Virus record (IMG/VR): IMGVR_UViG_3300036766_001793
Coordinates: 101,485-165,484 of that record
Strand: one strand, 5' to 3'
Origin: a virus
Length of the DNA stretch: 64,000 nucleotides
Shown: piece by piece, positions 1 through 64,000 of the stretch
Layout: each line of letters starts with the position of its first letter
How positions within the stretch are numbered: the stretch's first letter is position 1
Notes under the pieces: model-generated
Databases searched by the model: none
Seen by the model: only the letters and a program-made list of their open reading frames with translations
What the model was told of the DNA's origin: nothing
Made by a program: the position numbers and the translations under genes

Positions 1-232
1 CCGCACGCCGGCTCGCCGCCGGCCTCACCGCTTTCGAGGCGGCGTACCACTCCCTTGGGGCCTTCCGTTACTCCGCCCTGAACTCCCTGAGGTCCGCCTG
101 CCTCAAGACCCGGCGACCGCTCCTGCGCGCCAGCTTCTTGTCCGCCCTGCTGTTTTCGAAGCACTTCCAAAAGATGCACCCGGCGTGCTTCGCGGAGACC
201 TTCTTGTAGACGTCCTGCACGCGCCCATCCTA

Positions 233-322
233 TGGAGGAAGGGAGGGGAGTCGAACCCCCACGCCCCTCTCGGGGCAACCCGCTCTCAAGGCGGGCGCCG
301 CCACCGTTCGGCTGGCCCTTCC
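233..322 (-). tRNA. tRNA-Ser(TGA)
   Basis: Cloverleaf on the reverse complement; anticodon loop CTTGAGA, long variable arm, GGTTCGA T-loop, encoded CCA. Confidence 0.93.
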
Positions 323-323
323 G

Positions 324-722
324 CTAGCCCCAGATGCTGGTGCGCCTCGGCATGTGCGGGCGTCCCGCCAGCTTCGTCCGGTCGAAGACGGGGAACACGA
401 GCAACGGGCGCTCCGACTGTGCCATCCCGTCCAGGAAGTACGCCTTCCAGATGTCGCCGCCGTCCTCGCCCAACCCGGTGAGTGTGATGAGCACCCCGGG
501 GAGCTTGGCGGAGGCGGCGATCATGTCCTCCTCCCACTGGTACCACTTCAACTCGCTGGACGACCACCCGTCCCGGTCGAAGATCTCCTCCCCGAGGGCG
601 GCGTGCAGTGCCTCAATGTAGTCGGCCCTCGGCGCCTGCAACGGGAGGAGCGACGTGTGCCCGTCGAGCTCTTGGTCCGTGAGCGGCCTCAGCTCCACCC
701 TGAACTGCGTGTGATAGCCCAT
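324..722 (-). CDS. Conserved phage hypothetical protein (MGYHTQF...KWY...GEDGGDIWK)
   Basis: ORF fills the gap between two tRNAs; AGGAG RBS before ATG at 722. Confidence 0.75.
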   Translation of the reverse strand: MGYHTQFRVELRPLTDQELDGHTSLLPLQAPRADYIEALHAALGEEIFDRDGWSSSELKWYQWEEDMIAASAKLPGVLITLTGLGEDGGDIWKAYFLDGMAQSERPLLVFPVFDRTKLAGRPHMPRRTSIWG

Positions 723-736
723 AGCTCGTCTCCTTG

Positions 737-829
737 TGGAGGAAGGTAAGGGGTTCGAACCCTTGGGCCGCGCAAACCGCGACCACGCGCTTTCCAAGCG
801 CGCCCGATAATCCCCTCCGGCAACCTTCC
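737..829 (-). tRNA. tRNA-Ser(GGA)
   Basis: Anticodon loop TTGGAAA, long variable arm, CCA end. Confidence 0.93.
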
Positions 830-830
830 A

Positions 831-1049
831 TCAGCGGCGGATCACGTGCCCGAAGTGCCAGTACCCGCACCCGTGCAGGTAGGCGGCCATCCCCGGGTTC
901 TCGAAGACGGCCATGGCCGCCTCAGCGTCCTCTCGGACGTAGTAGCACCTCTTGTTGGCCTGGTCGCAGAGTATCCGACCGCCCTTGGCCACGTAGGCCT
1001 TGGGCTCGTCGTTGATCCTACCGGGCCTGAGGTAGAACTCGATAGACAT
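831..1049 (-). CDS. Small hypothetical protein with Cys/His motif (C...HGCGYWH)
   Basis: ORF between tRNAs; TACCAT box 6 nt upstream of ATG. Confidence 0.7.
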   Translation of the reverse strand: MSIEFYLRPGRINDEPKAYVAKGGRILCDQANKRCYYVREDAEAAMAVFENPGMAAYLHGCGYWHFGHVIRR

Positions 1050-1070
1050 GCGGACATGGTACCGAGATGC

Positions 1071-1145
1071 TGGTGGATCTGGCGAGAGTCGAACTCGCAT
1101 TCCCTCGTTGCGACGGAGGTGTTCTCCCATTGCCACTACAGACCC
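1071..1145 (-). tRNA. tRNA-Ala(CGC)
   Basis: G3:U70 pair, A73, loop GTCGCAA, CCA end; one mismatch in the anticodon stem. Confidence 0.85.
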
Positions 1146-1378
1146 AACTTGGAGGCTCTCCACTTCCTCATGGAGAGTTTGTGGCACTCGCGGCACTTGC
1201 GCTTCTCCACCCGACCATCAGCTGGACTGGCCTGCGTCTGGCGGTGCGCTCCGCGTGTAAGGCGGCCGCCTTCGCATTCCCCCAAACTCGAGAACCAGGT
1301 CGCAGTGATCAATCCGCGCCTGGTTGCTTCTGCGAGCGGTTTTGTGCCCTGGCAACGCCCCGAGGGACGTTTGGCCAT
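1136..1378 (-). CDS. Small hypothetical or degenerate Zn-finger ORF (KCRECHK)
   Basis: AGGAG upstream; CxxC near the C-terminus; overlaps tRNA-Ala by 10 nt. Confidence 0.35.
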   Translation of the reverse strand: MAKRPSGRCQGTKPLAEATRRGLITATWFSSLGECEGGRLTRGAHRQTQASPADGRVEKRKCRECHKLSMRKWRASKLGL

Positions 1379-1399
1379 GCAGTTTCCACCGTTCTCCTA

Positions 1400-1475
1400 T
1401 GGTCCCTCGTACCGGAGTCGAACCGGTCGTCTCCTACTCGACAGGCAGGCATGTTGGCCGATACACCAACGAGGG
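1400..1475 (-). tRNA. tRNA-Asp(GTC)
   Basis: Loop CTGTCGA, canonical T-arm, CCA end. Confidence 0.9.
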
Positions 1476-1480
1476 GTGTC

Positions 1481-1621
1481 CCGACGCCCTGCGGGGGCTT
1501 CCCCGCACTCCCCGGCCCGGCGGCCATCCCTTCGCGGGGGCGTTGCGATGCGCCGCTGGCTCGGCTAAGTCCCGGGCTGCGCCCTGGTATCCGGCGGCGG
1601 CCCCTTAGTCCGGGGCGTCGG
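1481..1621 (-). ncRNA. Putative structured ncRNA (~140 nt)
   Basis: 9-bp closing stem CCGACGCCC/GGGCGTCGG enclosing hairpins; sits exactly between two tRNAs. Confidence 0.5.
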
Positions 1622-2429
1622 TGCTGTGGTGCCGGCAGAGGGATTCGAACCCCCAATGCGCGGACGCGCCTGCTCTACAGGCAGGTGCCCTTCCTACTGG
1701 GCGTCGCCGGCGTGCTGCCCCACGATGGGGTTGCCCTGGCGGAACTCCGAGAAGGACCTGGCCCTCCCGTCGCCCCCTGGCCCCGAAGAGCTCGAGCGGC
1801 GCGAGGCCGGCGGCCGGCCTCGATGCGGCGCTGAGCCTCTGGTCCACCACCTGGCGTCCCCTGAGGTTGCTGTAGCTGGTCAGCAGGATCTCGCCCCCGG
1901 CGACGTGGGCCCTCTTGTTGCTCCTGGCCTCGCCCCGCCACTGGGAGGCCGCCCTGGCGTCCCTCGGGTCGAGGAACAGGGTCGCGTCGCTCCACGGGCC
2001 GCCGTCCCTGGAGGACCGGCCGTCCTTGAAGGAGTACGACCCGCCCATCTTGGTCCTGAAGCCTGTCTCGCCACGCTGCAGGCGGCCAGGCTCCTGCGTC
2101 GCGCTTGGCCCGCCGCTGGGCGGCCCAGGGCTCCTGTGGGCGGCGGCCGAGCCACTGGGCAGCTGGTCGGGCCGGGCCGCCTCCGGTTTCGGCCGCCCCT
2201 GGCCGAACCGCTCACCGCGTTCCCCGTACCGTTTCGCCCACTCCTGCCTGGCCCGCTCGCCTATCGCCCTGCCTGGGTGGCCCCCTGCCGGGGCCTCGTA
2301 GTACCGCCCGCCCCTCGGGCCGACCTTGACGTCGGCGCCTGCCGGGGCTCTGCCCCTCCTGCCGAGGTGCACGCGGTTGACCTCGCCGGAGAGCGCGATG
2401 ACTGAGTCCAGGGTGGAGGCGAGGTCCAT
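1605..2429 (-). CDS. GPRGG-motif protein 1 (3' end uncertain, possible frameshift)
   Basis: RVHLGRRGRAPAGADVKVGPRGGRYY; the ORF as read runs through tRNA-Tyr. Confidence 0.7.
   Translation of the reverse strand: MDLASTLDSVIALSGEVNRVHLGRRGRAPAGADVKVGPRGGRYYEAPAGGHPGRAIGERARQEWAKRYGERGERFGQGRPKPEAARPDQLPSGSAAAHRSPGPPSGGPSATQEPGRLQRGETGFRTKMGGSYSFKDGRSSRDGGPWSDATLFLDPRDARAASQWRGEARSNKRAHVAGGEILLTSYSNLRGRQVVDQRLSAASRPAAGLAPLELFGARGRREGQVLLGVPPGQPHRGAARRRRPVGRAPACRAGASAHWGFESLCRHHSTDAPD
1627..1711 (-). tRNA. tRNA-Tyr(GTA)
   Basis: Loop CTGTAGA, variable arm, CCA end. Confidence 0.92.
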
Positions 2430-2476
2430 CCGCATACCATACCGCCGGCACCAACGGAATGGTACCCTTGTGCTGC

Positions 2477-2550
2477 TGGCTCCGGCGCAGGGAGTCGAAC
2501 CCCGATGAACAGGTTAACAGCCTGTCGTCTTACCCTTGGACGACGCCGGA
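2477..2550 (-). tRNA. tRNA-Asn(GTT)
   Basis: Loop CTGTTAA, CCA end. Confidence 0.93.
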
Positions 2551-2570
2551 ATGCATAGCTGACGCTGCTT

Positions 2571-2638
2571 TGACGCGGGCCGTCCGTCTCGAGCGGACGC
2601 CTCCCCGAGGGGGTGTGCTGTCTTTACACCAGGCCTGC
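2571..2638 (-). ncRNA. tRNA-like RNA with a stunted anticodon arm
   Basis: Acceptor-like stem, D-arm GTGT/GCAC, T-arm GTCCG-CTCGAGA-CGGAC; anticodon arm only CCCC-CTC-GGGG; ends TCA. Confidence 0.6.
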
Positions 2639-2641
2639 GCT

Positions 2642-2714
2642 TGGAACCCGCCGGCCGAGTCCAACGGCCACCTCCGGCCCCGCGGCCGGTGCGCTGACGC
2701 TACGCCAGACGGGT
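2642..2714 (-). ncRNA. tRNA-like RNA or pseudo-tRNA with a 6-nt anticodon loop
   Basis: Full cloverleaf with CCA; loop CGCGGG has no U33; T-loop TTGGACT. Confidence 0.7.
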
Positions 2715-2719
2715 TGCTT

Positions 2720-2805
2720 TGGTCGAAGAGGAGGGGGTCGAACCCTCACGCCCTTCCGGGCACAGGCCTCTCATGCCTGCGCGTATGCCGTTTCGCCACT
2801 CTCCG
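2720..2805 (-). tRNA. tRNA-Leu(GAG)
   Basis: Loop ATGAGAG, long variable arm, A73, CCA. Confidence 0.9.
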
Positions 2806-3015
2806 GTTCTTGTGGGGGCGCGCTGAGCTCCAGTTGCTTTACGCCAGCGGCCCTGTGGGGCCTGTACCTCCCCCTGCTTGGCTATGCCCGGGAGCCGTCC
2901 TCCGACCCGGTGGTCGCCGGGCGCGGCGGGCCCTTGGGCCCAGACGGCCCCTGCGGGGACGCCTGGGTCTGCGGCTCCGGGGCCTTCGGTCTCTCGAGCA
3001 CCTGCGTCTGGGCCG

Positions 3016-3273
3016 TCATGCGGTCGCCGGCTTGGGCACGTTTCCGTACCAGCGCTCTATGACCTCCAGCGGGCGCCAGGCCTCTGCCGGGCACTCGGAG
3101 AACCCTTCCTGGGCCCGCCCGGTGAAGTTCACCCTCCGCTCGAGGCGGGCCGCCTGGAGCTCGGGGTACCTGTCGCAGTATTCGCAGGCCGCCGGCGCGT
3201 GGAGGACCTGCGCGTCGCAGTGCGGGAACGGCGCGTCGGAGTCGAACCCGTCGCGCTCCCTGGTGAATCTCAT
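3016..3273 (-). CDS. Phage hypothetical metal-binding protein (FPHCD...LHAP..CEYCD)
   Basis: AGGAG RBS; Cys/His motif. Confidence 0.75.
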   Translation of the reverse strand: MRFTRERDGFDSDAPFPHCDAQVLHAPAACEYCDRYPELQAARLERRVNFTGRAQEGFSECPAEAWRPLEVIERWYGNVPKPATA

Positions 3274-3294
3274 CTCGTGTTCTCCTACTCTTCT

Positions 3295-3369
3295 TGGTAC
3301 CTCCGGCGGGATTCGAACCTGCACTTCCTGGATTAAAAGTCCAGTACGCTGCCATTACGTCACAGAGGC
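3295..3369 (-). tRNA. tRNA-Lys(TTT)
   Basis: Loop CTTTTAA, CCA. Confidence 0.93.
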
Positions 3370-3382
3370 ACCTTACACATTC

Positions 3383-3458
3383 TGGAGCGGCCGGCGGGGC
3401 TCGAACCCGCGGTCTCCGCCTTGGCGAGGCGGCGCGCTGCCAGCTGCGCCACGGCCGC
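3383..3458 (-). tRNA. tRNA-Gly(GCC)
   Basis: Loop TCGCCAA (C33), U73, CCA. Confidence 0.9.
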
Positions 3459-3598
3459 GAAGGGGGGGCGCATTGCGCCCCCGGTGGAATCCTACTCCGG
3501 GGACTGGCCCCGTTTCAGATTCGCTATTGCGGGGGACCGCCTGCCCCTTCCCCACGCACTCCGGCCCCCTCACCTGCGGGGCCGGCCCCGGACTTCCT
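3459..3598 (-). ncRNA. Putative structured ncRNA (~140 nt)
   Basis: Several GC hairpins, no credible ORF, between tRNAs. Confidence 0.4.
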
Positions 3599-3675
3599 TG
3601 GTCAGTGAGGAGGGAGTCGAACCCACGGCCTCTTCGTCCCGAACGAAGCGCTCTGCCAGACTGAGCTACACACTG
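3599..3675 (-). tRNA. tRNA-Pro(CGG)
   Basis: Loop TTCGGGA, CCA. Confidence 0.92.
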
Positions 3676-3679
3676 ACAT

Positions 3680-4030
3680 TCTAGGCCGCCACGCGGCTGG
3701 TCACCAATTTTGGTTCGGCCCTCGCCAGGCCCAGCGGCGGTCAAGCCTCTGGCTCTCCCCGGGTCGGGCCTCCCCTCAACGACTGTCGACCGTCCGACCC
3801 GGCCCGGTGACTAGCCGACACCTGGTCCTGACAGCCTCACGTAGCCTAATCGGCAACGCCCGCTTCCCGCGCGCCGGTATGCCCTCTCGCTGGCCTCCGC
3901 CTGGCTGAGGCGCGCGATCGGTCTTGGGAGGGGGCCGACCGCGCCGCGGCGGTCAACCCGCGAGGGCCGGCCCCCTCCCTCGGGGGCGGTGACTGGCCGC
4001 CGTCCTCTCATCAGTCCGATCCTAATACAA
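3680..4030 (-). ncRNA. Putative large structured ncRNA(s) (~350 nt)
   Basis: Long helices (CGGCTAGTCACC/GGTGACCAGCCG; CCGGGTCGG/CCGACCCGG); motifs shared with other spacers; no credible ORF. Confidence 0.55.
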
Positions 4031-4034
4031 CCTT

Positions 4035-4108
4035 TGGTCAGGGAGGAGGGGGACGATCCCTCTCCACGCGGTCCCAAACCGCGAATGCAGCCCCTACACC
4101 ACTCCCTG
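4035..4108 (-). tRNA. tRNA-Pro(TGG), atypical T-loop
   Basis: Loop TTTGGGA; T-loop ATCGTCC; CCA. Confidence 0.82.
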
Positions 4109-4109
4109 G

Positions 4110-4275
4110 TTAGCGTCGCCCAGTCCTACTCCGATATGGCCATCTCTCAAAGAGTACCGAGCTCTCGGTTGGGCCGCCCGCCAGCATCTCCCGGGGGGCG
4201 GTCGTCCCTCAGCGCCTTTCGCCCTCTCCCCGGCGTCGGTGACTGGCCGACACAGGTTACCGAGAGATCATCGCA
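4110..4275 (-). ncRNA. Putative structured ncRNA (~165 nt)
   Basis: CTCTCGGT/ACCGAGAG helix enclosing the recurrent GTCGGCCAGTCACCG motif. Confidence 0.45.
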
Positions 4276-4277
4276 AT

Positions 4278-4354
4278 TGGTCAAGCTGGCGGGGATCGAA
4301 CCCACGGCCTCGTGACCCCCAGTCACGCGCGCTGCCAAACTGCGCCACAGCCTG
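4278..4354 (-). tRNA. tRNA-Pro(GGG)
   Basis: Loop CTGGGGG, CCA. Confidence 0.92.
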
Positions 4355-4355
4355 A

Positions 4356-4526
4356 TGGCCCCGCGGCGCCAGGTTCGCCCCTGCAATCCCCCTCTTCGGG
4401 GGCCGGGGCCCTCCGGCCCTCGGGGCCGGCCTGGCGTGAAGGGAGTTACCGCCCGGCGGGGGGAGCTTGCCTTGCCACCCGCCGGGGGCCCGAGGTGGTC
4501 AGCGGACGGCAAGCCGCCCGCGGGGT
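4356..4526 (-). ncRNA. CCA-terminated non-tRNA structured RNA (~170 nt)
   Basis: 5' CCCCGCGG pairs with 3' CCGCGGGG followed by CCA; internal multi-stem domain. Confidence 0.55.
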
Positions 4527-4529
4527 TTC

Positions 4530-4603
4530 TGGGGTGCAGGACGGGATTCGAACCCGTATCAGCTGGGTCACAGCCGGCCGTTCTGCCCTTGAACTACCCG
4601 CAC
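4530..4603 (-). tRNA. tRNA-His(GTG)
   Basis: Loop CTGTGAC, C73, CCA; no encoded G-1. Confidence 0.9.
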
Positions 4604-4704
4604 ATGGGGCCCCGTTGACTGCGGGCCCATTCCGCGACCGGCACGGAGCTCACACCGGCAGCTTGGCCTGGCCCTCGCGGACGCGTAGGAGGCTCTAAGG
4701 TGGA

Positions 4705-4778
4705 TGGTGGCCTCGAGGGGACTCGAACCCCTTCCTCGTCCTTGAGAGGGACGTGTCCTGCCGTTAGACCACGAGGCC
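4705..4778 (-). tRNA. tRNA-Glu(CTC)
   Basis: Loop CTCTCAA, CCA. Confidence 0.93.
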
Positions 4779-4815
4779 GCGGCCTGAGGCCGCGCTCTCG
4801 GCCTGGCTGGGTGGG

Positions 4816-4890
4816 TGGTGGTCCCGGCGGGGGTCGAACCCGCCCCTGGCGCTTGAAAGGCGCCCGTCCTGACCGCTAGACCACGGGACC
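4816..4890 (-). tRNA. tRNA-Glu(TTC)
   Basis: Loop CTTTCAA, CCA. Confidence 0.93.
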
Positions 4891-4891
4891 G

Positions 4892-5050
4892 TGGCTGCTT
4901 GCCCCCGGGTGAGCCAGTTCTTCGCTGGCGGCCGAGTCGGTACCGGTTTTCCCCGGGCGCAGTGGCCCGCCACTATTCGCGGCGCGGCGACTGGCGGCTC
5001 GTTCGGCCCTCCGACCGGGCCTGGCCGCTACGCTGCGCGCCGCTAGGCGG
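4892..5050 (-). ncRNA. Putative structured ncRNA (~160 nt)
   Basis: Hairpin-rich; shares GAGGGCCGAAC with the 3680-4030 element. Confidence 0.45.
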
Positions 5051-5053
5051 ATG

Positions 5054-5128
5054 TGGTACCCGCGCCGGGAGTCGAACCCGGACCTCAACTTTAGGGGAGT
5101 TGCGTCCTATCCATTGGACCACGTGGGC
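5054..5128 (-). tRNA. tRNA-Arg(CCT)
   Basis: Loop CCCCTAA (C33), CCA. Confidence 0.9.
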
Positions 5129-5135
5129 ATCTGTC

Positions 5136-5282
5136 TGGCGGCGGGGATGGCGCCCCGCCGCGATCTGAAGGTTCCCGCTGAGACCAGCCCCGCGGGAAGT
5201 GACCCCCGGTGACTACTAGCCGGCGGACTATACCCCCCTGGGGCCGTCCTGAACCGCGATCGGAGGGCGCCGCGCGCCCGCC
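5136..5282 (-). ncRNA. CCA-terminated non-tRNA structured RNA (~147 nt)
   Basis: GGCGGG/CCCGCC-G-CCA acceptor-like end; GGCGCCC/GGGCGCC helix. Confidence 0.55.
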
Positions 5283-5287
5283 TTCTC

Positions 5288-5362
5288 TGGTGCCCCAGGA
5301 CGGAATCGAACCGCCTGCTCCCTCCGTGTAGAGGAGGAGCTCTTCCGGTGAGCTACTGGGGC
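5288..5362 (-). tRNA. tRNA-Val(TAC)
   Basis: Loop TCTACAC (C33), A73, CCA. Confidence 0.88.
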
Positions 5363-5422
5363 GAGTCATCCCCCAGATAGTACCGGGGGCGGATTAGGTA
5401 TTCGCGGGGCTCTCCGGCCCCT

Positions 5423-5485
5423 TGGCGGGCCGCCGGGCGGGGCGTAGCCCCGCCGCTGGCTGGTGTGAATCTGCCATAGCGACCC
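5423..5485 (-). ncRNA. Minimal CCA-terminated tRNA-like RNA (~63 nt)
   Basis: 7-bp GGGTCGC/GCGGCCC + G + CCA; GGCGGGG-CTACG-CCCCGCC hairpin; no anticodon arm. Confidence 0.5.
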
Positions 5486-5498
5486 CTTTCGGCTTGAT

Positions 5499-5573
5499 TG
5501 GCAGGAGCGGCGGGAATCGAACCCGCATCTTCAGTTTTGGAGACTGGCGCCCTAGCCTTTGGACGACGCACCT
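5499..5573 (-). tRNA. tRNA-Trp(CCA)
   Basis: Loop CTCCAAA, G73, CCA. Confidence 0.92.
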
Positions 5574-5587
5574 ACTGCCTGAATGAC

Positions 5588-5593
5588 AGGATA
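5588..5593 (-). promoter_or_regulatory. Putative -10 box (GG-TATCCT) for the tRNA array
   Basis: TAnnnT hexamer 15 nt upstream of the first tRNA; same pattern as other promoters in the window. Confidence 0.5.
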
Positions 5594-5633
5594 CCGCGCC
5601 GGCCGCGGCTTGTACACCCCGCCCGGGCGCTTT

Positions 5634-6071
5634 TCAGTGTTTCCCCAGCCGCTCGAGGAATGAGATGAAGCGCCCGTTGGTCAGGGCCCCGGGCCTCCTG
5701 GACCTCATGTACCTGATGAGCTCCGGCCCGGATCTGCCCGTCAGCTTGTGGACGGCCATCGCGTTGACGAGGGAGGACCTGTTCAGGCCGGCCGCGCAGT
5801 GGACCAGCACGCGCCCGCCGGACGACACGGCGGAGCACACCCTGGAGACCACCTCGTCGAGGTCCTCGCGGTCCGGGAGTGGCCCGTCCTCTATCTGCCA
5901 CCTGAGCTCTGTGAACGGCCCGCGGCCGCCGCCGCCGGAGAACGGTGGGTCCCCGTTGAGGTTCACCACGTAGTCTATGCCGAGGTCGAGGACCTCGCCC
6001 TCGCCCTCCCGGCCCTGGACAGACCCGGACTGCCAGAGCCTGCCGGGGATGATCTCATAGAGCTCGGTCAT
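5634..6071 (-). CDS. Dual-specificity / protein-tyrosine phosphatase family
   Basis: VLVHCAAGLNRS (HCX5R) and an IEDG acid loop. Confidence 0.92.
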   Translation of the reverse strand: MTELYEIIPGRLWQSGSVQGREGEGEVLDLGIDYVVNLNGDPPFSGGGGRGPFTELRWQIEDGPLPDREDLDEVVSRVCSAVSSGGRVLVHCAAGLNRSSLVNAMAVHKLTGRSGPELIRYMRSRRPGALTNGRFISFLERLGKH

Positions 6072-7066
6072 CCGGCCGCCCGCCGGGAGCTGACGGCCGC
6101 GACGACCGCCGCCGGGAAGACCCCCTTGGCCAGAAGGCCGCTGACGAGTATGGCCTCGTCGTGTGAGTAGCTCTTCTGCGAGAGGAGCGGGTCCACCTCG
6201 ATGTCGATCTCTTGGTCGCCGAACAGGTCCGCCATCGGGTCGCTCTTCATGGCCTCCACGATGACGTGGTCGTCCTCCGCGGTCACGTCCAGGTCAGAAG
6301 CCCCGAGGGCCCTCTCCACGAGCCTGGTCGCCTTCTCCGCCTCTCCGTCGCTCCTGCCGCGCCCGTAGACCTCGAAGCAATCGTCTCGTGCGCTGATCTC
6401 GTACCCCGCGGTGGACCTGCCGTCCGCGAGCTTCCTGGCCTGCGGGATCTTGGCGGCGGAAAGGATTTCCCTGATCCTGGCAATGGTGCTCTCGAATGGC
6501 TCCTCGACGTCCACCGTCTGGGAGGTCCTCGGGGTTGGCTTGACCTCTCTGGTGGGGTTGGAGCTGGGCTGCTCGGCGACCACCGCCATCGACCCCGCCC
6601 CGCGCTTCGCTCCGGCCTCCTGGGCGGCCTTCCCGCGGGTGGGAACCTCGAAGAACCTGCCGCCGCGTGGGCCCTCCTGGACGAACACAGACGGCGGGGC
6701 CTCCTCCCCCTCGCGCAGGTACTGGCGCTCCTTCGGGAGCGGGGACCTCTCCCCGGAATCGGTCTCTTTGACGGCGAAGTACTCCTGCTTCGTCTTCTGC
6801 CTGGTGAGTGCCGTCGGATCATGCTCCGGGCCGCCGCGGCGCCCTTGCGCCTTGGCCACGAACCTGGATACCTCCGCCGCCAGATCGACTAGGCTATTGG
6901 CATAGCTGTTGGTCATCTTGGACTCCCTATCTGACTCCTCGAAGGACTTCCCCTGGTAGCCGTGGGCGTACGCAGCCCTGGCCTGGCGCTGGGCGCCAGC
7001 CTCGCTGGGGTACACGTGTCCGTGCTCGCCCCACTTGTAGCCGCCCTTGACCTTGTGAACTGGCAC
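6068..7066 (-). CDS. GPRGG-motif protein 2 (putative virion internal protein)
   Basis: RQYLREGEEAPPSVFVQEGPRGGRFF; N-terminal MPVHKVKGGYKWG module. Confidence 0.8.
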   Translation of the reverse strand: MPVHKVKGGYKWGEHGHVYPSEAGAQRQARAAYAHGYQGKSFEESDRESKMTNSYANSLVDLAAEVSRFVAKAQGRRGGPEHDPTALTRQKTKQEYFAVKETDSGERSPLPKERQYLREGEEAPPSVFVQEGPRGGRFFEVPTRGKAAQEAGAKRGAGSMAVVAEQPSSNPTREVKPTPRTSQTVDVEEPFESTIARIREILSAAKIPQARKLADGRSTAGYEISARDDCFEVYGRGRSDGEAEKATRLVERALGASDLDVTAEDDHVIVEAMKSDPMADLFGDQEIDIEVDPLLSQKSYSHDEAILVSGLLAKGVFPAAVVAAVSSRRAAG

Positions 7067-7075
7067 CGTTCTATC

Positions 7076-8074
7076 CTACGCCAGCGCCGGCCTGCCACCA
7101 AACCTGCGGGACACCGAGGTGGCCAGGTCCATCGCGTCCTCCAGCTCTGACTGCGGCGACGGGCCCTCCCGCCTGATGCGCTCCGCCACCAGCCTCACGG
7201 TCCCCTCCCATTCCTTCCGCTGTCCGTGGAGGGTCATGGATCCGCCCTGCGAGAACCAGAGCCGGTCATATTCCTCGGGGTGGTAGGTCTCCATCCAGCT
7301 CTCGTAGAACTGGGCCGGCACCCACCTGTGTACCTGCTCGCGGCACTCGAGCTCGGCCCTGTCGGCTTCCTTCATCTTCTGGTAGGTTCGCCCACCGAGG
7401 CCCCAGTGGTCCCAGGGGAAGTCCATCCACTTGCCTCCGCCGGCTGGCTCCCACCCGTCCTTGAAGACGAGCTCCCTGGAATCGAGGTCATCGAGGATGG
7501 CCATTCCGTACTGGCCGTCGCTGAACTCGGCGACTGCGGCCACGTCCCTGCTCAGGTATCTCTGGACAGCCGCTCTCTGCCTGTCCCTCATGCCCCTGAC
7601 GAACGGCGCGTACCGGCCGTCGTCCCGCCCCATCGCCTTGCCGGCGGCCTTAGCGACCTTCCCGCCGCCTCTGACGGCTATCGGCCTGGCTTCGAGCTCC
7701 ATGAGCTCCCCCGCCGACAGGTCGCGCGGTCTCGGTTCCCTCCTGAGCTCGAGCTTGGCCCTCGCCCTCGCCGCCTTCCGCCGCCCCGCAGTCCACTCCC
7801 TGTGGGCGTCGCTGCCGTCGGGAACGAAGAAGCGCCCACCGCGCTGGCCGGTCTGGACGTCCGCCCCCTGTGGGCCCTCCTCACCCTCGCGGAGGTACGT
7901 GCGGCGGCCGTCCTCTGGCGCCGCCTTCTCCTCCAGGGTGGCGCCCTCACGGATCTCCCTGATGGCCGCCACCATGTCAGAGTCGTCATTGAGGTCGTAT
8001 TCGGAGTCGTCGGAAGCCCACGGCACGACCCCCCTGGGAAGCTGGATCGGGACCGGTCGGTCAGGCATCGCCAC
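7076..8074 (-). CDS. GPRGG-motif protein 3
   Basis: EEKAAPEDGRRTYLREGEEGPQGADVQTGQRGGRFF. Confidence 0.8.
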   Translation of the reverse strand: MAMPDRPVPIQLPRGVVPWASDDSEYDLNDDSDMVAAIREIREGATLEEKAAPEDGRRTYLREGEEGPQGADVQTGQRGGRFFVPDGSDAHREWTAGRRKAARARAKLELRREPRPRDLSAGELMELEARPIAVRGGGKVAKAAGKAMGRDDGRYAPFVRGMRDRQRAAVQRYLSRDVAAVAEFSDGQYGMAILDDLDSRELVFKDGWEPAGGGKWMDFPWDHWGLGGRTYQKMKEADRAELECREQVHRWVPAQFYESWMETYHPEEYDRLWFSQGGSMTLHGQRKEWEGTVRLVAERIRREGPSPQSELEDAMDLATSVSRRFGGRPALA

Positions 8075-9557
8075 CCCTTCCCCTCTCGTAGTACCTCTGC
8101 CCTATAGCGTACCCGGGGGACCCCTCCTCGAGGCTCTTGGCCCCGTCCCAGTCGTCGACGTAGTCGCTGAGGAGGAACGCCTTGCCGAGGTGCCCGCTCC
8201 CCTGCTTAGATTTGGTGCTCCAGGCGTGCTCCTTACCGTCGTCCAGGGCCGCAAAGTCCCATGCATGCTCCAGCCCGCCGTTCTCCCTCGAGAGCCTCTC
8301 GAACCTCGCGGCGTCTGAGTTGGCAAGCACCTGGCGCATCCCCTGCGACCCGAGAACCATCCTCTCGTCTCCCATCCTCACCACGTAGTGGTTTGGTCCC
8401 TCGATGCCGACGACCTCGCCATCGCCATGCTGGCTGTCAAACCTGGCGCCGACGGCTGGCTTGGTCGCGAGGTACCCCCTCAGCCGGCCCCTCATCTCCT
8501 CGGCCGCGCGGGAGCCTCTGAAGTCGTAGCCTTGGAGGGCCCACACGTATTTCCCCACGTCTATGTCGGCGTTCAGGTAGATGGAGGTGAGGCCGGCCGC
8601 CCTGTAGCTCTCCTCGGCCCTCTCGTTCAGCCTGGCGGCGAGCCCGCGGCCCTGGTGCTCGGAGGAGATCACGAAGGTGTCGTGCTCCACGGACCCGTCC
8701 GCGTTGAACGACCTCAGCATCGTGCCGACGTCCCTGCCAGTCTCCGGGTCGGTGATTGTGAACCGGACCTTCACGAACTCGTTCCCGCGCTCATCCACCT
8801 CGGCGCGGACTGAGACCCCGGCCCCTCCATACAGCCTGGAGAAGTCCGCCGGGCTGCCGCGCTCTATCAGGTCCTCGAACCGCATGGAGGCCCTCGCCTG
8901 GATCTCGGCCCTGCCAGACTGGAGGGCGGAGCGGATCTGGTCCTCCGGGATCTCAGCGTCCCCGTCTGGGCCGCGAATCAGGGCCAAGCCCTCACGGACG
9001 TCGAGCACGTCGAACCGCTTCCCGCCGACGCTGATGGTCTCCCCGACGAGGTCGTTCCCGACGCCGTCGCCGTCGTCGTCCTCCATGGAGAGGCGGTCGT
9101 CGATCGAAGCCTCGTCCTCCACCGAGACCGCCCCGCTGCTGAGGTTCTTCACCTCGTACAGGCCGTTGCCTATGGCGCGCTGGACGCGGTAGACCTCCCC
9201 GCCGCCGACCCACTCAGCACCTGTGTAGTCGTCCCCCGGGTCGTCCTCCTCGTCTGGGGCCTGGGTGATCGTCCCCGCTGACGCCATGGCCACCACGTCC
9301 TCCCTGGGCACCCCGTCGTAGACCCTGCCGTCGTCCCTGAGCAGGACCCACGTGCCGTCGGCCGCCTCGTCCACGACCGTGAAGGACCTGCCGTTGGGGT
9401 CGTCCCACGCGAGGCCTGAAAGCCCTCCGGAGAGGCTGGTGGCCACCTCGCTGGTCTCGTAGTAGAGGCCTCCGCGCGGGCCCTCCTCCACCGTGGTGCC
9501 CGTGGGAGCCTCACCTGGGTCGTCCACGTATGTCTTTGGTTCGTCCAGATGCACCAT
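8061..9557 (-). CDS. GPRGG-motif protein 4 with a C-terminal GNAT-like domain
   Basis: KTYVDDPGEAPTGTTVEEGPRGGLYY; short repeated beta-rich modules; HQGRGLA...VGKYVWALQGYDF. Confidence 0.8.
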   Translation of the reverse strand: MVHLDEPKTYVDDPGEAPTGTTVEEGPRGGLYYETSEVATSLSGGLSGLAWDDPNGRSFTVVDEAADGTWVLLRDDGRVYDGVPREDVVAMASAGTITQAPDEEDDPGDDYTGAEWVGGGEVYRVQRAIGNGLYEVKNLSSGAVSVEDEASIDDRLSMEDDDGDGVGNDLVGETISVGGKRFDVLDVREGLALIRGPDGDAEIPEDQIRSALQSGRAEIQARASMRFEDLIERGSPADFSRLYGGAGVSVRAEVDERGNEFVKVRFTITDPETGRDVGTMLRSFNADGSVEHDTFVISSEHQGRGLAARLNERAEESYRAAGLTSIYLNADIDVGKYVWALQGYDFRGSRAAEEMRGRLRGYLATKPAVGARFDSQHGDGEVVGIEGPNHYVVRMGDERMVLGSQGMRQVLANSDAARFERLSRENGGLEHAWDFAALDDGKEHAWSTKSKQGSGHLGKAFLLSDYVDDWDGAKSLEEGSPGYAIGQRYYERGRGGDA

Positions 9558-9578
9558 CACATCATCCTGCCGAGGGCT

Positions 9579-9612
9579 AAAAAAGGGGGCCCCCACCGTG
9601 GCGGGGCCCCCT
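9579..9612 (-). terminator. Intrinsic terminator
   Basis: GGGGGCCCC/GGGGCCCCC stem followed by T6 on the minus strand. Confidence 0.9.
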
Positions 9613-9632
9613 CTGGTCTGAGGACCAGCCTA

Positions 9633-12287
9633 CTAGATCCGCTTGGACCGCGCGGTGCCGGCCACTGCCGCCAGGGCCAGGGCCAGAACGAACGTCAGGA
9701 GGACGAAGTCACCGAGGCCGACACCGCCGCCTCCAGCTTGCGGCGTCTGGCCGCCGTTGCCGGTGTTAGGGGCGATGGGGGTTGGCGGCGCGCCGACCGA
9801 GCGAGGGGTCGGAGGCGCCTGAGTCGGGGTCGCGTTGCCAGCCGGCGGCGGGATGGCCGTCGGCGGCGTTGCGGTCGCCGTCGGCGACGCCTGGGCAGGA
9901 GCGGTCGGGGTGACGGCCGGCCCGCAGCCGATCAAGCACCCTGGCTCGTTCTTGACGTTGGTGAAGAACAGCGTCTGGACGCCGTCCGGCGAGGCGAAGA
10001 CCGCAGTCTGGACCGGGCTGAGGGCTGTCCACCCAGGCGCGCCCGCCTCGGCGACGGTGTAAACGCACCCGGCCACCAGGTCCATGGGGCCGAAGACGAC
10101 GTTGCCGCCGACATCGGTGACCTTGGACCCGGAGGCCCCGCACCCGCTGATGGTGAACACCCAGCCCTGGCCGTTGAAGCTGCCTGCGCCGGATGTCTCC
10201 GTCTTGTGGGCGTTGAGCGTCACGAACGCCCGCCGGTGGGTATTGGTGACGGTCGCGGAGGCCGCGCCGCCAGATGTCACGCTGACGCTGACCCCGCTTC
10301 CGGACACGGTCCAGTCAGGGCCGGGGTCGCTCTCGGCCACCGCGTAGGTGCCCGGAAGGAGGCCGGTGAAGACGCGGACCTGGCCCGCGGTGTACTGGTC
10401 GCACTCGCTGAGCGACGGCCCGCTGACGCAGATCCGGAAGCTCGCGCTCGGGCTCGCCGGCCAGTTTTGCCAGTTGACCGTCTTGCCCACCTGAAGGCTG
10501 CCCTTCGGCAGGTGGCAAGTGACGACGACGAACGCGTCGGCATGCTCGGACGACTCGCCGAAGTACACCGTGGCGGTGTTCTGACGAACCACCGAGCCGG
10601 TCAGGCTCTGCGGGTTGTACTCGATGCCCTCGCAGGTGCGGGCCACCTCGTACTGGAAAGTCCGGGTCCCGGAGACGCCGGTGTTCGGGCCGCCTGGGTT
10701 GCTGTCTGTGACCGCGGCGGTCGCGTTGATCTGCCTGCCGGCGACGAATTGAATCGGCGCCTGAGCCGACGCCGACTCGCCCTGGCCGAAGCCGACTGTG
10801 GCAACGTTCAGGAACTGGTCGGCGTTCCCCCTCGTCCCGATGAATGAGCAGACGACCTGGGCCGAGGGCGGGAGGTCGAACGGCACGCCGCCAGGGCACA
10901 CTACGGTCGCGCCTGGGTCGGAGACCGAGGTCACGTGGACGTTGTACGTTGCGTTCGGGTTTGTGACCGTGATGGTCCCGTTGAACGCGAAGTTGGAGTT
11001 GGTGGGGCCGGTCCGCGTCACCGTGACGGTGTAGTGGCTCGAGCCGCTGCCGCCGACGCCGAGGTCCAGGGCCGCCTGGTCGACGGACTTGGAGATGCCC
11101 CAACCGTAGGTCTGGTCGTACGTGCCGCCACCGGACTTCTTGGAAACGGCGGGGGCCTTGAGCTGTTCCTGCGGGTCCTGGTTAGTCACTGTGCACGTGA
11201 TGTCCCCGACGCCGGCGGGGACGGTGATCTGGTGGCCTGCGTTCGGCGCGAGGCCTGAGTCGCACGCGTACCCGACCAGCGTAAAGCCGGCCGGCCCTGT
11301 CTCTCCGAGTGTGTAGGTGCCACCGATGGCCGCGGCCACGGAAGTGCTCCCGGCGCCGCTGCCGGCCGGGGCCCCGGAGATGGACACCGTGAAGGCGCTG
11401 GCCGGAGAGGTGCCCAGGCTGTGGTCTCCGTGGGCCACGGCCTTGTTCAGGATGAGCTTTCGCGCCGGCGGTGTGGTCTTATTGTAGGCGCAGACGTGGA
11501 GGGTGCCCTGCCCGCTCCATCCGCCGGCGGGGACGTCGGCTGCGGCCGCGAACGGCCCGTTGAACGCGTCTCCGTGCTCGCACTGGCTATTGCCAGGGGC
11601 CGGGACGGTGAACCCAGTCAGCTGATACCCGGCCTTGGCCTGCTCAGTCACCCAGACTTCCTGGTTGGGGGAATCGAGGAGGCCGAGCTGGTGGCCGCTG
11701 CCGTAGGACTGGCCTACGGCCGATCCGGTGCGCACATCGAAGGTGAACTGCTCCTGGCCGGCTCCTTGATTCTGCCAGTGGCCGCCGTCCCAGAGGTACT
11801 TGTGCACCTGGATCTTGCAGGGGTCGACGGTCACGCGGGCGGTGGCGTCGGAGTCCATGCCGTCGCCCTGGAGGCCGTCGCTGTCGTTTTGGACATCCTT
11901 CCTGATGATCCAGCCGCCGTGTCCGTCACTCTTGGCGTAGTAGAGCTCCGCGAGCACATCCACGTCTGCCGGAGCCGCGTACGTCTTCACGAAGACGTCG
12001 TTTGTGTCGACGGCGATGAACGCCGGGCCGCCGCGCAAAGTGTACTGACCGTTCCCGTGGGGCCTGTCATAAAAGTACAGGATGCGCCCAGGGGAGTTGA
12101 TCTGCACCCCGTTCACGTGAGCAGTCCGGCTCCCGCAGGAGCCTGACACCGTGACGGTAGGGCGGTTGGCGAAGGCCGTCCCGAAGAACAGCAACGCCGC
12201 GACGGCCGCGAGGAGCATCGCTCCGACGCCCCCGGCCACCAGGCCGGCCCGGCGCCGCGGCGACTTGCCGTGTAGGGCAAGCGTCAT
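9633..12287 (-). CDS. Large secreted cell-surface protein with Ig/pilin-like repeats and a sortase-like anchor
   Basis: Signal peptide (RRR, hydrophobic core, AFA); repeated K...YxxxE modules; Pro/Thr stalk; PIAPNTG, TM helix, RSKR tail. Confidence 0.88.
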   Translation of the reverse strand: MTLALHGKSPRRRAGLVAGGVGAMLLAAVAALLFFGTAFANRPTVTVSGSCGSRTAHVNGVQINSPGRILYFYDRPHGNGQYTLRGGPAFIAVDTNDVFVKTYAAPADVDVLAELYYAKSDGHGGWIIRKDVQNDSDGLQGDGMDSDATARVTVDPCKIQVHKYLWDGGHWQNQGAGQEQFTFDVRTGSAVGQSYGSGHQLGLLDSPNQEVWVTEQAKAGYQLTGFTVPAPGNSQCEHGDAFNGPFAAAADVPAGGWSGQGTLHVCAYNKTTPPARKLILNKAVAHGDHSLGTSPASAFTVSISGAPAGSGAGSTSVAAAIGGTYTLGETGPAGFTLVGYACDSGLAPNAGHQITVPAGVGDITCTVTNQDPQEQLKAPAVSKKSGGGTYDQTYGWGISKSVDQAALDLGVGGSGSSHYTVTVTRTGPTNSNFAFNGTITVTNPNATYNVHVTSVSDPGATVVCPGGVPFDLPPSAQVVCSFIGTRGNADQFLNVATVGFGQGESASAQAPIQFVAGRQINATAAVTDSNPGGPNTGVSGTRTFQYEVARTCEGIEYNPQSLTGSVVRQNTATVYFGESSEHADAFVVVTCHLPKGSLQVGKTVNWQNWPASPSASFRICVSGPSLSECDQYTAGQVRVFTGLLPGTYAVAESDPGPDWTVSGSGVSVSVTSGGAASATVTNTHRRAFVTLNAHKTETSGAGSFNGQGWVFTISGCGASGSKVTDVGGNVVFGPMDLVAGCVYTVAEAGAPGWTALSPVQTAVFASPDGVQTLFFTNVKNEPGCLIGCGPAVTPTAPAQASPTATATPPTAIPPPAGNATPTQAPPTPRSVGAPPTPIAPNTGNGGQTPQAGGGGVGLGDFVLLTFVLALALAAVAGTARSKRI

Positions 12288-12367
12288 GTGTGGTACCTCT
12301 TTCCTTGTCTGTGCGCAGCCGGGCATCGCCCCGGCCCCTCGTCCCCGACGGGGGATTTGATGTCTCT

Positions 12368-12373
12368 ATAGTA
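12368..12373 (-). promoter_or_regulatory. Putative -10 box (GG-TACTAT) of the surface-protein gene
   Basis: TAnnnT hexamer about 80 nt upstream of the RBS-bearing start. Confidence 0.55.
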
Positions 12374-12560
12374 CCGCGCTCAGCGCCTGCCGCGGGCCCG
12401 CCTGGACCGCCTGACCGCGTCGGAAAGCCGCGTGGACTGGGTGCCCCTCACCCTCACCGAGAAGGCGAGCCGGCTCCAGCCCGGGAGGAGCACGAGGTGC
12501 GTCCCGGTCCAGGTGGCGCTCAGCCCGAGCGAGGTAGCCACCCAGTCCGCCCTGGCCAGC

Positions 12561-12764
12561 CTACCGGCCAGCGTCCTCGACCGCCACGATGTCATACGGA
12601 TGGGCTTGAAAATAGCCTAAACCCTCCCCCCAGAGGATGACCACATCGTCGCTGACGGCCTCCACCCTTGCCACGAGGAGCCTGGACATCCGCCCGTCCC
12701 CTCCCCTCGCCCAGACGCAGTCCCCCGGGGCCACGTCCTTCGCCGCCACCACCGCGGCCGCCAT
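12561..12764 (-). CDS. Small hypothetical protein
   Basis: Start overlaps the upstream stop codon. Confidence 0.6.
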   Translation of the reverse strand: MAAAVVAAKDVAPGDCVWARGGDGRMSRLLVARVEAVSDDVVILWGEGLGYFQAHPYDIVAVEDAGR

Positions 12765-13093
12765 CAGGCGGCCGCCGCGACGCCGACGGCGACCGCGGCC
12801 ATCACTGTGAGGTGCAGGGCCTGGTCAGCCCGATAGTCGATGATGTTCCTGACCTTGCCCAGATCGACGGCGAAGTGGCTGACCCCGACCAGCAGCGAGA
12901 CGACGGCCCACGGGCCGCCGAGGACGGCCGCGGCCACGCCGGCCGAGCCTGCCTGCACGGCGGCGTGGGCCACGAGCGCCCAAGTCCCCTCGAAGGTTCT
13001 GAGGGCTGCGCGCTTGGCCTCGGCGAGGTACTGGCCCTGGAGCGGGTAGTCCGCCACGAAGTGGGAGAGGGCGAGCGCGAGCAGGAGTTCCAT
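12764..13093 (-). CDS. DUF3307-like membrane protein
   Basis: HFVADYPLQ...H...HFAVD...DQALH signature. Confidence 0.85.
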   Translation of the reverse strand: MELLLALALSHFVADYPLQGQYLAEAKRAALRTFEGTWALVAHAAVQAGSAGVAAAVLGGPWAVVSLLVGVSHFAVDLGKVRNIIDYRADQALHLTVMAAVAVGVAAAA

Positions 13094-13120
13094 GCAACCA
13101 TGGTACCGGGCGTCAGAAGA

Positions 13121-15703
13121 TCACTCGTGGTCCATGTATATGGGATACACCGCCTCGACGAGGCGCTTGCCGCTCGAGATGATGACGGTCTGGGTCGGCC
13201 TGGAGGCCTTCCCGTAGGCCCTCAGGTACCAGTTGCTCCCGCCGTCGAGGGTGCCGTTCTGGATGACCGGCACCCCGTTGACCTCGAGCATCGAGAACTC
13301 GTGCCTGTGCCCGAGGAGGAGCAGCTCGGGCCTCGCCCCGAAGATGTCCGCGAGCGTCCACTGGGGGAGCAGCTCCCGGATCTTGATCAAGGGACCATGC
13401 CACTGGTCCCCATGCATCGCCACCACCTGATGGCCGCACACGCTGAACCTGGACCACCAGTTCTCCTCGATGTGCCAGTTGATGTTGTCCTGGAGCTGGG
13501 CCTTGTCCCTGGCCCACATGCAGGCGAGCGAGTCGAAGTTGTCCTCCGGGTCGGCGAAGTCGTTCTTTCCGTTGGCCCTCCCGTGGTTCCCCGGGACGGA
13601 GTAGACGTCGACCCCCTTCACATACGAGGCCAAATCCATCGCGACCCCGGCCTGGAGGTCAGCGGTCACCATGATCTGCTTTGTGAGACGGTGGGAATTG
13701 CCAGACCGATCAAGCCCAGTTATATTTTGACCGGCATAGATGAAGCAGTTGTGTCCGACGAGCCCATTGGCTGTGTAATTCTCCAGACCTTCCACCGTCA
13801 GATTGTACACGGGTTCCGCCAGGCTGGACTTGCTAACCTCCAGCACCTTCGTATACCTGGTCCCAGCAAGGGGGGCAATCCAGCCCTTCAGGTCCGTCCT
13901 GTATTCTGGTCTCCTTCTCGGCTGTGTTCTCTGCCCTGCCGAGAATCTCTCCTGATACCTAGGGTCGTGCGACCCTATCTCGCAATTGAGGCTGGGGGCT
14001 CCGAGTGTGAGAGTATAAAGGTCCCTCTCTATTATCCTTCCGGTGGGCAGCTTTGTCCTCCCTGGCCGGTAGTGCACCTCTGTAGCCACCAACCCTAGCC
14101 CGTCGCAAAGGTGCCGGATGTCCTCCATCAGCTGTCCGTTAACGGACCCGAACACTACGACGCCATCCTTTGTCACGTGTCCGTCCGAGTCGATGTACCC
14201 CCGGAGGAAGGCCGCCCTCAGGTCCCTCCTAAGCCCGAACACCCAGCCTGGCACCCGCTTCTCGCGGGCCCTGCCTCCAAGGCCGAGGTCCAGTATCATC
14301 TGGGCCGCCGCGGTTGACCCGAAACGGGCCATTCCGTCAGACCAGGCTGAGAACTTCACCGGATCCCCGTTCGCCTTGAAGAAGACCTTCTCGGCACCCT
14401 CGAGATATCGGGCGATCCACTGAACCGCATTCTCCGCGAAGGCGATGCACACCACGTTCGGTTTCCCATCCCTGCCGCGTCCGAGGCACCCGTCGCCAAG
14501 GTAGAGCCCCAGGAATTCCATGAGCTCCACGGAAGCATCGGTCCCCAGCGGGGTAGCGGCGTTCCCGCCGTCCGAGAATCTTTCCACCATCGCCACCAGG
14601 TCGCCAGGTTGCACCTCTCCTGCGCGTACGTAATTCAGGGTTACCTCGTACCGGTGCCGGTTCCGATACGAAGACCCAGACACCTCTGTGCGGCGCATGA
14701 CCAAGAAGGGATGCTCGCCGTTCGCCCTAACCGTCCTGTCCCTGGTCCTGATTGTGTAGAGTGGGTCAATTCCAGTCATGGCCGCCGCGGATACTATAGC
14801 CCTCTCAAATCCCTCCCGACCGAGGGCCCATACTTCATCACCAGCGATGAAACTCTCTATCGGCTTCGGACCGTCTGGCGTGTCCACCAAGGTGCCGGCT
14901 GGGAGGCAGCCTTCTAGCATGTCTCCGGCGAACACCAGGTGGGCCCTATCCACCGAGTAGCCGGAGTCCCGGTACTGCTTCACGATTTCGTAGGTGGCCG
15001 CCATGAGCCTCGGGACGCGCTGCTCCACGACGGCCCTCACACCGATGCCATTCTCCATTTTGCCTACCTGCCAATCCGAGCACAGGACGATGACCTCCCG
15101 CGCCCCCTTCGGCTTGTCGACGTCCCCCGGTCCCGGTTGCCTTCGCTCCGGGAGCAGCCACCGATTCTCCGTCAGGACCTTATTCACCTGGTACCTGAGG
15201 AACTCGCGCTGCGAGGTGAGCTGCTGCACCTTGCGCTGGAGGCGGTTCTTTTGGCCGAACGCCCTCGCGGCCATCTCCGTGCCGCTGGCCTCCGGGTAGA
15301 GGGATCCCTCCTCTGCGAGGATCTCCTCCTTCGTCCAGAGGCGCTCCGACCGCCTGCAGTCTGGGTGGTGATACCAGTGGCCGTCGTTCACAGGGGTGAA
15401 CCGCTCTATGCAGTCGCGGTTCATGCAGCGGCGCCTGACCGCGAAGGGAAGGCCCTCGCCGTCGTCATCCCAGAAGTCGCCCACTGGCGCCGAAGGTTCG
15501 GCAGCCTGGCGGACTTCTCCGCTTTTCCGGTAACGATCGGCCCGGAGGCCCCTCATGTTCATCCTCTTGGCGATGCTGTCGTACTTTACGACCCCGTCGA
15601 ACCCGTGCCGGCGAAGGACCTCCTGGGCGGCCTTCCCGCCGCCCGACGGGTACACCAGGCTGATCTCCTCCCAGACGCCGTCCGGAATAAGGCTGCGAGC
15701 CAC
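13121..15703 (-). CDS. Calcineurin-like metallophosphoesterase with an intein
   Basis: SDWQ, GDMLEG, GNHG, MHGD, GHRH motifs; interrupted after GDMLEG. Confidence 0.88.
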   Translation of the reverse strand: MARSLIPDGVWEEISLVYPSGGGKAAQEVLRRHGFDGVVKYDSIAKRMNMRGLRADRYRKSGEVRQAAEPSAPVGDFWDDDGEGLPFAVRRRCMNRDCIERFTPVNDGHWYHHPDCRRSERLWTKEEILAEEGSLYPEASGTEMAARAFGQKNRLQRKVQQLTSQREFLRYQVNKVLTENRWLLPERRQPGPGDVDKPKGAREVIVLCSDWQVGKMENGIGVRAVVEQRVPRLMAATYEIVKQYRDSGYSVDRAHLVFAGDMLEGCLPAGTLVDTPDGPKPIESFIAGDEVWALGREGFERAIVSAAAMTGIDPLYTIRTRDRTVRANGEHPFLVMRRTEVSGSSYRNRHRYEVTLNYVRAGEVQPGDLVAMVERFSDGGNAATPLGTDASVELMEFLGLYLGDGCLGRGRDGKPNVVCIAFAENAVQWIARYLEGAEKVFFKANGDPVKFSAWSDGMARFGSTAAAQMILDLGLGGRAREKRVPGWVFGLRRDLRAAFLRGYIDSDGHVTKDGVVVFGSVNGQLMEDIRHLCDGLGLVATEVHYRPGRTKLPTGRIIERDLYTLTLGAPSLNCEIGSHDPRYQERFSAGQRTQPRRRPEYRTDLKGWIAPLAGTRYTKVLEVSKSSLAEPVYNLTVEGLENYTANGLVGHNCFIYAGQNITGLDRSGNSHRLTKQIMVTADLQAGVAMDLASYVKGVDVYSVPGNHGRANGKNDFADPEDNFDSLACMWARDKAQLQDNINWHIEENWWSRFSVCGHQVVAMHGDQWHGPLIKIRELLPQWTLADIFGARPELLLLGHRHEFSMLEVNGVPVIQNGTLDGGSNWYLRAYGKASRPTQTVIISSGKRLVEAVYPIYMDHE
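13748..14908 (-). mobile_element. Intein with LAGLIDADG endonuclease (387 aa)
   Basis: CLPAGT...ANGEHPF...FLGLYLGDG...FLRGYIDSDG...VGHN/C. Confidence 0.93.
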
Positions 15704-15770
15704 ATAAGCCTCCTGTGGGGGTTGGGCGCAACCCCCTCGGTCTCTAACGGCAGGGTGCAGGGGTTACCTG

Positions 15771-16238
15771 CTAGCGGTTGATGCTCGCCGAGAGCTCTTG
15801 GACAAAGTCAAGCGCCTTGGACAGCTCGGCCCTGTTCAGGCCAGCCTGCGACCCTGGAGCGGCCTTGGCTGGCCAGCCGCTGAAGCCCAAGGACGGCTTC
15901 GCCGCGGGGGCGAGTGGCTTGGGCCTGGCGGGGAGACTGAAGCCAGTGCTGGCGGCCGGTGCTTTCTGGGGGGCGGACCCCTTCGGCTTGCCCCATTTGG
16001 CCACCTCCGAAGAGACGGCCTCCGCCTTGCGGGCCATCCTCAAGAGGTCGTCCGCGGAGTCTCCGCCTCCGCCGCTCTCCGAGCGGTCCCCGCTGCCCCA
16101 GTCCTCGTCAGCCTTCTGCCCGCTGTCGTAGGCCCCGCCGTCGGCGCCCTCGATCGGGTCTTCCGTCGGGTCCATTGCCTTCTGGACGGCGAGGTTGAAT
16201 CTGATGTCCGCGGTAGTGCCTTGTCTCTGCATGGTCAA
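15771..16238 (-). CDS. Hypothetical low-complexity protein with repeated xxKA sites
   Basis: ORF with RBS; VQKA, ARKA, LSKA. Confidence 0.7.
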   Translation of the reverse strand: MTMQRQGTTADIRFNLAVQKAMDPTEDPIEGADGGAYDSGQKADEDWGSGDRSESGGGGDSADDLLRMARKAEAVSSEVAKWGKPKGSAPQKAPAASTGFSLPARPKPLAPAAKPSLGFSGWPAKAAPGSQAGLNRAELSKALDFVQELSASINR

Positions 16239-16285
16239 TCCCCCAGGGTTAGGTTACCGGGCAGGGGACCTGTATGGGAGCCTAT

Positions 16286-17071
16286 TCACCGTGTCCAAGG
16301 CGGGGTCCATGACTGATCGTCTTGCACATCCCAGAGGGACCACCTGTTCCTCTGCCACTGGGTCTTGCCTATCCCGTACGTCTTGTAAAGCAGGCGCCTC
16401 CTTTCGGCGAAGGCACGTTGCACCCTAGGCGGCAGCCCGGCCAACGAGACCGGAGTCCTCCCACGGTGCTCCCTGTCCAGCTCCCGCTGGGTGGCCGCGA
16501 TGACCAGTTCCACCTGTGAGTCAGGCACCGGCTCTATGCCCTCGTCGACCCCAGGGTACCAGAGGTCTGAGTCGTCGAATGCCTGGCACGCCTGGGCCAG
16601 CTCATAGCCGATGAGCCACCCCAGGTCCTGGAGGCCGTAGTGGAGCTCAGGGTCCTTGGCGGTCGTGATCCCCTGGTGTATCGAGCTCATCTCGGTCACC
16701 ATGTGCCGCGACGGGTCTATGCCGTCGAGGTTGATCCTGAGCTCTATGGATCCCAGCAGGTCGTGGAGGCTACCGTCCGCGAGGCACCTGTCCATCAGCT
16801 CGCCGTAGGTCATGTCCATGAGAGGAGACCCCGACTTGTCGAGTTCCTCTATAATCCTGGTGGCCCCCTTCGACTTGAGGACGGGCTCGACGAGCCACAG
16901 GAGAGCCCTCTCCCGGCGGCCCGCCATCGGCTTCCCCTTCGGGATGGACCTGATCTTCCTGACCGGCGTGGACCTGAAGTCCCCGTTGGTAACGGCCGAG
17001 AGGTCCTCTGGGGCCGGGGCTTGGGCCCCGTAGAGGGTCTCGTAGTCATAGCCGTAGAAATAGCCAGGCAC
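16286..17071 (-). CDS. Hypothetical protein
   Basis: 261-aa ORF with typical codon pattern. Confidence 0.75.
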   Translation of the reverse strand: MPGYFYGYDYETLYGAQAPAPEDLSAVTNGDFRSTPVRKIRSIPKGKPMAGRRERALLWLVEPVLKSKGATRIIEELDKSGSPLMDMTYGELMDRCLADGSLHDLLGSIELRINLDGIDPSRHMVTEMSSIHQGITTAKDPELHYGLQDLGWLIGYELAQACQAFDDSDLWYPGVDEGIEPVPDSQVELVIAATQRELDREHRGRTPVSLAGLPPRVQRAFAERRRLLYKTYGIGKTQWQRNRWSLWDVQDDQSWTPPWTR

Positions 17072-17312
17072 TCTAGACGTCCTCGTCCTGGGCAGACGGC
17101 CCAGGGACCATGTTCAGTGAGACAAGCTCTCCGCCACTATCCTACCACGCCCGAAGAGATCTGGGCGACCCGCTATGGCTCCACGTCTGGGGACGCCAGT
17201 TCGCGCTGCTGCTGGGGGCAAATCTCGTCTGGGGAGACGTGCGTCTCCCTCCAGGGGGCGGCGTCGGGGGAGGTGGCCGGGGCGATAGTCGGTGTGGTCG
17301 TGGTCGTGGGCA

Positions 17313-17729
17313 TCAGTCTGCCTTCTTTCCCTTTCTGTACTCGCTCTCGAAGAGCGGCATCATGATGGAGACGTCTACCTGCGAGTCCACCGGCTCCTCG
17401 GAAATCGCCTGCCAGCCCACTCGCAGGGCCACCCTGGCCGCGAAGGCCTTGCGGAGGACGGGCTTCCCGAGTGGGGAACCGCCTGAGGATTTCGCCTCCT
17501 GCGGAACCGCGTAGTCGATCGCGAAGCAGTCGTCCAGGGAGAGCGACAGACAGGCCTCCGGCTGTCCGTTTTCCTCGCAGAAGAGGATGCCCGTCGCTAT
17601 CTGGTCATTGAGCTCCTGGCTTGTCGGAGGGATCTTCCACTGGTCCTGGCCGGACATCTCGTGGCGCACCTTGCTCTGGAGCAGCCACAGCTCCTCGAGC
17701 GTGAATGTGACCGGGGTTCTCTCAGGCAT
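17313..17729 (-). CDS. Hypothetical protein
   Basis: GGAGG RBS before MPERTPV. Confidence 0.75.
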   Translation of the reverse strand: MPERTPVTFTLEELWLLQSKVRHEMSGQDQWKIPPTSQELNDQIATGILFCEENGQPEACLSLSLDDCFAIDYAVPQEAKSSGGSPLGKPVLRKAFAARVALRVGWQAISEEPVDSQVDVSIMMPLFESEYRKGKKAD

Positions 17730-17809
17730 CTGTGCCTCCGCCGGATTACTATGCGCCCGCCGGGGTGGGATTGGGGCCTGCCATCGGCCACACTTTGCGA
17801 AGTTTCCCG

Positions 17810-19999
17810 TTACCCGCACCTCTCGAACGAGCAGGAGGGGCAGTGGGCGCACCCATTGGCGTGCCTCATCATCTGGCCGCACGCCGGGCAGGTCTCCCCG
17901 GTGAGGGCCCCGATGATGGCCTCCTCAGCCCCTTGCGGGACCGCCCCGCCCCACCTGATCTCCATGTAGCGGACGATGTAGTCGATTATCGAGGAGGCGA
18001 ACGGGATGTCGGGGTTGGCGGTCCGGCCTGCCGGGGCGAAGACCTGGCCGGTGAGCTTCTCGGTGAGAGCCCCGAAGTCCACCCCGTACTGGAGGCAGTA
18101 CGACAGGAGCATCGCGACGACGTCCATGAGGCCGTTCATCGTGCTGCCCTGCTTGGAGATGTTGATGAACACCTCCCCAGGCGCGCCGTCCTCGAAGAGG
18201 CCGACGGTGAGGTACCCCTCGACCCCGTCCACCTCGAACTTGTGGTTGACCGCGGACCGATCTGTCGGGAGCCTCCTGCGCTTCTGCGGCCGGGCGGGAC
18301 TGTCCGGCTCCGCCTGCTGCTCCGCCATGGAGGCGGCGGTATGGAGCACCTGGGCGGCCCGGCTACCGTCGCGGTAGACGGACAGGCTCTTGCAGCCCTC
18401 GTCGTAGGCGAACATGTAGATGCGGGCTACGTCTTCCACGGTCGCGCTGTTCGGCAGGTTTGCTGTCTTCGAGATGGAGCTGCACACGAACTCTTGGGCG
18501 GCCGCCTGCATGAGCACGTGCTCTTCCGGGGTCACGTCCATGGCGGCGACTACGTAGGCGGGCCTGGCGATTTTGTCCTCATAGGTGTCGGCCCAGTCGC
18601 TCTTGACCCAATACTCGCCGAGGCGGTCCCTCCTGAAGTACTTGAAGTCGAAGTACGGCTCGATGCCTGAGTTCACGCCTGTCATCTGCGAGATGGTCCC
18701 GGTGGGCGCGACCGAAAGGAGGTAGCAGTTCCTGATGCCGTACTCAGAGATGCCCCGACGAATGTCCACCGGCAGCCTCTTGATGAAAGGGCGCTTGAGG
18801 TACTCCTCGGCGATGAACTCCGGGAATGGGCCGCGCTCGGCAGACAGGGCGACGCTCGCCCGGTACGACTCGTCGCGGAGCGTCCTGAATACCCTGGAGG
18901 TGAAGGCGAGGGCCTCCTCGGATCCGTACCTCAGCCTCAGGTCGAGGAGGGCGTCCGCCAGACCCATGACCCCTATGCCCATGCGCCTGATGCGCTGCTG
19001 GCTATCCCGGCACTCTGGGAGTGGATAGTGGCTCAGATCGACTATGTTGTCGTTGAACCTGACTGCGATTGGGGCGTACTGCTTGAGCTCCTCGAAGTCG
19101 AACACCTTACCAGTTCCGTTGGGGTCCTGCTTGACGAATGCCCTGAGGTTGAATGACCCGAGGAGACAGGCTCCGTAAGGGCCGAGAGTTTGCTCCCCGC
19201 ACGGATTTGAAGCATATTGCGTTTCGAAGTACCCTGAGTTGGCCTCCTTGTTGGCCCTCTCCATGAAATAGATCCCCGGCTCCGCGGATCTCCAGGCCGC
19301 CGCCACGATCTCGTCCCAGATCTGCCTAGCCCTCACGGTCCTGTAAACGCGCCCGCCCCACCTGAGCTCCCAGTCGTCGTTCCGCTTGACCGCCTCCATG
19401 AAGGAGTCCGAGAGGCAGACCGACATGTTGCATCCTTCGAGCCGCCCGGGGATCTCCTTGGCGTGGATGAACTCGAACACGTCGGGGTGGTCGCAGTCGA
19501 TCATGATCATCGCGGCGCCCCGCCGGCTGCCGCCCTGGACGACCACGTCGTGGGAGACGTACGCGAAGAGCTGGGCCCACGTGACCGGCCCAGAGGACGT
19601 TCCGTTGACGCCCCTCACCGGGTCCCCGGATGGGCGGAGCGAAGAGATGTTGATGCCCACCCCGCCACCCTTGGACTGGATCTCCGTCCACTGCATGAGG
19701 GACGTCCCGACGATGCCCTGCCTGCTGTCCTCGGGGCTGGGGAGGACGAAGCAGTTGAGGGCGGTGACGCCGGCCCCCGTGCCCATGGCGGCGAGTATGC
19801 GCCCCCCAGGGACGTACCTGGAGTCCTCCATCAGTGAGTAGAACCTCTGGGCCCACTCCTCTCGCGCCGGCTCTGCCTCGGCCTCGGCGACGGCGCTGGA
19901 CACCCTCCGCCACGCTTGGTGCGGGAACTGCTCCCCGTCGTGCGCGTAGCGGTCCTGGAAGGTCAGGACCTGGACATCTGAATAGACAGCACTAGTCAA
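17810..19999 (-). CDS. nrdJ: Class II (adenosylcobalamin) ribonucleotide reductase with TSCPD-like domain and Zn ribbon
   Basis: PGGRIL, NCFV, GGGVG, SNPCGEQ, APTGTIS, YRDGSR, C-terminal CxxC...CxxC...ERCG. Confidence 0.95.
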   Translation of the reverse strand: MTSAVYSDVQVLTFQDRYAHDGEQFPHQAWRRVSSAVAEAEAEPAREEWAQRFYSLMEDSRYVPGGRILAAMGTGAGVTALNCFVLPSPEDSRQGIVGTSLMQWTEIQSKGGGVGINISSLRPSGDPVRGVNGTSSGPVTWAQLFAYVSHDVVVQGGSRRGAAMIMIDCDHPDVFEFIHAKEIPGRLEGCNMSVCLSDSFMEAVKRNDDWELRWGGRVYRTVRARQIWDEIVAAAWRSAEPGIYFMERANKEANSGYFETQYASNPCGEQTLGPYGACLLGSFNLRAFVKQDPNGTGKVFDFEELKQYAPIAVRFNDNIVDLSHYPLPECRDSQQRIRRMGIGVMGLADALLDLRLRYGSEEALAFTSRVFRTLRDESYRASVALSAERGPFPEFIAEEYLKRPFIKRLPVDIRRGISEYGIRNCYLLSVAPTGTISQMTGVNSGIEPYFDFKYFRRDRLGEYWVKSDWADTYEDKIARPAYVVAAMDVTPEEHVLMQAAAQEFVCSSISKTANLPNSATVEDVARIYMFAYDEGCKSLSVYRDGSRAAQVLHTAASMAEQQAEPDSPARPQKRRRLPTDRSAVNHKFEVDGVEGYLTVGLFEDGAPGEVFINISKQGSTMNGLMDVVAMLLSYCLQYGVDFGALTEKLTGQVFAPAGRTANPDIPFASSIIDYIVRYMEIRWGGAVPQGAEEAIIGALTGETCPACGQMMRHANGCAHCPSCSFERCG

Positions 20000-20059
20000 C
20001 TCGATCCATCTCCTCTGATGTCGTAGAAAACTCTAAGCAGTAACTAGGCAGGTGTGTCC

Positions 20060-21646
20060 CTACTTCAGCGGGCGCTGGGCGTAGGCGGCCCCCTTGTACA
20101 CATTGGCCGAGCTCGGGACGACCACGGGATCTGAAGACCAGCGACCCATGCTCGGGTTGCGCTCGCCCGGACTCAGGGACGGGTGGTCGTTCCGAGCAGG
20201 GTCTTCATCGAGCCCAGCCGCAAACTCGGAGAAGATGTCCTCGGCGACGACCATGGCCGCCTGCTTGGCGACGTCTGGGTCCTCGTGCGGGTTAGTCCTC
20301 ATGAACAGGTCTGCGAGCGGGTCCACGAGGTCGTAGGCGTCGTCGTGGCTGAGGTCTCCCGCCCTGGCGGACCTGGCCCACTCCCGCTTGAACTGGCCCT
20401 GCAGCCGCCCTCCCGCCGGATCGTTGTCCGCCATGTCTCGCATGCGCTCGCCGTAGTCGTCGGCCGTGGCCTCACTCTCCTCCCTCGACCTCTGCGGCCT
20501 GCGGACCTTCAGCGACTGGACCTCCTCCACGTCCTTGGGGTGGAGCTGCCCGCCGCTGTCCGTGACGAACCGGCCGCCGCGCGGCCCCTGCTGGACGTTG
20601 GTCCCCTGCGGCGGCTGCTCGTCCGGCCTCAGGTAGCGGACGTCTTCGGCCGCCTTCTCCTCCCGGCGCTCGGCCGGCCAGTGACCCGTGCCCTCGTGCT
20701 CGGCCCAGGCGCAGAAGGCGTGCGGGTCGTCGACTGTGCCGCCGACGTGCTCCATGCACTTCGAGTGCGGCCCCTTCGAGACCGACTCCCAGAACTTCCT
20801 GGACGAGCCCCTGCCCCATCCCTTCGGCTTGCCGGCCTTGTTGGCGACCTCGCCGCTGGTCACGCTGCCGGAGTAGGGGCCCTCCGTCTCCGGGTGCTCT
20901 ATGTCGTGCGCCACCGACCCGTAGGCCGGGCGGGCCATCGACCCGTGGATCCCGTCGTCCTCCGGCTCGTCGGCCGGGTAGGACGGCTCGCCGACCGCCT
21001 TCAGGATCGAGTCGCTGACCATGACGACCGCGTCGAGGGACCAGGAGACTGAGCTCTCGAGCTCTTCGTCTGGGTCCACCTCTGGGCCCCTGGCCTTCGC
21101 GAGCCCCTCGCCCTTGAACGTCTTCCCGCTGCGGAGGGACGCCGTCTGGGTCAGGAGGTTGCTGCCGCTCGGCCTCCGCGGCGCCGGTTGGGCCGGCGGG
21201 GCCTTCGGCTTGAGGCTGAAGGTGTGCCCCTGGACGTCGGCGCCCTCGAGCATGTCGTCCCCGAGGATGCGTCGCGCGTCCGTCTCCCTGGTGGCCTGGA
21301 TCTCCTGCAGCCTCCCGCGGAGCTCCTGGATGCGCCTCATCTCCGGCGGGTTGCACTCGCCCTTCCTGGCCTTGTCGTACAGGTCCTTGTACTCGTCGAT
21401 GATCTTGTCTTCCTCGCCGTGCATCGGGTCGGCCGAGGCCTTCCTGTGCCTGAGGGTGACCGGGTGCTCCTCCGGATGGCCGAAATGGCGGTGGGTCAGC
21501 ACCTTCCGATCTGGGCCGGTCTCCGCGACGTGAACCGGCCTCTGCGTATAGGAGGCCTCCACCGCCGGCACCGGGCCGAGCGGGGCTTGGGTCCCGACGG
21601 ACATCCCCTGCTTGTTGACGACTGACTGGCCTACGGCGATAGTCAT
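20060..21646 (-). CDS. GPRGG-motif protein 5 (multi-segment, putative virion internal protein)
   Basis: EEKAAEDVRYLRPDEQPPQGTNVQQGPRGGRFV; many xxK(A/G) sites; C..H...DDPHAFCAW module. Confidence 0.8.
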   Translation of the reverse strand: MTIAVGQSVVNKQGMSVGTQAPLGPVPAVEASYTQRPVHVAETGPDRKVLTHRHFGHPEEHPVTLRHRKASADPMHGEEDKIIDEYKDLYDKARKGECNPPEMRRIQELRGRLQEIQATRETDARRILGDDMLEGADVQGHTFSLKPKAPPAQPAPRRPSGSNLLTQTASLRSGKTFKGEGLAKARGPEVDPDEELESSVSWSLDAVVMVSDSILKAVGEPSYPADEPEDDGIHGSMARPAYGSVAHDIEHPETEGPYSGSVTSGEVANKAGKPKGWGRGSSRKFWESVSKGPHSKCMEHVGGTVDDPHAFCAWAEHEGTGHWPAERREEKAAEDVRYLRPDEQPPQGTNVQQGPRGGRFVTDSGGQLHPKDVEEVQSLKVRRPQRSREESEATADDYGERMRDMADNDPAGGRLQGQFKREWARSARAGDLSHDDAYDLVDPLADLFMRTNPHEDPDVAKQAAMVVAEDIFSEFAAGLDEDPARNDHPSLSPGERNPSMGRWSSDPVVVPSSANVYKGAAYAQRPLK

Positions 21647-21888
21647 GACCTGGTTATCTCCCTGAGGGTGACTGGCCTCAGGCCCCCGCGGGGCTGCGGG
21701 TCAGCGCGCAGATCCCAGTTTACCCTGCGCCTCCTGATCTGGGGGACCCTGGAGACCGGGGCCGTGGCCATCATGAGGAGCTGGAACCACCTCACCCTGA
21801 TCGTGCACCTGGAGCACTTCTCGACCCCGAGCAGCTTGGCCGGGACCCAGAGCACCGCGGTAAGCAGGCGGTCGACGAGATCTACCAA
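21643..21888 (-). CDS. Small hypothetical protein
   Basis: Overlapping start/stop with neighbours. Confidence 0.55.
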   Translation of the reverse strand: MVDLVDRLLTAVLWVPAKLLGVEKCSRCTIRVRWFQLLMMATAPVSRVPQIRRRRVNWDLRADPQPRGGLRPVTLREITRS

Positions 21889-22343
21889 GATCTGTCCTCG
21901 CCGCAGTTGCAGCCACCCTTCTTGAGCGGTATGGGGCCGAAGATGGCGCTCGCAAACCTGGTCGCCGCGTACTCAATGGGCATGCCCTTGGTGACCTTCG
22001 GGATCTGGTAGATACCGCCGTGCCCCCCGTCCTCAGACTTCCGGATCGCCTGGCCGGAGAGCTCGGCCCCAGTGACCGCGTACCAGCTGCCGCCCTTGTG
22101 CCAGAGCTCCGCGTATCCCGCCGCGTTGTCCACGGAGATGACGTGCTGGAGCCCGCCGTCCACCGCCTTGGAGAGGTCGGGCCACCTGGTGGTCCTCGCT
22201 TTCTTGGCGATCCCCAGCAGGCCCCCGGCGGCGCCCGAGTACTCCGCGGCCCTGGAGATGGCGCTGGCCGACTCCTGCGGGCTGAACCCCGGCACGACCA
22301 GCGCCTGGTCGGCCTTCACGATGCTGAGAAAATCATGTGCCAT
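21882..22343 (-). CDS. Hypothetical protein with xxK(A/S/G) sites
   Basis: GAGGGG RBS; IVKA, LSKA, IRKS, VTKG. Confidence 0.75.
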   Translation of the reverse strand: MAHDFLSIVKADQALVVPGFSPQESASAISRAAEYSGAAGGLLGIAKKARTTRWPDLSKAVDGGLQHVISVDNAAGYAELWHKGGSWYAVTGAELSGQAIRKSEDGGHGGIYQIPKVTKGMPIEYAATRFASAIFGPIPLKKGGCNCGEDRSW

Positions 22344-22363
22344 ATTTCGGCCCCCTCAGAATC

Positions 22364-22873
22364 CTAAGCCATCTTCTCGGTCCGAGGGGCCCTCTTCCCC
22401 TTGGCGGCGACCGGCTTAGCCACCTCGACGGGCGACCAACTGGCGGCGTCCCAGCCCGCCACGAGCGTCTCCTCCACGTAGTCTAGGCCCGCTTCCTCGA
22501 GGCCCCGCTCATCAACGCTCGGGGCTGGCCCGGGGCCATCAGCTCCGTTTGCCGTCGTTGGCTTCGCCCAAGGGGAAGCTGAGTCGAGGGCTGGGGACTC
22601 GTCGAACAGGCCCGATTCAGCTACGCCAATGAAGTAGGCGGAGCCGAGCCTGTTCGTCGAGAACCCCCACTCCTCGTTGTTCCAGAGGAGGAGCGACTCG
22701 ATCTTCCCGACCGGGACCTGGCTGTCGATGATCTCTCCCTGGGCGGTGAAGTCGCCGGCAGAGGCGAGGACCAGGAAGTCCCCCGCGTCCGTCTTGCGCT
22801 CCCCGACCACCTCCCCGGAGACGACGCCGGCTCCCCTGAGGATGATCACCACGAACCCGCTGATTTCTGTCAT
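22364..22873 (-). CDS. Hypothetical protein
   Basis: ORF with RBS. Confidence 0.7.
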   Translation of the reverse strand: MTEISGFVVIILRGAGVVSGEVVGERKTDAGDFLVLASAGDFTAQGEIIDSQVPVGKIESLLLWNNEEWGFSTNRLGSAYFIGVAESGLFDESPALDSASPWAKPTTANGADGPGPAPSVDERGLEEAGLDYVEETLVAGWDAASWSPVEVAKPVAAKGKRAPRTEKMA

Positions 22874-22886
22874 GCCCTAGTACCCC

Positions 22887-23126
22887 TTACTCCTCGTCGA
22901 ACTGCACCCCGGCGGACAGGTCATTCCCTGGCACGTCGGGGGCGTCCTTAACTGATGCTATCGTGAGGGCCACGTTCCCCGCCAGTTGGTACGAGGCCGC
23001 GGCGTCCTTCCACTGGCCGGCCTGCGAGGCGAGCTTGCCGTTCTCCATGAAGCTCTCGAACACCCGGGCAAGCCTCTCCGACACCTCCGCCTTCGTCGGG
23101 CCGAGGGCCTTCGTCTCCTCTGTCAT
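22887..23126 (-). CDS. Small hypothetical protein
   Basis: MTEETK start overlaps the upstream stop. Confidence 0.6.
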   Translation of the reverse strand: MTEETKALGPTKAEVSERLARVFESFMENGKLASQAGQWKDAAASYQLAGNVALTIASVKDAPDVPGNDLSAGVQFDEE

Positions 23127-23482
23127 TTCCCCAACACGTCCTGGATTGAGAAGCTCCTCTCGTTGAGGGCTGCCCTCCATGCGGCGGCCGCGACTATCCT
23201 GAAGATGAGCTGATTCACCCGGTCGAGGCTCCTTTCGAACGGCTGCCCGCGGCCGGCGTCGCTGACGACCGACTGGTAGATGGCGGTCATGTTGGCCTTG
23301 AGCGCTCGGTTGAGTGAGTAGTCCTTCTCGAGCCATGCCCTGAGGGAGGGCTCCTCTCTCTCGAGGTGCTCCAACGCCTCGTCGACCCACAGGTCTGCCG
23401 CGCGGATCTCTACCAGGGCCCCATGGTCCAGCTGCTGCCTCAGCAGCCTAGCGAACACCCCTCTTGCCGAGGCAGCAGGCAC
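23123..23482 (-). CDS. Hypothetical protein
   Basis: Preceded by a TATAAT box. Confidence 0.7.
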   Translation of the reverse strand: MPAASARGVFARLLRQQLDHGALVEIRAADLWVDEALEHLEREEPSLRAWLEKDYSLNRALKANMTAIYQSVVSDAGRGQPFERSLDRVNQLIFRIVAAAAWRAALNERSFSIQDVLGK

Positions 23483-23504
23483 TTCAACACCCCCCTAGCA
23501 CAGA

Positions 23505-23858
23505 TTATACCGTCCTGGACTCAAGCCACCGCTCCAGTCGGCAGATTCTGATGTCCCTCTCCTGGATTATCGTGCTGAGCCTCACTATCTCGATTTCCTT
23601 CTCCATGACGAGGGCCTCGAGCCTGGAGATCTCTGCCCTTGACTCCTCCTTGGCCTGGGCTATCTCCTCTCGGAGGCTGTTGACCTGCTCGTTGAGGAAG
23701 TCCCGCTGCTTCTGGCTCTCCTGCCAGAGGTCTGTGGCGTCGGAGGTCGCTATCCTCCCCGAGGACGTCCTCCTGGCGGCGAAAAAGGCAAAAATGGGAG
23801 CCATCACGACCCCGAGTATTCCAAGCGCTACTGGCCACCACGCGTCAATCACGCCCAT
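23505..23858 (-). CDS. Single-TM plus coiled-coil protein (possible holin or lysis accessory)
   Basis: N-terminal hydrophobic helix, then heptad repeats. Confidence 0.7.
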   Translation of the reverse strand: MGVIDAWWPVALGILGVVMAPIFAFFAARRTSSGRIATSDATDLWQESQKQRDFLNEQVNSLREEIAQAKEESRAEISRLEALVMEKEIEIVRLSTIIQERDIRICRLERWLESRTV

Positions 23859-24073
23859 CAAGACAGCCGCCCTGAGGGGATAACCAGCCCGGCGAGGTAA
23901 GCAAGCGACAGGAGAGCCCACGACCCGGCGACAGCCAGCCACCCCAGGGTGAGAAGAACCACAAGGTTAGCCCCCATGGTGCCGGCCAAAGCCACAGAAA
24001 TGGGGACCAGGTTCCTCAGATGGAACCTACGCCATGAGTCGCATCCACGCCGAAAGTTCCCTGTGGCCATCAC
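23858..24073 (-). CDS. Small membrane protein
   Basis: Two hydrophobic segments. Confidence 0.6.
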   Translation of the reverse strand: MMATGNFRRGCDSWRRFHLRNLVPISVALAGTMGANLVVLLTLGWLAVAGSWALLSLAYLAGLVIPSGRLS

Positions 24074-24108
24074 CCATTATTCCCGCAGGACGACGGTTTC
24101 GGGGGCCC

Positions 24109-24321
24109 TCACTCGACCGCTATTCTCGGCCCCAGATCCACTATCGGAGAGACCGCCAGCTCGAACAGGTCCCCCACCAGCGGCGCCGAGTCCGGACGAA
24201 CCTGCATAGAGAGCTGCACCGCCCCGTCCAGGCTCCGGCAGGACACCATCACTAGCTCCTCGCCCGGCGGCTGCTGGGCCCTCATGAGGGTGGTCTGAAA
24301 CACCCTCACCTGGACGGTCAC
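24109..24321 (-). CDS. Small hypothetical protein
   Basis: Start overlaps the upstream stop. Confidence 0.55.
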   Translation of the reverse strand: MTVQVRVFQTTLMRAQQPPGEELVMVSCRSLDGAVQLSMQVRPDSAPLVGDLFELAVSPIVDLGPRIAVE

Positions 24322-24959
24322 AGCACGAGCTCCTCCGGCTCGGCGGCCGGGGAGTCTGGCGTGCTGGACGCGTCAATCGATCCCTGAGTCGATGAGTTGA
24401 CGGACCTCCCACGGAGCATGGCGATGCACCTCTGGAGGTGCTCCGCCTGGGCGACGCAGTCGTTGAGCGCGTTGTGACCGCCGCCTCTGGTGTCGGCGTT
24501 GGGGAGCTTGGCCCCGGCGAGCCTGAAGACGGTCCTGGTGTCGTTGCAGTCCCAGAACTCCCACGGAGGCTTGTGGCCTATCCTGGCGTACGCCTCGGAG
24601 ATGATGGGGATGTCGAACGTGGCCCCGTGGCTCCAGACGCACGTCTTGTACCTGACGGCGTGGGACTTGTACCACGAGCTGAAGGCGGAGAGCACCTGCC
24701 CGACGGGCTCTGGCCTGGGGTCCGTCAGCGCCCGCCTAGCCGCGTCCTCCTTGCCGAACCACCACATCACCGTGGAGCCGTCCACCCTCAGGCCTAGATC
24801 TATGCAGGACTGGGCGTCGACGTTCCTGTAGAACGCCCTCTGGCCACCAAAGGGCACTCCGTCTGAGAACGGGTCGAACGCCACGGCTCCTATCGAGAGG
24901 AAGGCGGTGTCGCCCCGCGTCCCAAGGGTCTCGAGGTCGACCATAATGTCAAGAGGCAT
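24318..24959 (-). CDS. DEDDh 3'-5' exonuclease (DUF5051 / exonuclease VIII-like)
   Basis: IMVDLETLG, WSHGATFD, DTRT, HNALND. Confidence 0.92.
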   Translation of the reverse strand: MPLDIMVDLETLGTRGDTAFLSIGAVAFDPFSDGVPFGGQRAFYRNVDAQSCIDLGLRVDGSTVMWWFGKEDAARRALTDPRPEPVGQVLSAFSSWYKSHAVRYKTCVWSHGATFDIPIISEAYARIGHKPPWEFWDCNDTRTVFRLAGAKLPNADTRGGGHNALNDCVAQAEHLQRCIAMLRGRSVNSSTQGSIDASSTPDSPAAEPEELVL

Positions 24960-25015
24960 CCGCGGCTCCTTAGCTCGATTGGCTGCACCTTCTAGGATAC
25001 CGGCATTTCTGCGTT

Positions 25016-25480
25016 CTACACCAGACCGAGCCTAACCACGTCGGCAATCCACAGGGCGTCTGCCTCGTTGTCGTCGGAGACCTTGATCCCCCATTTAGCC
25101 TCGGCAGCAGACACCATCTCGCCCTTCCCAGCATTGCCCCGCCCTGTGCCGTGCCGCTTGGCAGTCCCAACCGGGACGCCGGCGTACGGGACCCCGAGCT
25201 CCTCGCACACCCGCGTGACCGTGGCGACGACCCCGCCGTAGATGTGGGCGGCGTCCGTCCCCATGTGCCGACGGACCTCCTCGAACCCCACCACCGTCTC
25301 AGCTGGGTCGGAGAGCAGCTCCCTGACGTGGCGGTCGAGCCTGACGAACCTCATCCCGGCCCCGTCGAATCTGCCGCCAGAGAGCCTCCAGGTGCCGCTG
25401 GCGACCCTGAGGCCTGATTCGTCGAGGACCGCCCACCCACAGTTCATTCCAGGGTCTATGCCGACATATCTCTTCACCAC
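25016..25480 (-). CDS. ruvC: RuvC-like Holliday junction resolvase
   Basis: VGIDPG, FEE, K..TG.GNA.K, DNEADA. Confidence 0.92.
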   Translation of the reverse strand: MVKRYVGIDPGMNCGWAVLDESGLRVASGTWRLSGGRFDGAGMRFVRLDRHVRELLSDPAETVVGFEEVRRHMGTDAAHIYGGVVATVTRVCEELGVPYAGVPVGTAKRHGTGRGNAGKGEMVSAAEAKWGIKVSDDNEADALWIADVVRLGLV

Positions 25481-25482
25481 GC

Positions 25483-25845
25483 CTATACTGTACCCTGAAG
25501 ACCATCCCTCCCAATCTCCGTCGGCCCCACCCCCATTCGTTCAGCCCTCTCCCTCGCCGCATTTTCCCGCCACTTGGTCTCCTGCTCTGCGTTAAGTCTG
25601 TTCATCCTGTCCCACGGATCCTCGTCTATGTAAAGAGTGAAGCACACACAGCAAACGTGCTCTCCGTCCAGGGTCCCGCCGTACATGCCGGAGTGCGGGA
25701 CGAAGCAAACGACCCCGTCCTCCCTAAGGAATAGCGAGCCTACCTCGGCGGGTCCGAGCTCGGCGGGCCACGCGTCTTGACGGCTCCTGCACATCTCGCA
25801 GATCGCTCGCGGGAGCTCGACCGGGTAGCGGCACTTCTTCTTCAT
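25483..25845 (-). CDS. Cys-rich hypothetical protein
   Basis: MKKKCRY start coupled to the Pnk stop. Confidence 0.6.
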   Translation of the reverse strand: MKKKCRYPVELPRAICEMCRSRQDAWPAELGPAEVGSLFLREDGVVCFVPHSGMYGGTLDGEHVCCVCFTLYIDEDPWDRMNRLNAEQETKWRENAARERAERMGVGPTEIGRDGLQGTV

Positions 25846-26741
25846 TAGAAGTTGCCCTCGGCGACCTGGAGGCAGGTCAGCCCGAGCGACCGCCAGAGCT
25901 CTACCACCTGGTTGCGGTCGTCTAGGACGAAGTGGACGTTGAACTTCCCCCTCACGTGGGCGTCGAAGAGCTCTGCCTTGACCACAGCGTCCTTCCTGCT
26001 GTCCCCGCCCTTCCTCATGTGGAGCTCGTAGTGGTGCCCGAAGTGCTTCTCCAGGAAGTCGACGGTCTGCCGCCGATAGAGGTCCTCGCGGCCCGACATG
26101 AAGATGATGTCTGGCGCGGCCGCACACAGAAGCGACTCCAGAAGGAGGAGGACCGGCGCGTTTGGGGTGTCGAGGTGGGCCGTGGCCGCGTTGTACGGGC
26201 TGCGGTGGTTCAGGCCGCATCCGCACCCGTGCCGCTGGCAGAAGAGCGCCACGGTCCCGTCCAAGTCGCATAGCACGGCCCAGGGGAGCCCGGGGGTCTC
26301 TCTGTACGGCTCCAGCTCCCATGGGGTGCCGATGAACCGCCTGGCCATGTCCCTGATGACCGCCTCGCCGACTGGCCTCGCCCGGCGGGAGTCCCTGGCG
26401 ATCGCCTCCTCCACCTCCACGTCGAAGCGCTTCACCTCGACCCGCGCCCCGAACGGCCTCGCGATCTCGTACATCCTGCGGATGTGCTTGTCCTCGAAGT
26501 TCGTGTCGTCCACGATGGCGCTCTTCCCGTCGACGAGGGCATCGGCCACGAGGCGGTCCCTCTCGGGGATCACCACCTCGCGCTCCTTGTGCTTGCTCCA
26601 CCCAGTTGGGAGGAGCCGCTCGCGGATGTCGTCCTTGTTCACGCGCACCCAAGCGCCGGGGTCGCTGGCCACCAGCCCCCTCGCGAAGGTGGACTTCCCG
26701 CTCGCCGGGAGCCCCTGGAGCACGAGTATCGTCTGGGTCAT
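25845..26741 (-). CDS. pseT: Polynucleotide 5'-kinase/3'-phosphatase (T4 PseT-like)
   Basis: GLPASGKST P-loop, DLDGT HAD motif, SGR, DDR. Confidence 0.95.
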   Translation of the reverse strand: MTQTILVLQGLPASGKSTFARGLVASDPGAWVRVNKDDIRERLLPTGWSKHKEREVVIPERDRLVADALVDGKSAIVDDTNFEDKHIRRMYEIARPFGARVEVKRFDVEVEEAIARDSRRARPVGEAVIRDMARRFIGTPWELEPYRETPGLPWAVLCDLDGTVALFCQRHGCGCGLNHRSPYNAATAHLDTPNAPVLLLLESLLCAAAPDIIFMSGREDLYRRQTVDFLEKHFGHHYELHMRKGGDSRKDAVVKAELFDAHVRGKFNVHFVLDDRNQVVELWRSLGLTCLQVAEGNF

Positions 26742-27430
26742 GTGAAGAACCGCCTCCGCACCTTGATGATGAAGTCGTTGACCGGCTGGTAGTCCGTCCT
26801 CTTGCCGCCGTTATCGGCGTAGGCTCGGTCCAGCTGGACCTCTTGGGAGCCGCAAATGCTCTCAACCTCCCGGAGGTCGAACGTGGATTTGTCGTCCCGC
26901 CACGCCAGGAGGGTGGGCTCGATTGCGGTGCCCACGACGCTGAGCTCGAAGTCGCCGGTCTCGAGGAGCCGGCGAGCATTGTAGAGCGTCCGCAGCCACG
27001 CCATCGCGTACTTCCGCCCTTTCGCCTCAGTCCCCTCGAACATCCTGCGCCTCTGGGACTGCCCGTATCCCCTGAAGGCCTGGTAGACCCTCTCGCTGCT
27101 CCAGACGTGGGGGAACAGCGAGACCATCTCCCTGCCGAGCCCCGTCGTGCCGGCCAGCTGCGGGGCCCTCATGACCTCGAGAATGCTGGGGTTGCTCTTC
27201 GTCGCGAGGTGCAGGAAGTGTCCGACCTCGAACTCCGCGGAGTCGGCGGCGGGCTCCGCCTGCCCCAGCGGCCGCGACGCTTTGGGGGTCCGGTACTCGG
27301 CCTGGCTGCCGAGGACGAAGAACTGGGCCGTGTCTGTGACGTAGACCGCTTTCAGGTCAGTGTCAGAGTCCGGCCTCTCGAGCCCATGCGCCCGGCTGCC
27401 CACGAGGGCGTTGAGTATGGTGTGCCTCAT
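26738..27430 (-). CDS. Pol-beta superfamily nucleotidyltransferase (YcgL/RlaP-like)
   Basis: GSRAHGL..PDSDTD, K.NP.ILE. Confidence 0.88.
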   Translation of the reverse strand: MRHTILNALVGSRAHGLERPDSDTDLKAVYVTDTAQFFVLGSQAEYRTPKASRPLGQAEPAADSAEFEVGHFLHLATKSNPSILEVMRAPQLAGTTGLGREMVSLFPHVWSSERVYQAFRGYGQSQRRRMFEGTEAKGRKYAMAWLRTLYNARRLLETGDFELSVVGTAIEPTLLAWRDDKSTFDLREVESICGSQEVQLDRAYADNGGKRTDYQPVNDFIIKVRRRFFT

Positions 27431-28590
27431 TCTTTCCCCTCGTCATCGAACATTTCCAGTTCCCCGAATGGCCTGGTGGCCTTCGGCCTGACCCTCGCCC
27501 ACAGCCTGTCCCGCGGGGTGGCCCCGACGGTCCGGTAGTCCTTCCCGTCAAGCATCCCCATCGCGAGGTCGAACTCGGCCGAGTTCGCCTTCATCCACCT
27601 CGCCAGCTCACCGCGATTCCCACGCCCGACGGCGGCGAGCCCGTCCCCGAGGGACCCCTCGGCGGCCGCGAGCTTCTCCTCCACGGCGGCCGTCAGGCCG
27701 GCGACTATGCCCTGCGCCCACGAGTAGTACTCGTCCGGCGTGTTGTCCATGAACCGCCAGACCTCGCCCTCGCCCTGGTGCCTGATGATGTCCCAGACCG
27801 TCCTGGCGGTGAGTTCCGTGATAGCCCGGTGGAGCCTCACGTAATCGTCGAACTTCACCTTCAGCCTGAGGCCGGGCCCGGTGTACCTGAGGACGAAGCC
27901 CTCCTTGTTGGGGGCCTCCAGCAGCTTGAGGTCGAGCGGGTTGTCGGTGGACGCCAGGGTCGCGAAGAACTCGGGGACGTCCGGCCAGACGGACGCGTCC
28001 GGCGGGACGTCCCATCCCTGGTCCGTGTGGACGGACCCGAGGTAGACGAGGCGCTCCTCGCGGCCGTAGTCCACCACGACCCGGTTCTCCGGGTAGACGA
28101 TCTCGAATAGGTGCGTGAAGTCGTGGGCGAGCCCGTCCAGGCGCGCCGCGTACCTGGGCTCGCGTATCATCTCGGAGGCCCTGAGGGCCTGGTCGGACGC
28201 GAACGACCCGCGGGTCGCTATCCACGGCTCCCCCTGGTCGTCGCGGTACAGGATCCCAAGAGACCCGTCCACCTTCTCCCAGACCTCGTACGGGCCGTCC
28301 GGCAGGGGCCCGTGGTGCTCCTCGAAGTTGAAGAACTTCACGAAGGGCCTGGCGACCACCCGTCCCCCGGGGCGCGTGATGAGCCCGCGGGACATCAAGA
28401 TCTCCCTCGTCCACAGCCTCTCGAACTGGGCCTTCTGGGTGTAGTTCCAAATGAGGAGGCTCGAGGTCGGGTGCTCGTTGCAGGAGAGGTACCCATCGGC
28501 CTCGAGCCGCCTCATCTCCGCCATGTCGACTTCCCCGGCCTCCGCCGATCTGGCCAGCCCGGCCTCTTCCTTGGTCCGCATCTTCGCCAT
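27427..28590 (-). CDS. rnlA: RNA ligase 1 (T4 RnlA family)
   Basis: RPFVKFFN, EKVDGS (motif I), TRGSF, FEIV, EGFV, KVK. Confidence 0.93.
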   Translation of the reverse strand: MAKMRTKEEAGLARSAEAGEVDMAEMRRLEADGYLSCNEHPTSSLLIWNYTQKAQFERLWTREILMSRGLITRPGGRVVARPFVKFFNFEEHHGPLPDGPYEVWEKVDGSLGILYRDDQGEPWIATRGSFASDQALRASEMIREPRYAARLDGLAHDFTHLFEIVYPENRVVVDYGREERLVYLGSVHTDQGWDVPPDASVWPDVPEFFATLASTDNPLDLKLLEAPNKEGFVLRYTGPGLRLKVKFDDYVRLHRAITELTARTVWDIIRHQGEGEVWRFMDNTPDEYYSWAQGIVAGLTAAVEEKLAAAEGSLGDGLAAVGRGNRGELARWMKANSAEFDLAMGMLDGKDYRTVGATPRDRLWARVRPKATRPFGELEMFDDEGKE

Positions 28591-28594
28591 GGGC

Positions 28595-29035
28595 TTATGA
28601 TACCTCATCAGTACAACTTTGTACACCCAAGGCCCAGGAGACGTACTTCATGAGCTCCTTGTCGGTCGCGCCCTCGGCCAGGTCGCCCCTGATGAACGTG
28701 TTGTAGCTGTCAGCCGCGTACTTGCCCACGCCCGGGAGCTCCCGCACATCCTGGCTGGGCAGCCAGTCCAGGAACGCCCGGCTCATCCTGATTATCAGCC
28801 CCGACCTGCGGTTCTGGAGGCCGAGGGACTGGAGCATCGCCGCCATCTCCCCCTGGGGGGCGGAGGCCGCCTGCTCGGGCTCGGGCCACGTGGCGAAGAA
28901 GGTCCATATGACCGGCCTGACCTGCCTGATGCTCGTCTGGTTGAGGCACATGCATGCGACCAGAAGCCTCCAGGGCTCCCACCTCAGGTCCTCCTGGATC
29001 AGGCCCAGCGGGGAGCGGCGCGTCGGGGTGTCCAC
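28595..29035 (-). CDS. HhH-GPD DNA glycosylase, MBD4-catalytic-domain-like
   Basis: RSPLGLIQE...PWRLLVAC..LNQT...LPGVGKYAADSY..F...DKEL.KY..W. Confidence 0.88.
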   Translation of the reverse strand: MDTPTRRSPLGLIQEDLRWEPWRLLVACMCLNQTSIRQVRPVIWTFFATWPEPEQAASAPQGEMAAMLQSLGLQNRRSGLIIRMSRAFLDWLPSQDVRELPGVGKYAADSYNTFIRGDLAEGATDKELMKYVSWALGVQSCTDEVS

Positions 29036-29051
29036 GCGGGTATGGTACCGG

Positions 29052-29333
29052 TCAGCCCTCGAAGTACCCGATCAGCTCCCAGTCCAGCAGGCTGATGTAC
29101 TCCACGCCGCCGACGGTGTTCCTGTGACCGGTCCCGTAGGGGGGGAAGAGGACGGTCATCCCCTCCCTCAGCTCCCTGATCCTGACGGTCGGGCCGATCG
29201 ACTCCACCGTCCCCGTGGAGACGTTGTCCATCTTCATCCTTGGGATGATGACCCCGTGCCTCCCCGCCACCCTCTCCCCGGGCGGGGTGATCCTGACGAG
29301 AATGAAATTATTCATGGCCTGCTTCTTAAGCAT
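29052..29333 (-). CDS. GroES-like co-chaperonin (paralog 1)
   Basis: ILVR...GVIIP...GTVESIGP...G.TVLF..YG. Confidence 0.85.
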   Translation of the reverse strand: MLKKQAMNNFILVRITPPGERVAGRHGVIIPRMKMDNVSTGTVESIGPTVRIRELREGMTVLFPPYGTGHRNTVGGVEYISLLDWELIGYFEG

Positions 29334-29421
29334 ACATCCGTCTTCTTCCCTTCATTGCAAGAGAGCTTACCTCACCATCGAAGTACCCAGCCAAGTAAGC
29401 CAACTCTATAGGAGTCGTCAG
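29326..29421 (-). pseudogene. Truncated LAGLIDADG homing endonuclease remnant
   Basis: ELAYLAGYFDGE then an abrupt end; locally low GC. Confidence 0.7.
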
Positions 29422-29612
29422 TCTCTCCAAATCTGGTCCCACACTTTCTCCAGGTGCAGCCCCTCGGCGCCGCACTTCTTGCACAGCCCGGCCCTGCCTA
29501 TGCAGTTCGGGTGCCTCATGAGCGTGTCTCGCGGCAGCTTGACCGCCCTCCCGCCCTCTATCACCCAGTGGTGCGCGCACCCCCTGGGACCCCCCTCAGT
29601 TTGCTCTTCCAT
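29418..29612 (-). CDS. Small Zn-ribbon protein (CAHHW...CKKC)
   Basis: Cys/His motif. Confidence 0.65.
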   Translation of the reverse strand: MEEQTEGGPRGCAHHWVIEGGRAVKLPRDTLMRHPNCIGRAGLCKKCGAEGLHLEKVWDQIWRD

Positions 29613-29617
29613 TCACC

Positions 29618-30025
29618 CTACCGGCCGAAGGCTCTCTGGAGCCTGGCTTCCACTGTCTTCCCCCACCCGGGGAGGTTCCTGTCGACGGCGCCCTGCAGGA
29701 AGCGCCTGGGCCGGGCCCCCGCGGTCACGCGCGGCGGCCGGCGGCCCGGCCTCCTCACGAATATGCTGGCGCTCGACACGGACTGCGGCCTGGCGGGGCC
29801 GCCCCTCGGCCTGGCGAGCCCCCAGTCGCCGTGCTCCACGGAGAAGGCGTACGGCGCCGTGTACCCGATCTCGACCCCGTTGCTGAGCCGCCTTATGTAC
29901 CCTGACCTCTTCAGGCGGCCTGTCCTGACCGGGACGTCGCGCTGGCTGTCCCTGAAGACCGCCGCGCCGAGGTCCTGTATCCCCCTCACCAGCTCCTGCT
30001 CCAGGCGGTCCGCGAAGCTCGGCAT
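29618..30025 (-). CDS. HK97 gp10-like neck/tail-completion protein
   Basis: VPVRTGRLKRS...YTAPYAFSVEHG...PRRFL. Confidence 0.82.
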   Translation of the reverse strand: MPSFADRLEQELVRGIQDLGAAVFRDSQRDVPVRTGRLKRSGYIRRLSNGVEIGYTAPYAFSVEHGDWGLARPRGGPARPQSVSSASIFVRRPGRRPPRVTAGARPRRFLQGAVDRNLPGWGKTVEARLQRAFGR

Positions 30026-30642
30026 CACGTCCCGCCCAGGGAGGACAGGTCGGCCCTCCACTGCCTGAGGTCCGGCAGCGCGTCCCCGACGTGCGGGGCG
30101 TCCCAGTCCCTCAGGAACGCGGAGAGCATGCCCTCGACCTCGTCTATCAGCCCTGGGGCGAAGTCCGGGTCGTCCGCCAGGACGCAGCGGTAGATCGGCC
30201 TCATCGCCTGCCTCATGGTCATCGGCGCCCCGGTCACCTCGTTGTCGAACGCCCACACTCCGCCGTCCCGCCCCAGCCCCCAGTTGTTGGCGTGGCGGTC
30301 GCGGTTCCTCATGACGAGGTCCAGGCACGCCATGGCGGCGAGGCCGCGCAGGGCGCGCCCGGTGGCCCTCACCGACCTGAGCAGCCGCTCGCCAGCCAGG
30401 TGGGCCGTCGTGCCGTCCACCATCTCCTGCGCCGTGCCGTGCCGCCCCACGACGACCGTCCGCGGGACCACCCCGCCGAAGTACCTCTCCGACAGCGCGT
30501 ACGCGAACGCCTCGTCCGGGCCACGGCGGAGGACCCACCGCCCGCCGCCGGCGTCCACCGCCACGAGGTGGCCCGACCTGCCGGGGGCCATCTCCCCCGG
30601 GAGCGGCGGTCTCACCTCGACGAACGCGACGTCACGTCCCAT
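30025..30642 (-). CDS. PI3/4-kinase/HipA-like kinase-fold protein
   Basis: EAFAYAL...VP.T...LDLVMRNRDRHANNW...WAFDNE. Confidence 0.75.
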   Translation of the reverse strand: MGRDVAFVEVRPPLPGEMAPGRSGHLVAVDAGGGRWVLRRGPDEAFAYALSERYFGGVVPRTVVVGRHGTAQEMVDGTTAHLAGERLLRSVRATGRALRGLAAMACLDLVMRNRDRHANNWGLGRDGGVWAFDNEVTGAPMTMRQAMRPIYRCVLADDPDFAPGLIDEVEGMLSAFLRDWDAPHVGDALPDLRQWRADLSSLGGT

Positions 30643-33600
30643 AGGGGCCCGGGATCTCGGCCGCCCCCTCGGCCGCCTCCGCCCGCCCGCGGGCCGGCCG
30701 CCTCGGGTCCTGCTCCGGCGGCAGCGGCTGCTCCACCCCCTGGCCGAGCTTGGCCGCCCTCTGCTGGTCCGGCATCGCCCCGCCGCCCGGCCCGCCGAAC
30801 CCGCCGCCCCCGAACGGGCTGGCCCCGTCGGCCTGCGCCTTCTGCTGCTCCTCCGCGGAGAGCACGCGGCCGTGGAAGCTGAACTCGTCCGTCTCGGAGT
30901 CCCACTCCACCCCGAACCCCATGCCGGCGAACGTCTGGGCGACGGAGGCCTTGGCCTGGGTGATCTGGATCTCGACCAGCTCGCTGGTCTCCTCGGGGGT
31001 CCTGATCTTGAGGTGCCAGTCGCCTATCTTGAGCGCCCTCTGGAGCTTCGGGAATACGTCAGTGTGGTACGACCGCTGTGCGCCCTCAACTACACGCGAC
31101 ATCACTGTGAGCTGCTGGCTGTTGGAGAGGACCACGCCCCCGATGCCACCGACGAACAGGTGGCTCTCGTCCGCCACCTCTATGTCGTAGACGAAGTCGT
31201 GCCAGTCCTCCTGGACGTGCACGCCGCGCACCTCCTCCCTCTCGATGCGCCTGGGCATGACCCGGCCGGCCTCCTCGCCGAGCAGGGTCTCCACCCCATA
31301 GAAGTGCGAGTGGCGCGGGCTGGCGCTCGGGAGAAAGTTGGCCCTGGTCGCCGTCCCGGTGGCCCAGTAGAGGTACTGGAGCCCGGCGGCGAGGGGGAAG
31401 TCCACCGACCCCTGGGTGACGGTCCCGTTGGGGGTTGTGTGCCCGTCCCCGGCCACATACCCGTCCAGGTAGGACCTCATAACGTCCTTCCCGGCGTTCA
31501 GCACGAGGTGGGGCACCTTCTTGTAGCACTTCTTCTGGTCTGTCCTACGGGACCGCCCGAGCTCTGGATCATGCACCCCATAAGAGACCCTGTAACTGGA
31601 CGTGGCGTTGGCCGTGAACCACCCGGCCAGTTCCTTGCTCTGGACCTCTATCGATGCGGACCTCTTGACGCCCTTGCGCTCCCGCCAGTACACCTTCGGC
31701 ACGGTCCCGAACGCCCGCCTGATCCTGGCCTCCGCCGCCCTGACCAGCCCCTCGTCAGTGTTGGACCAGCACACCCTAGTGGCGCTGGCGTAGCCCTCAG
31801 CCCCGAAGAACCCGAGCAGCCACGCCAGGTCCTCTGTCATCGACACAGATCCCGTGGCTTCTGGCAGCACGAGGGACAGCCTGTCCCCGTCCTTTATCTC
31901 GTCTGCGGCCACCTTCTCGCCGTTCACGACCACCGAGTGGTTGCCTGTCACCCTCAGCAGGGCGTCGCCAGCCCTCACCGTGAACATTGGCTTGTCCGTC
32001 ATGTGCCTGAACACCTTGTTTATGGCAGACCACCCGTTTGGGGTGAGCGCCTCCACCGTCTCAAGCCTTCGATTGGATCCGTTGTGCAGCCATGCTATGG
32101 GCACACAATCAATGAACTCCTTATCGTACCTGACCCAGACCGGAGTATCACCGGGGATGCTCTCGTTGTTTAGCCCACCTATCCCCTCGGTGGAGTTATG
32201 GAGAAGCACGCCGCCTATGCCACCGGCGAACGTGCCGTCCTCAGTCTCGAGATCGTATACCCAGGCGCCCGTTTTATGAACGGACTTGCTCACCGTCTTG
32301 ACCTCGTTGATTGCCTTCTTCCTGACGGTCAGGATCTCCTGGAGCTTCCAGCTCCTTGCGTCCTTCGTCATCTGCGGGCCGCCCTTGCCCCGGCGCTTGT
32401 CCTGGATGTAGAGGACGGACACCTCCATGCCGATGGCCCTGAACAGGTAGTCCACGCCGGCCATGAGGGTCGGGTGCGCCCCGACCACGGCGCGCTGGCC
32501 GAGCGGGGTGACCGAGCCGTCTCCGGCCATGAAGCCGTCCACGAAGGCCCTCATCACACCAGTGCTCCCGTTGAGCACGGCCTTGGGAACCCTCCTCACC
32601 GTGATCTCCCTCATGCTCCCCGGGGCGTCCCCGGTCAGGAACGTGGTGAACAGCTCCCTCTCGAGCTCCTGGGCAACGTCCCCGTAGGCCCTAACCCTCA
32701 GCCCGTCGTCGCGCGTCGCCCGCTGGTAGGCTGACTCGAAGCACCGGGCGAACTCCGCCCTATGGCCGTCGTCTCGGCAGGTCGCCTCGACCAGGTTCTT
32801 CCCAGGGCGGATGACAGTCCCCTCGGCCGCGTAGAATCCGAGGGCCCACGCTTTCTCCGCAGTCATGGTCGCGAGAGACGGCGAATCCGGGAGGTCTGCC
32901 AGCTCTATCAGGTCGCCTGGGCTGAGGTCGCCAGCGCTAATCTCACGGCCGCCCTCGTCGAACAGAGAATGGTTGGCGGTCACTTCGATCGAGGACCCGC
33001 CAGTGGTGACGACCACCACGTCCTCCTGAGCTCGGTGGGCGAACACCTTGGTGATCGGCCGCCATCCGCTCCTGGTGAGGGCCTCGATAATACCGTTCTT
33101 GAGCCCGTCGACGAGAGGAGGCTTGGCCATCATGTCCCCCCCGCGATCTGGGTGGGTGACCGAGTACAGGCTCCCGATGGGGACGAGGTCGATGAACCTG
33201 CCCTCCTTGCGCACCCACACCGGAGCGTCCGGCGGGAGGCTCTGCATCCAGATCTGCGACACCCCGTAGATGCCGGAGATGCGCTCCCGTATCTCGTCCC
33301 TGACCGGCAGGTAGTCGAGCTCGTCGAGGGAGTACGCGAACCGCACGAACTCCATGCGCCCCTGGCCGCTCTTGGAGGCGATCGCCATCCAGGGGATGTA
33401 GTGCGGGTCCTGCTGCATGCGGGCCTCGACCTCGTTCTTCGTCGCGTTGAAGGCCGCCGTGTCGTCCGTCACCACGGTGACGACGCCCTGCGGGACCTTG
33501 CGCTCGTAGAAGTAGTCGTAGAGGTACCGGTCCATGCCGATGAGGGTCATGGCCTTCTCGTAGATGCTCAGGACCGGCGGGAAGCCGTAGGTCTCCGTAT

Positions 33601-35812
33601 TGCCTGACCACACGGTCTTGCCGTTCCGGCGGACCATCATGACGTGGTTCTGGACCTCGAGGCCGAACACGGCCCCGACCCTCCGCTTCTCGTGGGAGAG
33701 GCCGTATCTCCCGGGGTTCAGGCACAGGTCCGCCTCCTGGTGGACCCCGAACCTGAGCCCGGTCTTACCGGTGAAGCACGTCTGGTACCCGAGCTTGATG
33801 GACACCTCGGCCACGTCCTCCAGGAACTTGGGGGAGAACGACCTGAAGGAGGCCGGCCGGCCGCGCTCGTCAAAGTGCCCGTCGCCCCTCATGACGGCGT
33901 CGAACAGGACGCTCAGCCTGGCCGGCGGCAAGTCCTTCAGCCACGCCGGGATGAACCGGTCCCTCGACCGCCCGAACTGCTCGAAGTACCGCCTGAGGCC
34001 CGGGTGCCAGACGGAGATCTTGTCCTCGTGTGGCGTCGTCACGTGGAGCCCGAGCCTCTCGGCGCACTCGATCATGCGCCGCCTGTTCTCCGGGTTGGCC
34101 GACGAGCTCTGCGTGAGGCTCACAGGGGCTGACCGCCGGCCGCTGGGCACGTACGACCCCTCCGTCAGCCAGTACCCAAGGAACTCGAGCCAGTCCGACA
34201 TCGGGACCATCCTCGGAGCGATGGCCCTCCCGCCCCAGTACCTGCCGTGCGAGGACGGGCTCTCGTACCCCGGGATCTCGAACTGGCCGACGTCCTCCCC
34301 GGCCCACCCCGCGGTGTTGGACATATAGATCCGCTGGGAGTTGTCTATCCTGTAAGCCTCGACGAGCCCGAACTCAGTGGTGAGCCTCTCGCCGACCGGC
34401 CCCTCGTACCCAGAGTTGCGCTCGCCTAGGCTCGGATGCTTGGTGGCCACATGGTGCCTGGGGAACCCGTCGTGCTCGTGCATGGGGGTGTAGCCTGGGT
34501 CAGGGCTATGCGCGCCCCTCACCCAGAGCTTATGGTGCGGCGTGACCACGAGGTCCACCCGCTGCCCCTTGGCCACCCACATCGGCCCGGTGTGCGGCTT
34601 CACCACCTTGTCCGTCGGCCCCTGCCACTCAAGGAACCCCCCGGGGGACCTGGTGGCCACCTCGTCGACGCCGATCTCGACGTCGACGATCCTCTTCCAC
34701 CCGCCCCTGGTCATCACCTCGGTGTCGTAGTCGTAGCACGGGCTGTACCGCGACCAGTGGATGACCTCGTCGTCGAGGAGGTAGAGCACCTTGGCCCTCC
34801 CGGGGCCGTAGGCGCTCGCCTGCTGCTCGCTGTACTTGTAGTACACCGGGTAGGTTCTGAGACCGCAGCTTGGGCATATACCCTTCCACTCGATGTCCCA
34901 TCCCTCGTTTATGGGGACATCAAGGATGACATCTCTATCAAAAACACACAGGTGGTGTCCTTGCCCAGGGACTCCTCGGTCGTCCATGTCGAACTCCACG
35001 AGGGTCGGGTCCATCCTGAAGATCTGCATGACCTCGCGGTCCGGAGCGTACTTGTCGTTGAACGGGTCTTCCTTCGCCTCGGCTATCTCGTGGTCCGCCA
35101 GCTCGTAGCGGCACCTGAAGTATATGAACCCGTCATCTACTACATTGATGTCGTCCTCTGTCTGGCGGAGGATGGACTCCAGCGACTGGCCGAAGTAGTT
35201 CGCGTGGTCCAGGAACCGGTCGAAGGCCTTGATCTCCCTCGGCGACGGCCTGCGGAGCGGGTACCCGCCCTGCGGGTTCTCCTCCTCCATCTGGAGCGGG
35301 TTCCCGTCCTCGCCGAGGTGCAGCCCCTCGTCCTCCCGGCAGTGGCAGGAGAACTTCGCCCTCTTGGCCTCCTTCGCCGTGAACTCGGAGTCGCACCGGT
35401 CGCACTTGAACTCGAAGGCTGGCTCCCACTCCAGGCCGCGCCTGAAGATCTCGTTCCTGAGGTGCAGTGTGGCGGTCCTGACGTCGCCGCTGTTCAGGAC
35501 GATGGCGTAGAGGTCGAGCAGCCTCCGGCGCTCCGCCGCGTACTGGCGCCGGCCCTTGATGCCGTAGTCGTTGATCCCGACGAGGCCGCCCATCGCGGTG
35601 GCCTTGTCCACCATGCTCGCCATCGGGCCGTAGAGCCTCTGGTCGTTCGCCGCCCGGTCTATCGTGTCCCTCACCGTCTGGGCGTGGTGGGCGACCGAGC
35701 CGCCCCTCCTGATGGTCGCGTCCAGGAACCCCCTGAAGTCGTCCTGGGGCGCGGCCGCGCTGGGGCGGCGGCCGCCCCAGAGGAAGCTGGAGACCGTGTC
35801 CCTGACCCCCAT
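30632..35812 (-). CDS. Portal protein with three inteins (about 650 aa after splicing)
   Basis: Next to TerL; VIHW...YGFPP...YF....VPQG portal-like motifs; CxxC insertions. Confidence 0.88.
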   Translation of the reverse strand: MGVRDTVSSFLWGGRRPSAAAPQDDFRGFLDATIRRGGSVAHHAQTVRDTIDRAANDQRLYGPMASMVDKATAMGGLVGINDYGIKGRRQYAAERRRLLDLYAIVLNSGDVRTATLHLRNEIFRRGLEWEPAFEFKCDRCDSEFTAKEAKRAKFSCHCREDEGLHLGEDGNPLQMEEENPQGGYPLRRPSPREIKAFDRFLDHANYFGQSLESILRQTEDDINVVDDGFIYFRCRYELADHEIAEAKEDPFNDKYAPDREVMQIFRMDPTLVEFDMDDRGVPGQGHHLCVFDRDVILDVPINEGWDIEWKGICPSCGLRTYPVYYKYSEQQASAYGPGRAKVLYLLDDEVIHWSRYSPCYDYDTEVMTRGGWKRIVDVEIGVDEVATRSPGGFLEWQGPTDKVVKPHTGPMWVAKGQRVDLVVTPHHKLWVRGAHSPDPGYTPMHEHDGFPRHHVATKHPSLGERNSGYEGPVGERLTTEFGLVEAYRIDNSQRIYMSNTAGWAGEDVGQFEIPGYESPSSHGRYWGGRAIAPRMVPMSDWLEFLGYWLTEGSYVPSGRRSAPVSLTQSSSANPENRRRMIECAERLGLHVTTPHEDKISVWHPGLRRYFEQFGRSRDRFIPAWLKDLPPARLSVLFDAVMRGDGHFDERGRPASFRSFSPKFLEDVAEVSIKLGYQTCFTGKTGLRFGVHQEADLCLNPGRYGLSHEKRRVGAVFGLEVQNHVMMVRRNGKTVWSGNTETYGFPPVLSIYEKAMTLIGMDRYLYDYFYERKVPQGVVTVVTDDTAAFNATKNEVEARMQQDPHYIPWMAIASKSGQGRMEFVRFAYSLDELDYLPVRDEIRERISGIYGVSQIWMQSLPPDAPVWVRKEGRFIDLVPIGSLYSVTHPDRGGDMMAKPPLVDGLKNGIIEALTRSGWRPITKVFAHRAQEDVVVVTTGGSSIEVTANHSLFDEGGREISAGDLSPGDLIELADLPDSPSLATMTAEKAWALGFYAAEGTVIRPGKNLVEATCRDDGHRAEFARCFESAYQRATRDDGLRVRAYGDVAQELERELFTTFLTGDAPGSMREITVRRVPKAVLNGSTGVMRAFVDGFMAGDGSVTPLGQRAVVGAHPTLMAGVDYLFRAIGMEVSVLYIQDKRRGKGGPQMTKDARSWKLQEILTVRKKAINEVKTVSKSVHKTGAWVYDLETEDGTFAGGIGGVLLHNSTEGIGGLNNESIPGDTPVWVRYDKEFIDCVPIAWLHNGSNRRLETVEALTPNGWSAINKVFRHMTDKPMFTVRAGDALLRVTGNHSVVVNGEKVAADEIKDGDRLSLVLPEATGSVSMTEDLAWLLGFFGAEGYASATRVCWSNTDEGLVRAAEARIRRAFGTVPKVYWRERKGVKRSASIEVQSKELAGWFTANATSSYRVSYGVHDPELGRSRRTDQKKCYKKVPHLVLNAGKDVMRSYLDGYVAGDGHTTPNGTVTQGSVDFPLAAGLQYLYWATGTATRANFLPSASPRHSHFYGVETLLGEEAGRVMPRRIEREEVRGVHVQEDWHDFVYDIEVADESHLFVGGIGGVVLSNSQQLTVMSRVVEGAQRSYHTDVFPKLQRALKIGDWHLKIRTPEETSELVEIQITQAKASVAQTFAGMGFGVEWDSETDEFSFHGRVLSAEEQQKAQADGASPFGGGGFGGPGGGAMPDQQRAAKLGQGVEQPLPPEQDPRRPARGRAEAAEGAAEIPGPYGT
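31121..32161 (-). mobile_element. Portal intein 3 (347 aa, Ser1, ends SN/S)
   Basis: SIPGDTPV...VTGNHS...LGFFGAEG...GYVAGDG...VLSN/S. Confidence 0.92.
32195..33241 (-). mobile_element. Portal intein 2 (349 aa, Ser1, LAGLIDADG-type)
   Basis: SLPPDAPV...VTANHS...LGFYAAEG...GFMAGDG...LLHN/S. Confidence 0.92.
33599..34738 (-). mobile_element. Portal intein 1 (380 aa, LAGLIDADG-type, ends GN/T)
   Basis: CYDYDTEV...VTPHH...FLGYWLTEG...MRGDG...WSGN/T. Confidence 0.92.
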
Positions 35813-35814
35813 CT

Positions 35815-36141
35815 CTACCCCTCTATCCTGGCGAGGATGCCGTCGGACGCCATGATGAGGCACTTGCGCTCGCCGCTCGGGCTGTCGTCCGCGAACGCCC
35901 ACCGGCCCCCCTGCCACTCCGCGAAGACGACCCGGTCACCCTCTCGGATGCCCACCATCTCGGCGAGGTCTGGAGCCGCCCTCAGCACAGTCCCGGTCTT
36001 CGTGTTCCCTGCCCGGGGGACGACGATGCCCGCGGAGGAGGGCCGCTCCAGGTCCTCCTCCACCGCGACGTAGTCCGCGGTGAGCCTCAGCGCCGAGAAC
36101 TGCTCCTCGACCCTGGTGTAGCCGGCCAGCTTAATCGCCAT
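35815..36141 (-). CDS. GroES-like co-chaperonin (paralog 2)
   Basis: DYVAV...SSAGIVVP...GTV...GDRVVF.EW.G...ILA. Confidence 0.88.
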   Translation of the reverse strand: MAIKLAGYTRVEEQFSALRLTADYVAVEEDLERPSSAGIVVPRAGNTKTGTVLRAAPDLAEMVGIREGDRVVFAEWQGGRWAFADDSPSGERKCLIMASDGILARIEG

Positions 36142-36394
36142 CTTTCTTCTCCGAGCTCCTCTTCCTCTTCCTTAGCACGGCCGCCATGAATGCGTTGCCG
36201 GAGGCGGCCTCCTCCAGGTCGAGCGGCGGCAGCGGCTCCAGCCTGAACCGCCTCTTGTACTCCCTCAGGTTCTGGAGCTCCTGCTCTATTGCGGCCTCGC
36301 CCCAGCGCTCCTCCCGGAGCTGCTTGGCGAAGTCCTCCTCCTCGAGCGAGAAGAACCTCCCCGCCCGCCTGGACATGGTGTCAAACGGGGACAT
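36131..36394 (-). CDS. Hypothetical protein
   Basis: Coupled ORF. Confidence 0.65.
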   Translation of the reverse strand: MSPFDTMSRRAGRFFSLEEEDFAKQLREERWGEAAIEQELQNLREYKRRFRLEPLPPLDLEEAASGNAFMAAVLRKRKRSSEKKDGD

Positions 36395-36638
36395 CGCCGT
36401 CCTGCTCCCCGGCCTCCGCCTTCCGCCTCCAGAATTCTACCAGCTCCGCCAGGGTCCTCTCGCCCTTGGTCATGTCCTCCTCGGTGAACCGCAGCCCGGT
36501 CTCGACGTTCGTCGCCGAGCCTGCCCAGTCTCTGAACGCGCGGCCCAGCTCCTCGTACCGCTCGGCCTTGGCCATCGCCCGGCGGCGGACCTCGGTGGCG
36601 TGGTTGAGCGGCCTCTCCCTGGAGATGTAAATAGACAT
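36381..36638 (-). CDS. Hypothetical protein
   Basis: TACAAT and GGAGG upstream. Confidence 0.7.
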   Translation of the reverse strand: MSIYISRERPLNHATEVRRRAMAKAERYEELGRAFRDWAGSATNVETGLRFTEEDMTKGERTLAELVEFWRRKAEAGEQDGDVPV

Positions 36639-36677
36639 AGCCCCTCCATTGTACGGCCTGGGCAGCGCCCCCGCAGC

Positions 36678-39200
36678 CTAGGTCGCCCTCCCCGCCAGGA
36701 GAGGGTTCCTCTTCCTGATGCCGCCGAACATCTCCTGGGCGTCCCCGAGGATCTGCATGACCGGCCCGTCGTCCGCCGCCCTTATGGCGAGCGCATTGGA
36801 CCAAAAGGCATCGCCGTGTCCATCCGAGGTCTCCACGGACCTGAGCGCCTTGTCGACGGCGACTATCTGGGAGGTCTGCCTCCGGTCGTCCAGCAGGATG
36901 ATGCCCATCTCGTCGTCGTCCGCGTAGAACCTCGACTCCATGGCCAGGGCCATCTGGGCCTTCGTCTTAGCGTTGAAGGCCATGCCCAGGGCCTGCCTGG
37001 GCATGTTGCGGTCCTCCATCTCCGCCCTGGTGTTATCGTAGTAGAACCGCCTGATCTTGAAGTGGTCGATGATCTGCCTCACCCTCTTCGCCTGGGACCG
37101 GTAGTCCATCCCGTCGAGGAACTCCTGGTAAACCTGGACCAGGTCCCCTGTCGGCATGAGGGCGAACACCGCCAGATGGGTCGGGTGCACCTGCTTCCCG
37201 ACGTCCATGCCGCCGTAACACCCGAGCGTGCCGACGGAGCTGAACGACTCGTCGAGGCCTATGGGTCTCAGCTGCCTGTCCACGCACGACTCGATGACCT
37301 CGATCGGGATGAAGGCGCTGATCGCGAGGACCGGAACGAGCATGTACTCGACCTGGTAGGCCCGGTCCTTGATCCTCTGCCTCGTCCTGGCCAGCCTCGC
37401 CTGGTCGAACTTCTCCGGCCAGAGCACCTGCCCATCCCCGAACTCAGCTGGGAACCTGCCCCAGAAGTAGGAGGCGGTGTCCTTCCTCTTGTAGAGGGTG
37501 TCCTCGTAGGACTGGGGAGTGCCGATCAGGATCAGGCTGTCATCCTCGTCCGGGAGCGACTCGAGCGACTGGGTGAAGATAGCTTCGATGCGCCGAATCT
37601 GCTTCGGCTCAAGCGCGTTGGCAAAATCCGATAAAATGTCATCACAATTATGCACAATTATGTTATATCTTAGTTGGTAAGTATGGTCCTCCTCCACGTT
37701 CAAGTTATACACCGTTCCAGTATAGTGTTCTATGCCTAGACTTACTACAGTCTGCCCATTGTGCGTAAGCACCAAGTCCTTGATCAGCTCATCGTGCTGT
37801 GTGCTGATGTTCGTCTTTGTGTGACACGACCTGCACAACGCGACCAGGTTGTCCACTGCGTTGTTCCATCGGTCCCTGTCTATGTGGTGTACGTCCAGCC
37901 GCCGCCCCAGAGCGTCGTCCGCCTCGGCTGCCATGCACCAAGCACACGACCGGCCGTACAACCCTCGAATTTGCTCCCTCAGCGACTCGGTGAACTCAGC
38001 TCCCGCCGCCCTGCGCCTTGTAGATGATCCACCCCGCCAGTTAGGATTAGATTCTCCTGAGAATCGTAATCCCCAATCAAGATTCTTACATTTTCGAGAG
38101 CAATATAGGACCCCTCCTCTCTCTACTGCATACCGCACTTTCGCAGGGGTGACTGTCCGCGTCCCCTCGCATCCGTCCCTAGCGCACGTGAAGATCGCTG
38201 GCCCACCCGCCCATCTACCATTCTTGATCCCCGTTCTGTCAGCGGCGTGATTATTGAACGCCACGACACATCCTTTTCCACAAAATCTCTGCCCATGCGC
38301 ATATCTGACGAAGAAACTGGCCCCACACTCCTCACACAATGACCTTCGCCTGGGTCTCCGGCCCTGCTCATCAAGCAGAGTCCCGGTCTCCAGCACGTCG
38401 CCAATTTCTATGTCCCCAGCGGCAATCCATCCGCGCTTCGTCAGAAACTGATGATTCGGGGTGACACGGATAACTTGCCTACCATACCCGACAAGTACTA
38501 GTTCCCCGTCATATGGGCGACTCTGGGCCTCCAGCACCTCACGATACTTGCCAGAATGTCCGACCACCCAATCCCCGGCCATGACCTCCGAGATGGGCCG
38601 ATAGCCCATCTTGCTCACCCGCACTTCCGTGTCCGGGGTGAAGCACACGAGGAACTTGGGATGAAGGCCGCGGACGGTCGACATGATCCCGTACGGGTCC
38701 ACTTGCCCGCGCCAGTGCACGCCGTCGCCGAAGGTGCAGTCGAAGTCCACCACGGACTCCGCCGCCTTCTTGTTGTCCGTCCACATCCGGCAGTAGGGGT
38801 TCGCGGAGATGAACTTCTTGATCTTCGTCGTGTGCTCTTGTGCCAGCGTGTCCTTGAACGACATCACGATCCCGTCCACGTCCTGCCAGGCCCTGAACAG
38901 CTTCCAGAAGCTGAAGGCGTGGTTCAGGACGGTGGACTTGAGGTGGCCGCGGGGGGCCAGGATGCACACCCTCGGGTGCTCCTGGGCTATCATCGCCCAG
39001 GTGTAGTGGATGGCCCCAAGCTCGAACTGGTGGTATTTCCGGTCGGCCAGGCGGAACTTCCGGCCGGCGAAGCTCTTCGGGAAGACGTGCATCAGGAAGA
39101 ACGGGAAGGACGCCTGCGCCGCCCTGATGGTGGCCAGCTCCTCGGCCGAGAAGGGCTCAACGGGGGCCTGCGGCTGGCTAGTCCTCCTCGTCGCCCTCAT
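36678..39200 (-). CDS. terL: Terminase large subunit with an intein
   Basis: APRGHLKST Walker A, RGLHP, LV/CDDIL Walker B, IGTP, GMDVG nuclease, HGDAFW. Confidence 0.93.
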   Translation of the reverse strand: MRATRRTSQPQAPVEPFSAEELATIRAAQASFPFFLMHVFPKSFAGRKFRLADRKYHQFELGAIHYTWAMIAQEHPRVCILAPRGHLKSTVLNHAFSFWKLFRAWQDVDGIVMSFKDTLAQEHTTKIKKFISANPYCRMWTDNKKAAESVVDFDCTFGDGVHWRGQVDPYGIMSTVRGLHPKFLVCFTPDTEVRVSKMGYRPISEVMAGDWVVGHSGKYREVLEAQSRPYDGELVLVGYGRQVIRVTPNHQFLTKRGWIAAGDIEIGDVLETGTLLDEQGRRPRRRSLCEECGASFFVRYAHGQRFCGKGCVVAFNNHAADRTGIKNGRWAGGPAIFTCARDGCEGTRTVTPAKVRYAVERGGVLYCSRKCKNLDWGLRFSGESNPNWRGGSSTRRRAAGAEFTESLREQIRGLYGRSCAWCMAAEADDALGRRLDVHHIDRDRWNNAVDNLVALCRSCHTKTNISTQHDELIKDLVLTHNGQTVVSLGIEHYTGTVYNLNVEEDHTYQLRYNIIVHNCDDILSDFANALEPKQIRRIEAIFTQSLESLPDEDDSLILIGTPQSYEDTLYKRKDTASYFWGRFPAEFGDGQVLWPEKFDQARLARTRQRIKDRAYQVEYMLVPVLAISAFIPIEVIESCVDRQLRPIGLDESFSSVGTLGCYGGMDVGKQVHPTHLAVFALMPTGDLVQVYQEFLDGMDYRSQAKRVRQIIDHFKIRRFYYDNTRAEMEDRNMPRQALGMAFNAKTKAQMALAMESRFYADDDEMGIILLDDRRQTSQIVAVDKALRSVETSDGHGDAFWSNALAIRAADDGPVMQILGDAQEMFGGIRKRNPLLAGRAT
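37647..38645 (-). mobile_element. TerL intein with Zn-finger/HNH endonuclease (333 aa)
   Basis: CFTPDT...TPNHQF...CxxC repeats, NPNWRGG, VHHID...N...NLVALCRSCH...IVHN/C; lower GC. Confidence 0.93.
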
Positions 39201-39819
39201 GCGGCTCTTCCTCCCGGCCGCTCGGCAGCCTCACGTTGTCCCCGCCGAACCTGCCCACGACGTCCAACCTCCCGACCGGGATGACGGAATGGAACTCCCT
39301 CGTCAGCCTGTCGAGGTGGGCCTGGACGTCCTCCTCGACCTTGGCATCCACTATTGGCTTCGCGGCCCCGTCGAGGTCCTGCAGCCTGACCGCCAGCTCG
39401 GCGCAGGTGGCGTTGTACTCGAAGGCCCTCCCGAACCACCGCCACAGCTGGCCCTCCAGGTACATCCTCCTTGAGGACGGGAGTTCCTGGTCCGCCAGCT
39501 CGTCCTCTATCTCCGCTAGCTTCTGCATCGCCTCCTGGGTGAGGTCGCGCATGTTCTGGAAGGCGTCGAAGCTGGCGGAGATCTTCTCGTACCGGCGCCT
39601 GAGCCACCTGGAGGTGACCGTTGGGAGGTGGAGGTCGGCCGGCGCCGACCTGAGGGCGTGCTGGATGTGGTGGTAGCGCAGGTCGACGTACCCTGCCGCC
39701 ACCGCCCGGTCCAGTATCTCCTGGATGGAGACCTGGCCCTGCCTCAGGCTGACGGCCTCGCCCCAGAAGGGGTGACCGTAGCCGAACCTGGCAGCCGGAA
39801 TGATGGACCTGCCTTCCAT
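39178..39819 (-). CDS. Hypothetical protein, candidate terminase small subunit
   Basis: Helical protein directly upstream of TerL; position is the only evidence for function. Confidence 0.6.
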   Translation of the reverse strand: MEGRSIIPAARFGYGHPFWGEAVSLRQGQVSIQEILDRAVAAGYVDLRYHHIQHALRSAPADLHLPTVTSRWLRRRYEKISASFDAFQNMRDLTQEAMQKLAEIEDELADQELPSSRRMYLEGQLWRWFGRAFEYNATCAELAVRLQDLDGAAKPIVDAKVEEDVQAHLDRLTREFHSVIPVGRLDVVGRFGGDNVRLPSGREEEPHEGDEED

Positions 39820-39820
39820 T

Positions 39821-40399
39821 CTATTTTGGGGTGTAGCCCAGCTGGGCTGACAGAGTGAGCCTGAAGTCCACGAATTCTATCGGGCTGAACCGCCCGCGGC
39901 GCCTCTTGGGGGCATCCACGAAGCTGAGCAGCCAGAAGGCCCCGCACATGAAGGCCAGCAGCGGGCGCCAGCTCACGGTCTCGCCGTTGCTGATGATGGC
40001 CCTCTCTATTTCCCGGACCTCGGTCACGAACTGGATGTCTATCGACGGAAGCTCGCCGCCGCCTATGACGCGCTCGGCGACCTCCAGGAGCGCCGCCTTG
40101 ACCGCGGTGAGGACCTCCGCCGGGACCATGGCGGCGACCACCGCCGCGCCCCTCACGAACTCTGGGAACGCCACCTCCGGCTCGGTCCCGGGGATCTCGA
40201 AGATGAGGCTGATGATCTCCGGGGAGCTCGAGTCGACGGTCTCGGGGTCCGGGATCTTGCTCGTGACCAGGAGGGTCTTCGCCTCCTTCGGGAACTCGGT
40301 GAACCTCGGGTAGAGCCTCTGTAGGCTCAGGGCCTCGTAGGCATCCCTGATGTGGTCCGGGGCCTCCGGCACCGGAATGATTGGTCCAACTGCCTGCAT
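39821..40399 (-). CDS. Hypothetical protein
   Basis: GGAG RBS. Confidence 0.7.
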   Translation of the reverse strand: MQAVGPIIPVPEAPDHIRDAYEALSLQRLYPRFTEFPKEAKTLLVTSKIPDPETVDSSSPEIISLIFEIPGTEPEVAFPEFVRGAAVVAAMVPAEVLTAVKAALLEVAERVIGGGELPSIDIQFVTEVREIERAIISNGETVSWRPLLAFMCGAFWLLSFVDAPKRRRGRFSPIEFVDFRLTLSAQLGYTPK

Positions 40400-40408
40400 G
40401 GTCTCTCC

Positions 40409-40852
40409 CTACCTTCCGAAGTTCTCGAAGCCCCTGAACATCTTGCCTATGTGGGCGGCGAAGTCCTTCTCGCCCTCGCCTGACTGGGCGTTGCTCCTGA
40501 GCTCCTCGACGAACCTCACCGAGGTCGTGGGCGCGTCTATTGAGATGGGCCCCTGGGACGGCGGTGACCACGCCGGATCCCCTGGGCTGGCCTCTACCGC
40601 GGCGTCGGCCGCTGGGCTCCTGGCCGCGCTTGGCTGCCCTGGTCCGTCCGCCACTCGGGGGACGATGATGCCGTGCTGGTCGTGCAGCTCTAGGCCGATC
40701 GCATTCAACTGCCCGGCGGCCGCCCTGAGGGCGGCGAGGGTCTCCTCGTATTGCTTCTTCATGGCGTACCAGATCGAGACGAGCTCGCCCGGGTCTGGAT
40801 CCACCTCCTTCTCTCCTGTGGCCGCCGTGGCCTGTTCGTCATCTGGATGCAT
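40409..40852 (-). CDS. Hypothetical protein
   Basis: GAGG RBS. Confidence 0.7.
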   Translation of the reverse strand: MHPDDEQATAATGEKEVDPDPGELVSIWYAMKKQYEETLAALRAAAGQLNAIGLELHDQHGIIVPRVADGPGQPSAARSPAADAAVEASPGDPAWSPPSQGPISIDAPTTSVRFVEELRSNAQSGEGEKDFAAHIGKMFRGFENFGR

Positions 40853-41237
40853 GCTTAGTACCTCTTGTTGATTCTACCATGTCTAGAGTGATGAGGTCGC
40901 CGTCCCTCATGCGGGCCCGAAGAGCCCGCACCTTCGCCAGGTACGGATCCTCCGGCCTGGACTCCAGGGTATCCGGATCGACTGTGGTTATCCCGGCCCT
41001 GTTAGAATACTTCGACCCGAGGCAGGGGCAGAAGGAGCAGACCAGGTCGTCCCACCTCGGGCACCCGCCAGCGCATCCCTTCTTGAAGAGCGGGCACCTC
41101 CCGCAGTCGTCGATGCAAACCACCTCCTGGGCCAGGGGCGAGGGCACTATGAGGGAGAAGGCCCCGGCCACCCAGCCCTTGCTGTTGGTCCTCTTCCCGT
41201 CGGAAGGGTCGGCGGCCTGGTCCCCGCTGGCCGCCAC
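40839..41237 (-). CDS. Cys-rich hypothetical protein
   Basis: C...C..C......C.GGC......C..C.C cluster. Confidence 0.65.
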   Translation of the reverse strand: MAASGDQAADPSDGKRTNSKGWVAGAFSLIVPSPLAQEVVCIDDCGRCPLFKKGCAGGCPRWDDLVCSFCPCLGSKYSNRAGITTVDPDTLESRPEDPYLAKVRALRARMRDGDLITLDMVESTRGTKHASR

Positions 41238-41238
41238 C

Positions 41239-41826
41239 TTACCCAGTGTAGCGGGACTCCGACTCCCGCCTAGACTGCTCCCTGGACAGCCTCACGAGCT
41301 GCTCGTGGTAGATGGTGGACTGGATCTCGAGGAGCTTCGTCCGGTGTCTCCTGGCTATGAGGGACTTGTGGAGCTTGTTGAGATCGGGATTCTGGGAGAT
41401 GGCGATTGCCCTCAGGATCTCCTTCACCGGCGTGCGCCTGGCGTGCCTGTCCGCCTCTTCCTGCATCGCCAGCCCGAGCTTGATGTCGAACACCTCCTGG
41501 AAGGCGCCGTTTGTCCCCTCCTCCTCGCCGAGCACCCCGATGGAATAGGTGTAGTAGGCGGTCAGCTGGAGCTGGAGCTGGCCGAGCTGCGAGGACGTCA
41601 GGACCTTCAGGTCGGTCGGGAAGTCGTACTGCTCCCCGAGCGCGGAGGGCCTCACCATGCGCGGGAGGCCGAGCCCCCTCATGAAGGTGTGCGACGCCTT
41701 CACGACTCGGCCGACCGACCAAGCTTCGCCGGCCGAGACCTCCCCGGGCTCCGGGGTCTCACCGGGCGGGGGCAGCTCGGCGTGGCGGCCCTCGGGCTCT
41801 TCGTTGTCCAGATACTCTTCGGTCAT
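41239..41826 (-). CDS. Helical hypothetical protein (possible recombination mediator)
   Basis: Coiled-coil ORF ending LSREQSRR. Confidence 0.65.
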   Translation of the reverse strand: MTEEYLDNEEPEGRHAELPPPGETPEPGEVSAGEAWSVGRVVKASHTFMRGLGLPRMVRPSALGEQYDFPTDLKVLTSSQLGQLQLQLTAYYTYSIGVLGEEEGTNGAFQEVFDIKLGLAMQEEADRHARRTPVKEILRAIAISQNPDLNKLHKSLIARRHRTKLLEIQSTIYHEQLVRLSREQSRRESESRYTG

Positions 41827-41829
41827 GCG

Positions 41830-42744
41830 TCACTCATCGAAGTAGATCTCATCCTCGTCGGCCTGGCCGCCCTCGGCGCCCGTGTATAAGGCCTCCCGTC
41901 CCTCGTTGGGCGAAACCCACACAGTCCCACCGGCAGCCGTCGCAAGGAGGGCGGCGTCGGCCTGGGCGACCACGGCCGCCTCCCCGTCCTGCAGCCTGTA
42001 GCAGACCAGCTCCCTGTAGCACCTGCTGCAAGTCATGGACCGCCTCTTGAACGGCGGCGGTATGAGCCTCTGCTCTCTGGTGGCCGCCTGGGCGGCGGTG
42101 CTGTTCCTGAAAGCGTCTGCGATCATCCTGTCGTCGAACCTCACCCATATGATCTTGAACCCCTGGGTGTCGGTGTTCTCGAAGAGGAAGAAGCAGTCCG
42201 GCGAGACGCCGCCCTCTATGTGGCCCCTGAACGTGGCGTAATACTGGCAGAGCTGGTAGGTGTAGGCCATCCTGGCCCTGGCCATCGCGTAGGCCATCCT
42301 CACCGGGTCCGGGTCCTGGGGCGGGAGGGACGAGTAGCCGTTGGAGTTGATGGTCTTGATCTCGCCGAGGTGGCTGAGCCCTGTCTTGGGGTTGAGGCAC
42401 AGGAGGTCGTACTCGCCGCTCCACTCCCCGGGGATCTTCAGCCTCACCCCGGCGGAGACCAGCAGCCCCTTCGCAGCGAGCTCCTGGGACCACCTCTTGT
42501 GGGCATCCGTCCCGTTGTCCATCCTGCGACGGTTCAGTGGCTTCACCTCGGTCTTGTGCCCGAGCATCCCGAGCTGGATGTCCCGCGGGCATGCGCTGCC
42601 GGCGCTGGACGGGTGGACCTCTATGTTCGGGGCGGCCCACCGCTCGGACTCCGCCCCGATCTTCGAGGAGTCGATGGCAGTGCCTAGCCAGTCCCCGGTG
42701 CTCATCTGCTTGAGGAGCCTCGCGACCCCCTGCTTCTCAGGCAT
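41830..42744 (-). CDS. Cas4-like PD-(D/E)XK exonuclease
   Basis: HPSS...CPR, G...H, GEYD, EIKT, Q...Y, C-terminal CxxC.....C. Confidence 0.85.
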   Translation of the reverse strand: MPEKQGVARLLKQMSTGDWLGTAIDSSKIGAESERWAAPNIEVHPSSAGSACPRDIQLGMLGHKTEVKPLNRRRMDNGTDAHKRWSQELAAKGLLVSAGVRLKIPGEWSGEYDLLCLNPKTGLSHLGEIKTINSNGYSSLPPQDPDPVRMAYAMARARMAYTYQLCQYYATFRGHIEGGVSPDCFFLFENTDTQGFKIIWVRFDDRMIADAFRNSTAAQAATREQRLIPPPFKRRSMTCSRCYRELVCYRLQDGEAAVVAQADAALLATAAGGTVWVSPNEGREALYTGAEGGQADEDEIYFDE

Positions 42745-43648
42745 CCCTGGGGCCCTTGGTGTCCCTGGCCGCGAATCTTCGTGCCCACATACCAGCCGGT
42801 GCGGCCCACTGCATCGCCGTATTAGCCTGCTCAGCAGGCCGCTCGAGGAGCTTTCTGGCGGTCCGCAGGGCATTTCCGGCATCCTTGACGACAGTGTCCC
42901 ACCGCGCAATTGGATCTGTCGAGAGGGCCTCGGGTTCTGTCGGGATGAGCCCCGGGCGGACGAGTGGATCGAGCCAGGTGGTGGCGGCCTCCACCTTGTC
43001 CGCCATGTCGTAGTGGCGCTCGTAGATGTGGGCGCTGCCGGCGAGGTGTGTGTACCCGCCGACCTCGAGACCCAGCGCCCAGGCGATGCCCTGCTGGACA
43101 GCCACGAAGCAGGGGACGTCGTTCGCGAGGCCCCAGACGAGGTCCCACGATCTCATGTTGACCACCATCTCCAGCCGCCCGCCGCGGTTGAAGAATTGCC
43201 ACGTCGCAGTACAGGGCTGATCAGTGGTAGACGATGCGTGGATGCGCTCCAGGTCGGTGTCGCGTCCGACGTAGACCACCGCCCTGCGGCTGTCTGGGTC
43301 CTTCTGGAGTTCGGCCACCACCAGGCGGATCTGCCCGGCGGTCCTGGGGCCGTAGGCCCCGCCGGCGGTGAGGAGCTTCGACGCGAGCGGGGACACGGCC
43401 TCGAAGAGTGCCCCGTCGAACTCGCCCGCGAGTATCTGGCAGATCTCCATGTATGTCAGCGCGCGGTTTATCCCTGGACGCTTGGTGAAGCACCTCTCCG
43501 GCCGGCTGAGGGTCAGCAGGAGCGGCCGGACCTCGCGGACCTCCATCCCCCTGGGCCGGACGACGTCCCCCTGCCTCATCACGTCCGATAGGAGCTTCTT
43601 GTAGTCAGCGCCGAGGTCCTGGGTGTGCAGACAGAGCAGGTTAGACAA
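42737..43648 (-). CDS. Thymidylate-synthase-fold enzyme, dCMP (hydroxy)methylase-like
   Basis: AYGPR, DSRRA, DQPCT, MRSWDLVWGLAND, SAHIYE; TTG start inferred. Confidence 0.88.
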   Translation of the reverse strand: MSNLLCLHTQDLGADYKKLLSDVMRQGDVVRPRGMEVREVRPLLLTLSRPERCFTKRPGINRALTYMEICQILAGEFDGALFEAVSPLASKLLTAGGAYGPRTAGQIRLVVAELQKDPDSRRAVVYVGRDTDLERIHASSTTDQPCTATWQFFNRGGRLEMVVNMRSWDLVWGLANDVPCFVAVQQGIAWALGLEVGGYTHLAGSAHIYERHYDMADKVEAATTWLDPLVRPGLIPTEPEALSTDPIARWDTVVKDAGNALRTARKLLERPAEQANTAMQWAAPAGMWARRFAARDTKGPRDA

Positions 43649-44585
43649 GCCTGAACCCCCTCCTGGCGAGGGCCGGGAAGTCCTCCCAGTGCTCGTCCCC
43701 CACGAGGGACCTGCCGTAGCGGGAGACGTCCTTGTACCTGGTCCTCTGGACGAGGTCTGGACCGGGGAGGACGGAGTGCCTGAGACCGAGCCTGTTGAGA
43801 TCGTGATGGGCCTCATCGCTCAGCGAGACGAAGTGGGTGGTGGTCCATGTCTCTGGCGGTCGGAAATCGTGTGGCAGGCGCTCAACTATGCAGATCTTGT
43901 TGAGTGTGGGGCGATCGTCCACCGGCTTCCCGGCCCCGGCGGCGGAGAGGGCTCGGTACAGGAACTCCGTGGGATTGGCCCCCGCGAAGCAGATCCCGGG
44001 GCTGTACCGGTTCCCGAAGCACTCCACGCCGTCGAAAGGGTCCGGGATGCTGCCGAAGTGGTCCACCATCCCCTTCGCGTCGGCCACTATCCGCTCGAAC
44101 ATGCCCTCGGCGGTGAAGTCGTACCAGAGCATCGGGAGGCTCGCCATCTGCTGCATGTACATGTCGTACAGCGCCCTGACGGCGTCCCTGGCCTCCGGCA
44201 CCTCGAAGGTCCTGGCGTCCTCGTCCCTCGGCGGCCGGCTGTCGAGGACGGCATCTGTCGAGGCCTTGTCCTCGGTCCTCGCGTAGAGGAGGATGCTGTT
44301 GTGGGCCATCAGGGTCCCGTCGATCGTCCAGTGGTCGAACGGACTGAGGTCGTCCATGCCGCGGAAGATGACCCCGTAGACGAAGCTGCTCGGATGCGCC
44401 CTGTCCAGGACGATAGGCCGCCCCTCCCTCGCCTTCTTCCTGATGGCGTCGAGGTAGTAGTCGACCGGCTCGTACTCCGGGGGGCCGAACTTCTGGTACC
44501 CGTAGCCCTCTGCCACGAAGGCCTCGGCGAGGGTGGTCTTCCCGCTCCCGTCGGGACCTTCGATAATAATAAATGGATGTCGCAT
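43641..44585 (-). CDS. dNMP (thymidylate-kinase-like) kinase with a C-terminal extension
   Basis: IIEGPDGSGKTT, DR.H.S..VY. Confidence 0.88.
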   Translation of the reverse strand: MRHPFIIIEGPDGSGKTTLAEAFVAEGYGYQKFGPPEYEPVDYYLDAIRKKAREGRPIVLDRAHPSSFVYGVIFRGMDDLSPFDHWTIDGTLMAHNSILLYARTEDKASTDAVLDSRPPRDEDARTFEVPEARDAVRALYDMYMQQMASLPMLWYDFTAEGMFERIVADAKGMVDHFGSIPDPFDGVECFGNRYSPGICFAGANPTEFLYRALSAAGAGKPVDDRPTLNKICIVERLPHDFRPPETWTTTHFVSLSDEAHHDLNRLGLRHSVLPGPDLVQRTRYKDVSRYGRSLVGDEHWEDFPALARRGFRLV

Positions 44586-44589
44586 CGAA

Positions 44590-45012
44590 TTATCCTACCG
44601 GCACGGGAGGGGCGTGCCTGTCGTCCTTGTCCTCTAGCCAGTACCACTCCGTGATCCCGGCCCCCTTCATGAACATCTGGCAGTCGTGACACGGCTCGAG
44701 GGTGACGTACATGACAGCGCCCCTGGTGGGGTGCCCGTGCTGGGCCGCCTGGAGGATGGCGTTGTGCTCGGCGTGTATCGCCCTCTTGCACTTGCCGTCC
44801 ACGAGGTGGCACCCGAGCGCCCCGCCCTGGGGTGATGGGTCGTCGCAGTGCCTCTCCCCAGACGGGGACCCGTTGTACCCGGTCGCTATGACGTGGCCGT
44901 CCATCACGAGGGCGGCCCCGACCTGGCGCTTGAGGCAGGTCGACGCCCCGGCCCACACCGCGGCCGTGGCGAAGTATCGCTCCCTGTGCTTGTCGTGGTG
45001 GCTAGCGCTCAT
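44590..45012 (-). CDS. dCMP deaminase
   Basis: STC...VGA, TGYNG, HAEHNA, PCHDC. Confidence 0.93.
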   Translation of the reverse strand: MSASHHDKHRERYFATAAVWAGASTCLKRQVGAALVMDGHVIATGYNGSPSGERHCDDPSPQGGALGCHLVDGKCKRAIHAEHNAILQAAQHGHPTRGAVMYVTLEPCHDCQMFMKGAGITEWYWLEDKDDRHAPPVPVG

Positions 45013-45373
45013 GGTCCCACCTTTCGTGGTTCACGTCGTTCTTGGCGAAGAACCGGCTCTCTATCTCCTGGGCTGTGCTTATCCCTGCTCCGAGGAACAT
45101 GTTGATGACGAAGTGGAGGCAGTCGACCGTCTCCTCGATGAACCTCTCCCTCTCCTCGGGCGTGATTGGCCGGCCGAAGTCCGTCCTGTGCATCTTCCAT
45201 GGGAGTGCGTCCAGGGCCTCGCCCGCCTCGCGGGCCAGGCAGTTGGAGTTCTCCTTGAGGTAGAACGTCGTTCCGTCTGATCCCCCGGCCTCCCCGAAGG
45301 CCCGAATCTTCGGGCCTACGCGGTCTTGGAGGCCGCGCTGCTTGGCTATAATCCTGTCCAGACTGTCTGTCAT
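45002..45373 (-). CDS. All-alpha dNTP pyrophosphatase (dimeric dUTPase / T4 gp56-like)
   Basis: E..E..D.LPWK.H...EETVD.LHF...KN..N..R. Confidence 0.85.
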   Translation of the reverse strand: MTDSLDRIIAKQRGLQDRVGPKIRAFGEAGGSDGTTFYLKENSNCLAREAGEALDALPWKMHRTDFGRPITPEERERFIEETVDCLHFVINMFLGAGISTAQEIESRFFAKNDVNHERWDHER

Positions 45374-45753
45374 CGCTTCCCCCTGGCCCTGGCGCGCCTC
45401 TCCGCTAGCCCCTCCTGGGCGCCCAGCCACCCGTCTACCGCCTCGAACATGCCGGCCCGCTTCCCCTTTAGGAGGTCCGCGTCCGTGAACCTCATGATGG
45501 GTATGCCGAGCTCCCCGAGGATCCAGGCGTCCCGCTCTGCGTCCCGCCGCCTCTGGGCCGTGGACGCGTGGAAGTCCCTCCCGTCGTACTCGAAGCCGGC
45601 GTGGACCTCCTCCGCGTAGCAGTCGATGCTGTACCTGCCTGCCGGGTGCTCGTCCTCCACGACGAACCCCATGGCCTCCACGAGGAACCTGTGCAGAGCC
45701 CTGTGCCCGCTGGTGCCGGTCGTGCCCCTCTCCTGGCCGTCAAGCTGCGGCAT
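45370..45753 (-). CDS. DUF559/Vsr-like endonuclease
   Basis: YSIDCY...FEYDG..FH...RRD..RD. Confidence 0.8.
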   Translation of the reverse strand: MPQLDGQERGTTGTSGHRALHRFLVEAMGFVVEDEHPAGRYSIDCYAEEVHAGFEYDGRDFHASTAQRRRDAERDAWILGELGIPIMRFTDADLLKGKRAGMFEAVDGWLGAQEGLAERRARARGKR

Positions 45754-46171
45754 CGGCCAGCCCCTGGCGGATGGCCATCAGCGCGAGCCCGAGCTTGTTC
45801 AGCCCTGAGCCGCCGCTGACCCCCCAGTACCGGTCCCCCCAGGCGTTCCCCTCTATGATGACGGCGTCACCCGTCGCCAGGAGCAGGCCCGTGAGGGGCT
45901 CCCGCGAGAACTTCTGCTCCAGGAGGTCCCGCATGATGCCGTCCTTCAGCTGGTCCCAGCCCGGCCTCAGCCTCACCAGGCGCCCCCGCGACTTCGCGAT
46001 GCCTGGGGTGCGGGCGAGCCTGATCATGTCTCTGTCGGCCTCGTCCAGGGTCTTGGCCGCCTGGTAGGCGTGCTCGACGCTCGGGTACGGGAGGCCTCCC
46101 ATCTCCACCGTCACCGGGTGGAAGTTCGAGAGGAACCCGTGCTCGTAGGTGAACTCGTAGATGACCTCCAC
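45740..46171 (-). CDS. NADAR (YbiA-like) family hydrolase
   Basis: FLSNF...SVEHAYQAAK...KF...LLATG...EGNAWGDRYWG...G.N.LG..LM. Confidence 0.93.
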   Translation of the reverse strand: MEVIYEFTYEHGFLSNFHPVTVEMGGLPYPSVEHAYQAAKTLDEADRDMIRLARTPGIAKSRGRLVRLRPGWDQLKDGIMRDLLEQKFSREPLTGLLLATGDAVIIEGNAWGDRYWGVSGGSGLNKLGLALMAIRQGLADAAA

Positions 46172-46322
46172 GCCTTGCTCCTCTCGTGCCTGTAGCACAG
46201 CCTGCAGGTCCGCCTCACCCAGTCCCGGTGGCGGCTGACAGGGTTCCCGGTGGAGTTGACGTACTCCCACGCGTGGAGCACGGGAAGGAGGCGGAGGACG
46301 GAGCGCACCGCCTCTGCCGGGC

Positions 46323-47366
46323 TCACATGTCGACTTCTGGAAGGGCCGCCTCGGCCTTCCTCAGGGCACCCTGCGCCCGGGGGTCCTCCCTGATTAGCTC
46401 CAGCAGGCGCCTGCGCCCGTAGACCCTCTCCTCGAGGATCTCGCCGGTCCCCTCGTCGGTGTACGAGACTGTGTAGTGCCCGCCGTCCTGGACTATGGCC
46501 CCGAGCTCGAGCCCCACCTCGATGAGCGCAGAGATCTCGTCGAACTCTCCGGTGTAGTAGAAGGGGACCTCGGCCTCGGTGAACGGAGTGCCCTGCTTGT
46601 TCTTCTGGACTACTATCTTCAGCCGGTAGCCCACCTTGCGACCATTCTCCTCGATGAAGGCCCCTCGGCGGATCCTCACGAGCTGCCACGCGTAGAACCC
46701 TGGGGCCCGCCCGCCAGGCATGGTCTCCGGGTTCCCGTAGACGACGCCTGGCTTCTCCCGGAGCTGGTTGATGCAGATGATCATCGTCCCGCGGTTCTCG
46801 GCCATCATGGAGGAGAGGCCCCTGCCGATGAGCTTCGCCGAGGTCCCGATGAACTGCTTCTCGAACATCTCGTCCTCCTCGGACGACAGCTCGGCGTCCG
46901 CCCGCATGGCGGCGAGCGAGTCCATCACCAGCACCGGGATCCGGCGCTTAACGAAGCCTAAGGCCACGTCGAAGGCCTTCTCCCCGGTCCTGGGCCTGGC
47001 CACCAGGACGTCCGCGGCCTTGATCCCGAGCTGCTCGGCCCACTCCTCGGTCCAGGTCTTCTCCACGTCCACGAAGGCGCACGGGAGCCCGAGCTTCTGG
47101 GCGGCCTTGATGGCCATCATGGCCAGTAGCGTCTTGCCGGCCGAGAACTCGCCGACGAGCAGCGTGATGCGGTCGAACGCGAACCCTCCGTTGAGGGCCC
47201 GGTCGAGGCTCGACAGGCCGAGCGGCATCTTCTTCAGCCTGAGCCGCTCGTCGTTCCCGAAGAGGAGGTCCACCCCGAGTTCCTTAGAGATCTCCTCGCG
47301 CATGGTGCGCAGCTCTTCCAGGGTCATCATCTGGTCGGGATCTGCCTGGGCCTTCTTAGCTGCCAC
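46323..47366 (-). CDS. recA: RecA recombinase
   Basis: GEFSAGKT, FVDVE, MDSLAA, INQLREK, YGNPETMPGG, KNK. Confidence 0.95.
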   Translation of the reverse strand: MAAKKAQADPDQMMTLEELRTMREEISKELGVDLLFGNDERLRLKKMPLGLSSLDRALNGGFAFDRITLLVGEFSAGKTLLAMMAIKAAQKLGLPCAFVDVEKTWTEEWAEQLGIKAADVLVARPRTGEKAFDVALGFVKRRIPVLVMDSLAAMRADAELSSEEDEMFEKQFIGTSAKLIGRGLSSMMAENRGTMIICINQLREKPGVVYGNPETMPGGRAPGFYAWQLVRIRRGAFIEENGRKVGYRLKIVVQKNKQGTPFTEAEVPFYYTGEFDEISALIEVGLELGAIVQDGGHYTVSYTDEGTGEILEERVYGRRRLLELIREDPRAQGALRKAEAALPEVDM

Positions 47367-47763
47367 TCGCCTCGTCCTTCGCCGGCCTCGTGCTCTCGAT
47401 GGCCCTCTTGAGGTCAGCGTCCATGGACTTCACCTTCTCGGCCATGCGCTTGATGTTTCCCTTGGCCGTGCTTACGTCTCTCTCTGCCAGCTCCAGGCGG
47501 TCCTTGAACCCAGGCTGCCCGGTCACCGGCGCGAGGAGCTCGCTAAGCACCTGGTCGAGTGCCTCATCTATCCTGGCGAATGCCCGCACGGCGGTGTCGA
47601 GCCCGACGGTGATCTGCCGCTCCACGTCGCCGTTGGGGTCTATGTCGGACAGCATGATGCGCGGCTTCACGTTCCCGAAGCCGTCCTTGGTGACGGGGAG
47701 CACGACCCCGAGCTCCACCGTCACCCTCAGGTCTCCCGCGGGCTTGGCTCCTTCGTGGTTCAT
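47356..47763 (-). CDS. Hypothetical protein
   Basis: MNHEGAK start coupled to the upstream stop. Confidence 0.7.
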   Translation of the reverse strand: MNHEGAKPAGDLRVTVELGVVLPVTKDGFGNVKPRIMLSDIDPNGDVERQITVGLDTAVRAFARIDEALDQVLSELLAPVTGQPGFKDRLELAERDVSTAKGNIKRMAEKVKSMDADLKRAIESTRPAKDEASGS

Positions 47764-48566
47764 CAGAAGGTGATGTCTTCTGAGTCTCCGGCGGAGTCGG
47801 CCGCCTCGGCCGCCTCGGCCGCCTCGGCCGCCGCCGTGTACTCGACGAGCTCGGCGTCGTCCTTTCGGCCCGACCCCTCGGCGACTACCCTCGGGGCGGT
47901 GCCGAACTCCGCCCTGATGACGTCCTCGAGGGCGGGGGCGTTCTTCCTGGCCTCCGCCGCCTCGGCGGTGATGGGGTAGTTCTTCACTTCCTCCAGGAAC
48001 TCGAGCTTCTGGGCGCCCTCGCCCGTCACCTTGTACCTCCACCAGACAGGGAGGATGCTGTCCGGGGGGATGATGTTCGGGTCGAGGGGGTCGCCCGCCA
48101 GGTAGGCCTGGATCTGGGACGTCAGCTTCTCCCGCATGATCAGCAGGCGGTAGTCATTGACCTCCTCTTTGTAGAAGGTCTCCGTCGAGCCAGCTACTTT
48201 CACGGCCGCCCAGGAGGCTCCGTCCTTCTTCGTCGGGTGCACGATGAGGTCTGACCAGACTATGGCCACGAACCTCGGCCAGGGCCCCTTGCTGCCCTCG
48301 GTGAGGCAGACGGTGCAGACGCCGGGGTCCTCGCTCATCGAGCGCCTGGCGCAGAGGACGTCCCTGTTGTACTTGTCCCCGTTCCTCTTGAACGCCTCGA
48401 CCATGTGGACCAGCGGGACCGCTATGTCCTCGTGGTCTTGCACGAACACGAACCTCGCGCTCTCGCCGTTCTTCAGCCAGAGCTTCTGCATGCGGTCGCC
48501 GTAGCGACCGCCCATCTTCTCCTGCTGCTCCTTGAGGAACGCGAGTCCCCTTCCGAATCCACTCAT
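47763..48566 (-). CDS. Putative single-stranded DNA-binding protein
   Basis: LK.GES..F, H/C Zn ligands, acidic tail ending DITF; replication-cluster context. Confidence 0.7.
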   Translation of the reverse strand: MSGFGRGLAFLKEQQEKMGGRYGDRMQKLWLKNGESARFVFVQDHEDIAVPLVHMVEAFKRNGDKYNRDVLCARRSMSEDPGVCTVCLTEGSKGPWPRFVAIVWSDLIVHPTKKDGASWAAVKVAGSTETFYKEEVNDYRLLIMREKLTSQIQAYLAGDPLDPNIIPPDSILPVWWRYKVTGEGAQKLEFLEEVKNYPITAEAAEARKNAPALEDVIRAEFGTAPRVVAEGSGRKDDAELVEYTAAAEAAEAAEAADSAGDSEDITF

Positions 48567-48581
48567 CCTTCAGTCTTCCCC

Positions 48582-49280
48582 TTAGGCACGTAGCCTGAAT
48601 ACGGGTGAGCTAGCACCCGTAGGAAGAATACCGGGGTCTAGCCGGAGGATGGACTGGACTTCTGCCCTCATTTTGGGGCTGAGCTTGCCGTTCTTGAGTC
48701 CCGTCAGGATCTGGCCCCTCCTCCTTGTTGGGACCTTGGACACGATGCTCTCTATGACCTCGTCCATCTCGAAGTGATACTCGTCATGGAGCCCGGGCTG
48801 CCAGGCGTCGGAGTACTCGCTCAGTTTCTCGACCGAGGCTATCCTGACGTCCCGCAGGGTCTTCCACCGGCTCCCGCCGCAGGCTGGGCATGACTTCGCC
48901 TGGGAGAACACCGGGATGACGAGCCCGCACCCCCAGCACTCGAGGGAGGCGGTCGCGTACTGCTGCCTCTCCCCGGTGTACTTGCAGTTGCCGAGGCGCA
49001 TCTTGATGGAGTGGATCACGAAGTTGAGGAATGACGAGGGCCGGTCGCCGAAGCCCCTCTTGCCCTCTGGGTCGTATCTCATCTGGCAGCGCCAGATGAC
49101 GACCAGGATCTCCTGGCGCCTGTCGTCCTGGTCGAACCCCGGGATGAAGCTGCGCGACCACTTCCAGATGAGCGGCTCGAGGTGCCTGAACAGCTCCTCG
49201 GGCGGCATCGCCTTGAGCTCCGCTACTCCTATGCCGGTGATGCCCTTTCGCTCGCCGGTCTCTGGGGGAAACGCTGTCAT
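48582..49280 (-). CDS. Sigma-70 region 2-like factor with an inserted Zn ribbon
   Basis: EPLI...DQDDRRQE...W....YDP...F.NF; CWGC...CPAC. Confidence 0.75.
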   Translation of the reverse strand: MTAFPPETGERKGITGIGVAELKAMPPEELFRHLEPLIWKWSRSFIPGFDQDDRRQEILVVIWRCQMRYDPEGKRGFGDRPSSFLNFVIHSIKMRLGNCKYTGERQQYATASLECWGCGLVIPVFSQAKSCPACGGSRWKTLRDVRIASVEKLSEYSDAWQPGLHDEYHFEMDEVIESIVSKVPTRRRGQILTGLKNGKLSPKMRAEVQSILRLDPGILPTGASSPVFRLRA

Positions 49281-49335
49281 CGGAAGACTCCGTCACTGTG
49301 GGCTGCCCATGGGCTTCGTCTTGGCTTACTGGTTA

Positions 49336-50343
49336 CTAGTTCACTGTGGGGCTATCCCCTGGGCGCAGGTCAGTATACCACGGGTTGGAGGCCTGTGTAA
49401 ATATGAGGGCGAGCTCCTCGGGGGTGCATTCCTGGACATCCTTGCGCCCCTCCGGCAGCTTTATCGACGTGACCTCCAGCTGGCCCAGCCGGATGGCCGC
49501 GTCGACTGAGGCTGCCGCCCCGGCCCTGTCGTTGTCGAAGGCGAGGGTGACCCTCCAGAACCTGCGGCGCAGGAGCTCCGCCTGCCTCTCAGACATGGAG
49601 GACCCGAGGATGGCGACCGCGGGGATCCCGTGCTGGTGGAGCCACATGCAGTCCATCGGCCCCTCGACGACGGCCACCTCGGTGGTCCCCGGCGGGACGT
49701 GGTCCAGGCCGAAGAGGAAGTCGCCCTTAGTGAGGCCGCGGGTGTTCAGGTACTTCGGCCCGCCAGGCCTCAGGCTGCGCCTGATCAGGCCGACGAGCTT
49801 CCCGCCCACCCTGACGGGGACGACCGCGCAGTGGTACTCCTGGTCGTAGCCGACCTCCCATGCCCTCAGCAGCTCGAGGTCGAATCCCCTGTTGACCATG
49901 TACTGCGGGACGCGGGTCCTGTCGTAGAGGAGCGGCTCCTGGGGCAGGACGTGGCGGACCTGGCCCTGGCCCCCTCTCCCTGCGAGCAGCCGGGCGAGGG
50001 TCTCCGGATCCCGCGGGATCGCCATCCTCAGACGGCGCCTCGCGTCGGCCAACGGCTCGCCGGTGACCCTGTGGACGAGCGCCGCCAGGTCCGGGCTGGA
50101 CCCGCACTCGGCCCGGCACTTCCAGGCCCCCTCCTGGACGAGGACCGTGAACGACGGGTCCCTCTCCTCGTGCATCGGGCAGAGGGCCCGCCTCCACCCG
50201 TCGTGGTCCCCGTCCACGAGCTCGACCCCGAGCTCTTCGAGAACCATGAGGACCACATCCTTGGGGTAGCTGGGGTACTCCTCCGCGCGCTGCTGCCTGG
50301 GCCTCCCGCGGCCGTCGTACCTGCTAGGCCTCGTGGTGCTCAC
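49336..50343 (-). CDS. dnaG: DNA primase (CHC2 Zn finger plus TOPRIM)
   Basis: CPMHEERDPSF...C...C, PKYLN, VVEGPMD, AFDNDRAG, KD. Confidence 0.93.
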   Translation of the reverse strand: MSTTRPSRYDGRGRPRQQRAEEYPSYPKDVVLMVLEELGVELVDGDHDGWRRALCPMHEERDPSFTVLVQEGAWKCRAECGSSPDLAALVHRVTGEPLADARRRLRMAIPRDPETLARLLAGRGGQGQVRHVLPQEPLLYDRTRVPQYMVNRGFDLELLRAWEVGYDQEYHCAVVPVRVGGKLVGLIRRSLRPGGPKYLNTRGLTKGDFLFGLDHVPPGTTEVAVVEGPMDCMWLHQHGIPAVAILGSSMSERQAELLRRRFWRVTLAFDNDRAGAAASVDAAIRLGQLEVTSIKLPEGRKDVQECTPEELALIFTQASNPWYTDLRPGDSPTVN

Positions 50344-50950
50344 GACACCCCTCGAGGTCGTGGGCGCGCCGCGTGGGGCCCTCGTCCCCTGGGTAGCCAT
50401 GGCCCCACCCGTCGAAGTCCGCCCTGGCTGTCCTCGAGAACAGCTCTAGCCTCGGGCCAGGGCTCATGGAGGCCACGGTGTCGTAAAAGGCCTGCGGCTT
50501 CGCCGAGTGCACCGTGCGGGGAGCGAAGACCACGTTTGGGACGTTCCGTCTGAGGACCGGGAGTCTGCCCCTCGTAGCGAAGATGCACTGCTCGGTGGCG
50601 TTCCGGTAATTCCTGCCCATGCCGATACGGACGCGCTTCATGTCGTTGGTCATCTTGACCCAGGTGATGATCTGCTTGTTGTCGGTCCTGAACCCCCACG
50701 CCCTGACCACTGAGTGGGCCTCCTCCACGAACCCGTTCGGGCACCAGAGGTAGAGGTGGGCGTCAGCGGCCGCGGCCGCGGAGACCTCCTCCCCCATGGC
50801 CAGGATCTCCCGGACGCTCATCGTCTCATAGTGCTTGGCGGCCCCGCGGCCAGGGCCTGGGAGCTTGTCCCCGAAGGACCAGGCCGGGTCCGCCACCACG
50901 GTGTGGTAGCCGCCCTCGACCGTCGGGATGGGGGTGCTTGTGGCCGTCAC
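50324..50950 (-). CDS. MT-A70 family amino-methyltransferase
   Basis: VADPAW, HYETM, LYLW, AWGF, W.K, GMG, HSAKP, LELF.R. Confidence 0.92.
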   Translation of the reverse strand: MTATSTPIPTVEGGYHTVVADPAWSFGDKLPGPGRGAAKHYETMSVREILAMGEEVSAAAAADAHLYLWCPNGFVEEAHSVVRAWGFRTDNKQIITWVKMTNDMKRVRIGMGRNYRNATEQCIFATRGRLPVLRRNVPNVVFAPRTVHSAKPQAFYDTVASMSPGPRLELFSRTARADFDGWGHGYPGDEGPTRRAHDLEGCREHHEA

Positions 50951-52233
50951 CTGAAGTCCACCATGCCGGTCTGCTCATCGGTGAACACCCCGAGCTCGCC
51001 TATGTCGCCGCCGTCCACGTCGAATCTGAGGTACTGCTTCGCCAGGAGCTTTGGCCCGCCGCGGTTCTTGATCAGCTTCCACACCTTCTGCATCGGGTCT
51101 CCCCGCTTGTCGGCGAGGGAGATGACCTTGTTGGCCGTCTCGACGAAGGCCAGCCCGTATGCGGACTGGCCGAGGTCGGCCACGTCCCCGTCCGCCATAA
51201 CGGCGTCCCTCGTCACCTGGGTGCCCCCGATGATCACGAGGTTCATGTACTGCCCAAGGCCCTTGAGGGCCTCCGCGGCCTGCTTCATGTTCTCCCAGGT
51301 CCGCCCAGTCCCGGAGATGAGGTGCACGCCGTCGATGGCCAGGATGTCTGGCCGGTGCTCCCGGGACTGCTGCAGGATGTCCGCGATGGAGAAGGCGCCG
51401 GAGTCGCCGGAGTCCCTGATAACAAACCCGCTCCTGCCGTTCTCCGCCAGCTCCTGGGCGTACCTTCGGTAGAGGTCCTGGTCCTCCAGGCCGTTCCTGA
51501 TCCGCTGGTTCGAGAACTCGTACCCCATGAACCTGGCGAGCATTGGGTCGAGGCGGTCCTCGACCTCCTCGATGGTGGACTCGGGGGTCAGGAACAGCAC
51601 CTTCGCGCCGTCGTAGTGGTAGGCGTATGCGCAGAACCAGAGGAGGAGGGCCGACTTGCCGACGTTCAGCGGGCCCTGGACGGCGATCGCCTCCCCCCGC
51701 CTCCAGTTGAGGCCGTCCCTGTCGAGGGCCGGGAGGCCGCTCCTGATGCCGATGACCCCGCCGGCCGCCTTGGTGGCGGCCCTCGCCTCCATCCGGTCCG
51801 CCCTCAGCACGGCGTCCGTGTCCGCGTAGCTCGTGTGGGAGGACACGCTCTTGGCAATCTCCGCCAGGTCGCCTATGAGGAGCTCCACGGCCTTCTGCGG
51901 GCTGTCCCCGTTCAGCTCGTCGAGCCTGGCGACTATCTTGGCCGTCGCCTCCCGGTTGACCGTTCGCCGGACGAGCTCCTCGAGGAACGTCTCCGTGTCT
52001 GAGACGCCTGGCATCAGCTCGAGCCCCACGACCCCGTAGACATCGTTCCTGGTGGCCGACTCCCCGGCCTTGGCCCTGGAGAGCAGGTAGTCCCATGCCC
52101 TGGCGTGCCCCTCGACCTGCCAGGACGTGTCCCTGATCCCGGCCGCGGAGGCCTTAAACACGGCCTCCGCGGTGTCCATCGCGGAGAGGACGAGGAGCTC
52201 CACCTCCTCAGGTTGGTGGTCCTTGAGAGCCAT
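50947..52233 (-). CDS. dnaB: DnaB-like replicative helicase
   Basis: GPLNVGKS, TPE, AIDG.HL, TQ, KNRGG. Confidence 0.9.
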   Translation of the reverse strand: MALKDHQPEEVELLVLSAMDTAEAVFKASAAGIRDTSWQVEGHARAWDYLLSRAKAGESATRNDVYGVVGLELMPGVSDTETFLEELVRRTVNREATAKIVARLDELNGDSPQKAVELLIGDLAEIAKSVSSHTSYADTDAVLRADRMEARAATKAAGGVIGIRSGLPALDRDGLNWRRGEAIAVQGPLNVGKSALLLWFCAYAYHYDGAKVLFLTPESTIEEVEDRLDPMLARFMGYEFSNQRIRNGLEDQDLYRRYAQELAENGRSGFVIRDSGDSGAFSIADILQQSREHRPDILAIDGVHLISGTGRTWENMKQAAEALKGLGQYMNLVIIGGTQVTRDAVMADGDVADLGQSAYGLAFVETANKVISLADKRGDPMQKVWKLIKNRGGPKLLAKQYLRFDVDGGDIGELGVFTDEQTGMVDFR

Positions 52234-52757
52234 CAGAAGGTAAGCTCCTCTATCTCGTCTTTCAGCCCTACCAGCTTGTCTAGCATCGCCCTGGCCCGGG
52301 CGGACCCGCCGCGGTCGTAGGCATCCTCGCAGTCAGCCCACAGGCCGAGCCAGTACTCCGCGCTCCGCCTCGCACGCCGGTCATCGCACTGGTCCGTCCA
52401 GAGGGCGTACCTCCAGGCCCCGTCGGGCACCTCGAGCCTCGACCGGACGACGTCGAACATCACCGGGCCTAGGTGCTTCATGGCCTCGAAGCCTGCCCCC
52501 GTGCTGCGTATCGCCTCGAGGCAGACCAGCTGCACCATGTCCGCGTCGCCGGCCTCCGCCAGGAGGTCCGACACCCGCTTGACCACCGCCGGGAAGAAGA
52601 ACAGCCTCCCGCGGTTGGCCCTCTTCCACGCGTCCAGCTCCCTCTTGGAGCGGTGCGCCCTCCCGTGGGAGTTCTCGAACGCCAGCGGCATGAACTCCTC
52701 GTAGAGGCTCTCGGCGATCTTGCTGGCCATCTCCGGGTGCTTGCGGGCAGCCGTCAC
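52233..52757 (-). CDS. Hypothetical protein
   Basis: Coupled to the helicase gene. Confidence 0.7.
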   Translation of the reverse strand: MTAARKHPEMASKIAESLYEEFMPLAFENSHGRAHRSKRELDAWKRANRGRLFFFPAVVKRVSDLLAEAGDADMVQLVCLEAIRSTGAGFEAMKHLGPVMFDVVRSRLEVPDGAWRYALWTDQCDDRRARRSAEYWLGLWADCEDAYDRGGSARARAMLDKLVGLKDEIEELTF

Positions 52758-52764
52758 CTTGCGT

Positions 52765-55398
52765 TCACCCCTCCGCCTCGTAGGCCGCCCACTCGTCCTT
52801 CAGGGTACCGGGCGCGGAGAAGCTCTCTAGCTCGAACTTGTGGGTCGGCTTGCCGTCCGCGCCCCGGTAGGCGAGCGGGCCCATCCTGCCCCAGTGGCTG
52901 CTGACCTTGCCCTCGGCCTTCATCCTGACGGGGATGTGGATGTTGAACGGAGCCAGGGCGGGCGGGCTCTCCATGACGGAGAGTATCCTGTGCGCCCACT
53001 TCGGCCACACGTCCTCCCTGACCTGGAACAGTAGGGCGTCGTGGATGTCCCCGACCTGGAGGATCTCCGCCTGGTCCAGCTCGCCCATGAGGCTCACGCT
53101 GCTCGCCAGCGTGAGGTCTCCGCCGAACCCCTGCACCGGGCTGTTCCCGGTGATGTACGTGGTCCCCCTCCGCTTCGCCACGAACGTGCCGTTCTTGACG
53201 GTGGGGCACCACACAGTGATGCCCTCGCCGGAGACCAGCCTCTTCTCCGGGACGTAGGCATACGGACGCCTGTTGAGGCGGACCAGCCAGTAAGAACCCC
53301 CTTTGGGGGCGTTCGTCATGCTTGGGTAGATCTTAGGAACATCGCGTCCCACCATCTCGGCCAGGCTCGGCGAGTACCCGCACATGACTGCCAGCATGGC
53401 GAACATCTCAGCGTCCCGCTTCTCCTTCGCGACGAATGTCTGCTTCCCCCCCTCTTCCCTGTGTCCGTCCCCGGCCATCATGGAGCCCAGAAGCACTTCT
53501 GGCTGCCCTGGCCCAAGCCCCCGGAGAAGCCGACCGGTCAAATGTCTCTCCCCCTTGAGAGCCTCGACGAGGGGCTTAGACGACTCCAGGTTAACTGTCC
53601 ACTGGACCAACCCGTCGACTGCGCGGGGCCCGCCACGGTGTGCGATTAGCTCGAGCCGTCCGATGAGGGCGTCGATCTCTGCCACCTTCTCAGGGTTGCC
53701 CCTCTGACTCTGCGATAGCACCAGCCTGTTCCCCTTGAGGAGATGTCCGTCGGTGAGCACCCACCCAAGGAAGGCCACCTGGTCGTCGGTCAGGGCGGGG
53801 AGCTGGCAATGCCCCTCGTACCTTCCTGTCCTGTGGACCTTGTGTTCGCCGGACGTGTTGAGGTCAAAGGTCTCCACCATCCGGTGGCTGAGTACGTTCC
53901 TCGTCCGCTTCGACCCCCCCCTCTGTCCGACGAGCCACCGGTGGCCCTCGGTGACCAAGGCGGAGAAGGACCGAGACTCCATCGACACGAGGCCCTCGTC
54001 CGCCTGGCCGACGTTGAGGCGCTCCACCGCCTGCCACTCGAGCGCGCCGGTGCCGGGATTCTTCGTCAGTATCTCGTCCCCGACTTCCATCTCATCCCAC
54101 CTGCGCCACCCTGACGCCGCCAGGCACTCGGTCTCGTCGTCGACGCAGTTGATGGCCTGTCGCTCCGCCTTCAGGACCGCTAGCCTGTCGGAGCTCAGGA
54201 TGTTCATGAGGTGCCTGGCCCGCCCGGTCGGGCTCGTGACCATCCGGTTCTTGGCGACCGCGCGGCGCTGCCTCTCGTGCCACGGGAGGAGCTTCGGGTA
54301 GGCCTCGAAGTAGGTGCGGCGGAAGGCCTCCCCCTGCTCCAGAGAGAACTCGACGCCGAACGTCTGCTTGGCGTAGATGACGAACCCCCTCGCGCTCATC
54401 CCGTAGAGGAACCCGAGCACGACCGCTTTGGCGTCCTGGCGCTCCTCCCCCGTGACCTCCCACTCCGGCTTGCCGTAGATGATGGCCGCGGTGTACCGGT
54501 AGACGTCCCTCGTCGGGTCGGCGAAGACCCTCAGGAGGGCGTCCTCCCCGGCGAACCAGGCGGCGATGCGGACCTCGGCGGCGGAGTAGTCGAACTCCAG
54601 CATCAGCCAGCCCGGCGGGGCCCCGAAGCACGACCTGGCCAGGTGGTTCCTCGGCACCTGCTGCAGGTTCGGCTTGTCGCACGAGCGGCGCCCGGTCACG
54701 GTCCCGGTGAGGTTGAAGTTGGGGTGGATCCTGGACCCAGGGTCGTACCAGGTTGGCCAGGCGTCGAAGAACTGGAGCATCTTGGTCGACTTCCTGAACT
54801 CCATGAGGAGGTCCACGGCGGGGTGCCTCAGCTCGCCCAGCGTGGCCTCGTCGACCTTCGGCTTGCCGGTCTTCTCGGTGAACGCCAGCGGCTTCAGCCC
54901 GAGGCCGGACGGGGCCGGCGTGTAGAGCCACCTCCTCAGGAAGTGCTCGTTCCCGAAGTCGGCCGTCTCCCTGAAGTCCTCGCTGACGTGAGCGGCCATC
55001 TCCTCCCTGAGCGACTCGAGCCTGGCCCTCATGTCCTCCTTGCGGTCCTCCACCCTCGCCTGGTCGACCCAGATGCCGTTCCTCTCCATGCGGCACGTGG
55101 CCTCGAGCCCCGGGAGCACCAGGAGCTTGAGCAGCTTGGCGAGGTCCTGGTCCGCCCTCAGCCTGTCGCGCTGGCGCTCGTAGAGGAGGTGGGTGTACGC
55201 GACGTCCGTGGCGCAGTAGGTCCCCATCCCGTCCTGCCCCCAGAGGGGGGAGGGCGGGTACGCCCCGTCCCCGAAGGACTGCCTGCCCTTGCCCCAGTCG
55301 TCGACGCCGAGCTCCATCACGCACGTGCTCAGCAGGCTCAGCGGGAGCTCCTCGTTGAGGAGGTGCGCTGCCGCCATGGTGTCGTAGCTTATGGCCAT
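52765..55398 (-). CDS. polA: Family A DNA polymerase, C-terminal part (second half of exonuclease plus polymerase), with an intein
   Basis: DTMAAAHLLNE, YCATD, TGRRS..PNLQQ, DYSAAE, R..AK....G.LYG, N/SPVQG, IHDA. Confidence 0.95.
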   Translation of the reverse strand: MAISYDTMAAAHLLNEELPLSLLSTCVMELGVDDWGKGRQSFGDGAYPPSPLWGQDGMGTYCATDVAYTHLLYERQRDRLRADQDLAKLLKLLVLPGLEATCRMERNGIWVDQARVEDRKEDMRARLESLREEMAAHVSEDFRETADFGNEHFLRRWLYTPAPSGLGLKPLAFTEKTGKPKVDEATLGELRHPAVDLLMEFRKSTKMLQFFDAWPTWYDPGSRIHPNFNLTGTVTGRRSCDKPNLQQVPRNHLARSCFGAPPGWLMLEFDYSAAEVRIAAWFAGEDALLRVFADPTRDVYRYTAAIIYGKPEWEVTGEERQDAKAVVLGFLYGMSARGFVIYAKQTFGVEFSLEQGEAFRRTYFEAYPKLLPWHERQRRAVAKNRMVTSPTGRARHLMNILSSDRLAVLKAERQAINCVDDETECLAASGWRRWDEMEVGDEILTKNPGTGALEWQAVERLNVGQADEGLVSMESRSFSALVTEGHRWLVGQRGGSKRTRNVLSHRMVETFDLNTSGEHKVHRTGRYEGHCQLPALTDDQVAFLGWVLTDGHLLKGNRLVLSQSQRGNPEKVAEIDALIGRLELIAHRGGPRAVDGLVQWTVNLESSKPLVEALKGERHLTGRLLRGLGPGQPEVLLGSMMAGDGHREEGGKQTFVAKEKRDAEMFAMLAVMCGYSPSLAEMVGRDVPKIYPSMTNAPKGGSYWLVRLNRRPYAYVPEKRLVSGEGITVWCPTVKNGTFVAKRRGTTYITGNSPVQGFGGDLTLASSVSLMGELDQAEILQVGDIHDALLFQVREDVWPKWAHRILSVMESPPALAPFNIHIPVRMKAEGKVSSHWGRMGPLAYRGADGKPTHKFELESFSAPGTLKDEWAAYEAEG
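53143..54147 (-). mobile_element. PolA intein (335 aa, LAGLIDADG-like, ends GN/S)
   Basis: CVDDETE...VTEGHRW...FLGWVLTDG...MAGDG...VWCPTV...ITGN/S. Confidence 0.92.
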
Positions 55399-55402
55399 CG
55401 CC

Positions 55403-55621
55403 TCACCCCAGCCCCTTCTGCCCCTCTTCGAGCTTCTCCAGCGCCACCGTCAGCTCGCCCAGCGCCCCGGCACAGTCCCCCTCGAGGAGCATCCCCTGGG
55501 CGGCCGCCGCCTGGGCGGCCAGCTCCCTGTAGAGGCCCAGCTCAAGGCCCGCGTTCCACGCCTCCAGGAGGGCGGCCTTCGCCTGGTCCGGCGGGCCGGG
55601 GGGCGCTCCGGCCGCCGTCAA
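55403..55621 (-). CDS. Small helical protein between the two polymerase parts
   Basis: TTG start overlaps the upstream TGA; Ala/Leu/Glu-rich. Confidence 0.6.
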   Translation of the reverse strand: MTAAGAPPGPPDQAKAALLEAWNAGLELGLYRELAAQAAAAQGMLLEGDCAGALGELTVALEKLEEGQKGLG

Positions 55622-56835
55622 GCGGGGCCCGCCTCGCCGGCGGCCGCGCGTCCCGCCTGGGCCTCGGCGAGCAGCTCCTCGAGCAGCTCCCTCCCTACCT
55701 TCCTGGCCAGCGCCACTCCGGCCCCGCGCTCCGGCTTGACCTGCCCGAGGGGCTTCGACCACAGGATCCCCGACCGGAGCTCCCTGGCCCACCTGGCTAT
55801 CGTGCCGTCGTCCGCCGAGCGGAGCCGCTCCCTCGCGTTCCTGATGTTCCTCATGTCGAACTTGACGTTGTGCCCGCTGGACCTCCCGGCCTCCACGAGG
55901 TCGGCGACGCCGAGCACGACCTCCCTGAGCTCCTCCGGCCTGTCGACGAACGGGCTGTCCGGGTGCTCGGCCGGCACGAGCCACACGACGATGGCGCCGT
56001 CCGCGTCCCGCCTGCCGGTGGACAGCGCGGCGCACCAGAGCTTCGCAAAGTCGGGCCTGAAGTCGATGAACCCTCGGGTCTCTAGGTCGAAGGTGAGGAT
56101 CCCATCGTGCGCCGCGACCTCGGCGGCCATCTCCCTGAAGGCCCCTATGTCCCGCACCTCGACGATGCTCACCCTCGGCTGGCCGTGGACCCCGAGCAGG
56201 AGCTGCCTGAACTTGGACACGTCCTGCGCGAACGCCTGGTAGTAGGCAGGGTACCTGAGGACGTAGCCCGGGTGGACGGTCGGGACGACCCAAAGGCCGC
56301 GCTCCCCGTCCCACATCGAGCGGCCCCTGTGCCTCATGAGGCCGGCGGTCCTGGTGAAGAACCAGTAGGCGGACGCCCCCATGGCGAGGACGACCTGCGG
56401 CCTGACGGCCCTGATCTCCTCCTCGAGGTAGTCGGCGCACTCCGCCTGGGCCCGCTTGACCCAGAGCTCGTTCCTCGTCTCGCCGGAGCCCGCCGGGCAC
56501 TTGACCGCGTTCGTCACGTAGATGTCCTCGCGGTCCAGGTCGAACTCCCTCAGGACGAGGTCCAGGAGCTTGCCCTGCGTGCCGGTCGAGGTGATCGGCC
56601 GCAGCTTCCCTAGGTCCCTCGCGCTGGGGGCATCCCCGATGACCATCCCCCTGGCGGGGGCGGGCCCGTTCCCCCACTGGCACCTCTCGCCGGCCCCGGC
56701 GTTGTGCTGCAGCGGGCACCGCGCGCAGTCCGGCTCCCGGTGCCTCCGCGCCATGGCGGCGGCCTGCCTGGAGACGGGAGGGTCCTCCTCGCGGCTCGTC
56801 AGCCTCGTCCTCTGGTACGGGCGCGCCTCGGTCAT
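55618..56835 (-). CDS. Uracil-DNA glycosylase (family 4-like) fused to the N-terminal half of the 3'-5' exonuclease
   Basis: CARCPL, IGDAP, TNAVKC, HP; then FDLET (Exo I) and GHNVKFD (Exo II). Confidence 0.9.
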   Translation of the reverse strand: MTEARPYQRTRLTSREEDPPVSRQAAAMARRHREPDCARCPLQHNAGAGERCQWGNGPAPARGMVIGDAPSARDLGKLRPITSTGTQGKLLDLVLREFDLDREDIYVTNAVKCPAGSGETRNELWVKRAQAECADYLEEEIRAVRPQVVLAMGASAYWFFTRTAGLMRHRGRSMWDGERGLWVVPTVHPGYVLRYPAYYQAFAQDVSKFRQLLLGVHGQPRVSIVEVRDIGAFREMAAEVAAHDGILTFDLETRGFIDFRPDFAKLWCAALSTGRRDADGAIVVWLVPAEHPDSPFVDRPEELREVVLGVADLVEAGRSSGHNVKFDMRNIRNARERLRSADDGTIARWARELRSGILWSKPLGQVKPERGAGVALARKVGRELLEELLAEAQAGRAAAGEAGPA

Positions 56836-57266
56836 CCCCTGGTGGCCCTCCCCTGTCGGCCGAGGTCCGCGAGGGCGTCCGCCCTCTCGTTGCCGGGGTC
56901 GCCGGAGTGGCCCTTCACCCAGACGAGGCGCACGTCGTGCCTCCTGACCTGCTCGTGGAGCTCCACCCAGAGGTCGTGGTTCTTCTGGCCCTCCTCGCCG
57001 CGCTCTATGCGCCTGATGCCCCAGAGGTTCACGACGTAGCTAGAGTCGGCATGCACGACCACGCGGGACCTCTCCCCCACGGAGCGGAGCGCCATGATCA
57101 CGGCCGTGAGCTCCATCCTGTTGTTCGTCGTGTGGGGCTCGCCGCCGCAGATCTCCCTGAACAGCCCGCCGCCGTCCGTGATGAGGGCGCCCCAGCCGCC
57201 GGGGCCGGGGTTGGAGGGCGCGCAGCCCCCGTCGGTGTAGATGTGGATCTCGTGGAGGTCTCCCAT
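56832..57266 (-). CDS. rnhA: Ribonuclease HI
   Basis: YTDGG..NPGPGGWG, TTNNRMEL, DSSYV, WVKGH, GNERAD. Confidence 0.96.
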   Translation of the reverse strand: MGDLHEIHIYTDGGCAPSNPGPGGWGALITDGGGLFREICGGEPHTTNNRMELTAVIMALRSVGERSRVVVHADSSYVVNLWGIRRIERGEEGQKNHDLWVELHEQVRRHDVRLVWVKGHSGDPGNERADALADLGRQGRATRG

Positions 57267-57309
57267 GCCCTGATGGTACCGGGCCGGATCGCGCGCGATC
57301 CCGCATCCT

Positions 57310-57648
57310 TGCATGGGATCGAACGATCAGTGCCCTGAACCCCGGAGGTTCCGAGGGAGCAACCCCTACCCCTTGGACTCAAAATCCAATGGGAGGGGCA
57401 GCGCCCCGATTGCCACGTATGGCCCTCGGCGCTGCCTGGTCGGGTTCATTAAGGCGGTCCCGATGTTTCATCGCCGGGCGGGAGCTTGTCCCCGTCCGGC
57501 TAGGCCCTGCTTTTTGGGCCACCCCTCGCCTGCCAAAGTGTCTAGGCACGTATCTTACCGCGAATAAGGCTGCTGGCGCAGCGACACCAGGGAAAGGGGC
57601 CCAGCATGGCGCACCGGCTGACGTGCGAGCCCACAGGAGCTCTTTCCG
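57310..57648. ncRNA. Highly structured intergenic element (~340 nt)
   Basis: Many nested helices; no credible ORF; strand not determined. Confidence 0.55.
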
Positions 57649-57650
57649 CC

Positions 57651-58142
57651 CTATCCTCTGACGTCCGCCTTCTTGGGATCGAATGACGTCACGAGCGCGA
57701 TGGTGATTGGGTCGTTGGCCCCCTGGTCTTGCTCCTGGAGGGAGTCGAGGAGGGCGGCCTCCGTCACGCGCTCGTCCTCCACCGCCTGGAGCCACTCAGG
57801 AAGCCTCAGCTCCACCTTCACCACGGTCACGAGCTGGTGGAAGAGCTCCGGCCCAACGGCTGCCAGGAACGCCTCTGGGTCGATCTTCGGCGTGGCCTCC
57901 GGGCGGGTGATGCGCAGGGCCTTGCCTATCTCAGGGACATTCAGGTACTGGGATGCCCCCTTGGGGAACGGGAGGTCGTACGAGGAGGCTATCTCCCTGA
58001 TGCGGTCCTTCAGGACTTTCTCGTCGGCGGCCAGGCCGGCCTTGCTGAAGAGAACTCGGTCTAGTTCCACGGAAATTCTGAAGAGCTCCTTCTGGAGCTT
58101 GGGGCCGACGTTGCGGCGTGGCGGGGTTGCTGGCTGTGCCAT
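57651..58142 (-). CDS. Hypothetical protein
   Basis: AGGAG RBS. Confidence 0.75.
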   Translation of the reverse strand: MAQPATPPRRNVGPKLQKELFRISVELDRVLFSKAGLAADEKVLKDRIREIASSYDLPFPKGASQYLNVPEIGKALRITRPEATPKIDPEAFLAAVGPELFHQLVTVVKVELRLPEWLQAVEDERVTEAALLDSLQEQDQGANDPITIALVTSFDPKKADVRG

Positions 58143-58275
58143 CGTGGTCTCCTGTACTGTGTTGGGACTAATACACTACTGCCGAGGGGCGCCGCGGCCG
58201 GCAGCGGTGGCGCTAGAAGCAGAGGGCGGCCGATCTGGCCGCCCTCGCTTCATGCTACCCTCGGCGCGCCGTGGG

Positions 58276-59322
58276 TTACGCCTCCGCGAGGCCGAGGGCG
58301 TCCCTGATGGCCTGGAAGACAGGGCCCGGGTTGTGTGCGACGCCGAAGCCGGCTTGCTCGAAGGCCCGGCGAAGCCTGGGGTCGCTGGAGTCGCGCCCGA
58401 TGCGGGTGAGCGCGTTGTAGAGGCCGAACATCGTCGGCTCCTCCTGGTACGTGGCGTCCACGGTCGCCTCGGTGAGCGGCTTGGACTTGATGGGGCCGAA
58501 GGTGTTGGCCCTGAGGCCGGCCCTGACGGGGGCCAGCCGATCCTCGGCCGACGGCGGTAGGTCGAGCTCCATCCTGGTGAGGCCGGCGATGCCCTGGACC
58601 GTGTGGAAGACCGCCTGGATGGTGTCGTCGACGATCGCGAGCGCCAGCTCGATGCGGGCCGTCGGGTCCTGCCACTCCACACGGCGGATGGCGGTCTTGA
58701 GGCTGTTGGGCTCTGCCGCCACGGCGCCGTTGAGGCAGACGAGGCGGTAGACGTTCCCGCGGATGCCGATGCTAACGTTGCTGTTCTGGCGGGCGAGGAC
58801 GTCCACCCCCGCCTGCACTACGTCCCCGACGCGTGGCTCCGCCGCCCGCGGGGAGACCATCCTGAGGACCAGGCCCTCGTCGTCGGAGAACCAGCTCGCC
58901 ATGCTCAGGGCGCCGCCGCCGAAGCGCTCCGCAACTGACTCCACCAGCTGGGTCGGGTCTATGGGCGACGACGACTCGCGGAGGAATCCAGTCACCACCC
59001 CGGCGGACTCGCCGCCCCCGCCGCCCTCGACTGCCAGGATCCCGCGACCGATGGCGTGCGGCAGGAAGGTGTTGAAGTTCTCGGCTGCGATGCCGTTGTC
59101 GATCTTCTTCACGTAGCTCGCCGTGACCCCGATGCGCCCGCAGATCTGGTTGATGGCCCGCTCCGTCATGTCGTAACGGTCGGACCCATAGATGAGCCGG
59201 CCGGTCTCCCCGTCGACCGACAGGACGCTGACGTCGGTCGTGACGAGGGTCCTGTTCCTGCTCCTGAGGAAGGATGCGGCCTCCTCGAATGTTGTCCCAG
59301 ACCTCTCCTGGGCGTTGACCAT
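58276..59322 (-). CDS. DUF932-like protein
   Basis: RLVCLNG motif; T.FGLYNALT. Confidence 0.8.
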   Translation of the reverse strand: MVNAQERSGTTFEEAASFLRSRNRTLVTTDVSVLSVDGETGRLIYGSDRYDMTERAINQICGRIGVTASYVKKIDNGIAAENFNTFLPHAIGRGILAVEGGGGGESAGVVTGFLRESSSPIDPTQLVESVAERFGGGALSMASWFSDDEGLVLRMVSPRAAEPRVGDVVQAGVDVLARQNSNVSIGIRGNVYRLVCLNGAVAAEPNSLKTAIRRVEWQDPTARIELALAIVDDTIQAVFHTVQGIAGLTRMELDLPPSAEDRLAPVRAGLRANTFGPIKSKPLTEATVDATYQEEPTMFGLYNALTRIGRDSSDPRLRRAFEQAGFGVAHNPGPVFQAIRDALGLAEA

Positions 59323-59399
59323 GTGCACTTGGCGTTCTCCTGTATTTGAGTACGCCCATAGCGTACCAGGCCCGTCTGAAAGCGCCGGCGGAGGATCTC

Positions 59400-59729
59400 C
59401 TACAGGAACCCGACCGCCTGCCCGAAGCGGGAGGCTACCCTTTCCACCATGCCCCTGGTGTGCGGCGGGCATGTGGCGGCCTCCACGAGGACGCGCTGGT
59501 TGCTGAGCGAGGCCAGGAGCCCCTGGACGAAGCCTGGGGCGCAGATGGTCTCTAGGCCGAACCTGATGAGCACCCGGTCTCCCTCGCGCAGCCCCATGCC
59601 CGCGACGATGGACATGGCCCGCTCCCTCGTGGCGAACGTCCTGCCGGAGCCGTCTGAGATTATCCAGAGGCCGCGCTCCCCGTCCCACCTCGACCGCTCC
59701 CGGTGCTCTGGCAGGTCCAGGATTTGCAT
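59400..59729 (-). CDS. STAS-like (DUF4325-like) protein
   Basis: TFATRERA...I.F......PGF. Confidence 0.55.
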   Translation of the reverse strand: MQILDLPEHRERSRWDGERGLWIISDGSGRTFATRERAMSIVAGMGLREGDRVLIRFGLETICAPGFVQGLLASLSNQRVLVEAATCPPHTRGMVERVASRFGQAVGFL

Positions 59730-60379
59730 CAGTCGGCTGCTATGGCGTAGCCTAGGGTCGGCCAGCACTTGCCGCAGTAGCGGAACGGCTCGAACGCGCT
59801 CTTTGCCCCGACCCTGCTCTCCAGGTAGCTCACCCCGTGGCCGACCGTCGCGTCGCAGCCTGAGCACGAGTGGACCTTCCTGGCGGCGCGCACGTTGGCG
59901 TCAGCCGGCTTCCCGTTCAGGGTGATGTTCGTCACCGCCTTCTCGGTCAGCGCGCGCTTGGGGCGGACGGTGGCGATCGGGAGGAACCCATCGTCAGGGA
60001 TCTCCTCTGCCGGCGGCCCGCTCGGGCCGCCGGCCGGCGCGCGGTCTAAGCGCGCTCTCGGGGTGGCCTGGGCGACGACCCCCTGGACGGCGTACCTGGA
60101 GGCGGCCGTCTCCTCCTCCATGGCCCGTATCCGGGCGTCCTCCTCGGAGGTCCACCCCCGGCAGACGTGCTCCACGCTGTGGTCGTCAGCCGTGGCCTTC
60201 TTGGTGCTCCACGAGAACTGTCGGCGGCTGACCCACCACACCCTGAGGTGGCAGCTCGCCAGGGGCCTGTGCCCGGGCGGGGAGATGACGGCAATGCAGA
60301 AGTCGTAGTGGCCGCTCGGGTCATGGTCGCGCTCCTCGGCCTGGGGGGCCGCCGCCTGGTCCTTCGTCTTGCGAGCCAC
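59729..60379 (-). CDS. Hypothetical protein with a C-terminal Zn finger
   Basis: TATAAT and GGAGG upstream; ARK.H.C..C...YC..C. Confidence 0.75.
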   Translation of the reverse strand: MARKTKDQAAAPQAEERDHDPSGHYDFCIAVISPPGHRPLASCHLRVWWVSRRQFSWSTKKATADDHSVEHVCRGWTSEEDARIRAMEEETAASRYAVQGVVAQATPRARLDRAPAGGPSGPPAEEIPDDGFLPIATVRPKRALTEKAVTNITLNGKPADANVRAARKVHSCSGCDATVGHGVSYLESRVGAKSAFEPFRYCGKCWPTLGYAIAAD

Positions 60380-60432
60380 TGGGTCCTCCGTTGGTTTGTG
60401 CTCAGAGGATTATATCATAATCAGTGCCATCT

Positions 60433-60945
60433 CTATGCAGGGAGGACGCCGGGAATGGCTGCCCTGAGTGACTCTTCGAGCACCGCCTCGTATCCCTCGT
60501 CGAACCTCCATTGGAGGCCCCTCGACATGTAGAGGAAGGCCTCGAAGTAGCGGTCCGGGAGGATGGCCCCGGCCTCCACCGGGCAGCCGCCGCGCAGCAT
60601 CCTGCCCGCGGCCTCGGCGTTCTTGGGCCAGAAGCGGAAGGAGCGGGCCTCGAGCAGGTAGGCGACGTGGAAGAGCCCGCCCGGCCTCAGGCCCGCCGCC
60701 ACCTCCCCGATGATGCTCATCTGGGCCCTCTGCTTCATGATCCCCGGGCCGCGCTCGGGGAGCTCGTTCAGGTGGCCCTTGTACTCGAAGTACACGTCCT
60801 CCCCGAGCCCGTACCCGAACAGGTCGATGTCCATGGCCTTCAGCCGCCAGTCGGCCGACAGGTGGAGGGCCATCCTGTACTGGTCGCTCGGGCCATACCG
60901 CCAGGGCCACAGCATCGGCCTTCGCTCGATCGTCCCATCGGTCAT
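60433..60945 (-). CDS. Hypothetical protein, possible PD-(D/E)XK fold
   Basis: MDID...FEYK. Confidence 0.65.
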   Translation of the reverse strand: MTDGTIERRPMLWPWRYGPSDQYRMALHLSADWRLKAMDIDLFGYGLGEDVYFEYKGHLNELPERGPGIMKQRAQMSIIGEVAAGLRPGGLFHVAYLLEARSFRFWPKNAEAAGRMLRGGCPVEAGAILPDRYFEAFLYMSRGLQWRFDEGYEAVLEESLRAAIPGVLPA

Positions 60946-61172
60946 AGCTTCCCCACCTCCGTGAACCTCGGCCTTGACAGCCCGTCCGGCCAGGCGACGA
61001 GCTCGTCGAACCCGGCTGGGCCCTTCATCGGCCTGGCGTTCCACCTCGGGCCGTCAACGTCCTCCAGGTTGATGTAGATCGCCATAGGTTCGCCGGTCTC
61101 GGAGTGCCTGGCGACGCAGACGACGCGGTACAGGCCCCCGTCGCAGTGTCGGTAGAGTCCGGTCCTGAACAT
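60942..61172 (-). CDS. DUF1653 family protein
   Basis: GLYRH..GG.Y.V...ARHSET.E....Y...W..RP...F...RF. Confidence 0.88.
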   Translation of the reverse strand: MFRTGLYRHCDGGLYRVVCVARHSETGEPMAIYINLEDVDGPRWNARPMKGPAGFDELVAWPDGLSRPRFTEVGKL

Positions 61173-61195
61173 CGGCAGCATCGTACCAGGCCCGG

Positions 61196-61399
61196 CTAGG
61201 CCACCATCTGCTGGAGCTCGCGGAGCTTTGCCCCGTAGGCCTCTGCCGCCTGCGCGCGGTCCCTGTACCTGAGCTTCGACTGGGCGGCCAGCGGGTCCCC
61301 GACGGTCCACCCGAGGACGTAGTCCCCATCGTCCTCCAGCCAGAGGGCGCAGAACGTGTCCCCCTGGAACACGCACCCGACGAGGGTTTGCCTGCTCAC
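61196..61399 (-). CDS. Small hypothetical protein
   Basis: Coupled ORF. Confidence 0.6.
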   Translation of the reverse strand: MSRQTLVGCVFQGDTFCALWLEDDGDYVLGWTVGDPLAAQSKLRYRDRAQAAEAYGAKLRELQQMVA

Positions 61400-62670
61400 C
61401 GGCCGCTAATCCTGCCGAGCCTGCGGCGCCACGCGGCGTCCGTGGCTTCGTCCGTCCGCCAGTGCTGGAAGTCGTCCCCGCCGGTCCCGGCGAGCTCCGC
61501 CGGGAGGATGAACGGGCCCCTGGGAGCTGCCGCCGCCGCCACCGAGCGCCGCGTCGGCCTCCTGTCGGCGGAGTGGAGGTACGAGTCCCCGACCGCCCGG
61601 CCCGCGGAGCCGTCCCTGAGGTCCTTCGTCGCCGCCCAGCTGATCCACCAGCGGGACAGCATGAACGCCTTGCCGAGAGGGAATTTCGCTGGGGGGCGGC
61701 CGTCCGCGACGGTGACTTCGTAGAGCTGGCCGTCGTCCAGCGCGGCCAGGTCCCACGAGTGCTCCACGCCGGCAAGAAGCCTCTCCGCCTCCAGGCCGGC
61801 TTGCCTGCGGTCTGAGACCCTGCCAAGGGTCTCGAAAACGAGGAACGACTCGAGCCCCTCCCTGGCCGTTCGTAAATCTCTGATCGGGTCCTTGAAGTCA
61901 TAACCCTGCCTGGCCCACGCGTACTTGCCGACGGTCATGTCCGCCTCGAGGTCCACCCGCCTGAAGCCCATCCTGATGTACGCGCCCTCCGCCTGGCGGT
62001 TCATCCTCGCGGCGAGGGACCCGCCCTGGTGCCCGGGTTCGAGCACGAAGAGGTCGTGGTGGACCGTCCCGGTCCCGGTGTCCATGGAGCGTTGGAGGTT
62101 CCCGACGTTGTTCCCCCGGTCGTCCAGTATCTCGGCCCGCATGCTGACGGTGGCCTCTCCCGAGTAGCCGGGCGACATCCTCATGTTGCCGAGCTGGTAC
62201 CCGGGGGTGTCGTAGATCGCCGCGAAGAGCTCTCTCGCGGCCGCCGGGTCGTCGTTTACCAGTCTCAGGAGGTCGCCGGGGCTCGCTGGCATCTGCCCGC
62301 CGGAGTCCAGCTCGTCGAGCTGCTGGTCCTTGGCGGCGTCCGCCAGGGTCTCGGGGCCCATCCTGGCCGGGCCGCGGGCGGTCTCCACGACCGCGCCGCC
62401 GCTCGGGAGCATCTCGCGCACCCTCGCCGGGCCCGCTGAGGTCGCCACCGCCGCCCCCGGTCGTGGCTCCTGCGCCCTGGCCAGTCTGGCCCCGCGCCTG
62501 GCCGTCCGGCGGCGCTGCTCCCAGCCGCCGTGCCCGGAGGAGGCCCTCCAGCGGAAGAAGCGCCCGCCGCGTGGGCCGGTCTCAGCGCGGGCCCCGGGGG
62601 GCGGCTCCTCGCCGGGCTGCAGGTACACCCTGTCGCCCTCGTGGTAGGCCTTGTTTATCCTGCTGGGCAT
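61396..62670 (-). CDS. GPRGG-motif protein 6 with a GNAT-like domain (paralog of 8061-9557)
   Basis: INKAYHEGDRVYLQPGEEPPPGARAETGPRGGRFF; HQGGSLA...VGKYAWARQGYDF. Confidence 0.82.
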   Translation of the reverse strand: MPSRINKAYHEGDRVYLQPGEEPPPGARAETGPRGGRFFRWRASSGHGGWEQRRRTARRGARLARAQEPRPGAAVATSAGPARVREMLPSGGAVVETARGPARMGPETLADAAKDQQLDELDSGGQMPASPGDLLRLVNDDPAAARELFAAIYDTPGYQLGNMRMSPGYSGEATVSMRAEILDDRGNNVGNLQRSMDTGTGTVHHDLFVLEPGHQGGSLAARMNRQAEGAYIRMGFRRVDLEADMTVGKYAWARQGYDFKDPIRDLRTAREGLESFLVFETLGRVSDRRQAGLEAERLLAGVEHSWDLAALDDGQLYEVTVADGRPPAKFPLGKAFMLSRWWISWAATKDLRDGSAGRAVGDSYLHSADRRPTRRSVAAAAAPRGPFILPAELAGTGGDDFQHWRTDEATDAAWRRRLGRISGR

Positions 62671-62714
62671 CGCGTCCATGGTAGCCGGCCGGCCGGCTGT
62701 GGCGGGGCCCGGCC

Positions 62715-62930
62715 TCACGGGGGCGGGCTCGCCTTCGTGGTCGTGACCGATAGGACGAAGCTCGGGAACTCCCTCGGGTCCCCTGGGGTCGCGAGGGCGC
62801 CCACCCGCGCCTCGTCCGCGGCATCGGCGGTCTCGAGCACCCACCGGCGCAGGTCCCCCATCGTGAGGGACTGGCCGGACAGCTGCCTCGTCATGATAGT
62901 GTGCGACATCGGTGGTGCCTCCTCGATCAT
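62715..62930 (-). CDS. Small hypothetical protein
   Basis: Coupled ORF. Confidence 0.55.
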   Translation of the reverse strand: MIEEAPPMSHTIMTRQLSGQSLTMGDLRRWVLETADAADEARVGALATPGDPREFPSFVLSVTTTKASPPP

Positions 62931-63229
62931 CCGTTCGCTTTCGGTCCCCTGGGGGCGTCGAAGTACATGGGCTCGTATCGCATCAGATTACCGGAGCACC
63001 CCGGACACAGGTCCAACGGGTCCTTGAGGGCCCTGTGCACGACCTCCCACCCGGCGCGCTCCGCGAGGCGCCTGATCTCCGGCTCCAGCTCGGAGAACGG
63101 TCTGGTGCCGATCGGCACCACCACGCCCGGCCCGTAGGCTCCGCAGGCGCTGCAGACGACGTGGACCATCCGCTCCAGCGGGCGGTCGCCCGGGGCGGCA
63201 CTCAGGAACCTGCGCGCCGGCCTGGTCAC
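62927..63229 (-). CDS. Small Zn-ribbon protein (CSAC...GW...DLCPGC)
   Basis: Paired CxxC; GAGG RBS before GTG. Confidence 0.65.
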   Translation of the reverse strand: MTRPARRFLSAAPGDRPLERMVHVVCSACGAYGPGVVVPIGTRPFSELEPEIRRLAERAGWEVVHRALKDPLDLCPGCSGNLMRYEPMYFDAPRGPKANG

Positions 63230-63408
63230 AGGGCCTCCTCGCCTATCCTGAGCAGCGGGTGCGCACGCTCGCCGTCGTAGCCCGGCACGGCGATCCAGGC
63301 GAGGGCGTCTAGGCAGCCGTCGCACGCGGAAGGTGTCCATTCGTGTCCCTTTAGGACGGTGTGCCTGAGCGCTTGTTTGAGCCTCGCCTCGCGGTCGCTA
63401 ACCGTCAT
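63226..63408 (-). CDS. Small hypothetical protein
   Basis: Coupled ORF. Confidence 0.55.
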   Translation of the reverse strand: MTVSDREARLKQALRHTVLKGHEWTPSACDGCLDALAWIAVPGYDGERAHPLLRIGEEAL

Positions 63409-63802
63409 GCCCCTCGCTCCACGTCAGCCACGCCAGGCAGATGGCCTCGCAGGGTGTGTCGGCCGGCTCCCCATCCGTCAGCTCCGGGTGCGGGTCGCAG
63501 ACCCAGAACCTGCCGGTGTCGTCACGGTCGCTGGAGAGCCCGTACCCGTCCGGCAGCTCCTCGAGCAGCATCATGGCCTGGGCGGCGTCGTGGAGCGGGT
63601 CGAAGTCCGCCTCGCCGACGAAGAAGTTCGGGGCCGGCGAGATCGGCTCAGTGCTGATCCAGGACGGGCCGCCCCACCGCGCGAACGCGGTCCTGTCTGG
63701 GCCGTCCGGCACGTTCCAGGCGGCGGTCCCCGCCCGCTCCCAGCCGCGGGCATCTGCGATGCGCCTTTTCAAGTCCCATACGCCGTTCCGCCCGCTCCTC
63801 AT
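63398..63802 (-). CDS. Hypothetical protein (FDP..D...A...A.T..EAICLA.L)
   Basis: ORF with a small-phage-protein pattern. Confidence 0.65.
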   Translation of the reverse strand: MRSGRNGVWDLKRRIADARGWERAGTAAWNVPDGPDRTAFARWGGPSWISTEPISPAPNFFVGEADFDPLHDAAQAMMLLEELPDGYGLSSDRDDTGRFWVCDPHPELTDGEPADTPCEAICLAWLTWSEGHDG

Positions 63803-64000
63803 TTCCGCCCCCCGAAGAAGAGGCCGGCGACTGACATGGCGATGGCCGCCGCCGCGGACTGAATGAGGGTGACGTCGGGGGCCCCGAAGGCCGGGGCGAC
63901 GACGTAGTTCCAGACCGCGTAGACCAGGGCGGACGTGACGGCGAGCGACGCCGCCAGGACGGCGGCGGCCAGCGCCACGACGGTGAGGAGCCAGAGCAGC

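Follow-up and report, generated by a model that had tools for sequence, protein, structure and literature searches.

A predicted dCMP 5-hydroxymethylase cassette, with markers of thymine modification, in an uncultured high-GC phage

The replacement of cytosine by 5-hydroxymethylcytosine (5hmC or hmC) is a known way in which phages escape restriction enzymes. In phage T4 we find the four activities that, by family, recur in the locus described here: the dCMP hydroxymethylase gp42, the dNMP kinase gp1, the dCTPase/dUTPase gp56 and the dCMP deaminase cd. A similar neighbourhood is formed by the modules that MetaGPA recovered from metaviromes, in which a thymidylate synthase (TS) homologue with Asp177 is accompanied in cis by a dCMP-family deaminase and a PRA-PH/MazG-type pyrophosphatase, near PolA (Yang et al. 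eLife 2021, PMC8670742; bioRxiv 10.1101/2024.12.05.627091). The deaminase of such modules has been hypothesized to act on the modified nucleotide.

The chemistry of these enzymes has been connected to a few residues. According to PMC13326640 and the two MetaGPA papers, the change N177D makes dCMP the substrate and the change D169N leads to a 5-hydroxy product. The Asn/Asp switch was examined in mutants of both TS and gp42 (work cited in PMC13326640 and PMC8670742). If the L143 position, three before the catalytic Cys, is acidic, this goes together with a hydroxymethyl product (PMC13326640), a rule that is a correlation and not a proven determinant.

The cassette and its genomic setting

The record IMGVR_UViG_3300036766_001793 represents an uncultured phage of 165 kb with 66% GC and is 87% complete; the window analyzed here is a stretch of 64,000 nucleotides of it (record positions 101485-165484). 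On the minus strand the genes for a DUF559/Vsr-like nuclease, an all-alpha NTP pyrophosphatase (NTPase), a dCMP deaminase, an NMP kinase and a TS-fold enzyme overlap or abut (Table 1). An earlier note, made from the sequence alone, had listed these five adjacent genes, and all of them were recovered, although the Vsr/DUF559 call is weak.

The arrangement is more than chance, since it is found again in related contigs of IMG/VR. Two contigs (L034 and L035) contain all five genes in the same order, and three others (L044, L057 and L059) keep the set except for the deaminase gene, none being present within 10 kb; the nuclease gene adjoins the NTPase gene in all five. Within the TS family as a whole, 35 of 67 loci have the kinase gene as the immediate upstream neighbour of the TS gene, and 34 of 71 have a deaminase gene close by. 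The Cas4-like exonuclease gene, which follows the TS gene in these five contigs and in L036, is a conserved neighbour and part of the recombination genes. The position of the NADAR-domain gene differs between relatives, and its product is probably a neighbour outside the pathway.

Table 1. Features of the cassette, its neighbours and related genes (window coordinates unless marked otherwise)
Feature	Position	Strand	Length	Evidence and remarks
MBD4-type HhH-GPD mismatch glycosylase	28595..29035	-	146 aa	PF00730; phmmer vs MBD4
Cas4-like PD-(D/E)XK exonuclease	41830..42744	-		PHROG 1706 and 1990; immediately downstream of cassette
TS-fold enzyme	42737..43648 (ORF 42737-43816)	-	303 aa	PF00303 E 1.4e-15
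Nucleotide kinase	43641..44585	-	314 aa	P-loop GPDGSGKT and DR motif; PHROG 761 4e-11
dCMP-family deaminase	44590..45012	-	140 aa	PF00383 dCMP_cyt_deam_1 E 3.6e-21; PHROG 174 E 1.6e-38
All-alpha NTP pyrophosphatase	45002..45373 (ORF to 45430)	-		PF08761 dUTPase_2 E 1.4e-9; PHROG 173 NTP pyrophosphohydrolase
DUF559/Vsr-like (PD-(D/E)XK) nuclease (weak call)	45370..45753	-		DUF559 22.3 bits vs cut-off 20.6, E 1.3e-4
NADAR-domain protein	45740..46270	-		PF08719 E 5.8e-22; immediately upstream of cassette
Family-A DNA polymerase with UDG domain, N-terminal piece of split gene	55618..56835	-		Pfam UDG E 1e-19, DNA_pol_A E 2e-58 (pooled window proteins)
Clade-1 aGPT-Pplase / HMUDK_hel	genome 100379-101251			PF18723 E 4e-54, positions 3-277 of 281

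The TS-fold gene most likely begins with the TTG at 43648, which lies behind an AGGAGG and gives an overlap of 8 nt with the end of the kinase gene, and the NTPase gene probably begins with the ATG at 45373, which overlaps the stop codon of the upstream gene (ATGA). The nuclease also resembles the MTES_1575 model (E 1e-5, under that model's cut-off) and gave no match among PDB sequences. The NTPase belongs to the Pfam family that also includes the T4 dCTPase gp56 (E 2e-5), and is a candidate dCTPase/dUTPase, or dTTPase, as the specificity is not readable from the sequence. The deaminase has the HAE and PCxxC zinc motifs and resembles the NCBIfam model ComEB (E 2e-29, under cut-off).

The kinase consists of an NMP-kinase domain (residues 1-180) and a small alpha/beta domain (residues 175-314). 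In profile searches against the PDB the best matches were YorR (2axp, 6e-8) and thymidylate kinases (1e-4). Sequence matches to thymidylate kinase were sub-threshold. The comparison of folds likewise yielded YorR (Z 15.0, rmsd 2.8, 160 aligned) as well as thymidylate kinases, and the protein did not match PF18748, the P-loop 5-HMUDK family. The C-terminal domain (predicted model, pLDDT 80) is probably UDG-like: all five chains with a Z of at least 5 (6.7, 6.5, 6.5, 5.8 and 5.2) are proteins of the UDG superfamily or the UDG-fused polymerase phiLo PolA, the best of them with an rmsd of 3.1 over 112 aligned residues, and the top four Foldseek matches of the model are UDGs (E 0.01-0.04). Sequence-level UDG signals were sub-threshold (E 0.024 to 0.2). 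Of the UDG motifs A (G..P....VG..P) and B (HP...), the His of motif B is a Gly in this phage and a His in distant relatives.

Active site and phylogeny of the TS-fold enzyme

The TS-fold gene is the only PF00303 match in the 165-kb record, and neither ThyX nor DHFR (PF00186) was found in that record. The catalytic C146 and the phosphate-binding Arg residues (R21, R126, R127 and R166), as well as H207 and Y209, are all present in the protein, and the active site reads D143, C146, T147, M165, R166, D169, D177, H207 and Y209. The motif RSWDLVWGLAND contains the Asp that, as the earlier note had proposed, aligns with N177 of E. coli ThyA and with D179 of T4, both when aligned by MAFFT and when compared directly with gp42 by BLASTP. 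In fact, all five published diagnostic positions (D143, T147, M165, D169 and D177) are identical to those of gp42. The surroundings of position 143 read TDQPC, against SDFMC in gp42 and ALAPC in ThyA.

The pattern is well conserved. D177 is invariant in 18 close homologues, T147, M165 and D177 are invariant in the family, and of 77 related viral loci 68 show the signature [D/E]TMDD; position 143 is an Asn, as in PaMx74, in a few members of the family. The 5mC synthase of PaMx74 has N143, P147 and L165, unlike the enzyme studied here. The dUMP hydroxymethylases of SPO1, SP10, ViI, M6 and PaMx11 all have Asn at positions 147, 165 and 177, and the LuckyBarnes protein shares N147 and the specificity Asn with these, with an Ile at 165. 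The best matches in the PDB were the CMP hydroxymethylase MilA (5e-15) and T4 dCH (6e-9), and the protein carries a C-terminal extension of about 85 aa. Taken together, the residues predict a cytosine-directed enzyme, a putative dCMP 5-hydroxymethylase.

Three other classes agree less well with the sequence. A flavin-dependent 5-hydroxy-dCMP synthase of the RB69 gp48 / DLP3 gp80 type needs D169N, whereas the enzyme has RSWD and thus keeps D169 (the PDB match 9iqu has RSQN). Membership of the dCMP methyltransferases of Xp12 and PaMx74 disagrees with D143, with T147 and M165 and with a genome in which PF00186 was not found, and membership of the dUMP hydroxymethylases of the SPO1 gp29 class disagrees with Thr, Met and Asp where these have three Asn.

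In a maximum-likelihood tree the enzyme sits in a separate, unannotated clade (support 100/99) that groups with GodonK, adjacent to the dUMP hydroxymethylases, although the deep nodes are weak. For the phylogeny with gp42 and ThyA that the earlier note had suggested, the outcome was negative: gp42 is found elsewhere, on a long branch, and the enzyme lies outside its clade. Therefore, the diagnostic signature is common to both and was not inherited from gp42. Given its weak deep nodes, the tree lowers the claim of orthology with gp42 but not that of a gp42-like function.

The modified base: cytosine or thymine

Several genes elsewhere in the genome bear on the nature of the modified base. The MBD4 gene that the earlier note had reported is indeed a full-length one: the protein matched 15 MBD4 sequences, including the human and mouse glycosylase domains (phmmer E 1e-20, residues 6-135; next family 6e-5), and would suit the repair of 5mC or 5hmC that has been deaminated opposite G. 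The UDG motifs of the fused family-A polymerase were seen in the hhalign output, and such UDG-PolA proteins have been linked to T-modified phage genomes (PMC13697223). The PF18723 gene is a solitary one, at a distance of 42 kb from the cassette. Its family is present in all five thymidine-hypermodifying phages tested and absent from the five others tested (T4, SPO1, PaMx74, GodonK and RsoM2USA). Among 50 relatives it was found in three (G002, G022 and G026), each of which has an Asp177-type TS as its sole one; the closest relative, G001 (98% complete), is without it, and in the 79% of a genome that G026 represents no deaminase was found. Six-frame searches of the 87%-complete record at E up to 10 gave no match to PF18748, nor did the record match PF18724 (amino acid:DNA transferase, aGPT-Pplase clade 2) at E up to 10, or M6 gp51 and PaMx11 gp46 in tblastn. 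The glycosyltransferase for which the earlier note had advised a search was likewise absent from the pooled Pfam scans of the genome. The genome thus pairs a cytosine-type cassette with genes whose only known connection so far is with modified thymine. The earlier note had missed these markers (clade-1 aGPT-Pplase and UDG-PolA), as well as the extra kinase domain and the non-gp42 clade.

On balance, we think it probable that the cassette constitutes a pre-replicative pathway that replaces dCTP with 5-hydroxymethyl-dCTP, like gp56, gp42, gp1 and cd of T4. The pyrophosphatase would convert dCTP (and dUTP) to the monophosphate, and the TS-fold enzyme would hydroxymethylate dCMP at C5, using methylene-tetrahydrofolate and Cys146. 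The adjacent kinase would then phosphorylate the modified monophosphate, which would be a poor substrate for host kinases, leaving the last phosphorylation to host NDP kinase and the synthesis of hmC DNA to the phage polymerase; the deaminase could provide dUMP for host thymidylate synthesis and/or trim the modified pool. We infer the substrates of all these enzymes, as well as the hmC in virion DNA. The pathway is suggested by the diagnostic residues, which are those of gp42 and differ from those of the five dUMP hydroxymethylases, the PaMx74 5mC synthase and ThyA, together with the experimentally backed residue rules; by a sole TS-fold gene without ThyX and DHFR; by the Pfam family shared with gp56; by the NMP-kinase fold and the frequent position of the kinase gene directly upstream of the TS gene; by the widespread [D/E]TMDD signature; and by the MBD4-type glycosylase. 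The T4-like modified-cytosine cassette of the earlier note is upheld by the gp42-like residues, the Pfam family of the NTPase and the glycosylase. The proposal is weakened by the position of the enzyme outside the gp42 clade and next to the dUMP hydroxymethylases, by the lack of a glycosyltransferase in the pooled scans and by the presence of PF18723 and UDG-PolA, which leave room for 5hmdU made by deamination of 5hmdCMP or for further modification of hmC.

It is unlikely, in our view, that the same chemistry ends in a modified thymine. In that case the TS-fold enzyme would make 5hm-dCMP, the deaminase would turn much of it into 5hm-dUMP for the kinase to phosphorylate, the NTPase would remove dTTP/dUTP, the UDG-fused polymerase would build 5hmU DNA (possibly with hmC) and the aGPT-Pplase homologue would process it further. 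The human deaminase DCTD converts 5hmdCMP to 5hmdUMP, which counts in favour of this scheme, as do the PF18723 protein with its distribution over the tested phages, the three more records that pair it with a sole Asp177-type TS, and UDG-PolA. RP13-like phages have aGPT-Pplase1 without detectable 5-HMUDK (PMC13697223), and bioRxiv 10.1101/2024.12.05.627091 describes deaminases beside Asp177 TS genes that often favour 5mC/5hmC nucleotides, with 5hmdU obtained in vivo. However, PF18748 and PF18724 are missing from the record, the clade-1 protein M6 gp55 is dispensable in vitro (PMC8989533), PF18723 is rare among the relatives and absent from G001, and a deaminase is lacking both in the recovered part of G026, despite its PF18723, and near the cassettes of L044, L057 and L059.

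The earlier note had left the choice between 5mC and 5hmC; a modified cytosine is indeed implied, but 5hmC is favoured since the L143 position is acidic and no DHFR was found in the genome. For the same two reasons its other suggestion, a dTMP route via deamination of 5-methyl-dCMP, a hypothesis already published (bioRxiv 10.1101/2024.12.05.627091), is disfavoured. A role as dCMP methyltransferase, like those of Xp12 and PaMx74, with 5mC DNA and a deaminase that makes dTMP from 5-methyl-dCMP, seems to us quite improbable. The enzyme shares Asp177 with that of PaMx74, a deaminase gene adjoins the TS gene in both, a few family members have the Asn143 of PaMx74, and of seven TS homologues linked to a deaminase that were tested, five made 5mdCMP (same paper). 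Nevertheless, position 143 is Asp here, Asn in PaMx74 and Leu in ThyA, T147/M165 stand against P147/L165, and the DHFR gene (frd) that PaMx74 has beside the pair has no counterpart in this genome. Action on dUMP despite Asp177, as a thymidylate synthase or dUMP hydroxymethylase in a cassette that boosts the supply of thymidylate or 5hmdU, is very improbable. The similarity to SPO1 gp29 (2e-19) exceeds that to T4 gp42, the clade adjoins the dUMP hydroxymethylases and the genome has T-modification markers, but the three Asn of all five checked dUMP hydroxymethylases contrast with the invariant T147/M165/D177 of the family, and the mutagenesis of the Asn/Asp switch also argues against it.

For the lineage we tentatively raise a further, rather doubtful possibility, namely that a cytosine-type hydroxymethylase is its only C5-modifying enzyme and that thymine is modified all the same, with the operon deaminase converting 5hm-dCMP to 5hm-dUMP and the lone clade-1 aGPT-Pplase acting on the product; alternatively, the aGPT-Pplase and the kinase-UDG-like fusion would act on hmC in DNA. 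If true, the former would mean that 5hmU DNA can arise in nature without a dUMP hydroxymethylase, and the latter would be a cytosine hypermodification so far undescribed.

Comparison with known systems

The cassette is the kind of module that MetaGPA has already described in metaviromes, and the residue-based prediction for the TS homologues of those modules is the one made here. Most tested MetaGPA examples gave 5mdCMP, whereas the enzyme of this phage has the hydroxymethylase signature, and the accessible parts of PMC8670742 and bioRxiv 10.1101/2024.12.05.627091 make no mention of a kinase fusion or an aGPT-Pplase1 gene. The thymidine-hypermodifying phages M6, ViI, PhiW-14, SP10 and PaMx11, with dUMP hydroxymethylase, 5-HMUDK and aGPT-Pplase/ADDT, have a deaminase, an NTPase, a kinase and a TS homologue in common with this genome, which also encodes a full-length PF18723 homologue; however, the TS homologue here is cytosine-type, and PF18748 and PF18724 were not found. 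MilA of Streptomyces rimofaciens (PDB 5b6d and 5jnh), the best sequence match of solved structure, likewise has Asp at positions 143 and 177 and a C-terminal extension, but it uses a ribonucleotide in antibiotic synthesis, whereas the phage context (dNMP kinase and NTPase) points to deoxynucleotides. Compared with T4, this 66% GC genome showed no td, frd or Pfam-detectable glucosyltransferase, and its kinase has a thymidylate-kinase/YorR fold with an extra C-terminal domain. The TS-fold enzyme nevertheless shares the five diagnostic residues with gp42 at 31% identity over a 119-aa core, and the counterparts of gp42 and gp56 are here part of one operon, whereas about 9 kb separate the two in the examined stretch of T4.

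Layout of the cassette and its surroundings

The virus record comprises 165,484 bp with 66% GC and a completeness of 87% (CheckV); the window forms its final 64 kb, and almost all genes there lie on the minus strand. The five-gene cassette at 42737-45753 described in the earlier note was recovered, its genes overlapping or abutting and all in that same orientation. The long ORF of the thymidylate-synthase (TS)-fold protein overlaps the kinase gene, and a TTG at 43648, ten bases past an AGGAGG, yields 303 aa, a length like that of its homologues. The cassette is flanked upstream by a NADAR gene and a RecA/UvsX gene and downstream by a gene for a Cas4-like nuclease; the NADAR protein also weakly matches an NCBIfam NADAR anti-phage model. 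No near-identical phage DNA turned up when 10 kb were compared with the phage collection by megablast.

Coordinates and properties of the features discussed (window positions unless stated otherwise)
Feature	Position	Strand	Size	Remarks
DUF559/MTES_1575-like protein	first cassette gene	-	127 aa	weak profile matches
All-alpha NTP pyrophosphatase	probable ATG 45373	-	small	PF08761; start overlaps preceding stop as ATGA
dCMP-family deaminase		-		PF00383, E 4e-21
P-loop kinase		-	314 aa	
Kinase C-terminal domain	43641-44063	-	140 residues	
TS-fold protein	42737-43648	-	303 aa	PF00303, E 1e-15
NADAR-domain protein	45740-46270	-		PF08719, E 6e-22; between RecA and cassette
MBD4-type glycosylase	28595-29035	-	146 aa	homologous over its whole length to the glycosylase domain of mammalian MBD4 (E 1e-20)
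aGPT-Pplase clade 1 protein (HMUDK_hel)	L012 (same record, outside the window):10379-11251 = genome 100379-101251	-	290 aa	PF18723, E 4e-54
Gene stretch between deaminase and kinase in relative L034	L034:5887-9033		~3.1 kb	IMGVR_UViG_3300036766_001364
Brevibacterium phage LuckyBarnes cluster	L114:3994-8009 = NC_047851 31993-36008			517-aa dUMP-type TS fusion, two glycosyltransferases, clade-1 aGPT-Pplase homologue

The pooled ORFs of window 324-35917 include a ribonucleotide reductase with intein/LAGLIDADG insertions and an RNA-repair set composed of PNKP phosphatase and kinase, a T4-type RNA ligase, RlaP and an Rv2179c-like exoribonuclease. One of the 24 pooled ORFs of window 36131-63802 encodes an adenine methyltransferase of the MT-A70 family (PF05063, E 6e-19), so that the phage DNA may carry methylated adenine as well.

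Predicted substrate and product of the TS-fold enzyme, and its relatives

The residue numbers of the TS-fold protein coincide, by chance, with those of E. coli ThyA through the active site, and C146, R21, R126/127, R166, S167, H207 and Y209 are all kept. Other positions discriminate between enzyme types. According to three reports, Asp at position N177 signifies dCMP instead of dUMP, Asn at D169 is the mark of flavin-dependent 5-hydroxy-dCMP synthases, and H147 is unlike between modified and unmodified contigs (PMC13326640; bioRxiv 10.1101/2024.12.05.627091; PMC8670742); an acidic residue at L143 correlates with a hydroxymethyl as opposed to a methyl product (PMC13326640). We retrieved and aligned the reference genes and compared the pattern at positions 143/147/165/169/177. 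It reads D/T/M/D/D in both the cassette protein and T4 gp42, D/N/N/D/N in the dUMP hydroxymethylases (SPO1 gp29, SP10, ViI, M6 gp58 and PaMx11 gp51), N/P/L/D/D in the 5mC synthase of PaMx74 and L/H/Q/D/N in E. coli ThyA. A 5-hydroxy-dCMP synthase could be ruled out because D169 is retained. Pairwise BLASTP places D177 opposite D179 of gp42, and D143 opposite D145.

The closest solved structure by sequence is that of MilA, a CMP hydroxymethylase, and six-frame searches of the 87%-complete record revealed no second TS-fold gene, ThyX or DHFR. The hydroxymethylase reaction regenerates tetrahydrofolate, so that a DHFR is not needed, whereas in the methylase phage PaMx74 a DHFR gene adjoins those of the TS and the deaminase. 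Taken together, the residue pattern, the match to MilA and the absence of a second TS, ThyX and DHFR point to a predicted dCMP hydroxymethylase. The enzyme is likely to act on a cytosine nucleotide, and, given that substrate, a hydroxymethyl rather than a methyl product is also likely. The earlier suggestion of DNA substituted with either 5mC or 5hmC is thus partly supported: the prediction of a cytosine-type synthase stands, and of the two products hydroxymethyl is favoured by the 143/147/165 pattern and the lack of a DHFR.

The searches gave 76 homologues of the enzyme, almost all without names, and 77 viral loci; 68 of these loci carry the signature [D/E]TMDD. In a maximum-likelihood tree the family is a clade of its own (support 100/99), with GodonK gp192 at its side and the dUMP hydroxymethylases as the neighbouring clade, whereas gp42 is placed elsewhere on a long branch; judged from this tree, the cassette enzyme is not orthologous to T4 gp42. 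In the neighbourhoods taken from the IMG/VR loci, a kinase homologue lies directly upstream of the TS gene at 35 of 67 loci and a deaminase lies nearby at 34 of 71. The order RecA, DUF559, NTPase, deaminase, kinase, TS, Cas4-like is found again at two loci (L034 and L035) and, minus the deaminase, at three others (L044, L057 and L059). In L034, the closest near-complete relative, genes separate deaminase and kinase (table), whereas there are none between the two in the cassette phage; additional modification genes could reside in this stretch.

The kinase and its C-terminal domain

The N-terminal 180 residues of the kinase adopt an NMP-kinase fold, with SPbeta YorR as the best match (Z 15.0, rmsd 2.8, 160 aligned) and thymidylate kinases as the next best, and contain a conserved DR motif that we take to be like that of thymidylate kinases. 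[quoted passage not shown] Since the fold search with the whole kinase matched the N-terminal domain only, the C-terminal domain, which has no Pfam match, was folded alone. Five PDB chains match the resulting model (pLDDT 80) at Z 5 or above, and every one of them is a UDG-superfamily protein, the UDG domain of phiLo PolA included; the top four Foldseek matches are UDGs as well (E 0.01 to 0.04). Hints at the sequence level are concordant but below threshold. Distant relatives retain a VPHPQH-type motif B, the His of which is replaced by Gly in the cassette kinase. The fusion is kept in relatives down to ~30% identity; in some of these a large insert separates motif A from the rest. The model thus suggests that the domain is probably a reduced UDG-like domain.

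Possible end products of the proposed pathway and comparison with known systems

The MBD4-type repair gene pointed out before is indeed present. Such a glycosylase is unusual in a phage. MBD4 excises T, U and 5hmU opposite G, and a role in the repair of deaminated 5mC/5hmC opposite G would fit hmC and hmU DNA alike. Pooled Pfam scans of 125 ORFs (E up to 1e-3), covering those that passed a GC3 filter and, outside the window, had at least 90 aa, returned no glycosyltransferase or carbamoyltransferase family; phage DNA glycosyltransferases often escape Pfam, so that their absence is weak evidence.

The main alternative to 5-hydroxymethyl-cytosine DNA is that the deaminase converts 5hm-dCMP to 5hm-dUMP and thereby leads to modified thymine. 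Human DCTD converts 5hmdCMP to 5hmdUMP. Both terms occur in a paper on DCTD and oxidised methylcytidines (PMC10305735), and, in another study, deaminases adjoining Asp177 TS genes often favour 5mC/5hmC nucleotides and 5hmdU is made in vivo (bioRxiv 10.1101/2024.12.05.627091). The deaminase preference, the 5hmdU made in vivo and the DCTD conversion make this branch chemically plausible. Moreover, when the genome outside the window was scanned in pools against Pfam, a PF18723 gene came to light 233 bp before the window start, alone beside a tRNA array; homologues of its protein are annotated in GenBank as aGPT-Pplase clade 1. The DNA polymerase of the phage is UDG-fused, and both features have so far been linked to thymine modification. 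All five thymidine-hypermodifying phages tested carry PF18723, which is missing from T4, SPO1, PaMx74, GodonK and RsoM2USA. In three relatives (G002, G022 and G026) PF18723 again occurs together with a sole TS-fold gene of the Asp177 type. UDG-fused polymerases are known from T-modified phages, some with aGPT-Pplase1 but no detectable 5-HMUDK (PMC13697223).

Against this branch, the clade-1 protein gp55 of M6 is dispensable in vitro (PMC8989533), and the 87%-complete record contains neither PF18748 nor the amino-acid:DNA transferase PF18724. In addition, these three are the only ones of 50 relatives to carry PF18723, and in G026 a deaminase was not found in its 79% of a genome. Conserved modification genes beside the PF18723 gene are absent from this phage and from all three. 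The clade-1 aGPT-Pplase might equally well act on hmC; a literature search on the two together yielded nothing useful. Its best cultured-phage match is in LuckyBarnes, where both glycosyltransferases are annotated as hmC glucosyltransferases and the clade-1 homologue is unannotated; the cluster looks like an uncharacterised glycosylated-thymine system of an actinophage.

If 5-hydroxymethyl-cytosine DNA is indeed the product, it would be made in this phage, as in no fewer than 68 related viral contigs, by an enzyme lineage apart from that of T4, and the known range of this anti-restriction strategy would extend to large high-GC phages. The sole base-modifying synthase is of the cytosine type, whereas the accessory genes have so far been tied to thymine; resolving this mismatch would bring to light a novel path to 5hmU or, alternatively, the first function of a clade-1 aGPT-Pplase, on hmC. 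The enzyme family is also of practical interest as a source of modified nucleotides and of modification-selective deaminases.

The cassette is of the same kind as the modules described in the MetaGPA reports (PMC8670742; bioRxiv 10.1101/2024.12.05.627091). Its NTPase belongs to the same Pfam family (PF08761) as the T4 dCTPase gp56, and the proposed pathway would work like the hmC precursor pathway of T4. Two features stand out: the fusion of the kinase to the putative UDG-like domain, and the presence of aGPT-Pplase1 and a UDG-fused PolA in the same genome as a predicted cytosine-type synthase.

Follow-up and report, generated by a model that had tools for sequence, protein, structure and literature searches.

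A phage family A DNA polymerase encoded by two genes that are cut inside the proofreading domain and probably build the exonuclease site in trans

The window analyzed here, a 64,000-nucleotide stretch from an uncultured high-GC phage, carries one DNA polymerase encoded as two separate proteins, ORF1 and ORF2, with the break in the middle of the proofreading domain (Table 1). The original prediction had placed the uracil-DNA glycosylase (UDG) domain together with Exo I and Exo II on ORF1, Exo III and the polymerase on ORF2, and a small gene between them, and this layout was borne out. The two ORFs were also said to share a reading frame interrupted by in-frame stops; they do, and we located two in-frame TGA codons between them (55618-55620 and 55450-55452). 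The genes belong to an operon with the order RNase H, ORF1, small ORF, ORF2, a 174-aa gene, DnaB, MT-A70, and primase. Start and stop codons within the operon overlap (TTGA or ATGA) or stand a few bases apart, which points to translational coupling. ORF1 starts within an ATGA that also holds the stop of the RNase H gene upstream, and the ATG of ORF2 lies 4 nt past the stop of the 72-aa ORF. A blastn search of the region against cultured phages returned no match, and the nearest cultured-phage matches are only 27-38% identical.

Table 1. Features of the split polymerase locus, in window coordinates.
Feature	Coordinates	Strand	Details
ORF1, N-terminal subunit	55618..56835	-	405 aa; UDG, first half of 3'-5' exonuclease domain, and tail
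Family-4/UdgX-like uracil-DNA glycosylase domain	56191..56769	-	ORF1 residues 23-215; Pfam PF03167, E 1.1e-19
First half of exonuclease fold	55816..56172	-	ORF1 residues 222-340
Exo I, FDLET	56077-56091	-	ORF1
Exo II, GHNVKFD	55855-55875	-	ORF1
C-terminal tail	55621..55815	-	ORF1 residues 341-405 (65 residues); helix, basic linker, helix
72-aa helical-hairpin ORF in the cut	55403..55621	-	TTG start overlaps ORF1 TGA
ORF2, C-terminal subunit	52765..55398	-	877 aa; second exonuclease half, family A polymerase, and putative intein
Second half of exonuclease fold	55069..55398	-	ORF2 residues about 1-110
Exo III, YCATD (Y61..D65)	55204-55218	-	ORF2
Putative intein, 335 aa	53143..54147	-	ORF2 residues 418-752; inserted between AERQAIN and SPVQG

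The UDG domain of ORF1 retains the motifs GDAPS and HPG, and its model superposed on the Thermotoga maritima UDG 1vk2 over 183 residues (VIA-align; Z 24.6, rmsd 2.2). It also matched the NCBIfam models TIGR03914 and TIGR00758, with scores under the curated cut-offs. The motif-B His varies across the clade and is not kept in all relatives, and the N terminus of ORF1 is kept in a relative with 80% identity (P0002). In the exonuclease half, strands are predicted at residues 222-226, 247-252, 268-272, 282-287, and 319-321, and helices at residues 300-316 and 324-340; D250, E252, N323, F326, and D327 are invariant among 15 homologues. The stretch after Exo II had been described as 75 unrelated residues; we found instead a conserved C-terminal tail of ~65 residues that is common to relatives, being kept in the window, P0002, P0003, L014, L016, L019, L021, L023, and L027, while tail-less relatives do without it. 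The tail has a GC3 of 0.92 and a low to middling pLDDT in the predicted models. Searched against the PDB, it matched nothing, and a fold search with the model of ORF1 alone was dominated by UDG matches and gave no pointer to how the tail packs. A MAFFT alignment hinted that the tail might be a decayed duplicate of the ORF2 N terminus, a relationship that we rejected (hhalign probability 0.1%).

The N terminus of ORF2 reads MAISYDTMAAAHLLNE. As had been proposed, the protein opens directly on the strand that normally comes after Exo II, and its residues 3-6 align with the strand that carries FDTM in fused homologues. ORF2 matches the Pfam family DNA_pol_A (PF00476, E 2.4e-58), and 32 homologues show no variation at Y61 and D65 of Exo III or in polymerase motifs A, B, and C. 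We also modeled an artificial read-through chain, in which the two TGA codons were read as Gly, using an alignment of fused homologues as a guide (pLDDT 82.4, pTM 0.80). The first element of ORF2 in this model is a beta-strand (residues 3-6) with pLDDT >90. Residues 223-898 of the chain superposed on residues 329-847 of the single-chain Klenow structure 1kfs_A (Z 24.4, 486 residues, rmsd 4.1), a Klenow-like fold that is expected almost by construction because the chain was artificially linked and guided by fused homologues. In the 165-kb record, which is estimated to be 87% complete, we found neither another PolA, PolB, or Pol III alpha nor another DnaQ-like exonuclease; the estimated completeness leaves some room for a second polymerase.

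The small helical ORF between the halves is a real gene. It requires a TTG start, within cTTGAc, that overlaps the ORF1 stop, and its frame has a GC3 of 0.94 and a GC2 of 0.51, resembling the flanking genes. The same DNA in the frame of ORF1 and ORF2 has a GC2 of 0.93, unlike coding sequence. Homologues occupy the equivalent position in L014, L016, L019, L021, L023, and L027, which together with the window make up seven loci of one subclade. In all seven of these loci, the small ORF is paired with the ORF1 tail, a combination that no locus outside the subclade shows. Searches of Pfam, PHROGs, PDB profiles, and the ESM Atlas gave no usable match to the small ORF, and an exhaustive profile search retrieved only its own two clusters and low-complexity noise.

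The original prediction had suggested checking whether relatives share the split, and they do. Counting that of ORF2, 35 clusters of polymerase halves (43-85% identical) start at the identical residue, with the consensus M-x-x-x-[FY]DTM, while the corresponding UDG/exonuclease halves, 36-80% identical to ORF1, either stop 8-12 residues past the Exo II helix or bear the tail. On all 10 relative contigs that were read across the cut (L014, L015, L016, L017, L018, L019, L020, L021, L023, and L027/L028), the UDG/exonuclease half precedes either the polymerase half or a gap gene, and the P0007 contig has the same gene order, as judged from its gene table only. The gap itself varies between relatives: in some, the halves overlap by ATGA and the gap is empty, while others hold small ORFs, ORFs of 96-175 aa, up to three ORFs, or a C5 DNA methylase. 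No homing-endonuclease domain was found in the gap genes of the relatives. All 40 clusters of the outer sister clade are single-chain. As judged from these comparisons, the cut appears to be an old, clade-wide, and inherited two-gene state, and its site seems to behave as a permissive landing place for small passenger genes.

Taken together, the replicative family A polymerase of this phage is probably an inherited two-gene enzyme that builds its proofreading site in trans; we infer both the association of the chains and the exonuclease activity. Because the cut runs through the proofreading domain, the site must be rebuilt from both pieces. The earlier suggestion of an exonuclease site assembled in trans, here from two chains, is well supported by the comparative evidence, because the cut is found in 35 clusters, the invariant Exo motifs are distributed over two chains, the genes are translationally coupled, and this is the sole polymerase found. 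In the proposed mechanism, ORF1 would contribute the UDG domain along with Exo I, Exo II, and the initial strands and helices of a DnaQ-type exonuclease fold, and ORF2 would contribute the beta-strand that follows in this fold, together with Exo III and the polymerase. The operon, whose genes are translationally coupled, would yield two separate polypeptides that dock noncovalently into the UDG-exo-pol architecture of the single-chain relatives, so that the proofreading site would form in trans. The cut lies in a clade-specific lengthened loop leading from the Exo II helix to the following strand, and the intergenic point that it created acts as a permissive site for cargo.

How far the small ORF takes part is less clear-cut. 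A three-subunit holoenzyme is possible, though we hold it only tentatively, in which the 72-aa hairpin binds the ORF1 tail and the resulting helical bundle clasps or regulates the junction of the polymerase halves. The perfect co-occurrence of tail and small ORF favors such an arrangement, as does the lack of both in L015, L017, L018, L020, and L028; L020 nests inside the tail-bearing subclade, which points to joint loss. In addition, the small ORF bears the coding GC3 signature, is always translationally coupled in the operon, and persists as the polymerase half falls to 58% identity. However, the co-occurrence may reflect shared inheritance, with one gain and one loss, and relatives that have neither tail nor gap evidently make do with two subunits. 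The family of the small ORF is also tiny and matches no known family, and the tail is modeled at low confidence. Moreover, clearly unrelated genes also occupy the cut, so that "passenger" is the default reading of the small ORF. That this subclade gained a third component, with the ORF1 tail and a co-inherited hairpin of ~60-73 aa binding each other and together gating or stabilizing the docking of the proofreading half onto the polymerase half, seems doubtful to us; if true, it would make the enzyme a switchable-fidelity replicase and would explain both the retention of the cut and its repeated re-fusion and re-opening over long periods of evolution.

Other explanations would do away with an enzyme assembled from two chains. 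If the halves no longer cooperated, ORF1 would be a UDG that acts on its own and carries a dead half-domain, and ORF2 a polymerase deficient in proofreading. PolA enzymes without active proofreading exist, and the Pfam exonuclease model PF01612 scores neither half; however, none of the catalytic residues of the exonuclease varies on either chain in sets of 15 and 32 diverged homologues, which argues against decay, as a decaying half-domain would lose them. A half-fold would furthermore leave a hydrophobic sheet edge exposed, and the clade alternates between fused and split forms with the linker residues retained, which makes this explanation improbable. A single polypeptide might instead be restored across 55400-55830 by an intron or translational bypass, as the original prediction had also considered, or by two programmed frameshifts. 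The halves do share a frame, and group I introns are known in SPO1-type phage polymerase genes. Yet, an Rfam search of 52000-58000 gave no match at E<=1, the gap encodes a conserved protein in another frame while its in-frame GC2/GC3 is noncoding, and the gaps of relatives hold as many as three ORFs or an entire C5 methylase or, where the halves overlap by ATGA, are missing altogether; such restoration is thus very unlikely. An assembly or sequencing artifact, or a recent pseudogene, is hardly credible. The locus is known from a single metagenomic contig of high-GC DNA, which is prone to indel errors, but two compensating indels would not yield a conserved and coupled small gene. The local misassembly that had been named as what could overturn the prediction is contradicted by the 35 clusters and by the identical architecture in more than 10 independent assemblies (JGI, ENA, and Logan).

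Single-chain UDG-PolA enzymes are found in SPO1, in SP-15/YerA41/phiLo, and in N4-like cluster 17 phages (Czernecki 2023, PMC10201439; Missoury 2026, PMC13697223). They share with the present enzyme the order of family-4 UDG, 3'-5' exonuclease, and family A polymerase, and ORF1 aligns to the phiLo polymerase (9qhs_A) over the UDG and the first exonuclease half. ORF1 and ORF2 jointly carry the N-terminal family-4 UDG, Exo I-III, and motifs A-C; however, they are not a single polypeptide, as a break between Exo II and Exo III distributes the chain over two genes. Split family A polymerases with cuts between domains have already been published. In the S-SBP1-like T7-like cyanophages (Czernecki 2023, PMC10201439), as in LUZ24-like phages, a natural family A polymerase is likewise encoded by separate genes and argued to reassemble, with no frameshift. 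Their cuts fall between the exonuclease and polymerase domains, whereas the cut described here interrupts the exonuclease fold itself, so that one beta-strand, along with Exo III, has to come in trans. We considered the LUZ24-like Pseudomonas phages as carriers of the same cut and rejected them: the "exonuclease subunit" gp25 of LUZ24 (with gp34/gp36) has Exo I, II, and III all present, and the break follows the whole exonuclease domain. We found no published description of a family A polymerase cut inside the exonuclease domain.

Essential replication enzymes made of two reassembling polypeptides are also known from T4-related phages, where the pieces are separated either by a gene or by a short spacer that is not translated: gp43A and gp43B, which form the family B polymerase of Aeromonas phages 25 and 44RR, co-purify and are active, as is the mobE-split NrdA of phage Aeh1 (PMC2988022). 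In contrast to the present case, these involve another polymerase family and homing endonuclease insertions; here, no endonuclease domain was found in the gaps, and the cut is old and spans the whole clade. The fractured genes described by Dassa 2009 (PMC2677866), which combine split inteins with a free-standing endonuclease, similarly consist of a conserved gene in two neighboring ORFs with a small ORF between them. They differ in that intein halves are not present here. Split-intein ends had indeed been reported as lacking, consistent with ORF2 starting on extein-homologous sequence and with the tail-less relatives ending without an extension.

Natural split polymerases reveal where a replicase tolerates cutting. 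Here, a single compact DnaQ-type exonuclease fold is divided such that its metal-binding residues fall on two proteins, and this intradomain arrangement is nonetheless retained over a broad clade of uncultured phages. It may serve as a test case for the tolerance of intradomain fission, and it offers a natural design for proofreading polymerases that are split or assembled conditionally. It also illustrates clearly how a broken gene can become a cargo site, here for a methylase as well as for small ORFs. In annotation, the ~540-aa "PolA" and the ~340-400-aa "UDG" of this clade are best read as two halves of one enzyme.

ORF2 additionally contains a 335-aa insertion, overlooked in the initial reading, which by its sequence is a putative conventional intein and is expected to splice. 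It runs from C418 to ITGN752 and is followed by S753, and so has a Cys as its first residue, a C-terminal Asn, and a Ser at position +1. Its removal would have to precede the joining of motif C to the remaining palm. Searches of Pfam, the NCBIfam HMMs, and PDB sequences with 53143-54147 gave no match; the LAGLIDADG-like or block-like motifs VTEGHRW, LGWVLTDGH, and MMAGDGH were spotted by eye only. L016 and L014 lack exactly this insertion, while the same allele, 33-47% identical, is present in five other clusters (P0033, P0035, P0044, P0046, and P0053). Its GC3 is 0.84, as compared to 0.95-0.98 for the host gene.

The window covers the end (64 kb) of an IMG/VR virus record of 165 kb and ~68% GC; on its minus strand, three ORFs lie tightly packed: ORF1, a 72-aa ORF, and ORF2. 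We aligned ORF1 and ORF2 to the single-chain UDG-PolAs of Streptomyces phage Zuko and a Manatee Spring phage and found Exo I (FDLET) and Exo II (GHNVKFD) on ORF1. ORF2 starts with the FDTM strand, the element that normally succeeds Exo II; Exo III (YCATD) and the polymerase motifs also lie on ORF2. The alignment thus bears out the original prediction that the polymerase is split inside its proofreading domain, with its motifs distributed over two ORFs. The halves were also said to share a frame broken by in-frame stops, and one frame is indeed common to both, with two TGA codons between them. The description of the ORF1 tail held in part: extra residues follow the Exo II part, but they number 65 and are not unrelated, as relatives carry homologous tails.

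Positions of the split polymerase, its neighbors, and genes found in the cut of relatives (L-numbers, relative contigs)
Feature	Position	Strand	Remarks
ORF1	55618-56835	minus	405 aa; UDG superfamily PF03167, E 1.1e-19
Small ORF	55403-55621	minus	72 aa; sole possible start is a TTG overlapping the ORF1 TGA (cTTGAc)
ORF2	52765-55398	minus	877 aa; DNA_pol_A, E 2.4e-58; ATG 4 nt past the small-ORF stop
Intein	53143-54147	minus	ORF2 residues 418-752, 335 aa; interrupts polymerase motif AERQAIN/SPVQG (slash, insertion point)
Replication-operon neighbors of split polymerase	49336-52757 and 56832-57314	minus	order conserved
C5 cytosine DNA methyltransferase	L015:3087-3917		exactly in the cut; ATGA overlap, translational coupling to UDG/exo half
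Cut ORFs	L016:1130-1420, L016:1636-1854, L019:2470-2892, L023:2176-2472, L027:4249-4776		

Relatives share the split, a point that the original prediction had singled out for checking. Homologues of ORF1 were collected by a word-indexed search and those of ORF2 by a search with its pre-intein part. UDG/exo proteins 36-80% identical to ORF1 either stop 8-12 residues past the Exo II helix or bear a homologous tail. Among the 120 best-matching clusters for ORF2, 35 clusters (including that of the window; 43-85% identical) all start with M-x-x-x-[FY]DTM, at the same position as ORF2. In all 10 relative contigs read across the cut, the N-terminal UDG/exo half is followed by either the polymerase half or a gap gene, in the same replication operon. 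A local misassembly, named beforehand as what would refute the split, is ruled out by the recurrence of the cut in these contigs and clusters with differing gap contents. The same variation, together with an Rfam search that gave no hit, also excludes intron splicing, bypass, and double frameshifting as explanations, and thus speaks against the unrecognized RNA-level splicing or bypass event that had been offered as an alternative.

The residues expected of a working enzyme are retained on both halves: D250, E252, N323, F326, and D327 are invariant across 15 ORF1 homologues, as are Y61, D65, and polymerase motifs A, B, and C across 32 ORF2 homologues. Searches of the record, which is an estimated 87% complete, turned up no second PolA, no PolB or Pol III alpha, and no further DnaQ-like exonuclease. 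Judged from sequence, the window polymerase is a genuine, conserved two-gene enzyme that is cut inside its exonuclease domain and predicted to proofread. Some clade members (P0004, P0008) have Gln or Ser where the window has the UDG motif-B His (in HPG; ~ORF1 residues 186-190), so part of the clade may no longer have UDG activity.

For fold prediction, we joined ORF1, 74 junk residues, and ORF2 1-419 by reading through in the natural frame, with Gly at both TGA codons, and used an alignment of 44 fused homologues. The model reached a pLDDT of 82.4 and a pTM of 0.80, mostly above 90 for ORF1 1-340 and ORF2 and below 60 for the tail and junk linker. Its residues 223-898 superposed on residues 329-847 of single-chain Klenow (1kfs_A; Z 24.4, 486 residues, rmsd 4.1) and residues 23-215 on Thermotoga maritima UDG (Z 24.6). 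The cut falls after the Exo II helix (324-340) and before the beta-strand that follows it (ORF2 3-6). Because the modeled chain joins the halves artificially and its alignment came from fused enzymes, the model shows that the two halves are compatible with the canonical single-chain fold rather than providing independent evidence of binding.

Single-chain UDG-PolAs have been described by Czernecki et al. 2023 (PMC10201439), as has the exo/pol fission of S-SBP1-like cyanophages, presented there as the first case of a divided PolA (PMC10201439). LUZ24 has an annotated "exonuclease subunit," yet its gp25 holds Exo I-III complete. In OM43 phages, the polymerase gene is split with a small ORF inserted (PMC10580990), and T4-type gp43A/B and split NrdA are active genes-in-pieces (PMC2988022). 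In the literature searched, which mostly lay outside subscription journals, we found no UDG-PolA described as divided between its Exo II and Exo III motifs.

The gap itself varies. L017, L018, and L028 have no gap at all: their two halves overlap, by ATGA or by 17 nt. L015 carries a C5 cytosine methylase (PF00145, E 2.9e-41), an arrangement that the gene table also gives for the contig of P0007, tail-less like L015. The 143-nt gap of L020 (L020:2858-3000) is noncoding, has stop codons in every frame, and lacks an ORF; it may hold a promoter or other regulatory site. All other loci read have one to three small ORFs. The cut behaves as a cargo site. Further unrelated ORFs of 72-175 aa without a family match lie in the cut of close relatives; Cys/His pairs in the 96-aa gap ORF of L016 suggest a zinc finger.

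The predicted 72-aa ORF proved to be a gene. In its frame, the gap DNA has GC1/2/3 of 0.83/0.51/0.94, similar to the neighboring genes (GC3 0.95-0.98), while the ORF1/ORF2 frame gives a noncoding pattern (GC2 0.93, GC3 0.85); homologues occupy the equivalent site in six further assemblies (L014, L016, L019, L021, L023, and L027). The ORF1 tail consists of two helices joined by a basic linker, the first helix with the pattern xDxxxxxxWxxE[LM][RK][ST]xx[LV]W. We detected no sign that it duplicates the ORF2 N terminus, and neither tail nor small protein gave a family or structure match from which to read a function. The two occur together in 7/7 loci of one subclade, and both are absent from L015, L017, L018, L020, and L028; L020 belongs to the tail-bearing subclade, yet lacks both. 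Co-occurrence fits a functional pair and shared inheritance equally well. The small protein may be a third subunit, as in the three-subunit version of the original prediction.

A tree built from the polymerase part puts every split form, together with 11 fused ones, in a single clade of 46 clusters (SH-like support 99); the sister group of 40 clusters is entirely fused. The post-Exo II linker is 8-12 residues longer in the clade than in the sister group, and in fused members its length equals the ORF1 end plus the ORF2 start. A single group of split forms was rejected (delta lnL 242, p-AU 1e-46), with at least three changes of state on starred branches and six on the best tree. We infer that an ancient fission took place once, in a surface loop that had lengthened, and was followed by several re-fusions, a direction that the tree alone does not give. 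A single-base change in an ATGA overlap could suffice for re-fusion.

ORF2 also contains an insert that starts with Cys, ends in ITGN followed by Ser, has Gly in place of the penultimate His, and carries LAGLIDADG-like motifs; it is precisely absent from close relatives. By these sequence features, it is an intein, one that Pfam and NCBIfam profile searches and PDB sequence searches did not recognize. Five other clusters scattered over the clade carry this allele (33-47% identical), in fused and split genes. In the window, the intein has a GC3 of 0.84, below the value for the gene around it.

The polymerase lies in a coupled replication operon that runs RNase H, ORF1, small ORF, ORF2, a 174-aa gene, DnaB-type helicase, MT-A70 methyltransferase, and Toprim primase, an order that recurs in L016, L019, and the contig of P0028.
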